Shown here: piece after piece, positions 1-39,430 of the stretch
Position numbering within the stretch: position 1 is the stretch's first letter
How the letters are laid out: each line of letters starts with the position of its first letter
IMG/VR virus record: IMGVR_UViG_3300024042_000045
Span: 1-39,430 of that record
Direction: 5' to 3' (one strand)
DNA length: 39,430 nucleotides
From: a virus
Lineage: Duplodnaviria; Caudoviricetes
Notes under the pieces: generated by a model
Seen by the model: only the letters and a program-made list of their open reading frames with translations
Database searches by the model: none
Told to the model about the DNA's origin: nothing
Made by a program: the position numbers and the translations under genes

Positions 1-1536
1 ATGATCCGGTATGCCGCCGCCCTTGTCGTCTGCCTGCTCCTCGCCCCCGCTGCCTTTGCTGCCGACCGGGCGCTGGTCATCGGCATCGGCAGCTATGCCA
101 ACCTGCCGGAGAAGATGTTCCTGGAAGGGCCGAAGAACGACGTGCCTCTGATCGAGAAGCTCTTGAAGGAAAAGCTCGGCTATCCGGCCGATTCGATCCG
201 CGTGCTGCGCGACCAGGATGCGAGCCGCGCGGCGATCCTCGCCAGCATCGACGAATGGCTCGTCAACGGCACCGAGCCGGGCGACCGCGTCTATTTCTAC
301 TTCTCCGGCCATGGCCTGCAGGTGAAGGACCAGAACGGCGACGAGGAGGACGGGCTGGACGAGGCGCTGTCGACCTACGACATCGCGCCCGGCGACAGCG
401 ACTGGACGAACGTCATCCTCGACGACGAGATCGACGCCATGCTCGCAAGGCTCAAGGACCGCGCGGTCTCCATCGTCATCGACGCCTGCCATTCCGGCAC
501 CATCTCGCGCTCGCTGTCGAGCAATGTGGGCGAGGCGATGGAGAGCGCGCGCTTCCTGCCGCGCCCCCACGCCAAGCCGGCGGACGTGGTGAAGATGCGC
601 GGCCTGCGCGTCGACGTCGCCGTGGTGGACAAGCCGGAGGTCGTCAAGGAGAACGGCGTGGAGGCCTGGAGCGCGGCGTCCTCCTACCAGGTTGCCTGGG
701 ACGATACCCGCCTGCCGCCGGAAGAGCGGCACGGCGTCTTCACGCTCTCCTATGTCAACGGCCACGAGATTTCCGCCGCCGACAGCAACGGCAACGGCAT
801 CGTCTCGAATGCCGAACTGCTGGAATATGTGAAGAAGCAGTCGCAGACCTATTGCGCCGCGCAGAGCGAGTGCCAGGGCCTCGACCCGCAGCTCGAGGTC
901 AACTACGCGCTGCTCGGCGCAAGCGCCGTGGTCCCGGCCGCTGCGAGCGGCGGGCAGGTCCAGCAGTATCAGGAGCAGCAGACGCCCGATTACGGCAAGG
1001 TCGAGGAGGTGAAGGTCGAGAACACGCCGCAGACCGCCTATGTCGCGGCGAACCCGGTGGATGCCGTCAGCGACATCCTCGGCAAGCCGCCGGCCGGCGA
1101 CGTCACGCTCGCCCTGTCCTCCTATACCCTGAAGACGGGCGATGCCTTCCGCATCACGGTGACGAGCAGCATCGGCGGCCAGCTCATCCTCTACGACGTC
1201 GACAAGGACGGCAAGGCGACGCAGATCTTCCCGAACGAGGCGGCGCAGAAGATCACGCCGCTCACGGCCGGCGTTCCGCTCACCATCCCCGACGACTATT
1301 ACGGCTTCGATTTCGAGGCGGACGGCCCGAGCGAAAACGTGCTCGTCGCCATCGTCGTCGCCGACGACGTCAACCTCACCAAGGTCGCCCCCAGCGACTA
1401 TGGCCTGACCAAGGACCTCGACGCCCGCACCACCATCGCCGACATCGCCGGCGCCCTGAAGCAGACCTGGACGCGCGACGTGGAGAACCGCAGCATCAAC
1501 TGGTCGCTGGGACTGCTGAAATACCAGGTCTACTGA
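1..1536 (+). CDS. Secreted caspase-family (peptidase C14) protein with probable C-terminal DUF4384-like domain (host gene)
   Basis: N-terminal signal peptide (MIRYAAALVVCLLLAPAAFA); caspase catalytic motifs FYFSGHG and IDACHSG; Q/P-rich linker, then a beta-rich C-terminal domain (QIFPN...LTIP). Confidence 0.85.
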   Translation: MIRYAAALVVCLLLAPAAFAADRALVIGIGSYANLPEKMFLEGPKNDVPLIEKLLKEKLGYPADSIRVLRDQDASRAAILASIDEWLVNGTEPGDRVYFYFSGHGLQVKDQNGDEEDGLDEALSTYDIAPGDSDWTNVILDDEIDAMLARLKDRAVSIVIDACHSGTISRSLSSNVGEAMESARFLPRPHAKPADVVKMRGLRVDVAVVDKPEVVKENGVEAWSAASSYQVAWDDTRLPPEERHGVFTLSYVNGHEISAADSNGNGIVSNAELLEYVKKQSQTYCAAQSECQGLDPQLEVNYALLGASAVVPAAASGGQVQQYQEQQTPDYGKVEEVKVENTPQTAYVAANPVDAVSDILGKPPAGDVTLALSSYTLKTGDAFRITVTSSIGGQLILYDVDKDGKATQIFPNEAAQKITPLTAGVPLTIPDDYYGFDFEADGPSENVLVAIVVADDVNLTKVAPSDYGLTKDLDARTTIADIAGALKQTWTRDVENRSINWSLGLLKYQVY

Positions 1537-1619
1537 GCAAATCGCCGGCTGCGCCAAACCGAAGGAGAAATAGCGCCGGCAAGCGGCAGCGAAAGCTGTT
1601 TTTCGACGCATTTTCCGGG

Positions 1620-1648
1620 TTGACCCGGCAGAACCTCCTGCATATGTT
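1620..1648 (+). promoter_or_regulatory. Putative sigma70 promoter of tRNA-Lys
   Basis: TTGACC (1620-1625), 17-nt spacer, TATGTT (1643-1648), followed by a GC-rich discriminator upstream of the tRNA. Confidence 0.55.
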
Positions 1649-1683
1649 CCGCGCACTTCCGCGAGGCGCCACGCCCCGCTCGG

Positions 1684-1759
1684 GAGCGCGTAGCTCAGCC
1701 GGTAGAGCAACTGACTTTTAATCAGTAGGTCCAGGGTTCGAATCCCTGCGCGCTCACCA
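1684..1759 (+). tRNA. tRNA-Lys (anticodon TTT); probable prophage integration site
   Basis: 76 nt; acceptor stem GAGCGCG/CGCGCTC, D arm, anticodon arm ACTGA-CTTTTAA-TCAGT, T loop GTTCGAAT, encoded CCA. Confidence 0.97.
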
Positions 1760-1819
1760 CTCGAACCCTCGACCCGCAGGCGCTTCAGGCTTTCCGGTCA
1801 ACCTTAGAAGTGACTGATG

Positions 1820-1866
1820 AAGGTCACAAAAGGTCACACGAAAGTCACACGCTGCAACGGTCACTC
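1820..1866 (+). repeat. Short direct repeats (A-A/C-G/A-GTCAC), probable integrase arm-type sites of attL
   Basis: AAGGTCACAA 1820-1829, AAGGTCACAC 1830-1839, AAAGTCACAC 1841-1850, ACGGTCACTC 1857-1866; 10-11 bp spacing for the first three, about 60 bp from the tRNA 3' end. Confidence 0.6.
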
Positions 1867-1937
1867 GATCTCTCGCCTTTTTCTGGAAGAGTCGGTACTG
1901 TGCGACCGAGAGTAGAAGCGAGCCAGAGGTGTAGAAA

Positions 1938-2213
1938 ATGCGATTTGCGATAATTGCAGCTATCGTCTTCGTGGGAACCGAAGCCAATGCCGCATGCGAG
2001 TTCGTTGATGGTGGCTGCTCGCGCGATGGCCATGGAAATAGTTATCGAACGGAAGAGAATTTCGGCGGCGGCTACAACACCTACCGCAATGGTGTTCTCG
2101 ACTCTCAGACTTCCCAAGGTCTGAATGGCGGATGGACGACGCGAAGCCGGGACGGCGGCACTCTCCGCCGTTATGACTACGACCCTTACGCGGACCAGAA
2201 TCGCGGCTATTGA
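1938..2213 (+). CDS. Small exported protein (moron-like)
   Basis: GAGG RBS; signal-peptide-like N-terminus MRFAIIAAIVFVGTEANA; Cys pair; convergent with the integrase. Confidence 0.6.
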   Translation: MRFAIIAAIVFVGTEANAACEFVDGGCSRDGHGNSYRTEENFGGGYNTYRNGVLDSQTSQGLNGGWTTRSRDGGTLRRYDYDPYADQNRGY

Positions 2214-2215
2214 CT

Positions 2216-3421
2216 TCACACCGCCATATCCGAGTTGCTACCGCTCTCGTACCATTCGACCAGGTTGCCGATCGCGGTCGTTGCCATTTCCGGGTGGAGT
2301 GCCAGGTAGTGTTTCAGGATGATGTGTGCACCCTGCAGGGAGTGGCCGGAGACGGCGCAGATTTGCGGCAACGTGTTCTTGGCAAGCGCCATCCATGTGA
2401 CGCCGGTAGCGCGCAGATCCTTTTCCATGATCGTCGCGCAGCTCGGCATGGTCTTCGCCGCTGCCGCGCGGATTTCGGAGAAGAGGTTGCGATAGGTCCA
2501 ATGGTTCCACGGCGCCCAGGTGCTTTCGTTGAGATGGGCGTAGGGGCTAATGATCTCCTTGATCTTCCGCCGCTCGGCCGCTGCGTCCATCCGGGCCTTG
2601 TAGGGCGCGGCCACCGGGGGATTGACGATCGCCCCGGTCTTGTTCTGGCGCAGGACGAAGCGGCCCTTGCGGAATGCCGATAGCTGCAGGCGGAGGCGAT
2701 CGTACTGGCGCTGGCTGGTCCAGACACCGCAATAGAGCATGTCGGCGAAATCCGGCCGCCGGAACTTCTCGCCCTCTGCCGTCGCAACCAGGTGGTCGAA
2801 TTCCTCGCGGGTGATGAAGCGGGCACGCGCCGCCGGCGCCTGCATGTCGAGATCCCGGGCCGGGTTCATGGTAAGCCCCTTGATACGGCCGGTGCGCAGG
2901 CCCCAGCTGATCGCCATACCGAGGATCGTCAGCGCGCCGCGGGCCGTCGCGAGACCTTTGCTCTTCCACAGGTCTTCATAGAGGCCGTAGCAGATCGACT
3001 GGTCGAGTGCCGAGATCTCCGATGCCCACATGTCCGGATCCCACAGTTCCAGGACGCGGGCCTTCTGCTTGTAGTCCTTGATGGTCGCCGGCGGCCGCGG
3101 CGCGCCGTCCTTGCGCTTCAAAACACGCGGGCTCCTGAACCAGTCCTCGAAAAGCTGCGACATGGGATAGGTCACCGATGGCCGCGAGACCAGCGGCGCA
3201 ATCGACGCAGGGATGGCCGCTGGCGCGGTTTCCGCTTTCATAGCCTCCAGTGCTTGACGGAAGGCGTTGGACCAATCCAGCGCCTCGCCCTGGCTGAACC
3301 AGCGGCCATCGGGGTGTTTAAGGTCGGCAGGCTTGTAGCCTTTGCCGCGGAGGGCAGGCCCAGGCGAGAAGCGCGGGCGGCCGTTTCGCCAGGTGACATG
3401 GCGGATCTTGACGTCGGCCAT
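2216..3421 (-). CDS. int: Tyrosine recombinase / phage integrase
   Basis: Catalytic pattern R (SQRQYD), K (QNKTG), K-D-L-R in place of H-x-x-R, SGH, Y (KHYL); adjacent to tRNA; start overlaps the upstream stop (TAATG). Confidence 0.9.
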   Translation of the reverse strand: MADVKIRHVTWRNGRPRFSPGPALRGKGYKPADLKHPDGRWFSQGEALDWSNAFRQALEAMKAETAPAAIPASIAPLVSRPSVTYPMSQLFEDWFRSPRVLKRKDGAPRPPATIKDYKQKARVLELWDPDMWASEISALDQSICYGLYEDLWKSKGLATARGALTILGMAISWGLRTGRIKGLTMNPARDLDMQAPAARARFITREEFDHLVATAEGEKFRRPDFADMLYCGVWTSQRQYDRLRLQLSAFRKGRFVLRQNKTGAIVNPPVAAPYKARMDAAAERRKIKEIISPYAHLNESTWAPWNHWTYRNLFSEIRAAAAKTMPSCATIMEKDLRATGVTWMALAKNTLPQICAVSGHSLQGAHIILKHYLALHPEMATTAIGNLVEWYESGSNSDMAV

Positions 3422-3732
3422 TACGCACACCCTTTTGCCGGAAAGTGTTTGAGCTCGAATTTCTCGATGAAGTCGTCAAGCTCGTCCTGGATGCAGCCCA
3501 TGCGGCGCATATCGTCCTCGGTCGGCTCCTCTCCGGGATCCATGGCCGACATGATTGAAGCGAACAGGTGCTGCGCACCCGCGAAGAAGGCGTTCCGCAT
3601 TTCTTCTAGCTGCATTGCCGAAGCGTTGTCGGGGACGGCCGCCAGTCGCAGACCGATCCAACCTGCCTCAATTATCTTGCCCTTATCGATGAGCTCGCGC
3701 TCAAGGCGCTGTAGGTGGCTTCGATCAGCCAT
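3421..3732 (-). CDS. Hypothetical phage early protein (103 aa)
   Basis: GGGAGG RBS before ATG 3732; globular composition; overlaps both neighbours. Confidence 0.7.
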   Translation of the reverse strand: MADRSHLQRLERELIDKGKIIEAGWIGLRLAAVPDNASAMQLEEMRNAFFAGAQHLFASIMSAMDPGEEPTEDDMRRMGCIQDELDDFIEKFELKHFPAKGCA

Positions 3733-4273
3733 GGCCGCCTCCCTTTGCTTCTGTGGAGGTGGGACCGGGAAGCGGCGAATGCTTCGGCTTCGCGGCCTGC
3801 TTGGCGCGGATCGCCTCGACCTTCGTCCAGACGCGGGCAAGCTCGGTTTCTCCGGCCTCGTGCATGTCGAGTGCGTTGGCCAGGCAGAGCGCGGCGAGCG
3901 TGACCATGACGCCGCCGGCTTCCTGATGAGGTTCGCCGACCGGCCGGCCGTAGACATAATCTACAAGCTGGTGGGCCTCGCTGGCGGTGCAGCCGCACGC
4001 CTGGACAAGCTCCAGCGCCTCCTCAAGGAAGCGATGGTTTCGCTCTTCACGGTCCCCGGCGATCATGGGGCCGAAGCATTCCATCATCCACGGCTGCACG
4101 CGATCCTGAAATGAGCGCATCTCCGGGCCGGTGAAGAACACCCGGTTCTCGATCTCGATTTCAAAGGTCGGATCGTCGGTCTGGCCTACGCCTTCTTCCC
4201 ACCTCGACCAGTCGGACCAGCCGGCCAGATCACTGATTTTGTGCCGCGTGCGGTGCATCTGGACCCTAAGCAT
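3725..4273 (-). CDS. Putative MazG-like / all-alpha NTP pyrophosphatase-fold protein
   Basis: GGAGG RBS; acidic helix RFLEEALELVQA and a second motif PHQEAGGV resembling the NTP-PPase E-E-x-x-E...E signature. Confidence 0.5.
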   Translation of the reverse strand: MLRVQMHRTRHKISDLAGWSDWSRWEEGVGQTDDPTFEIEIENRVFFTGPEMRSFQDRVQPWMMECFGPMIAGDREERNHRFLEEALELVQACGCTASEAHQLVDYVYGRPVGEPHQEAGGVMVTLAALCLANALDMHEAGETELARVWTKVEAIRAKQAAKPKHSPLPGPTSTEAKGGGHG

Positions 4274-4484
4274 GATCGCCTCCGAAAGCTTCTGTGGGGG
4301 CGCGGCCGATGGCCTGCATACCGGCCTCAGTGGTTTTGCCATCCCGACCGATCCAACCGTTTTGGCGGCAAACTGCATAAGCGCTCGTCCAACCGCCGTG
4401 CTGCGACCGGCCTTGTGGGTGATGGTCCGCGAGGCCGGCAGCGGTTTCGAGGATTTTGCGCTGCGTGATCGTCGGCTTCTTCAT
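4266..4484 (-). CDS. Small hypothetical protein (winged-helix-like), translationally coupled to the RT
   Basis: ATGA overlap with the RT stop; AAGGAG RBS; TITQRKILE...TTEAGMQA pattern. Confidence 0.6.
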   Translation of the reverse strand: MKKPTITQRKILETAAGLADHHPQGRSQHGGWTSAYAVCRQNGWIGRDGKTTEAGMQAIGRAPTEAFGGDHA

Positions 4485-5512
4485 TCCGGCGCTCCTTTCT
4501 GAGTGTTGGTGACGTCGCTGCGCCCGATGCGAGCGTGCGGCACGTCGAGATGTTTGAGAAGATTGCGGCTGTCGGCCCAGCGGGCGTGGCCCGTCCAGGC
4601 GGCAAGAAAACGCTCCAACCTGGCGTGCTCGCCGGCGGCGCGATAGGCCTTGATCTTGCGGCGGGCGCGGATCACGCTGTCACGGCGGAGGAGCTTGTGC
4701 GTCGGCCAGATGCGATAGCCGACGAAGTTCACGCCGCGGCTGACCGACTGGATGCTCCACTTCGAGAACCTGAGGCCGAGCTGTTCGCGCGAGAGCGCTT
4801 CGATCGAGGCGCGGACCTTGCGCAGGTGATCCGGATCGCGGCCGAGGACGACGATATCGTCCATGTAGCGATACCAGTAGCGCTCGCCGAGATCCTGCTG
4901 CAGGTGGCGGTCGACGACACCGGCATAGATGTTCGCGAAGATCTGCGAGGTGAGATTGCCGATGGGCAGGCCGATGCCGGATCGAGGCAGCATCGCCTCG
5001 ATGAGGCGCAGCGTGGCGCGGCACGATATCTTCGCGTCGATCAGCCGCCAGAGGGTGCCGCGCTCGATCGAGTAGAAGTAACGCGAGAAGTCCGTCTTGA
5101 GGGCATAGAGCGGCCCATCGCGATCGAGGCGGCGCATGTCGGCCTGCAGGGTGATTGCAGCGGCGTGGGTGCCCTTGCCGGGACGGCAGGCGAAGCAGCG
5201 CGGCAGGAGCGTGGCGTCGAAGATCGGTGCGATGACGATGGCAACGGCCTGCTGCGCGATGCGATCCTCGAAGGGCAACGCCGAGATCAGTCGCTCCTTC
5301 GGATCGTAGATGCGAAATTGCAGCGATTCTCCCTGTCGGTAGGAGCCGTCAGCCATGGCGGCCGCCAGGTGATGCAGGTTGAGAACCGAGTATTCCTTGT
5401 ACTCGAGATATCCCGGCGTCAGGCGTTTGCCGCGGGCCGTCAGACGCAGGGCCTCGCGCATGTTTGCATCGGCCGTGATCCGGCCGATGAGATTGCGGAA
5501 TTTCTTTGCCAT
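4481..5512 (-). CDS. brt: DGR reverse transcriptase (bRT-like, 343 aa)
   Basis: RT motifs IYDPKERLI, FEDRIAQQA, KTDFSRYF, GLPIGNLTSQIFAN (DGR-type SQ motif), YMDD, NFVGY; GAGGA RBS; adjacent TR and avd. Confidence 0.95.
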   Translation of the reverse strand: MAKKFRNLIGRITADANMREALRLTARGKRLTPGYLEYKEYSVLNLHHLAAAMADGSYRQGESLQFRIYDPKERLISALPFEDRIAQQAVAIVIAPIFDATLLPRCFACRPGKGTHAAAITLQADMRRLDRDGPLYALKTDFSRYFYSIERGTLWRLIDAKISCRATLRLIEAMLPRSGIGLPIGNLTSQIFANIYAGVVDRHLQQDLGERYWYRYMDDIVVLGRDPDHLRKVRASIEALSREQLGLRFSKWSIQSVSRGVNFVGYRIWPTHKLLRRDSVIRARRKIKAYRAAGEHARLERFLAAWTGHARWADSRNLLKHLDVPHARIGRSDVTNTQKGAPE

Positions 5513-5695
5513 GGAGTTCCTCGCGGCGAGACGCCGGCCGCGGGTTTCGACGGCGCGCGCGCCGCTACTCCCCGCTCTGCCGGACCTCGCAGTGTGTTCG
5601 CCGAAGCTGGAAGGTTGGGCCGACCACCCTGGCGCATGAGCGCCGGTGGAATATGGCCGGCGCGGCCGTGACCGTCGCCGAGCCGGAAAGGGGTC
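5513..5695 (-). ncRNA. DGR spacer (Sp) between TR and RT, part of the DGR template RNA
   Basis: Position between TR and brt; contains GGTGGTCGGCC...CCAGCTTCGGCGAACAC, resembling the BPP-1 Sp as I recall it (needs alignment). Confidence 0.65.
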
Positions 5696-5813
5696 GTCGC
5701 AGGCGCCGCGGGCCGAGATGTTCTCGTTCGAGTTGTCAGCGGGGTAATCCAGGTTCGCGTAGCGGGAACCGGCGTTCTCGCCGTTGATCCAGCTGCCGCC
5801 AAAGATGGACGGA
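5696..5813 (-). repeat. DGR template repeat (TR)
   Basis: 118-bp near-copy of 6263-6380; all 11 differences are at TR adenines (minus strand); AAC-rich codons. Confidence 0.97.
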
Positions 5814-5823
5814 CCAAGCAACG

Positions 5824-6195
5824 TCATTGCCCCGACCTCCCGTTGCCCTTCACCTTGTGGATCCACGCTCCGAGCATCGCGCCGGTCTCTGCAAGGTAGC
5901 GTAGCGCCACCTGGTGCTGATGGTGCGAGAGGAGCTTCTTGCCGCAGGCGAAGCGCAACCAGAAACGCAGCGTCGCCAGATGAGCATCCGCTGCATAGAG
6001 CCGCGACGCCTGCTTCGACATCGCCGCCTGGTAGAGCAGGCCGACCGTGTCCATCAGCATCCCGATCATGCTGTCGCGCAGCGCGCCGTGGCGCCGCGGG
6101 AAAGACTGGAGGATGGGATAGAGATAGCTCACGGTGGCCTCGTATTTCTCGACGATCACCAGATCCCTGGAGTTCACATGTTCATTGCGTTGCAT
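5824..6195 (-). CDS. avd: DGR accessory variability determinant (Avd, four-helix bundle)
   Basis: 123 aa; IVEKYE...YLYP...FPRRH...LRFWLRF...ETGAMLGAWI, typical of bAvd; lies between target and TR. Confidence 0.92.
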   Translation of the reverse strand: MQRNEHVNSRDLVIVEKYEATVSYLYPILQSFPRRHGALRDSMIGMLMDTVGLLYQAAMSKQASRLYAADAHLATLRFWLRFACGKKLLSHHQHQVALRYLAETGAMLGAWIHKVKGNGRSGQ

Positions 6196-6225
6196 GGCTG
6201 GCGATCGTCCGGATCAGGAGGGATG

Positions 6226-6245
6226 GCCCGCGCTTTCGCGCGGGC
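6226..6245 (-). promoter_or_regulatory. DGR target-recognition hairpin/cruciform downstream of IMH
   Basis: GCCCGCGC-GAAA-GCGCGGGC, perfect 8-bp stem with GAAA loop, 2 nt after the target stop codon. Confidence 0.9.
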
Positions 6246-6247
6246 GC

Positions 6248-7138
6248 TCAGGCGCCCAGGTGGTCGCAGGCGCCGCGGGCCGAGATGTACCCGTCCGAGT
6301 CGCCAGCGGGGTAATCCAGGCTCGCGCAGCGGGAACCGGCGTCCCCGCCGTAGATCCAGCCGCCGCCAAAGATGGACGGAGCCGGGTCTTCGGGATCGCC
6401 GTCGGTGCCCCAGATCCAGAGATTGCCGGTCGCCTGCATGAGGCCGCAGGCGCTGGTGCGGGCGGCATCGAGGCCGGTGGTCCGGGGGTGGCTGTCGGCC
6501 GACGAGCGTTCCTTGACACCGTAGGCGGCGCTCCGGAATTCGTCATAGGTCGGCAGGCGCTTGCCGTGTTCGGCCATGACGGCGACGGCATCATGGTAGT
6601 TGAGGCGGGCGAGCGAACGTCCGTCGGCGATCGTGACCCCGCAGCGGCTCGTACCGTGGCGCTTGCGGTCGACGCAGAGGAGGAAGACGTCGATCCAGAC
6701 ACGCTTGCCGTCCGCCACCTCGATGCAGGTCATGCCGCGCGGATCGGGGCAAGCCGGGCGATAGCCGAGATCCCACAGCGAGGCGGGGTTGATCGCCGGC
6801 GTATCGTCGCCGCCCTCGCGGCCGGTGGCGTTGCCGCCCAGGGCGTAGTGGAAGCCGCCGAGCCAGCCGGCATCGATCGGGTTCTCCGGGCCGAGGAGGC
6901 TGGCAAAGGGCTTGCCGTCGGCGTCGAGCCGGACGCCGTAGTCCTCGCCGGGAATGAGATCCGGCAGGGTGACGACGGTTTCGGCCGCGAAGCTGAAATC
7001 GGCGCCGTCGACGGTGATGGTGGTGCCGGCGCGCAGGACGAGGACGGCTCCTTCATCCGTATTGTTGACGGTCAGGATCGACGCGTCCTCGTCGGGGCGT
7101 GCGATGGTGGCGGCATGCGTCTTCACTGCGATGTTCAT
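6248..7138 (-). CDS. DGR target protein, Mtd-like (beta-sandwich plus C-type lectin fold), apparently lacking the N-terminal beta-prism
   Basis: GGGAG RBS before ATG 7138; Mtd-like motifs GGFHYA, SLWDL.YRP..PDPRGMT, VTIADG, HGKRLPTYDEF, QATGNLWIWG, C-terminus SARGACDHL; VR at the 3' end. Confidence 0.9.
   Translation of the reverse strand: MNIAVKTHAATIARPDEDASILTVNNTDEGAVLVLRAGTTITVDGADFSFAAETVVTLPDLIPGEDYGVRLDADGKPFASLLGPENPIDAGWLGGFHYALGGNATGREGGDDTPAINPASLWDLGYRPACPDPRGMTCIEVADGKRVWIDVFLLCVDRKRHGTSRCGVTIADGRSLARLNYHDAVAVMAEHGKRLPTYDEFRSAAYGVKERSSADSHPRTTGLDAARTSACGLMQATGNLWIWGTDGDPEDPAPSIFGGGWIYGGDAGSRCASLDYPAGDSDGYISARGACDHLGA
6263..6380 (-). repeat. DGR variable repeat (VR) with GC-rich tract and IMH at its 3' end
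   Basis: Matches TR except 9 A>G and 2 A>T, all non-synonymous; diverges from TR after ...GCGCCTGCGAC (IMH CACCTG.. versus IMH* GACCCC..). Confidence 0.97.
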
Positions 7139-7286
7139 GGGATACTCCCGTTGCTGAGGTTGAAAATGAAGGCCGGCGGCACGCAGCACAAAACCGCCGG
7201 CCTTCGAGGTCCGCCGACCTGGAGGCGGAGGTGGGCGGGCGACCCGAGACCTGGGGACATCCCTCGGGTCGGTCTTGCCGGATCCG

Positions 7287-7529
7287 CTACTGGAGCAGCG
7301 TCCGGCGAAGGCTGGTTAGGACGGGCTCGCCGCGTTCCCGCTCGGTGACGATGCAGGCTGCCTCGACGATGACGGCCGACGATGTCGCCCGCGCAAGCGA
7401 GGCAGCGCGCATGAGGCTGTCGAGCTCGGTGTGATAGTCGCCGAGATCCGCGAGGAGGCGCGTCATGAGCTCGTCACTCTTCATGCTGAGCTGCTCGAGC
7501 TCGGCAAGGATTTCGCGAGTGGTCTTCAT
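7287..7529 (-). CDS. Hypothetical coiled-coil early protein (80 aa)
   Basis: AAGGAG RBS; ATGA overlap with the upstream gene. Confidence 0.65.
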   Translation of the reverse strand: MKTTREILAELEQLSMKSDELMTRLLADLGDYHTELDSLMRAASLARATSSAVIVEAACIVTERERGEPVLTSLRRTLLQ

Positions 7530-7792
7530 TGCTGTCGCTCCTTCAGGCGCTTTTCGGCGAGCTGGCCGGCGAGCGTGAGGGAGAGCGACCGGCTCGCCTC
7601 GCGCGCCAGATGGCGGCGCACGAGCGCGTCGACGAGGGTGAGCGAGAAACGGTGCGGGCCGATCTCCCAAGTGGTGCCGGCCTTGCGGATGTGGCGGAAA
7701 TGGCCGATCGCCAGAACGGCCTCCTGCTGCCGGCGGGTGAGCACCTTGTGCGGTGCCAGCGCAGCGGGGTTTTCGGAGACAGAGCTTCTCAT
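7526..7792 (-). CDS. Hypothetical protein, possibly winged-helix DNA-binding
   Basis: ATGA overlaps at both ends; LTRRQQEAVLAI...LTLAG pattern. Confidence 0.65.
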   Translation of the reverse strand: MRSSVSENPAALAPHKVLTRRQQEAVLAIGHFRHIRKAGTTWEIGPHRFSLTLVDALVRRHLAREASRSLSLTLAGQLAEKRLKERQQ

Positions 7793-8115
7793 CGCCGCCC
7801 CGCCTTTCGCGTCATCTCCATATGATGGATCAACTGCTCCTCGACGATCGCTATGATGCCATCCTTGAGGATCTGATCACCGCTCGGCTTGCTCACCTGG
7901 GCGGCAACACTTCCGATCGTCTGGATGAAGACGATCGACATGGCCTGAACCACGATCATCGGATCGCCGTCGGGACGAACCACCTCGGCGTTGACCCAGG
8001 CGGACAGCTGCTCGACCCATCCGCTGATGGCGCAACGTGCCATCGTGCGCGTCAGATTGTGTTCGCTCGTGAGCGCGTCCTCGAGCGGTATGCCGGAATG
8101 GATGACCTTCGTCAT
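7789..8115 (-). CDS. Hypothetical early protein (108 aa)
   Basis: GGAGG RBS; ATGA overlaps. Confidence 0.7.
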   Translation of the reverse strand: MTKVIHSGIPLEDALTSEHNLTRTMARCAISGWVEQLSAWVNAEVVRPDGDPMIVVQAMSIVFIQTIGSVAAQVSKPSGDQILKDGIIAIVEEQLIHHMEMTRKAGRR

Positions 8116-8411
8116 GTGCGCCCTCCTGCGTAGCGCTGACGCATGCGGGCATTCTGGTTGGCGATCGCGAGCTGCAGAGGGGCAATCTCGCGCGGCCTGG
8201 TCGCCGGTACAGGCTCTTCCCTGGCGGCGCCGTCGGCGCCCTGTTCAAGCCAGCGCTCGAGCGCGCCCCGCGGCCAGGACCAGCCGACGGTGAGCTTGCG
8301 GGGCATGCCGCGCTCCATGTGCAGGCGCAGCCAGTTGCGCTTGATCCAGTCTTCCGAGCGGTCAAGCGCGGCGGCCAGCTCGGGCAGTTTGACAAGTTTT
8401 TCCGACAGCAT
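8112..8411 (-). CDS. Excisionase/AlpA-like HTH protein, first gene of the leftward operon
   Basis: LVKLPELAAALDRSEDWIKR...MPRK...WSWPRGALERWL resembles Xis/AlpA winged HTH; GGAG RBS. Confidence 0.65.
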   Translation of the reverse strand: MLSEKLVKLPELAAALDRSEDWIKRNWLRLHMERGMPRKLTVGWSWPRGALERWLEQGADGAAREEPVPATRPREIAPLQLAIANQNARMRQRYAGGRT

Positions 8412-8578
8412 GCCGATCTCCGATGCAAATCAGTTGCACCGGAAGGCTTGCGCAAAATTCACTCGAATTCAACTGTTATTTCATGAATTCATGTGAAAGG
8501 ATGCAAAATGGGATTTAACAAACCGATTGGGAGGGCTGAAAAATGTGAAGAAAAACGGGGATAGTTGCAGCGGCACAA
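8412..8578. promoter_or_regulatory. AT-rich pL/oL-like control region
   Basis: AT-rich intergenic DNA; TTTCATGAATT at 8479-8489 recurs at 9264-9274 on the other side of cI. Confidence 0.55.
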
Positions 8579-9199
8579 TTAAGCGGCGCGGCTCTCGCGG
8601 AAGGATGCAACCACCACTCCACGGATCACAACTCGGTCATTATCAATGAGGAGCGGCTTGATCAGATTGACCCTCATCGTGAGGGCAACGAGGAAAGGAT
8701 CCTCGAATATGCGGAAGACGGTCTCCGCATTGCCGAAGCGATCATAAACTTGGGCGCAGACAACGTCACCGGGCTCGGGTTTGGCATTCAGGTCGACTAG
8801 CAAGACGTCGCCTGGCATGTATCCGGCCCCGTCCAATGCTTTCGACCGCATTACCCACGGCTCTAGGCCGTTTCGAACGCCCTGCATGGCTTTAACTGCA
8901 CCGTCTACAACCGCTAGCGGCTCAGCTTCATAGCGCGAGCTTTCGACATCGGCGAGGCCTCGGGGCTTTACCGGGATTTCCGTGGAGAACGCCTTCAGCC
9001 CTGAAACTTGCTCGATCAACCGGACGGTCGCCGGACCAAGTTGCGCTTTGTTTTCAGGGTCGTTCAGGAACTTGGAGAAGGTCGAAGGGTGCTTGCCCGT
9101 ACGACGTGACAGCTCAGCTGCGTCCCAGCCTTTTACCTCCAGGACGAAGTGATACCAATCCAGATGCTGTCGGCGCACGTTTTCCACAACGCGAAACAT
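8579..9199 (-). CDS. cI: CI-like repressor (XRE HTH plus S24-like domain)
   Basis: HTH WDAAELSRRTGKHPSTFSKFL; C-terminal GYMPGDVLLVD...PGDVVCA...IRGVVV; divergent from a cro-like gene; start codon uncertain. Confidence 0.85.
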   Translation of the reverse strand: MFRVVENVRRQHLDWYHFVLEVKGWDAAELSRRTGKHPSTFSKFLNDPENKAQLGPATVRLIEQVSGLKAFSTEIPVKPRGLADVESSRYEAEPLAVVDGAVKAMQGVRNGLEPWVMRSKALDGAGYMPGDVLLVDLNAKPEPGDVVCAQVYDRFGNAETVFRIFEDPFLVALTMRVNLIKPLLIDNDRVVIRGVVVASFRESRAA

Positions 9200-9292
9200 A
9201 TGGTGGAGCCGCCCACTAGAAAATCGGAAGCGGCTCACTTGACGAATTGCCGCAAATCACTTCTTTCATGAATTATCCAACGAGGAAAGAGC

Positions 9293-9499
9293 GTGATGCG
9301 TCTCACATGGAAGACTGTGGACAACTGGCGCGAGAGCCGCGGCATCGAAGTCGCTGAACTCGCGCGCCGAGCCGGCATTCCCGAGCGGACAATCTATGCG
9401 GGGGTGCGGAACGATAGCCGTTTGCAGGCAGCCACGAAGACTGTCATCCGCTCGATTTTTCCGGACGAGTTTCAGCAAGCGGAGGGTGGCGAGCAATGA
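9293..9499 (+). CDS. cro: Cro-like HTH regulator
   Basis: VAELARRAGIPERTIY HTH; divergent from cI; GAGG RBS. Confidence 0.8.
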   Translation: MMRLTWKTVDNWRESRGIEVAELARRAGIPERTIYAGVRNDSRLQAATKTVIRSIFPDEFQQAEGGEQ

Positions 9500-9504
9500 C
9501 CTGG

Positions 9505-9741
9505 CTAGACGTCGCCCCGCTCTTTCGCGATGCGAAGGTATGCGCCGCCGTAGGCGAACGCGACGGGGGCCAGGACGCTGATCCAGTCGATCTTGATGCC
9601 CTGAACCAGTGTCGCGAAGAGACCAAGGGCAGTGAAGCCGGCCCACAGGTGGGCGCCGCTGTACCGCCAGGAGCCTGCAAAGCCGATGACGGCCGCAATG
9701 CCGCAGGCAATCAGCAATCCGACGACGTGACCTGTGCTCAT
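9505..9741 (-). CDS. Small multi-pass membrane protein encoded antisense to the rightward early operon
   Basis: Strong SD GAGGAGGT 4 nt before ATG; about three hydrophobic segments. Confidence 0.6.
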   Translation of the reverse strand: MSTGHVVGLLIACGIAAVIGFAGSWRYSGAHLWAGFTALGLFATLVQGIKIDWISVLAPVAFAYGGAYLRIAKERGDV

Positions 9742-9821
9742 GCCTACCTCCTCATGCCGAAGATGTCATCCAAAGCAGGAGTGACCGCAATGAACAAGCT
9801 CAAATGCGACGAGGTGAAATC

Positions 9822-10211
9822 ATGATTGCCCGTCTTCGCGCATTCTTCTCCCGTTCTCGACGCCGGGCGCCGCCTCGGGAGATCATCCTGCCGCCGTTCC
9901 ATCCGATCATCTTCGCCAATGGCCGCGACGATGACGGGCCGGGCATCAAGGCCTTCTACGAGGGACGGCCCGTCATCTGCCAGGGGCGGGAGATCGGCCC
10001 AGGCGACAATGTCCTCGAGGGGCTTCGCCTCTCGGTCTCCTGCGCGCTGATAGAGTTTCGCCGTGATGGCGCCGTCGTCGAGGTGATCGGATATCCGGGT
10101 CGCGGGCGGGCGGCCGGACGAGGGGGCATTCTCGTCATAGACGTGCAGCCTGGCACCAGGCGCCTGATGAGCCATTGCACGCTGCTCTTCGGGCTGAGGG
10201 TCGAACCATGA
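9822..10211 (+). CDS. Hypothetical protein
   Basis: GAGGTG RBS; ATGA overlap with the next gene. Confidence 0.6.
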   Translation: MIARLRAFFSRSRRRAPPREIILPPFHPIIFANGRDDDGPGIKAFYEGRPVICQGREIGPGDNVLEGLRLSVSCALIEFRRDGAVVEVIGYPGRGRAAGRGGILVIDVQPGTRRLMSHCTLLFGLRVEP

Positions 10212-10540
10212 AGAAGGTCGACCCAGCCGAGCTGAAACGCCTGCGGACGCTGATCCTGGAGAGGGTCAATGCCGTGCCGCCGATGGCCGTGCATTCCGGC
10301 CAATCCCGTGACTTCAAAGCGGAGATGGAAGAGCGCGATCGCTGGCAACGCGCCATGGACGCGATCGTCACCGAGCTCGTCGAGAAAGAAGGTGCGAAGA
10401 TCGCGCGCAGCGCCTTCGACGGCCAGACGATGACGCTCGCCGGGATCCGCTGCAGCTGCACCCATGGCTCTTCCGGCCTGCTCGCCAACTGGCGCGCCGG
10501 GGCGCTCCGCCGCCTTGAAGCGATGGGGGAAATGCCGTGA
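10208..10540 (+). CDS. Hypothetical protein
   Basis: GAGGG RBS; coupled overlaps at both ends. Confidence 0.65.
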   Translation: MKKVDPAELKRLRTLILERVNAVPPMAVHSGQSRDFKAEMEERDRWQRAMDAIVTELVEKEGAKIARSAFDGQTMTLAGIRCSCTHGSSGLLANWRAGALRRLEAMGEMP

Positions 10541-11001
10541 ACGATCTTCCCAAACATGCCCTTTCTATCATGCAGCCATGGGCCTGGCTGATCGTCAACG
10601 GCCACAAAGATATCGAGAACCGCGACTGGCCGACCAAGTTTCGCGGGCCGATCGCGATCCACGCGGGCAAAAAGCTGGACGAGGATTGCGCGATGTCGCT
10701 GACGTATAGCGATGGTGCGCACCACCCGGTAACGGGCGAGAACATGACGATTGATACCGGGCAGCGGCTTATTCATAGCGACGATGAATGGGACACCTTC
10801 AGCGCACCAGCCTGGGCCGACAAGCGCGGTGGCATCGTCGGTGTGGCCGAGATCGTCGATTGCGTCGATGCCAGCGACAGCCCGTGGTTCGTCGGCCGGT
10901 ATGGCTTCATCATCCGCAACGCGCGGCCCGTCGATTTCATTCCGGTAAGAGGGGCGCTCGGTTTCTTCGACTGGCGGCGCAACATCGAGGTGCACCCATG
11001 A
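10537..11001 (+). CDS. ASCH domain protein
   Basis: ALSIMQPWAWLIVNGHKDIENRDW..RGPIAIHAGK signature; C-terminal RGALGFF. Confidence 0.9.
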   Translation: MNDLPKHALSIMQPWAWLIVNGHKDIENRDWPTKFRGPIAIHAGKKLDEDCAMSLTYSDGAHHPVTGENMTIDTGQRLIHSDDEWDTFSAPAWADKRGGIVGVAEIVDCVDASDSPWFVGRYGFIIRNARPVDFIPVRGALGFFDWRRNIEVHP

Positions 11002-11294
11002 GCCGCTATCTCGCCATCCACAGCGGCTGCGAGATCTCGCGCGATCCCGCGCAGAACACGGCCAACCATCAGGCGATGGTCGACGAGCTCAACGCACTGA
11101 TCGAGGCCGACGGCTGGGAGGGTGCGAAGGTCGTCGCCTTCTCGAGCAGCAGCCGCTTTACCAGCGTCGGCATCGAGCCCGGGCCAGCGCCACTCACTCT
11201 GGAATATCTGCGGCGGATGAAAGAGGCCGCAAAGGAAGAACCGAGCGAACCCGCGCGGCCGGTCCTGGTCGCCAAGCAAGGGAGACTGTTGTGA
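10998..11294 (+). CDS. Hypothetical protein
   Basis: GAGGTG RBS; ATGA overlap. Confidence 0.6.
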   Translation: MSRYLAIHSGCEISRDPAQNTANHQAMVDELNALIEADGWEGAKVVAFSSSSRFTSVGIEPGPAPLTLEYLRRMKEAAKEEPSEPARPVLVAKQGRLL

Positions 11295-12106
11295 TGCAGA
11301 CTGCCGCCATCAACATGAATACCGGGGAGCTTCCGGAGCTCGCCTGGGTCGAGCTCGACAGGATCTTCGTCGATGCGAGCTATCAGCGGCCGATCAAGCC
11401 GAGGCGCGTGCAGCAGATCCTGCGCGATTTCACCTGGGCGCAGTTCGGCGCTCTGATGCTGGTGGCTCGGGAGGACGGGCGCTTCGCCGTCTATGACGGG
11501 CAGCATCGTTTCGAGGCCGCCTGCCAGCATCCGGCCATCACGGCCGTGCCGGCCGCGATCGTCGTTCTCGACCAGGCCTACGAGGAGGCGCAGAGCTTCC
11601 TCGGCGTCAACGTCAACCGCAGCGCGATCTCGACGGTCGAGAAATACTGGGCCGGCATCGAGGCCGGCGACGATCTCATGATGCAGATATGCTCCGTGCT
11701 CGACGAGGCCGGCTGCGAGGTGGTGCCGCCGGGCACGAAATCGGCGGCGCCCGGCCGGACGAGCGCGATCACAGCGATCGAGCGGGCGATCAAGGCCTAC
11801 GGCGACACGGCCGTGACGCAGGCCTGCAAGGCGCTCCGCGAGGCCTGGCCGAAGGACGCCGGCGCGCTGAACGGTACGATGATCCAGGCGCTCGCCCGGC
11901 TCTACCGCAACAACAGGCGGGCGATCGACCATCAGCGCATGGTGACGAAGCTGCACGGCAAGGACCGGAAGATCCTCGTGGCCGATGGCGAGACGTTCCG
12001 GAAAATGGGGGGGGGCGACGCGGCGCTGAACATCGCGAAGGTTCTGGTCGAGGTCTACAACAAGGGCCTGCAGAAGGACCTCATATCCCTCGGCGTGAAG
12101 GCGTGA
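11294..12106 (+). CDS. ParB/Srx-like (DGQHR motif, DUF6551-like) protein
   Basis: VDASYQR...FAVYDGQHR...EEAQSFLGVN. Confidence 0.75.
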   Translation: MQTAAINMNTGELPELAWVELDRIFVDASYQRPIKPRRVQQILRDFTWAQFGALMLVAREDGRFAVYDGQHRFEAACQHPAITAVPAAIVVLDQAYEEAQSFLGVNVNRSAISTVEKYWAGIEAGDDLMMQICSVLDEAGCEVVPPGTKSAAPGRTSAITAIERAIKAYGDTAVTQACKALREAWPKDAGALNGTMIQALARLYRNNRRAIDHQRMVTKLHGKDRKILVADGETFRKMGGGDAALNIAKVLVEVYNKGLQKDLISLGVKA

Positions 12107-12116
12107 GGGCGGCGGC

Positions 12117-12467
12117 ATGAACGAGCTCCTTCCCATCATCGCCGAGCTGGCGTCGGCAAAGACCCATCTGCAGCGGGCAGAGTGGCTGCTTTCCTGCCCG
12201 ATAGTCTACCTGCGCCAATACGACATGACGATCCGGAACCGGCTCTACCATGCAGGCTTCCGGATCGGCATCGCCTACCTCGACGACATGTATGTCCACA
12301 TGTCGGCGACCAGGTGCCGCGAGACCGGTTCGTTTCGCCAGGAGACGCAGGAAGCCATCGCCGCGCTCGGCAGCATCATGCTCATCGCCGCCCGGCGCAT
12401 GGACGCCGAGACGGCAGAGGCGAACGCGGATCGGCCCGTCGCCGATCATTCCATAACCGATTTGTAG
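12117..12467 (+). CDS. Hypothetical protein
   Basis: GAGGG RBS; in operon context. Confidence 0.6.
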   Translation: MNELLPIIAELASAKTHLQRAEWLLSCPIVYLRQYDMTIRNRLYHAGFRIGIAYLDDMYVHMSATRCRETGSFRQETQEAIAALGSIMLIAARRMDAETAEANADRPVADHSITDL

Positions 12468-12525
12468 TGCGTGCCCGCCGGCTTGGTCCGTTGTGCCGGC
12501 GGGATCGAAAACCCCTGAAATTTGC

Positions 12526-12792
12526 ATGAGACAGATGAAGAAGCAGCGGACCCCATACCGGCCCGACCAGGCGCAGGCCCTCGATCGCATCGAGGCAAAG
12601 CGCTTGCGCCTCGGCATCGAGCACCAGGAGCTGGCCTCGGCGGCGGGCATCGCGCTTGCCACCTATCGCCGGATCCGGCGCCGCGGGCGCGCCTCGCTCG
12701 CCCAGGTGAATAACCTGCGCTTCGCCCTGCGCACGATCGCGCAGAAGCGGCGGGCCGGCGAGATGATGTTCGAGGGCCGCGCCGATGACTGA
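12526..12792 (+). CDS. XRE-family HTH protein
   Basis: RLRLGIEHQELASAAGIALATYRRI; start uncertain (12526 or 12535). Confidence 0.65.
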   Translation: MRQMKKQRTPYRPDQAQALDRIEAKRLRLGIEHQELASAAGIALATYRRIRRRGRASLAQVNNLRFALRTIAQKRRAGEMMFEGRADD

Positions 12793-13057
12793 CGAGATCG
12801 GCCGCGCAGCGCGCATCGCCCTCAAGGGCATCCGGCTTGCCCTCAGCCAATCGCAGATCCGCATCGCCGATCGGCGGTCGGTCGAGATCTACCTGCTGGT
12901 CACGGCCTGCGGCGTCAACGGCGCGATGGCGGCCGAGGTGTGCGGCTGCACGAAACAGAACGTCTCGAAGCTGCTGCGCTCGGTTGAGGAGCGGCGCGAG
13001 GTCGGCGGCTACGACCAGGCTCTTTCCGCCCTTGAGGCGGCCATCATGGGGATGTGA
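12785..13057 (+). CDS. HTH DNA-binding protein
   Basis: GAMAAEVCGCTKQNVSKLLRSVEERR HTH. Confidence 0.65.
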   Translation: MTDEIGRAARIALKGIRLALSQSQIRIADRRSVEIYLLVTACGVNGAMAAEVCGCTKQNVSKLLRSVEERREVGGYDQALSALEAAIMGM

Positions 13058-13060
13058 AAC

Positions 13061-14137
13061 ATGAGCCGTTTTTCCGTCGCGAAAGATCATGTCGTCGGCA
13101 GCATCGAGAGCATCCTTGCCGACCTCTACGGCGCGAAGAAGGCGTTCAAAGGCAAGAACCTGTGGAACGTCGTCAACAAGTGGCGCCCCGGCGCGAAGGA
13201 AAGCCAGATGGTCGTCTGGCTGACCGGGGCGCGGCGCGGCGGTTGGAAGGATTTCGTTTCCGGAGAAACCGGCGATGCCATCGACCTCGTGGCGCTGGCG
13301 CTCAAGGGCGCGGTCGACGCCGACACGCGCATGGTGGCGGTCGAATGGATCGAGGACCGTTTCGGCATCCGGAACATGCCACGCGAACAGCGCGAGCAAC
13401 TCGCCGCCGAGGCGCGCACGCGCAAGGTCGCCGAGGAGGCCAAGGACGATCGCGCCCACAAGGCGCAGGTCGATCGCGCCCGGAAATTCTTCTATGCCTG
13501 CTGCCCGACCGTGATCGGCACGCCGGCGGCCGTCTATCTTGCCGCCCGTCATGCTCCCATCGAGAAGGTGCCGCATCTCGGCCGCTCGCTGCGCTATCGC
13601 CGTGACTGCGAATATTGGCGCCTGCCGGGCAGGCCGAAGATGCCGGCGATGATTGCCGCCATGGTCGACGTCGGCGGCAGGATCGGCGCCTGCCACTACA
13701 CTTTCCTGCGGCCTGACGGGTCCGACAAGGCGGAGGTCGAGAAGGCGAAGATGATGTACCCGGCCACGTCCGGGCTCGTCATCCGCCTGACCAACGGCTC
13801 GAGCGGTCTTTCCGCCGAGGATGCGGCCGCCCAGGGCGTGACGGGCCTCTGCGGATTGGTCGAAGGCATCGAGGACGGGCTTTCCGCCGCGATCGCCGAG
13901 CCCGAGCTGCGCATGTGGTCGTGCGGCAGTCTTTCTGGCTTTCGCACCGTACCCGATCACCCGGCCGTCAACGGATGGATCGTCTTCAAGGACAACGACT
14001 GGGGCAAGCGCCAGGCACAGGAGCAATTCGACCTGGCGATCGCCCGTCTCAAGAGCTTCAGGAAGCCGGTCGAGATCGTCTCGATGCCGGCCGACTGGGG
14101 GAAGGATGTCAACGACGCGATAAGGAGCGGATGGTGA
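13061..14137 (+). CDS. Phage primase (Toprim domain)
   Basis: WKDFVSGETGDAIDL N-domain; YLAAR; CHYTFL; VEGIEDGLS and DND Toprim motifs; KDVND. Confidence 0.8.
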   Translation: MSRFSVAKDHVVGSIESILADLYGAKKAFKGKNLWNVVNKWRPGAKESQMVVWLTGARRGGWKDFVSGETGDAIDLVALALKGAVDADTRMVAVEWIEDRFGIRNMPREQREQLAAEARTRKVAEEAKDDRAHKAQVDRARKFFYACCPTVIGTPAAVYLAARHAPIEKVPHLGRSLRYRRDCEYWRLPGRPKMPAMIAAMVDVGGRIGACHYTFLRPDGSDKAEVEKAKMMYPATSGLVIRLTNGSSGLSAEDAAAQGVTGLCGLVEGIEDGLSAAIAEPELRMWSCGSLSGFRTVPDHPAVNGWIVFKDNDWGKRQAQEQFDLAIARLKSFRKPVEIVSMPADWGKDVNDAIRSGW

Positions 14138-15045
14138 TGAACATTCTGGATTTGAAAGCGGCGGATCTCGGCGGGGCGATCGCACACGTGGCTGCGTCGC
14201 AGCTTTTCCTTGCCATGACGGAAGACGAAGAGAACGATTTCGGGCCGCGCACCTGGTTCGGGAGCGACCCCGACGACGAGGACGGCGTCGAGAAGGACGT
14301 GCTCGACATGGCGCGCTATGTCAACGGGCGGGACATTCCGGCCGGGCAGCTCTGGCGCTGGGCCGCCATGAACGGGATCGTGGTCAACGAAGGCAGGGAT
14401 TATCCGGCCGTGCCGCTCGCCAGGCGGCTCGCTTTCGAAATCTTCACGGATACCTGCATGCGGACGCATCACCGCCTCGAGCTCGCACAGCTCGACGCGC
14501 GCAAGCTGATCCCGCTCGGCGACGCGTCGCCGGCGCCGACCCTGAAGCTCGAGGACAGCATCTTCGAGCAACACGGCTCGCTCTCCGACCAGGAGGCCTA
14601 CCAGAAGCAATGGCTGAGGGACCAGGAGGCGGCGGACGCGCGCCGTCTCGAGGAGGAGGTCGCCCGGCAGGAGGCCGCCTCTGCGCTCACGCAATCAGTC
14701 GGCGCGCCGATCGACGAAACCGAAACGGAAAAGCCGGCAGCGCTCAGCGCCGGTCAGAGGGAGGAGAAGAATAATGCGCAAGAAGCTGCAGACGCGGGAC
14801 AGGAAGCGGGCGATACGCCGCCAGCGGATCCGGGCGCACAGGGCTCGGTATCTGAACTGGCTGGCGACGGAGGTGCTCAGCCGGACGAGCCAGCTCACGC
14901 CGGCGTGGCGCCGGCATCGGAAGGGAACGCTGATGCGGTGGCGGATCCGCTGGCAGATGCGGAAGCCGGCGCTCGTCGTGTCGATCCTGTCGCAGACGGC
15001 GTGAAAAGCGGGAAGAAGTCCGCAAAGGGCAAACCCGCCACCTGA
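14137..15045 (+). CDS. Hypothetical protein with acidic, disordered C-terminus
   Basis: AAGGAG RBS; long ORF between primase and helicase. Confidence 0.65.
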   Translation: MNILDLKAADLGGAIAHVAASQLFLAMTEDEENDFGPRTWFGSDPDDEDGVEKDVLDMARYVNGRDIPAGQLWRWAAMNGIVVNEGRDYPAVPLARRLAFEIFTDTCMRTHHRLELAQLDARKLIPLGDASPAPTLKLEDSIFEQHGSLSDQEAYQKQWLRDQEAADARRLEEEVARQEAASALTQSVGAPIDETETEKPAALSAGQREEKNNAQEAADAGQEAGDTPPADPGAQGSVSELAGDGGAQPDEPAHAGVAPASEGNADAVADPLADAEAGARRVDPVADGVKSGKKSAKGKPAT

Positions 15046-15065
15046 AAATGAGCGCTCAATTGTCA

Positions 15066-15116
15066 ACCGGAAGGCGGGTTTTCGACCCGTCTCCCGGTCA
15101 TTCGGAAAATTTTTTT
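15066..15116 (+). terminator. Hairpin with downstream T-run, possible terminator/attenuator before the helicase
   Basis: ACCGG.AGGCGGGT-TTTCG-ACCCGTCT.CCGGT, then AAAATTTTTTT. Confidence 0.35.
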
Positions 15117-15117
15117 G

Positions 15118-16974
15118 ATGACAGACGATAAGGACGCCGGCGCGCGCAAGGTCGGAGGCGTAATCCGCAGCGCCAAGCAGAGGGCAAAGCGCCAGATCGC
15201 GGCGCAGGAGACCGAATATCCTGCGCGCGGCAAGCCGCTCGACGGCCTGAAGCCGGGCGAGTGGTTAGAGGCGGCCGTCTTCGATGAAACTGGTCATCTG
15301 CCGTACAACTGCCCCGTCCGGCCGCTCGGCTATGACGGCGAGGACTACTATTTCGTCGACACGATGGGCCAGGTGTTCAATACGGGCACGGCCTCGATGG
15401 GCGTCGAGCGCCTGCAGAAGCTTTTTGCCGGGCATGAACCATGGCTCGACTGGGCCTTCCCGAGCTTCGACAACAAGGGGCGGGTGACCGGCTTCAAATC
15501 CGAAATGGTGCGCCGTGCGCTCTACGCCGCCTGCAGGGAACGTGGCGCCTGGTCGCCGACCGACATGGTGCGCGGCCGCGGAGCCTGGCGCGATCCCCAG
15601 GGTGGGTTGATCCTCCATTGCGGCGATCACATGTGGATCAACGGGGAGATGCTGGACACGGGAGAATACGGCGACCACCTGTATGTGCGGCGACCGCGCT
15701 CTATGTCGCCCTGGCCGGATCCCGTTCTTGCGGAGGATAATCCGGCGCCGCGGCTCGTCGAGATCCTGCGCACCTGGAACATGGGACGCGGCGACGTCGA
15801 CGCGGTGCTGCTGCTAGGGTCGATCGGTGTTGCCATGCTCGGTGGCGCGCTCTCCTGGCGGCCGTCACTCATGATCGTCGGCGATGCCGGCGTGGGCAAA
15901 TCGGAACTCACCGGCAAGGATGGCGTGCTGAAGACCGTCCTCGGGCGCATGATGGTCTCGACGACCAATGCGACCGAGGCCGGCCTTTATCAGCTGGTCG
16001 GCCATGACAGCGTGCCGATCGCCATCGACGAGCTCGAGGGCGAAGACGGCATCGACCAGGCGCAGAAGGTCATCAAGATGGCGCGCGATGCAGCCAGCGG
16101 ATCCGTGCGCATCCGCGGCGGCCAGAACCACAAGGGCGTCGAGTTCCAGGCACAATCCACCTTCTTCTTTTCCGGTATCAATCCGCCGCCGATGCCGCCG
16201 GCATCGCTGACACGCCTTGCCATCGTCGAGCTGCATCCGCTCAGCGCATCCAGCAATAAACCGCCGACGCTCGAGGCGGCCGAGACCGTGGGCCCGAGGC
16301 TTCTGCGCATCCTCGTAGATCGCTGGAAGGAATTTCAAGAACATCTTGATGAGTTTGCGAATATCCTGCGCGACCACGGGCACGATAGCCGCGGGCAGAA
16401 GACGTTTGGCACGTTCCTGGCGGCCGCCCACATCATGCTGGGGAAAGAGGGCTGCAAACGCCTCGGTCTGCCCGAGGACGATCTATACAGGTGGGGTGAG
16501 TGGCTGGCGGCTGACAAGGTGCTCGAGCTCGAGGGCAAAGCACCCACCTGGGAACAGGCTCTGACTGCAATCCAGACCAGCGTGATCGAGAACTATTCAG
16601 GCGGGGCGCGACGCACTGTTGCGCACGAGCTCGAGCAGCTTAAGACGAGGGATGGCGCCAGCCTGCACGACCTGCGCGAGCGCCTTGCGCTGATCGACAT
16701 CGGCCTCGTCGATGATCCGAAGCACCGCGGTCATTTCATGCTCGCCATACCGAACCAGAGCCGCGTGCTGGCGAAGGCGCTTAACGGGACACCATTCTCC
16801 GATGGTCGCGAAGGGAACTGGCACTACGCCCTCAGGCGTGGCGACCCGAACGTCGTCATGACGAAGATCGAGCTGAAACCGGGCCTCTTCGACAACCGCG
16901 TGACTATCGCCGGCCGGCAGACGCGGTGCTGCTTCATCTCCCTCTACGAGTATACGCGATGGCTTGCACGATGA
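15118..16974 (+). CDS. P-loop NTPase, probable replicative helicase / origin-binding protein
   Basis: Walker A GDAGVGKS, Walker B IAIDE; between primase and iteron cluster. Confidence 0.75.
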   Translation: MTDDKDAGARKVGGVIRSAKQRAKRQIAAQETEYPARGKPLDGLKPGEWLEAAVFDETGHLPYNCPVRPLGYDGEDYYFVDTMGQVFNTGTASMGVERLQKLFAGHEPWLDWAFPSFDNKGRVTGFKSEMVRRALYAACRERGAWSPTDMVRGRGAWRDPQGGLILHCGDHMWINGEMLDTGEYGDHLYVRRPRSMSPWPDPVLAEDNPAPRLVEILRTWNMGRGDVDAVLLLGSIGVAMLGGALSWRPSLMIVGDAGVGKSELTGKDGVLKTVLGRMMVSTTNATEAGLYQLVGHDSVPIAIDELEGEDGIDQAQKVIKMARDAASGSVRIRGGQNHKGVEFQAQSTFFFSGINPPPMPPASLTRLAIVELHPLSASSNKPPTLEAAETVGPRLLRILVDRWKEFQEHLDEFANILRDHGHDSRGQKTFGTFLAAAHIMLGKEGCKRLGLPEDDLYRWGEWLAADKVLELEGKAPTWEQALTAIQTSVIENYSGGARRTVAHELEQLKTRDGASLHDLRERLALIDIGLVDDPKHRGHFMLAIPNQSRVLAKALNGTPFSDGREGNWHYALRRGDPNVVMTKIELKPGLFDNRVTIAGRQTRCCFISLYEYTRWLAR

Positions 16975-17070
16975 GCGCCGCAACCTGCGGCAGCAGAGGG
17001 CCGCCATTTTGCGTGATTTCTGGCGGCAAAACCCGGACCCCGACCCTTTGGCGTGCTCGAAACGGCGCGG

Positions 17071-17097
17071 TTGACGGTTTTTGCCCTCGTGTAGCGT
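17071..17097 (+). promoter_or_regulatory. Putative late promoter motif, copy 1
   Basis: TTGACG-N15-TAGCGT upstream of the origin and terS. Confidence 0.45.
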
Positions 17098-17128
17098 ATC
17101 CCTAGGCGTGCGGTGCCCGCCTTGGAAA

Positions 17129-17363
17129 CTGTCTAACTGTCTAATGAGTGTCTAGACGGTTATCGCGTTGAAATCGTTGGTGAAAGCGCCACGGATTAGA
17201 CAGTTAGACAGCTAGACAGCCAAACCTCTCATAATGTGCGCAAGCGGGCGCATACATATGAGGAAACGCGCTGTCTAACTGTCTAGTCGTCTAATTTCAT
17301 ATATAACCATATGAAATTATTGAGTATTTATCATTAGACAGAGGCTAGACAGGCTCTAGACAG
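17129..17363. repeat. Iteron cluster, probable replication origin
   Basis: Twelve CTGTCTA(A/G)-type octamers in four triplets of alternating orientation, with an AT-rich stretch at about 17295-17335, directly after the helicase. Confidence 0.8.
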
Positions 17364-17369
17364 TGCGGC

Positions 17370-17966
17370 GTGGCGGATCGGAATAAAATAACCGAGGATA
17401 ATGGCGGGGTGGATTGGGATTGGCGTGCCGATGCGGCAGCCAGCCTGGAGCGCGACCCGCACGAGCGAGTTGCCGGACGGCGCGGTCGGGGGCGTCCGAA
17501 GGGCTCGATGAACCGGAAGACGCAGGATTTCGCGGCCTGGTACGACGCCCAGGGCTTCAAGGATCCGCTGCAGCTGCAGGCCGAGTTCATGTCGGCCGAT
17601 CCGGTGGCGCTGCAGTCCTGGTTCATCGAGTATGAGCGAACCCAGAAGGCGATCGGCAAGCTGTTCGGCCAGGCCGTGCCCTCTCTCTCCGACATCGTCG
17701 AGATGCAGATGAGCGTGGCCGACAAGCTGGCTCCCTACCTGCACGGCAAGGCACCGGCGCGGGATGCGCCGGATGATGAGCGGCTGCCCGTCCTGGTCAT
17801 CAATGCCGGAACGAACCAGCTCGAGCAGGCCCAGATCGTCCAGGCCAAGCGCCTCACGGTCGGTCGCCCGATGGTCGAATTGACGCCTAATAAAATCAAT
17901 GACTTAGCGGCTGATCAGGGCGAAAGTCACACAGATAAAAGTCACACGGAAGGCAAAGGCAAATGA
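17370..17966 (+). CDS. terS: Putative terminase small subunit
   Basis: RGRGRPKGSMNRKT motif and ADKLAPYLHGK; upstream of terL; GTG start. Confidence 0.6.
   Translation: MADRNKITEDNGGVDWDWRADAAASLERDPHERVAGRRGRGRPKGSMNRKTQDFAAWYDAQGFKDPLQLQAEFMSADPVALQSWFIEYERTQKAIGKLFGQAVPSLSDIVEMQMSVADKLAPYLHGKAPARDAPDDERLPVLVINAGTNQLEQAQIVQAKRLTVGRPMVELTPNKINDLAADQGESHTDKSHTEGKGK
17894..17906 (+). promoter_or_regulatory. IHF consensus site near the putative packaging region
   Basis: AATCAATGACTTA matches WATCAANNNNTTR exactly. Confidence 0.55.
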
Positions 17967-18453
17967 TTTCAGGTGCTTACGTCTTTGATTTGCTGATAGG
18001 AAATCAGTTGCATTTGGAGGGGGACCGCCATGTTTTGCCTGGTCGGCTCGGTCTCGGCAATGCCAGGCGTGCGGGTCATGCCAGGGTGGCATCAACCTTC
18101 GGCCCCTGGGCCGCCGCAGACCTTCCCCCGAAGGGGGGGCACCCCACCCCCAGGGGCCCCGCGCGCGCGCACCGATCCACATTTGAGCAGTCGGCCAAAA
18201 GGCACGTGAAAGTTGTGCGTTTTGGCGCATCCGCCGCGTCTAAACTCTTCCACCCGGGGGTCGGGGTCCGGGCGAAAGTGAACACTTCCACGGGTCTACG
18301 GGTCTTCCAGGGCGAGATCTCTTTCGTTCTGGGGATGAGGAGGATGGGAGAGCGGACGCCCTCCGGCCTCCGGCCTGCGGTCGGCTCTAGCGGTGCCGGC
18401 GCGCCCGCGCTGTTGCGCGCGCCGGCTCTTTCTTGCTGCATGGGCTGTCGCCC

Positions 18454-20133
18454 ATGAGCCAGCATATCTCCGACATCGTCAAACGCGACGACATCAAGGT
18501 TCACACCGACGAGCAGCTGCGCAAGCTCGTCGCCGACCTTGATATCGTCGGCGACTTCGACCCCTTCGACTACACGCCACCCGGTCCCGTGGGCCAGAAG
18601 TTCCTGAATTCGTCGTTTCTGACCAGCTTCATCATGGGACCGCTCGGAGGCGGGAAGACGACGCTATGCGCGTTTCGGCGCATCATGGCGGCAACGCTGG
18701 CGCCGGTGGCCTGGCATCCGGAAGACAAGAAGCCCACTCGCATGTGCCGGTGGATCGTCCTGCGCGATACTTTCCGTTCAGCAGAAAAGACGGTTCTCGA
18801 GAGCTGGAAACAGTGGTTTCCAAAGGGCTTCCCAGGATCGAAATGGGCGGGCGGCAACGACCGACCTGTGACGCATACCTTGCGCTTCATGGGGTCGGAT
18901 GGCGTTCGCATCGAGGTCGTGACCGAATTTGCCGGCCTTGGCGAAAACTCGATCGAGACCCTGATGAAGGGGCGTGAATACTCCGGTGGATGGCTCAACG
19001 AGGCCGACACCCATGCCGACGGCGCCCTTGACGACCTTGAGCAGCGTGTGGGCCGCTATCCATCCGCCAACATTCTGCTGACCGTGCAGGAGCTCGAGGA
19101 GCTCGGCAAGAAACTCGGGCACCCAATCATTTCGGGTCAGCGACAGCGCCAGGTCATCGGCGACCTGAACGCACCGACAGTCGATAACTGGGTCTACAAG
19201 AAATTCCTCAAGGACGTGACGGAAGACCGTCACCTGTTCGTCCAGCCTTCAGGGCGATCGGAGGAGGCCGAGAACCGTTTCAATCTCGATCCAGACTACT
19301 ACGAACGCATCGTGCGCAACCAGGACGAACATTTCGTCAAGCGCATGGTCGACAACGAATTCGGCTATTCCCGCCACGGCAAGCCCGTGTATGAGAAGTT
19401 CAACCGAACGGTCCACGTCGCTCGATGGCGCATCGAGTTCGATCCCCGCCTGCCACTAGGCATCGGCATCGACATCTCCATGAACACGCTCAATCCAGCG
19501 GCTGTGCTCGGTCAGGCCAAGGGATCCCGTATTGTCGCCCTCGACGAGCTATATCTCGGCCATGGTGTCGGCGCTGCCCGCTTCGGCGAGGGCCTGCTGC
19601 GGAAGATCGAGGCCAATTATGCAGATGCATCGCGGATCCGGATCTGGGCGGACCCTGCATCCGAGTATGGTGCCGACAAGGAAGGCGGCCAGCTGGCCGC
19701 CATGGAGACAATCGCCCAGATCCTTGGCCTGCCGGTGCTGATCCCCTTCGGCGGCTCGAACGAACTGGGTTTGCGCATGGATGCGGTGAAGACCGAATTG
19801 CGCGGTTACCACGAACCGGACAGCGAGCTCCTCATCTGCCCGGTGAAATGCCCGCTGCTGCTTGAGGGCTTCGACGGAAAGTATCGTTTCAAGCGCCGGA
19901 AAGAAACCGCGTCGACCGAGTTTGAGGAGCAACCGGAGAAGACCCACCCCTGGTCGGACGTCCAGGACGCCCTGCAGTATCTCATCGGCGGGATCCGCGG
20001 CCGCTCCGCCATCATCCGCAATGCCGCCGACCGTGACCATGAACGCGATCGCCGGCCGCCGCGCGGCACTTCCGGCTGGGGACAGGGTCGGGGGAATTTC
20101 GATCCGCACAAGGTAGGGACATCATGGCACTGA
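18454..20133 (+). CDS. terL: Terminase large subunit
   Basis: Walker A GPLGGGKT, Walker B WLNEA, coupling motif DLNAP, nuclease motifs IGID, DPA, SDVQDALQY. Confidence 0.9.
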   Translation: MSQHISDIVKRDDIKVHTDEQLRKLVADLDIVGDFDPFDYTPPGPVGQKFLNSSFLTSFIMGPLGGGKTTLCAFRRIMAATLAPVAWHPEDKKPTRMCRWIVLRDTFRSAEKTVLESWKQWFPKGFPGSKWAGGNDRPVTHTLRFMGSDGVRIEVVTEFAGLGENSIETLMKGREYSGGWLNEADTHADGALDDLEQRVGRYPSANILLTVQELEELGKKLGHPIISGQRQRQVIGDLNAPTVDNWVYKKFLKDVTEDRHLFVQPSGRSEEAENRFNLDPDYYERIVRNQDEHFVKRMVDNEFGYSRHGKPVYEKFNRTVHVARWRIEFDPRLPLGIGIDISMNTLNPAAVLGQAKGSRIVALDELYLGHGVGAARFGEGLLRKIEANYADASRIRIWADPASEYGADKEGGQLAAMETIAQILGLPVLIPFGGSNELGLRMDAVKTELRGYHEPDSELLICPVKCPLLLEGFDGKYRFKRRKETASTEFEEQPEKTHPWSDVQDALQYLIGGIRGRSAIIRNAADRDHERDRRPPRGTSGWGQGRGNFDPHKVGTSWH

Positions 20134-20591
20134 TCGTCCGGGAACCCGCAACCCTGTTCGACATGGCCGAAATGAGCGGCGCAGGCACGCGCACCGGCTG
20201 GATGATCGCTCGGGAGATGTGGCGCGGTGGCGAAACATTCGCCCTGCAGGATGGCGATCAGCTGATCGGCCTGTTTGGGCTCTATCCCATCGAGGGCGGC
20301 GCGGAGGCCTGGTTCAATGTGCGTCCGGAAGCCGCAAAGCACGTGGGCTTCATCATTCGCCAGATCCGGTTGACCTTAGTTTCCCGTGACTACCCTGAAA
20401 TCGTGGTGCTCTGCACCTCGAAAGCTGGTCGCACGATTGCGCGGCGCCTCGGCTTTCGTTTCGTGCAAACAGTCGACTACGGGGAAATCTGGCATGGCGA
20501 ATTTGTTCGGAGGCGGCAGCAAGGCGGCGGACCAGTCGAATGCGCTGGCGAAGCAGAGCGCAGAGCAGCAGCAGCGGCGCACGCTGGCTGA
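20124..20591 (+). CDS. GNAT-fold-like protein
   Basis: LIGLFG...AEAWF...IARRLGFRF pattern seen in podoviral acetyltransferase-like proteins; 3' end overlaps the next gene. Confidence 0.5.
   Translation: MALIVREPATLFDMAEMSGAGTRTGWMIAREMWRGGETFALQDGDQLIGLFGLYPIEGGAEAWFNVRPEAAKHVGFIIRQIRLTLVSRDYPEIVVLCTSKAGRTIARRLGFRFVQTVDYGEIWHGEFVRRRQQGGGPVECAGEAERRAAAAAHAG
20370..20396 (+). promoter_or_regulatory. Putative late promoter motif, copy 2 (intragenic)
   Basis: TTGACC-N15-TACCCT upstream of the portal cluster. Confidence 0.45.
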
Positions 20592-20721
20592 GCTGGCGCG
20601 CCAGCAGGCCGAGGTGGACCAGGCCTCCGCAGGGCCGACCGGCCGCAAAAACGGCGGTCAGCTCCTGACCTTCCTGACAGGGCTTTCCGGCGAGGGACCG
20701 AACAAGTTCGGGCAGGTCTGA
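20494..20721 (+). CDS. Small virion-assembly protein upstream of the portal
   Basis: MANLFGGGSK, coiled coil, LLT C-terminus; TGATG coupling to the portal. Confidence 0.65.
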   Translation: MANLFGGGSKAADQSNALAKQSAEQQQRRTLAELARQQAEVDQASAGPTGRKNGGQLLTFLTGLSGEGPNKFGQV

Positions 20722-22259
20722 TGTTCGAAGTCAGCAAGCTCAAGGCGCGGCGCAACCACGCGCAGAGGGAGCGGGACGCCTTCCAGCCGCTGCTCGACGA
20801 GGCGTACCAGTACGCCATCCCGTTCCGGAAATCGACCAAGAACACAGGCCCCGCGGAAAAACGCGTCGACCAGGTCTTCGACCATACGGCGATCGACAGC
20901 GCCTTCCGCTTCGCCGGCAAGGTTCAGCAGGATTTCTGGCCGGCCGGCCAGGAGAACTTCAAGCTGGAACCCGGTCCACTGGTGATGGACGAAGGCGAGC
21001 GCGAGCAGTTCATCAAGCAACTCGGGCCGATCAGTAAGGTTGCCCAGGCGTTTTTCGAGGACGGCGACTGGGACATGGCGTTCCACGAAATGGCCCTCGA
21101 CCTTTCAGCCGGCACGGGTGCCATCCTGATGAACCCGGCGACGGATCCCGAACTGCTGTGGGAGCCGATTTCCGTCCCGATCAATGAGCTCCTGATCGAG
21201 CAGGGCCCCAACAACAAGCTTTCCGGCATCTTCTGGACGCGGAAGATGACGGTCCGCGTCTTGTTCGACACGTGGCCGGAGGGAAAGTTCGGGCACGATC
21301 TGAAGGAGATGCACCGACAAAAACCGGAAGGCGAGTTGGATGTCAACGTCGACACCGTCTACGATCGCAAGTCGCGGCGTTGGCACATGCTTGTCTGGTG
21401 CGATAAGCAGGACACAATCATCTTCTCGTCCCAGTCACGCACCTGCCCGTGGCTGATCCCGCGCTATTTCCGTGTTCCTGGCGAAACCATGGGCCGCGGC
21501 CCCGTCATGCTCGCCATGCCGACGATCAAGACGGTCAACACCGCCGCACGGCTTCAGCTACAGGCTGCCGCGATCGCGATGCTCGGCATCTATACCGCCA
21601 TCGACGATGGCGTGTTCAATCCGGATCTCGCAGCCGTACAGCCGGGCACGTTCTGGAAAGTCGCGCGCAACGGCGGCACGCTCGGCCCCTCCGTCAACCG
21701 CTTCCCGGATCCGCGTCTCGATCTGCAGAATATCGTGTTGAACGATCTGCGTATGGGCGTGAAGGCCACAATGATGGACCAGAGCCTTCCGGCCGACGGT
21801 GCCGCCGTGCGCTCGGCAACCGAAATCCTGGAACGCGTGAAACGCCTGGCATCCGACCATCTCGGGGCATACGGCCGCCTCATCAAGGAGGTTACCATCC
21901 CGGCCATCAAGCGCGTGCTCGAGCTCGCCTACAATCGCGGCCTCATCCGCAACGAGATCCCGATCGACCAGCTGATCACGAAGGTGAAAATCCAGTCGCC
22001 TTTATCGATCGCCCGCGAGGCCCAGCGCATCGAGAAGATCATCCAGTGGCTCCAGATGGTCTTGATGATCCTGCAGCAGGGCGCCAGCCGCGTTGCGCAT
22101 ATCGAGGTGGCGCTTTCCGATATCGGGCGCCAACTGGGCGTGCCCGACAACTACATCGTCACCAGCGACGAGCGCAAGAAAATGGACGAGGCAGCAGCAC
22201 AAACCGCCGCGCTTCAGGCTGCTGCCGCAGCCGCCGGCGTCACAGGAGCGACAGCATGA
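20721..22259 (+). CDS. Portal (T7-like head-tail connector)
   Basis: 512 aa; FDHTAIDSA, GETMGRGP, SATEILER, QSPLS motifs. Confidence 0.9.
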   Translation: MFEVSKLKARRNHAQRERDAFQPLLDEAYQYAIPFRKSTKNTGPAEKRVDQVFDHTAIDSAFRFAGKVQQDFWPAGQENFKLEPGPLVMDEGEREQFIKQLGPISKVAQAFFEDGDWDMAFHEMALDLSAGTGAILMNPATDPELLWEPISVPINELLIEQGPNNKLSGIFWTRKMTVRVLFDTWPEGKFGHDLKEMHRQKPEGELDVNVDTVYDRKSRRWHMLVWCDKQDTIIFSSQSRTCPWLIPRYFRVPGETMGRGPVMLAMPTIKTVNTAARLQLQAAAIAMLGIYTAIDDGVFNPDLAAVQPGTFWKVARNGGTLGPSVNRFPDPRLDLQNIVLNDLRMGVKATMMDQSLPADGAAVRSATEILERVKRLASDHLGAYGRLIKEVTIPAIKRVLELAYNRGLIRNEIPIDQLITKVKIQSPLSIAREAQRIEKIIQWLQMVLMILQQGASRVAHIEVALSDIGRQLGVPDNYIVTSDERKKMDEAAAQTAALQAAAAAAGVTGATA

Positions 22260-22624
22260 TCAGCCCGCAGGATCTTCAGAACATCATTGGCGGCGCGGCT
22301 CAGGGCGGGTGGGACTGGTTCGAAAAGGCCGATCCGAACGTCAAGCGCGCGCTGGACATCCAGCAGGAGAAGGATGCCGAGGACGCCAAGGCAATCTCCC
22401 GCGCATGGGCGCGCTTCGCCCGAAGTGCCGACGGAAAAAAGGCTCTGGAGCGGCTCTTCGACACGACGTTGCGGCGCACGGTGTTTTTCGTGCAGCTCGG
22501 GCTGGATCCCATGTCCATGGCCGTGTTCGGCGCGTTTCGCGAGGGGCAGAACGCCCTCGCGCATGAAATTGCCCGGCAAATATCGATGGGCAATCAGGAG
22601 GCGATCAAGCCTCGGGAAACCTGA
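22256..22624 (+). CDS. Bbp19-like phage protein
   Basis: FARSADGKKALERL...FREGQN motif directly after the portal; ATGA overlap. Confidence 0.7.
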   Translation: MISPQDLQNIIGGAAQGGWDWFEKADPNVKRALDIQQEKDAEDAKAISRAWARFARSADGKKALERLFDTTLRRTVFFVQLGLDPMSMAVFGAFREGQNALAHEIARQISMGNQEAIKPRET

Positions 22625-22638
22625 AAGGAAGGCGTGAC

Positions 22639-23487
22639 ATGAGAACGATCCTTGAGCGGTATATGCCGATCTTCGACGCGGGTGGCGGCGGTGCTGGCGG
22701 TGGTGGCGATCCGGGCGGCGGCGGTGGCGGGGCCTGGAGCGCCCCCCAGGGGCTTCCCGCCGAATTTTCGGGCACGAATGCGGACGAGGCGCTCGGCAAG
22801 CTGCTCACCGGTTACAACGATCTGAATACCCGGTTCGGCGGCATGCGCGAAAAGCTGGCGAAGATGCCGGCCGCACTGGAAAAGCCGGACCTCTACACCT
22901 TCGATCCTGGTGATAAGCTGAAGCCCTATTTCGGCGATCTCGCCAATAACCCGGCTTTCGGCCATGCGCGTACCGCTGCACACAAATACGGTCTCAGCCA
23001 GGAACAGTTTGCCGGCTTCATCAGCGACACCTATGCCCCGATGGTCGATGCCGGACTGCTGCCGGCGCCGTTCGATCCCGGCGCCGAGCTGAAGAATTTC
23101 CAGACGGCGACCGGGCTCGACAACAAGATGGCGCACGAGGTGTTAACCGCGAACCAGACGTTCGCCGAGGGGCTCGCCGCGCAATTGCCTGGCGTCCCCG
23201 AAAACCTCAAGGCCGATGTTGCGGCAACGTTGGTCGGGATGACGGATACCGCGGTCGGCAACATCCTGCTGCAGGCGCTGTCCACGCGCCTCGCCGACAA
23301 TGGCATTCGCATCTCCGGCAACGGTGGGGGCCAGGGTGAGTTGACGCCCGACGACCTGAAGAAACTCGACGCCGACCCGCGTATCGACCCGCGCAACCGC
23401 GACCACAAGGACCCGGCCCAGCGTTTCGATCCCGATCTGCGCAAGAAATACGATGACGCCTATAACCGGCATTTCCCCAGCCGGTAA
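22639..23487 (+). CDS. Capsid scaffolding/assembly protein
   Basis: Gly-rich N-terminus, AHKYGLSQEQF motif, helical; just upstream of the capsid gene. Confidence 0.75.
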   Translation: MRTILERYMPIFDAGGGGAGGGGDPGGGGGGAWSAPQGLPAEFSGTNADEALGKLLTGYNDLNTRFGGMREKLAKMPAALEKPDLYTFDPGDKLKPYFGDLANNPAFGHARTAAHKYGLSQEQFAGFISDTYAPMVDAGLLPAPFDPGAELKNFQTATGLDNKMAHEVLTANQTFAEGLAAQLPGVPENLKADVAATLVGMTDTAVGNILLQALSTRLADNGIRISGNGGGQGELTPDDLKKLDADPRIDPRNRDHKDPAQRFDPDLRKKYDDAYNRHFPSR

Positions 23488-23490
23488 AAG

Positions 23491-23517
23491 TTGACCGGAC
23501 TTCCGCCCGCTTATCGT
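23491..23517 (+). promoter_or_regulatory. Putative late promoter motif, copy 3 (capsid)
   Basis: TTGACC-N15-TATCGT. Confidence 0.55.
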
Positions 23518-23637
23518 CAAGATCAGCACACGGGCGGACCTGCAAAGCCCGCGGCCTCTCCGGCCTTCTGACCGGACCCGCGGGCTTTTCGCGGCCTCTC
23601 CCCCTCGGTGCCTTTCCCAATCATCGAGGATGTTTCC

Positions 23638-24510
23638 ATGACGCAGAACGCGCCGAACTGGAATACGACCCAGTACGCAAATCGTGCGATGCACATCTAT
23701 CAGCAGAAGGGCAACCGCCTGCGGCCGACCGTCACCCAGGCGATGCGCATCGAGAATAATGAAAAGGGTGTCTTCTGGCTCGCCGGCAAGACCAAGGCCA
23801 AGAAGGTCGAGCGCCGCGAACGCAACCAGCCGGGCAACGGCGAGCGGAAAAAGGTCGAAGTGCCGCTCGCGACCTGGAAGGCATTCGACGTCATCGAGGA
23901 ATACGACGTCGACCGCATGAGCGTCGACGAGAAGGAAGTCGTCTACGAGAGCGGCGCCAACGCCCTCGGCCGGGCGACCGACATCGAGATCTACGCCCAG
24001 ATGACGACGGCCGTGCCTACGGTCGGCGGGCTCGACTTCTCGGCGGGCGCTTTCGGTGCCGCCAATGCCCTGACGCTCTGCGCGGCTCTCCAGAATGACA
24101 AGGTTCCCTGGGACGGCAACGTCTATTGCGGCCTGCCCGCGCTGCAGTGGAACCAGCTCCTGGCGAACAAGGTCGTGAACTCGGCCGATCACGTCGGCCC
24201 GGACATTCCGTTCGTCAAAGCGACCGACACCCGCTTCTGGAACGGTGTCAACTGGTTCCTCTTCGTCGAGGAGGATGCCGAGGACCTCTACCCGGTACCC
24301 GAAGCCAACAAGCAGGATCTGTTCATCTGGCACAAGTCCGCCATGGGGTGGGCCAACAACACCGACCTCAGCGTCATCACCGCCTGGGACAACTACGAGA
24401 ACTGGTGGACGGTGAACATGACCTGCAAGGGCGCAGCCTCGCCAATGCAGGAAGGCAAGGGCATCAAGCGCTTCCGCACCTCCAGCAACTCCGCGATCGC
24501 GATCACGTAA
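23638..24510 (+). CDS. Major capsid protein (BPP-1-like)
   Basis: YQQKGNRLRPTV, ANALGRATD motifs; GAGGA RBS; strong codon bias; position in the head module. Confidence 0.85.
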   Translation: MTQNAPNWNTTQYANRAMHIYQQKGNRLRPTVTQAMRIENNEKGVFWLAGKTKAKKVERRERNQPGNGERKKVEVPLATWKAFDVIEEYDVDRMSVDEKEVVYESGANALGRATDIEIYAQMTTAVPTVGGLDFSAGAFGAANALTLCAALQNDKVPWDGNVYCGLPALQWNQLLANKVVNSADHVGPDIPFVKATDTRFWNGVNWFLFVEEDAEDLYPVPEANKQDLFIWHKSAMGWANNTDLSVITAWDNYENWWTVNMTCKGAASPMQEGKGIKRFRTSSNSAIAIT

Positions 24511-24573
24511 CGCCGGCGCCGGCGCCCGCGCCGGCTCCATACTTTCCGCTCAACCAGCACAGAGGAGCCAATC

Positions 24574-24849
24574 ATGGCTTTCGACAAGAAGGGGTTCCGG
24601 ACGACCGACTTCATGTTCAACCCGTCCGGCGTGGCCGGCGCCAATCTCGGCCGCCACGTCTATGTGACCAACGATGACACGGCCGCCGTCGAGACGGCAG
24701 GTTATTTCAACGCGCTCGCCAAGCTCCTGAAGAAGGGCGACCACATCGACATGACGCTCGATCTCGATGGCACGGTCATGCGGCGGAACTACATCGTCAC
24801 CGCCAACACCGGCTCGGCCGTCACGATCGCCGACCAGAACGTCGCCTGA
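24574..24849 (+). CDS. Small structural protein (decoration/cement-like)
   Basis: GAGGAG RBS; VETAGYFN...KGDHI motif; follows the capsid gene. Confidence 0.6.
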   Translation: MAFDKKGFRTTDFMFNPSGVAGANLGRHVYVTNDDTAAVETAGYFNALAKLLKKGDHIDMTLDLDGTVMRRNYIVTANTGSAVTIADQNVA

Positions 24850-24921
24850 CGCCTGGCTGCCTTGTCCTCGCCGGCCGTCACGCCGCCGGCGAGGGCTTGT
24901 CATTTCCGGAGACCCCGCTTT

Positions 24922-25551
24922 ATGGCCCTTCTGACAGCGCTCGACATCATCAACACCGCCTGCGCCATGATTGGCGAGGAGCCGGTGCAGAGCCTCACCG
25001 ACGATCTCGGCGGCGGGCAAAGCGCGTCACTCCTCTATGAGGCCGTCGTCGACTTCAATCTCGGGCTTCAGCCCTCCGGTTTCCAGTTCGCGCGCGAGGT
25101 TCGTCAGCTGTCGCGTGTCGCCGGCGTGACGGCCTATACCGGCTACGCCTATGTGTTCGAGGTGCCGGCTCCGTATTCAGGCCCACCCGTCTTTTTCACG
25201 GATGACCCCAGTGATCCGGATCGTCGGTATGATCGCTTCCTGCTCACCTCCGGCCGCGTCCATGCCAGCGACGATCCACTCTACGCCATGGTGAAATTCC
25301 GGCCGGATCCGCATCGCTGGCCCGCTACGTTTCGCATGGCGACCATGACCGCGCTCGCCGCTCAACTGGCCTTCGCGATTGCCTCTGACCGCAACACCAT
25401 GCAGATCAGGCAGCAAGAGGCCTACGGCTCTCCATCCGATAATTTCCGGGGCGGGCTCATGCGCACGGCGCTCTCCGAGGACGGCTTCGCCAATCCGCCG
25501 CGCCGCGTTTCGATGGCCCGAAATCCCCTCGAGCAAGCCTGGAGAGGCTGA
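24922..25551 (+). CDS. Tail tubular protein A / adaptor (T7 gp11-like)
   Basis: TALDIINTACAMIGEEPVQSL N-terminus; gene order. Confidence 0.75.
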   Translation: MALLTALDIINTACAMIGEEPVQSLTDDLGGGQSASLLYEAVVDFNLGLQPSGFQFAREVRQLSRVAGVTAYTGYAYVFEVPAPYSGPPVFFTDDPSDPDRRYDRFLLTSGRVHASDDPLYAMVKFRPDPHRWPATFRMATMTALAAQLAFAIASDRNTMQIRQQEAYGSPSDNFRGGLMRTALSEDGFANPPRRVSMARNPLEQAWRG

Positions 25552-27581
25552 TGGTCGCCCGCCCAGGACGAATGCAATCGGCTTTCACCGCCGGCGAGCT
25601 CGGCCCGTATCTCCATGACCGCACCCAGTTGAAGTACTTCTCGACCGGGGTACAGCACGCAGAGAACGTCGTCATGATCCCTCAGGGAGGGTTTCGTAGC
25701 CGCGACGGTCTGCGCTTGATAGGCGACGTCCACCCGGAAGCCGAGAAGATCTTTCCCTTCCATGCGTCCAGCGGCGCGGTGTACGATCTCGTCTTCGGGG
25801 GCGAGACCTGCCAGGTGTGGTCCGCCTCCGCCCAGGAAACATCGTTTACCGTCGCCGGCATCTCGTCAGTAGTGCCGGAAATGACCTACGCCCAGCGGTC
25901 CGACACCATGTTCCTGTTTCACGAGGATCTGCAGTCGAAGCGTATCCGGGTGACAGACAGCGGGTGGATGGTCGATGACCTGCCGTACCAGAACCTGCCG
26001 AACTATGACTACGGCGGGGCCTATACCAACGGCGTCGCCGCGAAGTGGCGCCTCGAATTTGTCGGCCTCACGAGCGGCACCACGATTTTTGTCCTGACGG
26101 TCTCGGGCCAGGAGACGCAGTCGATCGCCTACAACTCGACCATGGCGACGCTCGCGGCCGATATCAGCGACGCGCTTGCGGACTTGCCGAACGTCTCGGC
26201 CGGCTTCTCGGTCACATCCCCCGGGGCCGGTAAGATCGAAATCACTTTCTCCGGATCCGGCAACGAAGGCGATGGATGGGCGGTATCCGGCCGCGTCATC
26301 AACAAGGCCGATGCCGCGATTGTCGCGGCCAAGCGCGTTTCCGGCGTCATGCCCGGCGAGGCTGTCATCTCCGACGATCGCGGCTGGCCGCAATGCGGCG
26401 TGTTCTGGCAGCAGCGCCTTTTGGTCGGCGGCTTCAAGTCCCTGCCGAACGCCTGGATGATGTCCTTGCAAGGCAACTATTTCAATTTCGATATCCGCTT
26501 CACCGAGGCCAACGGCCCGGCACTCATCCCCATGGACAAGGCGGGCGGTGAGAAGATCGAACGCATGGTCGACAACCTCAATCTTCTGATCTTCACCACG
26601 GAGGCGGAATACTGGATTGCGGAGCGCTCGCTTTCCAAGACGGAAGCGCCAAACCACGTGCAGGCCTCCCGCAACGGGATCCGTCGCGGAGTGCCCGTCA
26701 TCGAGAACGAGGGTGCCGCGCTTTGGTGCCATGCCAACGGCTCAACGATGGGCGAGCTTCGGTACACCGACGTCGAGGGAAACTTCGTCGCGATCGACAC
26801 CTCCCTTCTAGCGTCCCATCTTCTTGAGGATGTCGTCGACCAGGCGTCGCGCCGATCGGCCGCCTCGATGGACGGAAACATCCAGGCGATTGTTCGGTCA
26901 GACGGCCAAGCGCGACTGGTGACCCTTCTCCGCGAACAGGAGGTAACAGCCTACACGCGCCTCACGGCTGACACGACGTTCAAGGCGGTTGCCCGAAATG
27001 CACGGAACGAACTCTCCTTCATTGCAGACCGCGCCGGCGCGCGGTCGCTGCAGCGCCTTGAGCCGGGCCTATTGCTCGACGAAGCGATCAACGTCACCTC
27101 TGATAGTCCGGAAGGGATCGTAACCGGCCTCGGCAGGTTCAACGGTCGTACGCTGTGGGCAATCGCCGACGGCAACGTCTACGGGCCGTTCACCGTCAGC
27201 GGCGGCGCGATCGTCCTTCCCATCGCCGCGCGCCTTGTCACAGTCGGCACTTGGCGGCCGCCAGTCGTGTCCACCCTGCCGCCACCCCGAGAGGTCGGAC
27301 CGAATGTGGTTCTGAAGCGGAAGGCGCGCATCCATACGGTGCATATTTCCGTCGTCGACACGACCAGTCTCGCAATCGGCACCAATGGCGGCCAGATCCG
27401 TGAAGTCGACCTCTATCGCTATGGCGTGCTCGCCGACGTCCCGGAACTCTCCCAGGGCTTCACCGGGGAGATCAAGATCGCGGGACTGCGCGGCTATTCG
27501 GATGCTCCCTTCGTCACCATCTCCCAGCTTCGCCCCGGTAGACTGAACGTGCGCTCCATTACCGTCGAGACTGCATTATAG
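25551..27581 (+). CDS. Tail tubular protein B / nozzle (T7 gp12-like)
   Basis: QSAFTAGELGP, NVVMIPQGG, GWPQCGVFWQQRL motifs; 676 aa. Confidence 0.8.
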   Translation: MVARPGRMQSAFTAGELGPYLHDRTQLKYFSTGVQHAENVVMIPQGGFRSRDGLRLIGDVHPEAEKIFPFHASSGAVYDLVFGGETCQVWSASAQETSFTVAGISSVVPEMTYAQRSDTMFLFHEDLQSKRIRVTDSGWMVDDLPYQNLPNYDYGGAYTNGVAAKWRLEFVGLTSGTTIFVLTVSGQETQSIAYNSTMATLAADISDALADLPNVSAGFSVTSPGAGKIEITFSGSGNEGDGWAVSGRVINKADAAIVAAKRVSGVMPGEAVISDDRGWPQCGVFWQQRLLVGGFKSLPNAWMMSLQGNYFNFDIRFTEANGPALIPMDKAGGEKIERMVDNLNLLIFTTEAEYWIAERSLSKTEAPNHVQASRNGIRRGVPVIENEGAALWCHANGSTMGELRYTDVEGNFVAIDTSLLASHLLEDVVDQASRRSAASMDGNIQAIVRSDGQARLVTLLREQEVTAYTRLTADTTFKAVARNARNELSFIADRAGARSLQRLEPGLLLDEAINVTSDSPEGIVTGLGRFNGRTLWAIADGNVYGPFTVSGGAIVLPIAARLVTVGTWRPPVVSTLPPPREVGPNVVLKRKARIHTVHISVVDTTSLAIGTNGGQIREVDLYRYGVLADVPELSQGFTGEIKIAGLRGYSDAPFVTISQLRPGRLNVRSITVETAL

Positions 27582-27591
27582 GGAGACCGGC

Positions 27592-28182
27592 ATGGAGCTC
27601 GCGCTCGGGGCTATCGGCAAACTATTCGGTGCAGGCCTGACTGCGGCATCGGGTGCGGCAACGGGTGCCGCGGGTGCAGCCGCTGGCGCTGCCGGCGCGG
27701 CGGCGACTGGCGCCACCGCAGCAACCACGCTTGGATCGGGCGCATTGGGTGCCCTGCAGGGCTTTACGACAATTCTGAAGGTTCTCGGCGGCCTGGGCGC
27801 GGCCGCCGCTTCCGCCCGTGCAGACAATCAGCTGGCCGACCAAACAGACCTGCAGGCGGGGCAGGAACAATTGCTTGGCGAGCAGCGAAAGACGAAGATG
27901 AGCCGGGAGCTCGCGCGGGTCCTCGGCAACAACCAGGTGGCCTTTGCGGCGGCTGGGATCGACCTGACGCAGGGGATCGCTGCCGATAATGCGGCCAGTG
28001 CAAAACAGCGCGCCGCCAGCGAGATCTCGATTGACCAGCAGGACACGGAATTCAGGCGCGCCCTCTACCGCATGCGCGCCGGCGGATATCGCGACCGCGC
28101 CCGAGCGACGAAGGGCGGTGCGGTGCTTTCTGCGCTTGGTGACGTCGCCGGACTTGGCATCAGCCTGGCGGAGCGCGGCTAA
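27592..28182 (+). CDS. Internal virion (ejection) protein, Ala/Gly-rich
   Basis: Ala/Gly-rich amphipathic N-terminus; FAAAGIDL motif; gene order. Confidence 0.65.
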   Translation: MELALGAIGKLFGAGLTAASGAATGAAGAAAGAAGAAATGATAATTLGSGALGALQGFTTILKVLGGLGAAAASARADNQLADQTDLQAGQEQLLGEQRKTKMSRELARVLGNNQVAFAAAGIDLTQGIAADNAASAKQRAASEISIDQQDTEFRRALYRMRAGGYRDRARATKGGAVLSALGDVAGLGISLAERG

Positions 28183-31010
28183 TGGCGAACCGCTCTTCGC
28201 GTGATCCCGGGCAGCTCGCCCGCTTCGACATGTCCGCGGGTATTTCGCCGGACGTGCCGTCCTACGCTATTTATACCGGCCAAGCTGCCGAAGCCCTGGC
28301 CGCGGTCGCCGGCAGCCTTTCCACGCGCCTCGGCCAGATGGCCGATCGCGCCGCAAAACGCGAAGGTCAACTCGCCGGTTTGACGGCCGGCCAGGAGGCC
28401 GGCGCGGCCTATCTGCAGCAGCAAGCCGCAATCGGAGAAGCCGCCGGCGTTGCTGGAACCGGCCCCTGGTATGAGCAGGCAAAGGCCCTCCTTCGTAAGG
28501 AGGAGGGATTTCGTGATACCCCCTATTGGGACAAGACCGCCCACCGCGTCGGCTATGGATCGGACACGACGGTTACGGCCGATGGAAAAGTCGTGCGCGT
28601 CACGCAGAACATGCGGATCTCGCGCGAAGATGCCGAACGTGACCTCGACTATCGTCTCACCCAGCGGGAGGGCAAGAAGGCGCAAACCCAGATCGGCGCG
28701 ATGTGGGAGCGCTTGCCGGCGGGCGCAAAGGCCGGCCTTGCGTCTGTTGCCTACAATTACGGCTCGCTTCCCGCGAGCGTGGTGGCCGCGGCCAAGGGCG
28801 GCGACGTGGGCGCCATCGCCGACGCCGTGGGAGCGTTGCCGGCAAACGCCAAGCGCCGAGCAAGGGAGGCAGCCCTTATAAGAGGGGCTGCGTCGCAACC
28901 TCCATCAGAGGGGGACACCCAGGTCGTTAAGCGTCCTGTAGATGACAGCACAACGGCGCCTGTCCTATCGAAGGAGCCACTTGCCCTGCGCCATGACGGC
29001 ACCATTCGCGGTGACGCCTTCGACGACGCCGCGCTATCTGCCTGGGGTTGGCGGATGCAGGAAGGCGTAAGCTCCGACCTATTTGCAGCGCAGCTCGAGC
29101 ACGAGGACGACCCGGCGGGCTTTGCCGCCGCCGCCGGCAAGATCCGCGCGAAATATGCCGCCGAGCTGCCGGACATCAAGATGCGCGAGATGTTCGAGGA
29201 GACCTTCGCCAAGAACACGCGGGCGTACGCGATGAATATCGCCTCGCGCCAGGAGGCGCGCCTTCGCCAAGAGCAAGAAGCCTCCTTTGCCGCCGGGCTT
29301 TCCGCAAAGTCGGTCGACATCGAGCGTCAGGCGCAGGTTCTCGGCGCCAATCCGCAGGGCGATGCGATTATTGGCGACCAGGTCGCAACCCTGCAGCGCT
29401 CGATCGACGGCGCCGTCGAACAGGGCATTATCTCGCCGGCACAGGCCGAGACGGAAAAACAGCGCATTGCCAAGACAGCCGCCTTCGGCCGCGTCCAGGG
29501 CGTGTTCGAGGCACTGCCGACCGCGGAAGCTAAGGAGCAGTTCGCGCTTGAGCTTCTCGAGGACTGGCGCGCGGGCAAGGGGCCGATGGCGAAGCTGCCC
29601 TTCGCCGAGGTCAAGGCGCGATCCGACATCCTCTTCAACGAGGCGCGCGCCCAGATCAATCGGCGGATCGCCGCCAACAAGGGGGAGGCAGCTCGCCTCG
29701 ATGCGCTGATCAAGGACGACGTCGCCAGCATTGCCGCCGGCGGCAAGGGGCTCGATCCAGCCGAGAGTGGCCTCAGCGTAGACCGGTTGCGTGATGTCGC
29801 CGGCGACGAAGCCGTCACGGCCTGGCAGCGCGAACAGGACAAGGCCCGCAAACTCTACTCGGCAACGAACGGCATGGAAGTGCAGAGCGCGGCCGACATA
29901 GCGGACCGTCTGAAGGTGATGCGGCCGGAACCCGGCAAGCCTGGATACACAGACGATCTGGCTGTTTTCGAGGCCGCGCAGAAGCGTGCCCAGGATGTCT
30001 TGAAGGAGCGCGAGACCGATCCTCTTGGCCAGGCGGCCCGAGGCGGCGCGCTGGAGCTCTCCACGATCGACCCGACGTCGGCCGAGGCACTTGCCGGCAG
30101 TCTGCAAACTCGTCGCGCGCAGCGCGACCAGGTCGCCGGCCTCTACCAGCAGGACGTGCCCTATTTCCGGCCAGGCGAAAAGGAGATGCTGTCCTCGGCG
30201 CTGATGCGCCAACCAGAAATGCTGCCGGCTTTCGCGCAGACCGTCGCCAAGGTGTTCGGACGGCAGGCGCCCCGCGTGCTCTCCGAGCTTTCGGACGATG
30301 CGCCTGTCATCGCTCATGCAAGCGGCCTTGCGCTCGCAACGGGCGATACTTCGGTGGCGAACGACGTCGCCAACGCACTCGCCATGAAGCGCGAAAAGGT
30401 CTTTACGGCGAAGATGCCATCCCTCGGCGACATGAGCAATTTCGCCGCCGGTCAGATCGGCGGCGCTCTGGCGGCGGACGGGCGGACGCAAAGCGCCATG
30501 GTGCAGACCGCGGCTATCCTCTTCGAGCAGGCAGCGAACCTGCAGGGCTTCGATCCCAGCGACCTGAAGACGGAAGGATCGATCGCGCAGCTCGCCTTCG
30601 CGAAAGCACTCGACCGCGCCGCCGGCGGCCGTTCCGTTGGTGGCGTTGCCTATGGCGGCCTCGGTGAAGTCAATGGTGGCCGCATCGTCGTCCCCGCCGA
30701 CATGCCAAAGGATCGCCCTCAAGCACTCCTCCAGGATCTGACGGACGAGCAGCTCGCCATGCTTCCACCGATCCGAAGCGCGAACGACTTCCCCATTCCG
30801 GTCGATCGGATCCGCAATGCACAGCTCATCTCCGCTGGCGACGGCCTCTACCGCGTCGCGCTCGGCGACGCGATGGGCGACGAGCCTCAATTCCTCGCCA
30901 ATCCTGACGGGGGTTTCTGGCTGCTGGATATCCGCGCCCTCGAGCGCGTGGCCGCCAACACACCGGGCGTCAAGGATTTTAACCTGTTCGGCTGGCAGCC
31001 TGCGAGGTAG
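28182..31010 (+). CDS. Internal virion/ejection protein with a T4-lysozyme-like (GH24) domain
   Basis: LLRKEEGFRDTPYWD..HRVGYG...SVAYNYG...KRRAREAAL within a 942-aa helical protein. Confidence 0.75.
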   Translation: MANRSSRDPGQLARFDMSAGISPDVPSYAIYTGQAAEALAAVAGSLSTRLGQMADRAAKREGQLAGLTAGQEAGAAYLQQQAAIGEAAGVAGTGPWYEQAKALLRKEEGFRDTPYWDKTAHRVGYGSDTTVTADGKVVRVTQNMRISREDAERDLDYRLTQREGKKAQTQIGAMWERLPAGAKAGLASVAYNYGSLPASVVAAAKGGDVGAIADAVGALPANAKRRAREAALIRGAASQPPSEGDTQVVKRPVDDSTTAPVLSKEPLALRHDGTIRGDAFDDAALSAWGWRMQEGVSSDLFAAQLEHEDDPAGFAAAAGKIRAKYAAELPDIKMREMFEETFAKNTRAYAMNIASRQEARLRQEQEASFAAGLSAKSVDIERQAQVLGANPQGDAIIGDQVATLQRSIDGAVEQGIISPAQAETEKQRIAKTAAFGRVQGVFEALPTAEAKEQFALELLEDWRAGKGPMAKLPFAEVKARSDILFNEARAQINRRIAANKGEAARLDALIKDDVASIAAGGKGLDPAESGLSVDRLRDVAGDEAVTAWQREQDKARKLYSATNGMEVQSAADIADRLKVMRPEPGKPGYTDDLAVFEAAQKRAQDVLKERETDPLGQAARGGALELSTIDPTSAEALAGSLQTRRAQRDQVAGLYQQDVPYFRPGEKEMLSSALMRQPEMLPAFAQTVAKVFGRQAPRVLSELSDDAPVIAHASGLALATGDTSVANDVANALAMKREKVFTAKMPSLGDMSNFAAGQIGGALAADGRTQSAMVQTAAILFEQAANLQGFDPSDLKTEGSIAQLAFAKALDRAAGGRSVGGVAYGGLGEVNGGRIVVPADMPKDRPQALLQDLTDEQLAMLPPIRSANDFPIPVDRIRNAQLISAGDGLYRVALGDAMGDEPQFLANPDGGFWLLDIRALERVAANTPGVKDFNLFGWQPAR

Positions 31011-31012
31011 GC

Positions 31013-32866
31013 ATGAGCTTCTGGTACAGCGACCTTAGCAACGAGCGGCCGACGTCGATCGCCGGCGGGCAGTCTTCGCTTTCGGAGATATACAACGCAG
31101 CCTCCGAGCAGCTGAGGTTCGTCGACAACTCCAATTCGAGCTCGGAAGCGCTCACACGCGCCTACGCTGACCGGATCCAAGCTATCCAGGAGGCGACGGG
31201 CGAGACCACCGTCAATCCGATGGAGGCGGACCGCCGCGATCTGGATGTGCCCGGCGACCCGAACTTCACGCCGACAGCCGCCGTGCCGGTCGATCCGATG
31301 CGTCAGGCGCAGCGCTTGCAGGCCAGTGTCGACGGTTTCAATGCCTGGCTTGCCGACGTGGCGAAGCGGCATCCGGATCAGGCCGGGATCATCCGCGCCG
31401 ACACTCCCGTCGAGCGCGATGCCGAGGCGCTGGCCCGCCACGTCGATGAACACCTTGCGCAGACGCTTGCGGCCCGCGACGGCATCGGCAAATGGGCGGC
31501 ACTGTTCGGCGGCGGCATTCGCGGAGCATTCTACGACCCCTTGCAGGCGTTGACGCTCATCGCCGGCGGCGGCCCAGGGGCTGCGCGCACGGTCGGCGGC
31601 CGGATCCTGACGGTTGCCTTGAAGGAGGCCGTCATCAATGGGGGCGCCGAGGCGATCATGCAGCCGGATGTCCAAGCCTGGCGAGCGAAAATCGGCCTCG
31701 ATGCCGGCTTCATCGAGGGGGCGAGAAATGTTGCTTTTGCCGCTGCGCTCGGCGCCGGCTTCGGCGGCCTGGTGCAGGGCGGCGCCGAGGGCGTCTCCCG
31801 TATTCTTCGCGGACGCGCCCTCGACCAGGCGGCCGAGATCGTTGCAGCCGATCCCTCCGCCCACGCGGCCCTGCGCGAAGGGATGGCCGGCGATGGCGGA
31901 CGGGCTGCCGAGATCCTCGCGCCACTACGCCACGCGTTGCCCGCCGACGCCCGCGGGGCGATGGATGTCTTGAAGCTTGACCGCGAACTCGACGAGATCC
32001 GCCCAGCCGCGGCGACACCAGAGATACATGAGCAGGCGATCGCGCGCGCGGTTCGCGCCGCCCAGGAGAACGGCGCCTTTCATTTCGATGCAGATCCCGC
32101 ACAGGTGCAGCGCATCGTTGCGCACCTGGTGCCGGAGGCGTCCGCATCCGGGTCCCGGAAGGGGGACGCAACCTTGCAGCAGTTCCTGATGCGTGCCGGC
32201 GGCGTCGAGGATTTCAAGGGTGAAATTGCCGCCCTCGGTCTCGGAAACGCCTCAGAGCGCTTCGTTGGCCGCCTGGTGAAGGACGGCGGCATGCCACTCG
32301 ACGAGGCGCGCCGCGCGGCGGCCGAGGCCGGTTATTTCAATCACCTCTATGGGACCGCGGACAATGCCGTGGAAAAGAGCACGGTCGCCGACCTGCTCGA
32401 CGAGCTCGACGCTGCTGCCCGCGAAGGCGCACCGGCGGCAGACGACGGCGGACGCGCTTATGCCGAGAGCCTGGTGCACGAGCTCGTGACGCGCGCGGGG
32501 CCGGCCGTCGACGACACGCTGATCCTGAAGGCGGCCGAGCTCGTCAACGCAGAGAACATCGCGCCGGCTGAGGCGCTCGACCGCGTATTGATCGCGGCCG
32601 ACGAGGCGGATCGCGTGACAGGCTCGGCAACCAGGCTGCCGACCGCTCCGGAGCGCATAGACCAATCGAGCCTGCGCGGCGGCCTCGACGATCCCGGCCG
32701 GCCCATCGAGGACACATTCTTCACGGATGCGGATATTGCCGATCTTCCGGACGACTTCGAAATCCCCTTCTTCGACGACGGCCGCGCGGCGACGCCCGAA
32801 GGCCTGAAGGCCGAGCTCGAGCGGCTCGACGATCTTTCCATGCTGGTGGAGGCCTGCCGGGTATGA
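31013..32866 (+). CDS. Internal virion/ejection protein
   Basis: 617 aa; Gly/Ala hydrophobic segments; GAGGT RBS; gene order. Confidence 0.65.
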   Translation: MSFWYSDLSNERPTSIAGGQSSLSEIYNAASEQLRFVDNSNSSSEALTRAYADRIQAIQEATGETTVNPMEADRRDLDVPGDPNFTPTAAVPVDPMRQAQRLQASVDGFNAWLADVAKRHPDQAGIIRADTPVERDAEALARHVDEHLAQTLAARDGIGKWAALFGGGIRGAFYDPLQALTLIAGGGPGAARTVGGRILTVALKEAVINGGAEAIMQPDVQAWRAKIGLDAGFIEGARNVAFAAALGAGFGGLVQGGAEGVSRILRGRALDQAAEIVAADPSAHAALREGMAGDGGRAAEILAPLRHALPADARGAMDVLKLDRELDEIRPAAATPEIHEQAIARAVRAAQENGAFHFDADPAQVQRIVAHLVPEASASGSRKGDATLQQFLMRAGGVEDFKGEIAALGLGNASERFVGRLVKDGGMPLDEARRAAAEAGYFNHLYGTADNAVEKSTVADLLDELDAAAREGAPAADDGGRAYAESLVHELVTRAGPAVDDTLILKAAELVNAENIAPAEALDRVLIAADEADRVTGSATRLPTAPERIDQSSLRGGLDDPGRPIEDTFFTDADIADLPDDFEIPFFDDGRAATPEGLKAELERLDDLSMLVEACRV

Positions 32867-35367
32867 GCTTCAACGATTGTCTCAATAACGCCGTCGAGGG
32901 CGGTGCGCTCTCGAAAGAGGATGCAAAGAGGCTCCAGCGGCAGTTCGATCGCTTTCGTGAGAAATTTGCGGGCAACAGCGAGACGATGGCCGATGCCGAG
33001 GCAAAGCGTGCCCTGGCGGAACTCCTGAAGGCGGAGAGCGCACACCAGAAACGGAAGGCGAAACTGTCCCTCTCGTCGATCAAGCGCATTGCCGCGGATC
33101 TGGGATCGTACAAGAACGCCAAGGGGGAGCACGATATCGGCGCCGCTGCGCTCGATCTCCTCGAGCACTATGGAACCGCTCCGTTCGACAGTGTCGAAGG
33201 GCGGCGCAAGGCGATCGTCGGCATGGCTCACGCGCGCATGGATGATCTCCTTGCCCATTTCCGCCGGTCGGCGATCGCCGGCGACAAGCTGCGCCACAAC
33301 CGCGCCCAGCTCGACAACGTCGTGAAGGAGGCCTTCGGTGAAAATAGCGGCGATGCCGTCTCTCGGCATTTCGCGAAGGTGTGGGAAGACACGCACGAAT
33401 GGCTGCGCCAGCGCTTCAACGCCGCCGGCGGCGCAATCGGCAAGCTGGAACGCTGGGGTCTCCCGCAGCATCACGACGCGCGGGCACTCCGAAAGGTCGG
33501 TCTCCAGCAGTGGAGAGACGATATCCGGCCGCTTCTCGATGTCGGCCGCATGAAGCATCCTCTCACAGGCGAGGCTGTCGACGCGCGCGAACTCGATGAT
33601 ATCCTCGAGGGGATATGGACGAACATCGCCACCGAAGGATGGGCTGGCCGGGATCCCATGCGCCAGTCCTTCGGCACGGGCGCCCTCGCCAACCAGCGGG
33701 CCGAGCATCGCTTCCTCGTCTTTCGGGACGCGGAAAGCTGGATGCGCTACCAGCGCGACTATGGCGGAGGCGGCGATGCCTTCGCCGCGATGATGGGGCA
33801 CATCAACGGCATGGCGAAGGACGTCGCTGCTATGGAGGTGCTGGGGCCGAACCCGAATGGCACGATCGAGTGGATCAAGCAGGGGCTGACGAAGGAGGCC
33901 CAGCTGAAGGCGGCCGGCAAGCCCAGCCGATTCGCCGGTAAATCGGCGAACGCACTCGACGCGGCCCGCGGCATTGAGCGGAAGATCGACGCGGTATGGG
34001 GATCGATCCGTGGCACGCTCGAGACGCCGGTCAACGGGCGATGGGCCGCGGGACTTGCCGCCACGCGGGGTCTGATCACGGCCAGCGTTCTCGGCTCCGC
34101 GGCGATATCGTCTCTTTCGGATGTCGGCACCACGATGGCCGCCCGGCACTTTGCCGGCATCGGAGCCAAGGGTGCCTTCGCGGATCTCGTCAAGGCTCTT
34201 GGCAACCAGACGCGGCGCGAGGCTGTCGCATCCGGCCTGATCCTCGATGAAGCAATGCATGTTTTCCACGCCCAGGCGCGCTATGTCGGCACGATCGACG
34301 GCCCGGGCTGGTCGAGCTTCATTGCTGATCGCGTGCTCACCTATTCCGGCCTGACACCCTGGACGCAGGCTGGGCGCCATGCTTTTGGCCTGGCTTTCAT
34401 GCGGACGGCCGCCGAGAACGTGGGAAAGACATTCGACGCGCTTCCGGAAGGGCTGCGCTCTACCTTCGCCCGGTATGGTATCCGTCAGGCCGACTGGGAA
34501 AAGATGCGCCGTATGCCGATGCATGACATGGGCAAGGGCACGAACTTGCTGCGGCCGAATGAAATCGCGGAGCGTGTCGACGAGCGCCTAGCCGAAAAAT
34601 ATCTCGGCATGATCCAGTCCGAAACGGAATATGCAATTCCGTCCGGATCGCAACGCTCGAAGGTCTTCATGCTCGACCAGAACCGGCCGGGCACATTCAT
34701 TGGCGAGGTGCTGCGCTCCTTCGCACAGTTCAAAAGCTTCGGCGTTGTCTTCCTTTTGCTGCACGGCCGTAGGATCCAGGACATGCTTTCGTCCGGACAG
34801 AAGATGGCTGCCGCGGCGTACGCCGGATCGATCTTCATCTCTACGACACTGTTCGGTGGCGCGGCCCTGCAGCTGAAGCAGATGGCGCAGGGGCGCGACC
34901 CCCAGGACATGAACCCGATCAGCAGCCCTGAATTCTGGGGAGCCGCCATCCTGCAAGGCGGCGGCCTCGGGATCTATGGTGACTTCCTCTTTTCAAACCT
35001 CAACCGTTACGGCGGTGGATTTGCGAGCACTTTCGGCGGGCCGTTGATGCAGCGCGCAAACGACGCCTGGAACCTGACGGCCGGAAACGTGGTGCAACTT
35101 GCCAGCGGAGAGAAGACGCATTTCGGCCGCGAGCTCGTGAAGTTCGCCAAGGCCAATACCCCGGGATCGAGCATCTGGTACGCTCGGCTTGCCTGGGAAC
35201 GGCTGCTGATGGATCAGCTGCAGTTCCTGGTCGATCCCGAGGCGAACAAGGCGTTCAAGCAGCGCCAGCGCTTCTTCGCGCGAGAATACGGCCAAGGCTT
35301 CTGGTGGGCCCCCGGCCGGCTGGCACCTTCGCGCACGCCGGATCTCGGAGCGCTGGGCGGCGGTTGA
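32863..35367 (+). CDS. Large internal virion/ejection protein
   Basis: 834 aa; ATGA overlap; LPQHHD, QFKSF, GGGLGIYGDFL motifs. Confidence 0.7.
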   Translation: MSFNDCLNNAVEGGALSKEDAKRLQRQFDRFREKFAGNSETMADAEAKRALAELLKAESAHQKRKAKLSLSSIKRIAADLGSYKNAKGEHDIGAAALDLLEHYGTAPFDSVEGRRKAIVGMAHARMDDLLAHFRRSAIAGDKLRHNRAQLDNVVKEAFGENSGDAVSRHFAKVWEDTHEWLRQRFNAAGGAIGKLERWGLPQHHDARALRKVGLQQWRDDIRPLLDVGRMKHPLTGEAVDARELDDILEGIWTNIATEGWAGRDPMRQSFGTGALANQRAEHRFLVFRDAESWMRYQRDYGGGGDAFAAMMGHINGMAKDVAAMEVLGPNPNGTIEWIKQGLTKEAQLKAAGKPSRFAGKSANALDAARGIERKIDAVWGSIRGTLETPVNGRWAAGLAATRGLITASVLGSAAISSLSDVGTTMAARHFAGIGAKGAFADLVKALGNQTRREAVASGLILDEAMHVFHAQARYVGTIDGPGWSSFIADRVLTYSGLTPWTQAGRHAFGLAFMRTAAENVGKTFDALPEGLRSTFARYGIRQADWEKMRRMPMHDMGKGTNLLRPNEIAERVDERLAEKYLGMIQSETEYAIPSGSQRSKVFMLDQNRPGTFIGEVLRSFAQFKSFGVVFLLLHGRRIQDMLSSGQKMAAAAYAGSIFISTTLFGGAALQLKQMAQGRDPQDMNPISSPEFWGAAILQGGGLGIYGDFLFSNLNRYGGGFASTFGGPLMQRANDAWNLTAGNVVQLASGEKTHFGRELVKFAKANTPGSSIWYARLAWERLLMDQLQFLVDPEANKAFKQRQRFFAREYGQGFWWAPGRLAPSRTPDLGALGGG

Positions 35368-35390
35368 CCCGACTTCCTCCATGAAAAGAT
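35364..35390 (+). promoter_or_regulatory. Putative late promoter motif, copy 4 (tail fibre)
   Basis: TTGACC-N15-AAAGAT, followed by an RBS-covering hairpin at 35388-35416. Confidence 0.45.
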
Positions 35391-35420
35391 CAGCCATCTG
35401 AAACAGAGGGTCGGTCCCCT

Positions 35421-36149
35421 ATGAGTGTCGTCCTGCCGATCGAGGAAGACCCGCGCTACCGCATTTATACGGCCAGTGCCGGACAGACACAGTTCGCCAT
35501 TCCGTTTCCGTTCCAGCAGGCCGCCGACATCGCCGTCGCCCTACAGACGGCTCCGGGCGTATGGGAGGAGCTGTCGGCTCTGCTCTTCGACATTTCAGGC
35601 GCCGGAGGCGCGGAAGGCGGAATGCTCCAATTCCATGTCGGACGGGCAGTCGGCGAGAATATCCTCGTGCTGGGGAAAGCTGTCCTCGACCGCCTCGGCT
35701 CCATCACGCGCGCTGGCCGCTTCTCAAGCGAGCTTACTGACAGCGAATTCGATCGGGTCCGCATCATCCAGCAGGAAACGGCACGCGATGTCGCGCGGGC
35801 GATCAAGATGGACTATGGCGGCGCGCCCTTGACCGTCGCGCCGGATCTTGAAGACGGTCAGGTGCTCGTCAGATCCGGCGACTATCTCGCCGGCGGACCG
35901 AACGCGACGGCGATCATGGCTGTCGGCGAGGCCGCCGCCGCATCGGCCGACGCCGCGGCCGCGTCAGCTCAGGCCGCGGCAAATTCCGCCACAGCAGCGG
36001 CCACCTCTCGCGCCGCGGCGCAAAACCTCGTCGACGCGGCGCAGGCCGCCTACGTCGGCTTCCAACCCGGGACGTTCTACGACCTTGGGAGGGTGACCGA
36101 CGCGATCCAGCTTTTCCCCGGCGATCTTGGCCGGGTCACCGATCTTTGA
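35421..36149 (+). CDS. Tail fibre/adapter (T7 gp17 N-terminal-like head, Ala-rich stalk, duplicated DLGRVTD tail)
   Basis: YTASAGQTQFAIPFPF N-terminus; SEFDRVRIIQQE; AAASADAAAASA coiled coil. Confidence 0.75.
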   Translation: MSVVLPIEEDPRYRIYTASAGQTQFAIPFPFQQAADIAVALQTAPGVWEELSALLFDISGAGGAEGGMLQFHVGRAVGENILVLGKAVLDRLGSITRAGRFSSELTDSEFDRVRIIQQETARDVARAIKMDYGGAPLTVAPDLEDGQVLVRSGDYLAGGPNATAIMAVGEAAAASADAAAASAQAAANSATAAATSRAAAQNLVDAAQAAYVGFQPGTFYDLGRVTDAIQLFPGDLGRVTDL

Positions 36150-36159
36150 AGGGGCGGAG

Positions 36160-37131
36160 ATGGCGACACCAATTCAACAGCTCAAGGGCACAGCAGCCGA
36201 ACTCGATGCGGTGACGCTGCCCAATGGGGTTATCGTCTGGGACGAGACCAACAAGATCTTCCGCGGCCACGACGGAGTGACACCCGGCGGGCACAAGCTC
36301 GTCGGCAGTGTCGCGCTCGACGCGTTGGTGGCGGCCGTGGCCGGCAAGGCATCGCTTGCCGGTGACAATATGTTTTCCGGCGCCAACACCTTCACCAAGA
36401 CCCAGAAGTGGTCCAAGGGCGCCGACGTTGTCAGCGCTGCGGCTCTGACGCTCGGCGATGACGGCAACTACTTCGACGTGACGGGAACCACGGCCATCAC
36501 CTCGATTGCGACCGTCGGCGTCGGCACGGTGATCAAGTCGCACTTCGACGGGGCGCTGACGCTGACGCACCACTCGACGGACCTTGTTCTTCCCTATGGC
36601 GTAGACATTTCGACCTACGCCGGCATGGAACTGGAGTTCGTCGAGTACGACACCGGGAAATGGCGCTGCGTCAGCTTCGTATCTCCTCCATTGCTCCATG
36701 TCCGCGATCAAAAAACATCTGGGACGGAAGGTGGGACCTCGATCAGTGGCACGCAGGTACGTACGCTGAACACCGTCGTGTCCAACGGAATTTCTGGGGC
36801 CTCACTTTCCAGCAATCAGATCACCTTACCCGCAGGCACTTACGACATCTTTGCAAGCGTCCCCGCCATGAGCGCCCCGAGACACAAGGCTTGGCTACGC
36901 ACCTCTGGCGGCTCTCTCATCGTTGCAGGTTCATCGGAAGGCACAGCCGGCTCGACCTCTGTTGTGACGAGAAGCCTTATCAAAGGCCGCTTTACGCTCG
37001 CCGTAGCGACCGTACTTGAGATTGCACACTACACGTCAGCAGCTCTTGCATCTACCGGCCTTGGATATGCCGGCGGAGCTGCGGGCATTCCGGAAGTCTA
37101 CACCGATATCACGATCAGGAAGGTGGCCTGA
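36160..37131 (+). CDS. Receptor-binding protein with an Mtd-type N-terminal beta-prism and an unrelated C-terminal domain
   Basis: MATPIQQLKGTAAE...IVWDETNK..RGHDGVTPGGHKL resembles the BPP-1 Mtd N-terminus; GGAG RBS; follows the tail fibre. Confidence 0.7.
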   Translation: MATPIQQLKGTAAELDAVTLPNGVIVWDETNKIFRGHDGVTPGGHKLVGSVALDALVAAVAGKASLAGDNMFSGANTFTKTQKWSKGADVVSAAALTLGDDGNYFDVTGTTAITSIATVGVGTVIKSHFDGALTLTHHSTDLVLPYGVDISTYAGMELEFVEYDTGKWRCVSFVSPPLLHVRDQKTSGTEGGTSISGTQVRTLNTVVSNGISGASLSSNQITLPAGTYDIFASVPAMSAPRHKAWLRTSGGSLIVAGSSEGTAGSTSVVTRSLIKGRFTLAVATVLEIAHYTSAALASTGLGYAGGAAGIPEVYTDITIRKVA

Positions 37132-37132
37132 T

Positions 37133-37510
37133 ATGCCCCACGCTCTTATCGAAAACGGGGTCGTTGTCCAACTCGACCTCACCGGCAATCCGCCGCAAGG
37201 TTACGTCGAGTGCCCCGATGAAGTGCAGCCCGGTTATATCTACGACGGCGAGACTTGGACAGCTCCGCCGATTCCGGAGCCGCCCGAGTCGGTCACCATC
37301 GTTTACCCCGTAGATCTCTGGTCAAGGATGACGGATGCGGAGGCCGAAGCGGTCGAAGCCGCGATGGCGACCCAGCCAGTCCGTATCCAGAACATTTTCC
37401 GTTTCGCATCTTCCTATCGCAGCGACCATGAACTGTGGCCACTGCTGGTCAGCATGGCGACCGACCTCTTCGGCGCCACCAAAGCGGCGGAGATCCTCGC
37501 GCCCTCCTGA
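37133..37510 (+). CDS. Putative tail fibre assembly/chaperone protein
   Basis: MPHALIENGVVV...VQPGYIYDGETWTAPP; follows the RBP. Confidence 0.55.
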   Translation: MPHALIENGVVVQLDLTGNPPQGYVECPDEVQPGYIYDGETWTAPPIPEPPESVTIVYPVDLWSRMTDAEAEAVEAAMATQPVRIQNIFRFASSYRSDHELWPLLVSMATDLFGATKAAEILAPS

Positions 37511-37522
37511 GCGGACCCGCAT

Positions 37523-37549
37523 TTGACCCTACCTTGCGCGCCGTAAGCT
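37523..37549 (+). promoter_or_regulatory. Putative late promoter motif, copy 5 (lysis)
   Basis: TTGACC-N15-TAAGCT, followed by a hairpin at 37549-37577 covering the lysin RBS region. Confidence 0.55.
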
Positions 37550-37581
37550 CGGCTCCAGTCTGAAACACTGGGGCCGATGTC

Positions 37582-38346
37582 ATGTCAAAGAAGACGCTTC
37601 CCTCCTCCGTTCCGCCGGCGGCAATGATCCTGCTGAAATTCATCGGCGGCATCGAGGCGCCGATGGGCTACGAAACGGTCTACGACAATCACCAGGACAA
37701 GCTGCCGGAGCCGTTGACCTCGATGACTGTCAGCGAAGTCTTGCAGGCGCAGCGGAACTGGACGTCCCGCTTCGGCTCGAGCGCGTCCGGCTACTACCAG
37801 ATCATGCGGGCGACCCTGCTGGGCATCCAGGAGGAGGTTTCCAACCTTCCCGGATCCGCGCGCTACGACGGGGAGCTGCAGGACAGGCTGGGCTACTACC
37901 TTCTGGTCCGCCGCGGCTACGAAAAATTCATCGCCGGGCAGATCGGCATCGTCCAGTTCGGCAAGGCGCTGGCGCAGGAATGGGCAAGCTTTCCGGTGCT
38001 GGCCGACTGCCAGGGGCAGAAGCGCGCGGTGCGGCGCGGGCAGAGCTACTATGCCGGCGACGGGATCAACAAGGCCCTGGTGATGCCGGATCGCGTCGAG
38101 GCCGTGCTGCGGTCGGTCCTGGCGGCCGCCAAGACGGATGCGGACACTGGCCCCCTGCCGGTACCGAAGCCGGAGAACGACAATCCTGCTCCCGCGGCGC
38201 CGGCGGAGGATCCCGTGCCCACGCGGCCGTCGGCCGGTTCCGGCCTGGCGGCAGCCGTGGCGGCGGTGGTTGCCGGTGGTGCCGCCGTGTGGGGACTGCT
38301 TTCCGACCTGCCGTGCCAGTGGCTCGGCGTCTTGTGCGGAGGTTGA
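37582..38346 (+). CDS. Endolysin (lambda R-like lysozyme/transglycosylase) with C-terminal Pro-rich linker and hydrophobic tail
   Basis: FIGGIEA..GY, SSASGYYQIM..TL, LQDRLG, LAQEWASFP motifs. Confidence 0.85.
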   Translation: MSKKTLPSSVPPAAMILLKFIGGIEAPMGYETVYDNHQDKLPEPLTSMTVSEVLQAQRNWTSRFGSSASGYYQIMRATLLGIQEEVSNLPGSARYDGELQDRLGYYLLVRRGYEKFIAGQIGIVQFGKALAQEWASFPVLADCQGQKRAVRRGQSYYAGDGINKALVMPDRVEAVLRSVLAAAKTDADTGPLPVPKPENDNPAPAAPAEDPVPTRPSAGSGLAAAVAAVVAGGAAVWGLLSDLPCQWLGVLCGG

Positions 38347-38347
38347 G

Positions 38348-38620
38348 ATGAAGGCGATCATCAAGGCCACGCTCTGGAACCGCGCTGCCCGGGTGCTGGC
38401 GCGCTGGCGCACCTACGTCGTCAACCTGGCGCTCGCCGCCCTGGTGGTCGCTCCGGAGCTGATCCATTCGCCCGAGATCCTCGCGATCATCCCGCGCGAC
38501 TATCAGCGCTGGGCGCTCGCTCTCGCCTTCCTCGTCAACATCTGGATGCGGCCGAGGCCGGCAGTGCTGCCGGGTGATCCGGAAGCGCGGGCGAAGAGGG
38601 GGGCGTGCGATGCTGGCTAA
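38348..38620 (+). CDS. Putative holin
   Basis: 90 aa; two hydrophobic segments; GGAGG RBS; in the lysis cassette. Confidence 0.55.
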   Translation: MKAIIKATLWNRAARVLARWRTYVVNLALAALVVAPELIHSPEILAIIPRDYQRWALALAFLVNIWMRPRPAVLPGDPEARAKRGACDAG

Positions 38621-38870
38621 GGTGCAGGCGGCCGTGGCTGCGGTCCTGGGCGCGATCGTCGCTGCACTCCTGGTCTTCGCCCTTATGAGCCTCTTCGCTA
38701 TTCCTGCGGCCCGCAAGGAGGAACGGAAGCTTGCCGAGGCGGCCGCCAAGGACGCCATCTTCGATCAACTCAAGGAGCGAGGGCTCACCGATGCCGCTGT
38801 TGAGAACATGTCTGATGGTGAGCTTTGCCGCGCTATTGGCGGCGTGCTCATCGACGGTGATTGCCAGTAA
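38610..38870 (+). CDS. Putative i-spanin (Rz-like)
   Basis: N-terminal TM segment, then periplasmic helix with C-terminal Cys; overlaps a lipoprotein gene. Confidence 0.6.
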   Translation: MLAKVQAAVAAVLGAIVAALLVFALMSLFAIPAARKEERKLAEAAAKDAIFDQLKERGLTDAAVENMSDGELCRAIGGVLIDGDCQ

Positions 38871-39012
38871 ACAGGGCGACGGCGCTGGCTATGCCAGGAT
38901 GACGCCGAATGCCGGCACGCGCACCTATATTTTCAAGCACGATCCTCTTTTCACCCGGCAGGTGGGCGCTCACAACGAGCAGTGCCTCAAAGATCCGATG
39001 TGCAGGAAATGA
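38791..39012 (+). CDS. Putative o-spanin (Rz1-like lipoprotein)
   Basis: Lipobox LLAAC; overlaps the i-spanin in another frame; C-terminal Cys pair. Confidence 0.65.
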   Translation: MPLLRTCLMVSFAALLAACSSTVIASKQGDGAGYARMTPNAGTRTYIFKHDPLFTRQVGAHNEQCLKDPMCRK

Positions 39013-39070
39013 AGCGCATCGTCGCATTCGCATTGTAGAGGGCGGACTATTGACCAACAAGGATCCCGAC

Positions 39071-39430
39071 ATGGTGACCGTCGCGCCGACTTGGAAATGG
39101 GAGTGGAACCTCAACACCGTGGTGATCCTGCTCGGATTTGCCGGCGGCTTCGTCGCGTGGGGCGCGACCTGGAACGAGGTCCAGACGAGATCCTTGAACA
39201 ACAGCTCGGCGATCGACCGGCTCGACAAGAGGTTGACGGCCGCCGAGGTTTCGCTTCGCGCCCTCGACACGCACGAGCTGCGCATCGCCGCGGTCGAGAA
39301 GCAGGCGAGCGATGCGGCCGTTTCCATGCGCTCGCTCGAGACGACGCTCAACAGCCTCGGGTCAGACATCCGCGTCGTGCGCGAGATCCTGCAGCGTATC
39401 GAGAGTGAGCGCTCGCCCATCACGCGCTGA
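39071..39430 (+). CDS. Membrane-anchored coiled-coil protein (lysis-region hypothetical)
   Basis: TM segment TVVILLGFAGGFVAWGATW, then heptad repeats; start may be TTG at 39050. Confidence 0.6.
   Translation: MVTVAPTWKWEWNLNTVVILLGFAGGFVAWGATWNEVQTRSLNNSSAIDRLDKRLTAAEVSLRALDTHELRIAAVEKQASDAAVSMRSLETTLNSLGSDIRVVREILQRIESERSPITR

Follow-up and report, generated by a model that had tools for sequence, protein, structure and literature searches.

What is the function of a DGR whose target protein is related to Mtd of phage BPP-1 and whose genes lie in the early operon of a temperate phage? Phage DGRs are regarded as host-range switches, and databases name the family of the target considered here a tail protein. 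The window, i.e. the whole stretch of 39,430 nucleotides analysed, represents a temperate podophage (prophage). An earlier note on this DNA had proposed that the target is a cytoplasmic protein with a role outside the virion.

The DGR cassette and its operon

A complete BPP-1-type DGR of the order target-hairpin-avd-TR-Sp-RT was confirmed on the minus strand, with the repressor gene on one side and the integrase gene on the other. TR and VR, Avd, the RT, the Sp RNA and the hairpin were all found as the earlier note had claimed (Table 1). TR and VR form a 122-nt repeat of 90% identity; 11 of their 12 mismatches are located at TR adenines and the twelfth at the IMH/IMH* end (hypergeometric p 1.9e-8). 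No further VR-like copy was found within the window, including its tail genes. In a relative at 95%, six of 14 substitutions fall in the ~16 variable codons. Variants of the VR within the population were not seen in four runs, which were represented by contigs only, where rare variants get dropped.

Table 1. Features of the window discussed in the text
Feature	Position	Strand	Remarks
tRNA-Lys(TTT), likely integration site (attL)	1684..1759	+	piece 1712-1761 at ~double depth in 3 runs
Tyrosine integrase	2216..3421	-	phrog_1, E 2e-14
Small gene adjoining integrase	3421..3732	-	kept in sister phages
Early gene	3725..4273	-	unknown-function PHROGs 8593/14118; MazG-like by eye; no Pfam MazG match
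72-aa ORF, putative gene	4266..4484	-	start overlaps RT stop (ATGA); no family match; passed over by the gene caller
DGR reverse transcriptase, 343 aa	4481..5512	-	YMDD; phrog_1423, E 1e-106; 52% identity to BPP-1 Brt
Sp structured RNA	5533..5656	-	Rfam RF03022 Phage_DGR, 58.3 bits (cut-off 50)
TR	5692..5813	-	24 adenines, ~16 variable codons before IMH*
avd, 123 aa	5824..6195	-	Pfam bAvd, 95.8 bits; NCBIfam DivGenRetAVD, 113.7 bits (cut-off 80 bits, exceeded)
GC hairpin, 8-bp stem and GAAA loop	6226..6245	-	directly past target stop; z -3.27
VR	6259..6380	-	ends in G/C element and IMH
DGR target, 296 aa, Mtd fold	6248..7138	-	beta-sandwich and FGE-type CLec; no beta-prism; short beta2-beta3 loop
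Hairpin, 13-bp, then AUUUUC	7168..7205	-	just upstream of target
Four overlapping small early genes	7287..8411	-	upstream of cassette; first one xis-like by eye
CI-type repressor	8579..9238	-	phrog_4; LexA-like; divergent from cro-like ORF
Cro-like ORF	9296..9499		divergent from CI-type repressor
Short tail-fibre adaptor	35421..36149	+	PHROG tail fibre matches
Likely receptor-binding protein	36160..37131	+	Mtd_N-like beta-prism at start; position of mtd in BPP-1

The operon had been described as extending from xis to int. The integrase was verified, whereas the putative xis lacks a family match and showed a weak HTH in one homolog. Likewise, the ATGA overlap at the RT stop is present, but the downstream ORF represents only a putative gene. 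The 13-bp hairpin ahead of the target is part of the operon and not of the cassette, since the aligned region is also present in a DGR-less sister phage; as a conserved cassette element it was not evident among 15 relatives. A promoter scan returned three sites versus 1.5 +/- 1.1 expected and thus no usable promoter. The sole RNA run containing the stretch (X5) was discarded as expression evidence; it is likely DNA, because depth is flat across the host gene as well as every prophage gene, with contigs reaching 139 kb. The distance of ~28 kb to the tail genes holds between the target and the fibre genes along the prophage, whereas the tail tube genes lie ~18 kb away. On the circular genome, across att, the fibre genes would lie ~5 kb off, convergent with the cassette.

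The target protein and the tail gene with a prism-like start

The target shares 36% identity with BPP-1 Mtd and aligns to Mtd residues 68-378. Its AF2 model (pLDDT 88.6) matched the Mtd structures 1YU0-1YU4 in Foldseek with TM values of 0.84-0.85. The family mtd_2nd matches and Mtd_N does not, in agreement with the claim that the protein begins past the beta-prism. A hidden prism reached through an upstream start was also considered and rejected: the sole such start, GTG at 7189, adds 17 non-prism residues, and no Mtd_N match was obtained from there either. In line with the claimed lack of a signal peptide, the protein contains no hydrophobic stretch (maximal KD19 1.2).

Two long CLec inserts had been reported missing. 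Both deletions are real, but their sizes had to be corrected to ~15 aa in an insert and 18 aa in the beta2-beta3 loop, which comprises 13 aa in the window target versus 31 aa in BPP-1-like rows of the alignment. This loop measures 12-13 aa in 95/95 early rows and 30-42 aa in 29/29 tail-type rows, and the fraction of charged residues is 0.209 (0.177-0.249) in the early clade versus 0.132 (0.108-0.167) in the tail-type clade; both counts are drawn from two clades and hence do not represent independent events. By contrast, a third Mtd insert does not distinguish the clades, since it measures 26 aa in 69/95 early and 20/29 tail-type rows. In Mtd, the beta2-beta3 loop with Tyr322/Tyr333 braces the neighbouring protomer's site, and avidity is essential (Miller 2008). 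The target protein is probably monomeric. Among the top 120 homologs, 116 are 280-330 aa long, and 47 of 114 complete early frames span at most 320 codons from stop to stop.

The gene at 36160-37131, which is not a DGR target, is the presumed carrier of the virion anchor, as judged from sequence and model. The modelled prism reached TM 0.80-0.83 to Mtd_N clusters, and Mtd_N matches were obtained for 19/49 scanned homologs. A direct Pfam search of this protein missed the prism, and pairwise BLAST against Mtd was weak (E 0.005). A Pfam Mtd_N search over 27 records gave no match and missed the control sequences as well. The similarity of the fibre adaptor to BPP-1 Bbp9 is marginal (E 0.045).

Occurrence in related phages

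The target and the RT represent a distinct alphaproteobacterial clade, and both trees separate the early from the tail-type forms (SH-aLRT 99 and 100). In 53 of 58 dereplicated loci, which were collected by word patterns from the window target, a procedure that tail-located short forms might escape, early, replication or switch genes were annotated within -6/+8 kb. The early placement thus recurs in the survey of relatives that had been suggested. Recognised virion genes within 5 kb were observed in 0/58 loci, with 297 of 664 neighbour clusters scanned and many of these without match. One more member, from a 401-genome sample, is located among cro, cI, MTase and replication genes. Besides the genome at the centre, the cassette occurs in 2/400 sampled genomes, one of them tail-type. 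The earlier note regarded the DGR as relocated in the present phage; instead, it is an old, mobile module of the clade. The antisense orientation to the tail genes applies to the window and not clade-wide; in a minority of carriers, the cassette is part of a replication operon that shares its strand with the late genes. The common trait is therefore the early module rather than the orientation.

Carriers span podo-, sipho- and myoviruses; among 23 records, a tail sheath was found in seven and a tape measure without sheath in nine. Named Shinella and Rhizobium isolates are among them. In a sister phage with an integrase of 96% identity, DUF5131 occupies the cassette slot, and in another sister the slot holds a two-target DGR and the fibre body differs. 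One carrier (G023) has both the early cassette and, in its tail module, a tail-type Mtd with 59% identity to that of BPP-1, the VR of which lies beyond the contig end. With the exception of this gene, no second VR was found in the tail genes of 33 carrier records. The tail-type target L080 (332 aa) adjoins a fibre-assembly gene and has a short N-terminus with only ~15-20 additional residues. No match was obtained from the plasmids searched, and the 14 records from annotated GenBank phages (all <37%) included no member of the short clade.

Altogether, 484 homologs were recorded, with dN/dS outside the VR of 0.08-0.38 (nine pairs). Two or three targets are present in 35/58 loci, and paralog pairs are long-lived, both copies being retained under a single TR. 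Some targets are fused to other domains, namely to dATP/dGTP pyrophosphohydrolase (E 1e-22) and, more weakly, to ParB-like, MazG and deoxyribosyltransferase-like domains. In two loci (L001 and L005), the same enzymes are encoded by separate genes upstream of the target. The fusions may represent lost stops between neighbouring genes.

Comparison with known systems

The cassette resembles the BPP-1 DGR (mtd-avd-TR-brt) in gene order, Avd, Sp RNA and the GC hairpin with GAAA loop, in RT and target sequence, and in the common beta-sandwich and CLec fold; BPP-1 is likewise temperate and a podovirus, and its virion genes are similar. However, mtd of BPP-1 is located after the tail fibre gene, on the late strand, whereas the window cassette is placed between repressor and integrase and its target lacks the prism and the loop bearing Tyr322/Tyr333. 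The mtd position in the window is occupied by the non-DGR protein with a prism-like N-terminus.

The accessible part of the Quimbyvirus report describes a second CLec target remote from and antisense to the structural genes, near methyltransferases and with a proposed role in phage-host conflict (Benler 2021, PMC8008677). In these Bacteroidetes gut phages, according to the same part, only the second target is remote and its cassette also hits a tail-linked gene, whereas in the window the whole cassette and all targets are part of the early module and the target is of Mtd-family descent. Furthermore, row 222 of the supplement of Wu 2018 (PMC5758913) lists a Bradyrhizobium sp. YR681 DGR (TG-AVD-TR-RT) with an Mtd homolog of 894 nt and a strong stem-loop, whose 20 kb contain no homolog of phage structural genes. 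Judged by length and host it is probably a member of the early clade; in the sections of that source at hand it is classed with the Mtd tail class, with no mention of a truncation or an early position. TaqVP (from a prophage), TvpA and AvpA share an FGE-type CLec with C-terminal VR and the lack of a prism and are monomers, but are described, in the available part of the source, as single-domain proteins with <~21% identity to Mtd (PMC6328139), whereas the window family retains the Mtd beta-sandwich. No published description of an early-operon Mtd-type DGR layout was found; the probable member is catalogued as a tail protein.

A proposed role inside the infected cell

Based on the early placement, the loss of two Mtd parts and the presumed anchor on a separate tail gene, the target likely acts inside the infected cell. 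The favoured explanation, to which a probability of roughly 0.5 is assigned, is that an intact BPP-1-type DGR rewrites a cytoplasmic, prism-less Mtd-fold binder directed against a variable host protein, most plausibly a defence component. That the target is absent from the virion is probable, and the non-virion role claimed in the earlier note gained support from the context of the 58 loci, the three virion types, the prism on another gene, the loop loss, the composition shift, the enzyme fusions and the genome with both forms. Counter-defence appears as the likeliest intracellular job in view of the context, and the chances that counter-defence or takeover is the job at all are about even; the neighbours are general early accessory genes and not proven anti-defence genes.

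Following infection or induction, the cassette would be transcribed with the early genes, RT-Avd would copy the TR RNA with errors at adenines, and the mutated copy would home into the VR during phage DNA replication. Each progeny genome would then express its own target variant upon entering the next cell, so that variants binding that strain's target would be selected directly. The protein would bind and blunt a variable host protein, and tandem paralogs read from a single TR would widen the repertoire. As a monomer it would, however, forgo the avidity essential for Mtd (Miller 2008), which speaks against this reading.

A virion accessory adhesin that is made early, binds cell surfaces and docks on capsid or tail via the beta-sandwich or the short N-terminus appears improbable. 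The Mtd fold (TM 0.85) and the classification of such proteins as tail proteins by databases and by Wu 2018 speak for it; a short N-terminus alone is compatible with a virion role, as L080 illustrates in a tail setting, and proteins made early can in principle decorate particles. Such an adhesin would, however, have to dock on the particles of podoviruses, siphoviruses and two types of myovirus, and the prism on another gene, the loop loss, the composition shift, the enzyme fusions and the separate tail-type Mtd kept by G023 argue against it. Very unlikely is a soluble decoy, or a factor acting at surfaces, that is freed at lysis and, for example, blocks the receptors of nearby cells or of debris. 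The ancestral function is outer-membrane protein binding, and release at lysis would make an export signal unnecessary, but early placement is ill-suited to a product needed at lysis, the benefit would be uncoupled from the genome bearing the variant, and the bracing loop is gone.

Somewhat more room, although still unlikely, is left for a prophage-made guard of the lysogen that senses, in the cell, the proteins of phages which superinfect or compete and blocks them or triggers a partner enzyme. The cI gene lies upstream on the same strand, compatible with lysogen expression, a hypervariable surface fits a changing set of phages, and members fused to or adjoining nucleotide-depleting enzymes resemble sensor-effector pairs. 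Most members, however, lack an effector domain, as the uniform length of the top homologs indicates, and neighbouring genes vary. In addition, the operon has the integrase as its last gene or sits among replication genes, and by lambdoid logic such genes are normally repressed in lysogens. Least probable and disfavoured is a useless target hitchhiking with a cassette that spreads by recombination in a mosaic early region: the cassette is dispensable in sister phages and rare among the sampled genomes, but the low dN/dS, the intact frames, the 484 homologs and the retained paralog pairs contradict neutrality.

With regard to the origin of the intracellular binder, it is tentatively suggested, at somewhat less than even odds, that a single conversion turned a tail-tip adhesin, along with its mutator, into a portable 'evolvable inhibitor' that works in the cell. 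Temperate phages of rhizobia and of Alphaproteobacteria related to them would swap this module into their early operons irrespective of tail type, and it would supply libraries of binders to host defence proteins.

In the whole clade, an Mtd scaffold minus its virion-specific parts now resides in early operons. The clade thus provides a clean, culturable system for asking whether phages hypermutate in a targeted fashion inside the cell, and its CLec scaffold, which is small, probably monomeric and adapted to the cytoplasm and comes with a dedicated mutator, is of interest for in vivo binder evolution. A ligand, if found, would likely reveal a rapidly changing protein of host defence or regulation. 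If true, an intracellular role would be a function beyond tropism for a BPP-1-type cassette. Were it directed against host defence proteins, these phages would possess a counter-defence system diversified by a DGR, which would match, on the phage side, the hypervariable sensors of bacteria.

DGR Cassette in the Early Operon

As read in the earlier note, a complete cassette comprising target, hairpin, avd, TR, Sp RNA and RT was found in that order on the minus strand. The RT stop codon overlaps the next ATG (ATGA), and from there successive genes overlap or abut one another as far as the integrase. The cassette is a member of the BPP-1-type DGRs. Four small overlapping ORFs and a CI-type repressor gene lie on its 5' side; a cro-like ORF, the replication genes and a podovirus virion module resembling that of BPP-1 run divergently from the repressor, on the plus strand. 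Of the 122 positions compared between TR and VR, 12 are mismatched, and 11 of these mismatches coincide with TR adenines (p = 1.9e-8); approximately 16 variable codons are located ahead of the IMH. VR variants were not found in contigs of the sequencing runs holding the stretch.

Elements of the DGR cassette in the window
Feature	Position	Strand	Remarks
target	7138-6248	minus	
hairpin	6245-6226	minus	
avd	6195-5824	minus	above curated cut-off
TR	5813-5692	minus	
Sp RNA	5656-5533	minus	Rfam Phage_DGR, above curated cut-off
RT	5512-4481	minus	YMDD; 52% identity to BPP-1 Brt

In four other runs, identity to the cassette stops at position 7129, the fourth codon of the target, which marks the module's border. 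A strong hairpin followed by AUUUUC (7168-7205, minus strand) directly precedes the accessory slot holding the DGR and is possibly a terminator passed by antitermination. GC3 values of cI (8579-9238) and the fiber genes (35421-37131) are 0.65-0.75, below those of the DGR genes (0.82-0.87), which suggests that it is the fiber genes and cI that look foreign rather than the DGR. The prophage starts at a tRNA-Lys. The host gene adjoining this integration site (1-1536) encodes a signal-peptide-like N-terminus with caspase (Peptidase_C14) and DUF4384 domains, and also flanks the sister prophages.

Fold of the Target Protein

The target matches Mtd residues 68-378 (E 1e-40; 36% identity), and its AlphaFold model (pLDDT 88.6; 114 sequences) retains the Mtd fold, with TM values of 0.84-0.85 on Mtd. 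Pfam detected mtd_2nd and not Mtd_N in the target; BPP-1 Mtd scores with both. The register given in the earlier note, in which the target appears to start just after the beta-prism, agrees with the actual BPP-1 record. Two deletions were confirmed: one removes about 15 residues within an insert, the other 18 residues from the beta2-beta3 loop.

According to published work, the beta2-beta3 loop braces the neighboring protomer's site and contributes the invariant Tyr322 and Tyr333 (Miller 2008, PMC2408619), prism and sandwich promote the obligatory Mtd trimer (PMC6328139), and Mtd is presumably joined to the fiber through the prism (PMC10743442). With the prism missing and the bracing loop shortened, the target would likely be a monomer.

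Comparison of the early-type proteins (the short clade including the target) with tail-type Mtd-like proteins revealed loops of 12-13 residues in 95/95 early rows vs. 30-42 in 29/29 tail-type rows, charged-residue fractions of 0.209 vs. 0.132 with disjoint ranges, and Ser/Thr/Asn fractions of 0.150 vs. 0.241, the groups being two clades between which trait counts are not independent. A short N-terminus also occurs in one tail-type protein (L080). In the window, the charged fraction of the target (0.223) resembles that of the early proteins and that of the fiber gene (0.146) resembles Mtd; capsid and portal are also charged, and composition therefore sets the target apart from fibers, not from all virion proteins. 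In summary, the target resembles Mtd in fold but departs from the tail-tip Mtd class in three tested features. Outside the VR, dN/dS ranged from 0.22 to 0.38 for five pairs and from 0.08 to 0.12 for another four.

Family and Gene Neighborhoods

Homologs of the target at E 1e-10 or better comprised 484 proteins; among the best 120, 116 are 280-330 aa long and all those carrying organism names belong to the Rhizobiales. Besides the window, the family occurred in 2 of 400 sampled genomes, once as early-type among early genes and once as tail-type. A search seeded with the window's target retrieved 21 genome and 67 viral loci, of which 12 tail-type loci (long loop or N-terminal extension) served as comparison group and the other 76 were dereplicated to 58. 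Genes were called with our own model and grouped into 664 clusters, 297 representatives of which were scanned against PHROGs.

The early placement, for which a survey of related prophages had been proposed, recurred in the relatives: switch, replication, recombination or methylase genes were annotated within -6/+8 kb at 53 of the 58 loci, the remaining five being short or unannotated, and the PHROGs scan of 297/664 representatives recognized no virion gene within 5 kb of any of the 58 cassettes. At three loci the late operon starts 5.5-7.9 kb downstream, and a minority of the cassettes belong to the replication operon and share the strand of the late genes, two of them adjoining Mu-like genes. 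A downstream integrase on the same strand (28/58), an upstream divergent CII-like gene (31/58) and two or three targets (35/58) were frequent. At the 8 of 12 tail-type loci whose neighbors were scanned, these included genes for fiber, baseplate, portal, capsid or internal virion proteins. One long branch separates early from tail-type sequences in unrooted, quick-method trees of both target core (95 and 29 rows; SH-aLRT 99) and RT (56 and 6; SH-aLRT 100, with a long-branch warning). Across 114 early VRs, counted without dereplication, TR adenines account for 1337 mismatches and other positions for 75, a ratio somewhat inflated because segment scoring tolerates adenine mismatches.

Individual loci showed three tandem targets (L006:8983-11768), non-adjacent targets 2-6 kb upstream still matching the TR (L017 at 4105, L054, L058 at 5764 and 10001), target copies without an RT nearby (L064, L067, L069) and an ASCH-like gene apparently inserted between TR and RT of an early-type cassette (L149:7817-8206). 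Furthermore, five homologs carry N-terminal fusions to dATP/dGTP pyrophosphohydrolase (strong match) or to MazG, ParB-like or deoxyribosyltransferase-like domains (weak matches). Fusions to nucleotide-handling or ParB-like domains are seen in P0056, P0059, P0062, P0066 and L064:4450-6267, and P0059 and P0062 share their N-terminal domain.

Tail Genes and Virion Types

The window's gene following the fiber adaptor (36160-37131), at the position of BPP-1 mtd, opens with an Mtd_N-like prism. Predicted models match Mtd_N clusters (TM 0.80-0.83), and of the 60 homologs of its first 55 residues, Mtd_N was detected in 19 of 49 scanned, the other 11 being mostly repeat matches. A profile built from the prism homologs matched only this gene and BPP-1 Mtd among the loci retrieved. 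The tail module (35421-37131) combines the prism with an unrelated receptor-binding body. At the end of its short adaptor (35421-36149) the motif DLGRVTD is repeated, and the prism could dock there. The internal virion protein encoded at 28182-31010 contains a lysozyme-like domain (PHROG endolysin match, residues 36-255), as does BPP-1 Bbp11.

Sister phages occupy the same tRNA site with a 96% identical integrase: in L131 the slot holds DUF5131 and small ORFs, compared up to the fiber gene in which the record stops, and in L132/L133 it holds a two-target DGR, accompanied by a different, long fiber body. The family was absent from three more distant relatives (94-100% complete). Record G023 possesses both an early two-target cassette and, after its baseplate genes, a fiber-fused tail-type Mtd (L128:902-2218, its tail end; contig ending before the VR) with 59% identity to BPP-1 and at most 48% to early forms.

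Proposed Role of the Target

A non-virion location of the target is favored, with a probability of about 0.78; bearing on it are the virion types of the carriers, the prism on a separate tail gene, the sister phages, the two forms in G023, loop length, composition, the domain fusions and dN/dS. Were the target instead a virion adhesin that is merely made early, one anchor-less protein would have to dock on several virion types. Among 23 carrier records with retrieved late regions, seven encode a tail sheath (two families), nine have a tape measure but no sheath, and the others are incomplete or unclear; the window is a podophage. Since virion types differ, docking on all of them is unlikely, and this explanation is regarded as improbable. 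Expression in the lysogen is possible because the repressor lies on the same strand, and a function as lysogen guard, although unlikely, is slightly less so. A decoy released from the cell appears quite improbable, and a mere hitchhiker more improbable still.

The full-text literature searched, mostly non-subscription, yielded no account of an Mtd clade that lacks the prism and sits in an early operon, nor is one mentioned in the portions of PMC3521204 and PMC11661182 covered. Viral DGR targets are reported to be mostly tail proteins (Roux 2021), and an 894-nt Mtd homolog of Bradyrhizobium YR681 without structural neighbors belongs to a class filed as tail proteins (Wu 2018). The nearest precedent is the remote non-structural DGR target reported for Quimbyvirus (Benler 2021).

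Where the cassette is missing, the slot is taken by accessory early genes (DUF5131, Lar-like, MazG-like, methylases, clamp). Such contents suggest a part in host takeover or counter-defense, and this role of the target has about even odds. In DGRs, RT-Avd makes errors at adenines when it copies the TR, and the resulting cDNA takes the place of the VR. The target would be made early, in the cytoplasm, and on entering a new host each progeny genome would express the variant it carries, so that phenotype would be tied to genotype.
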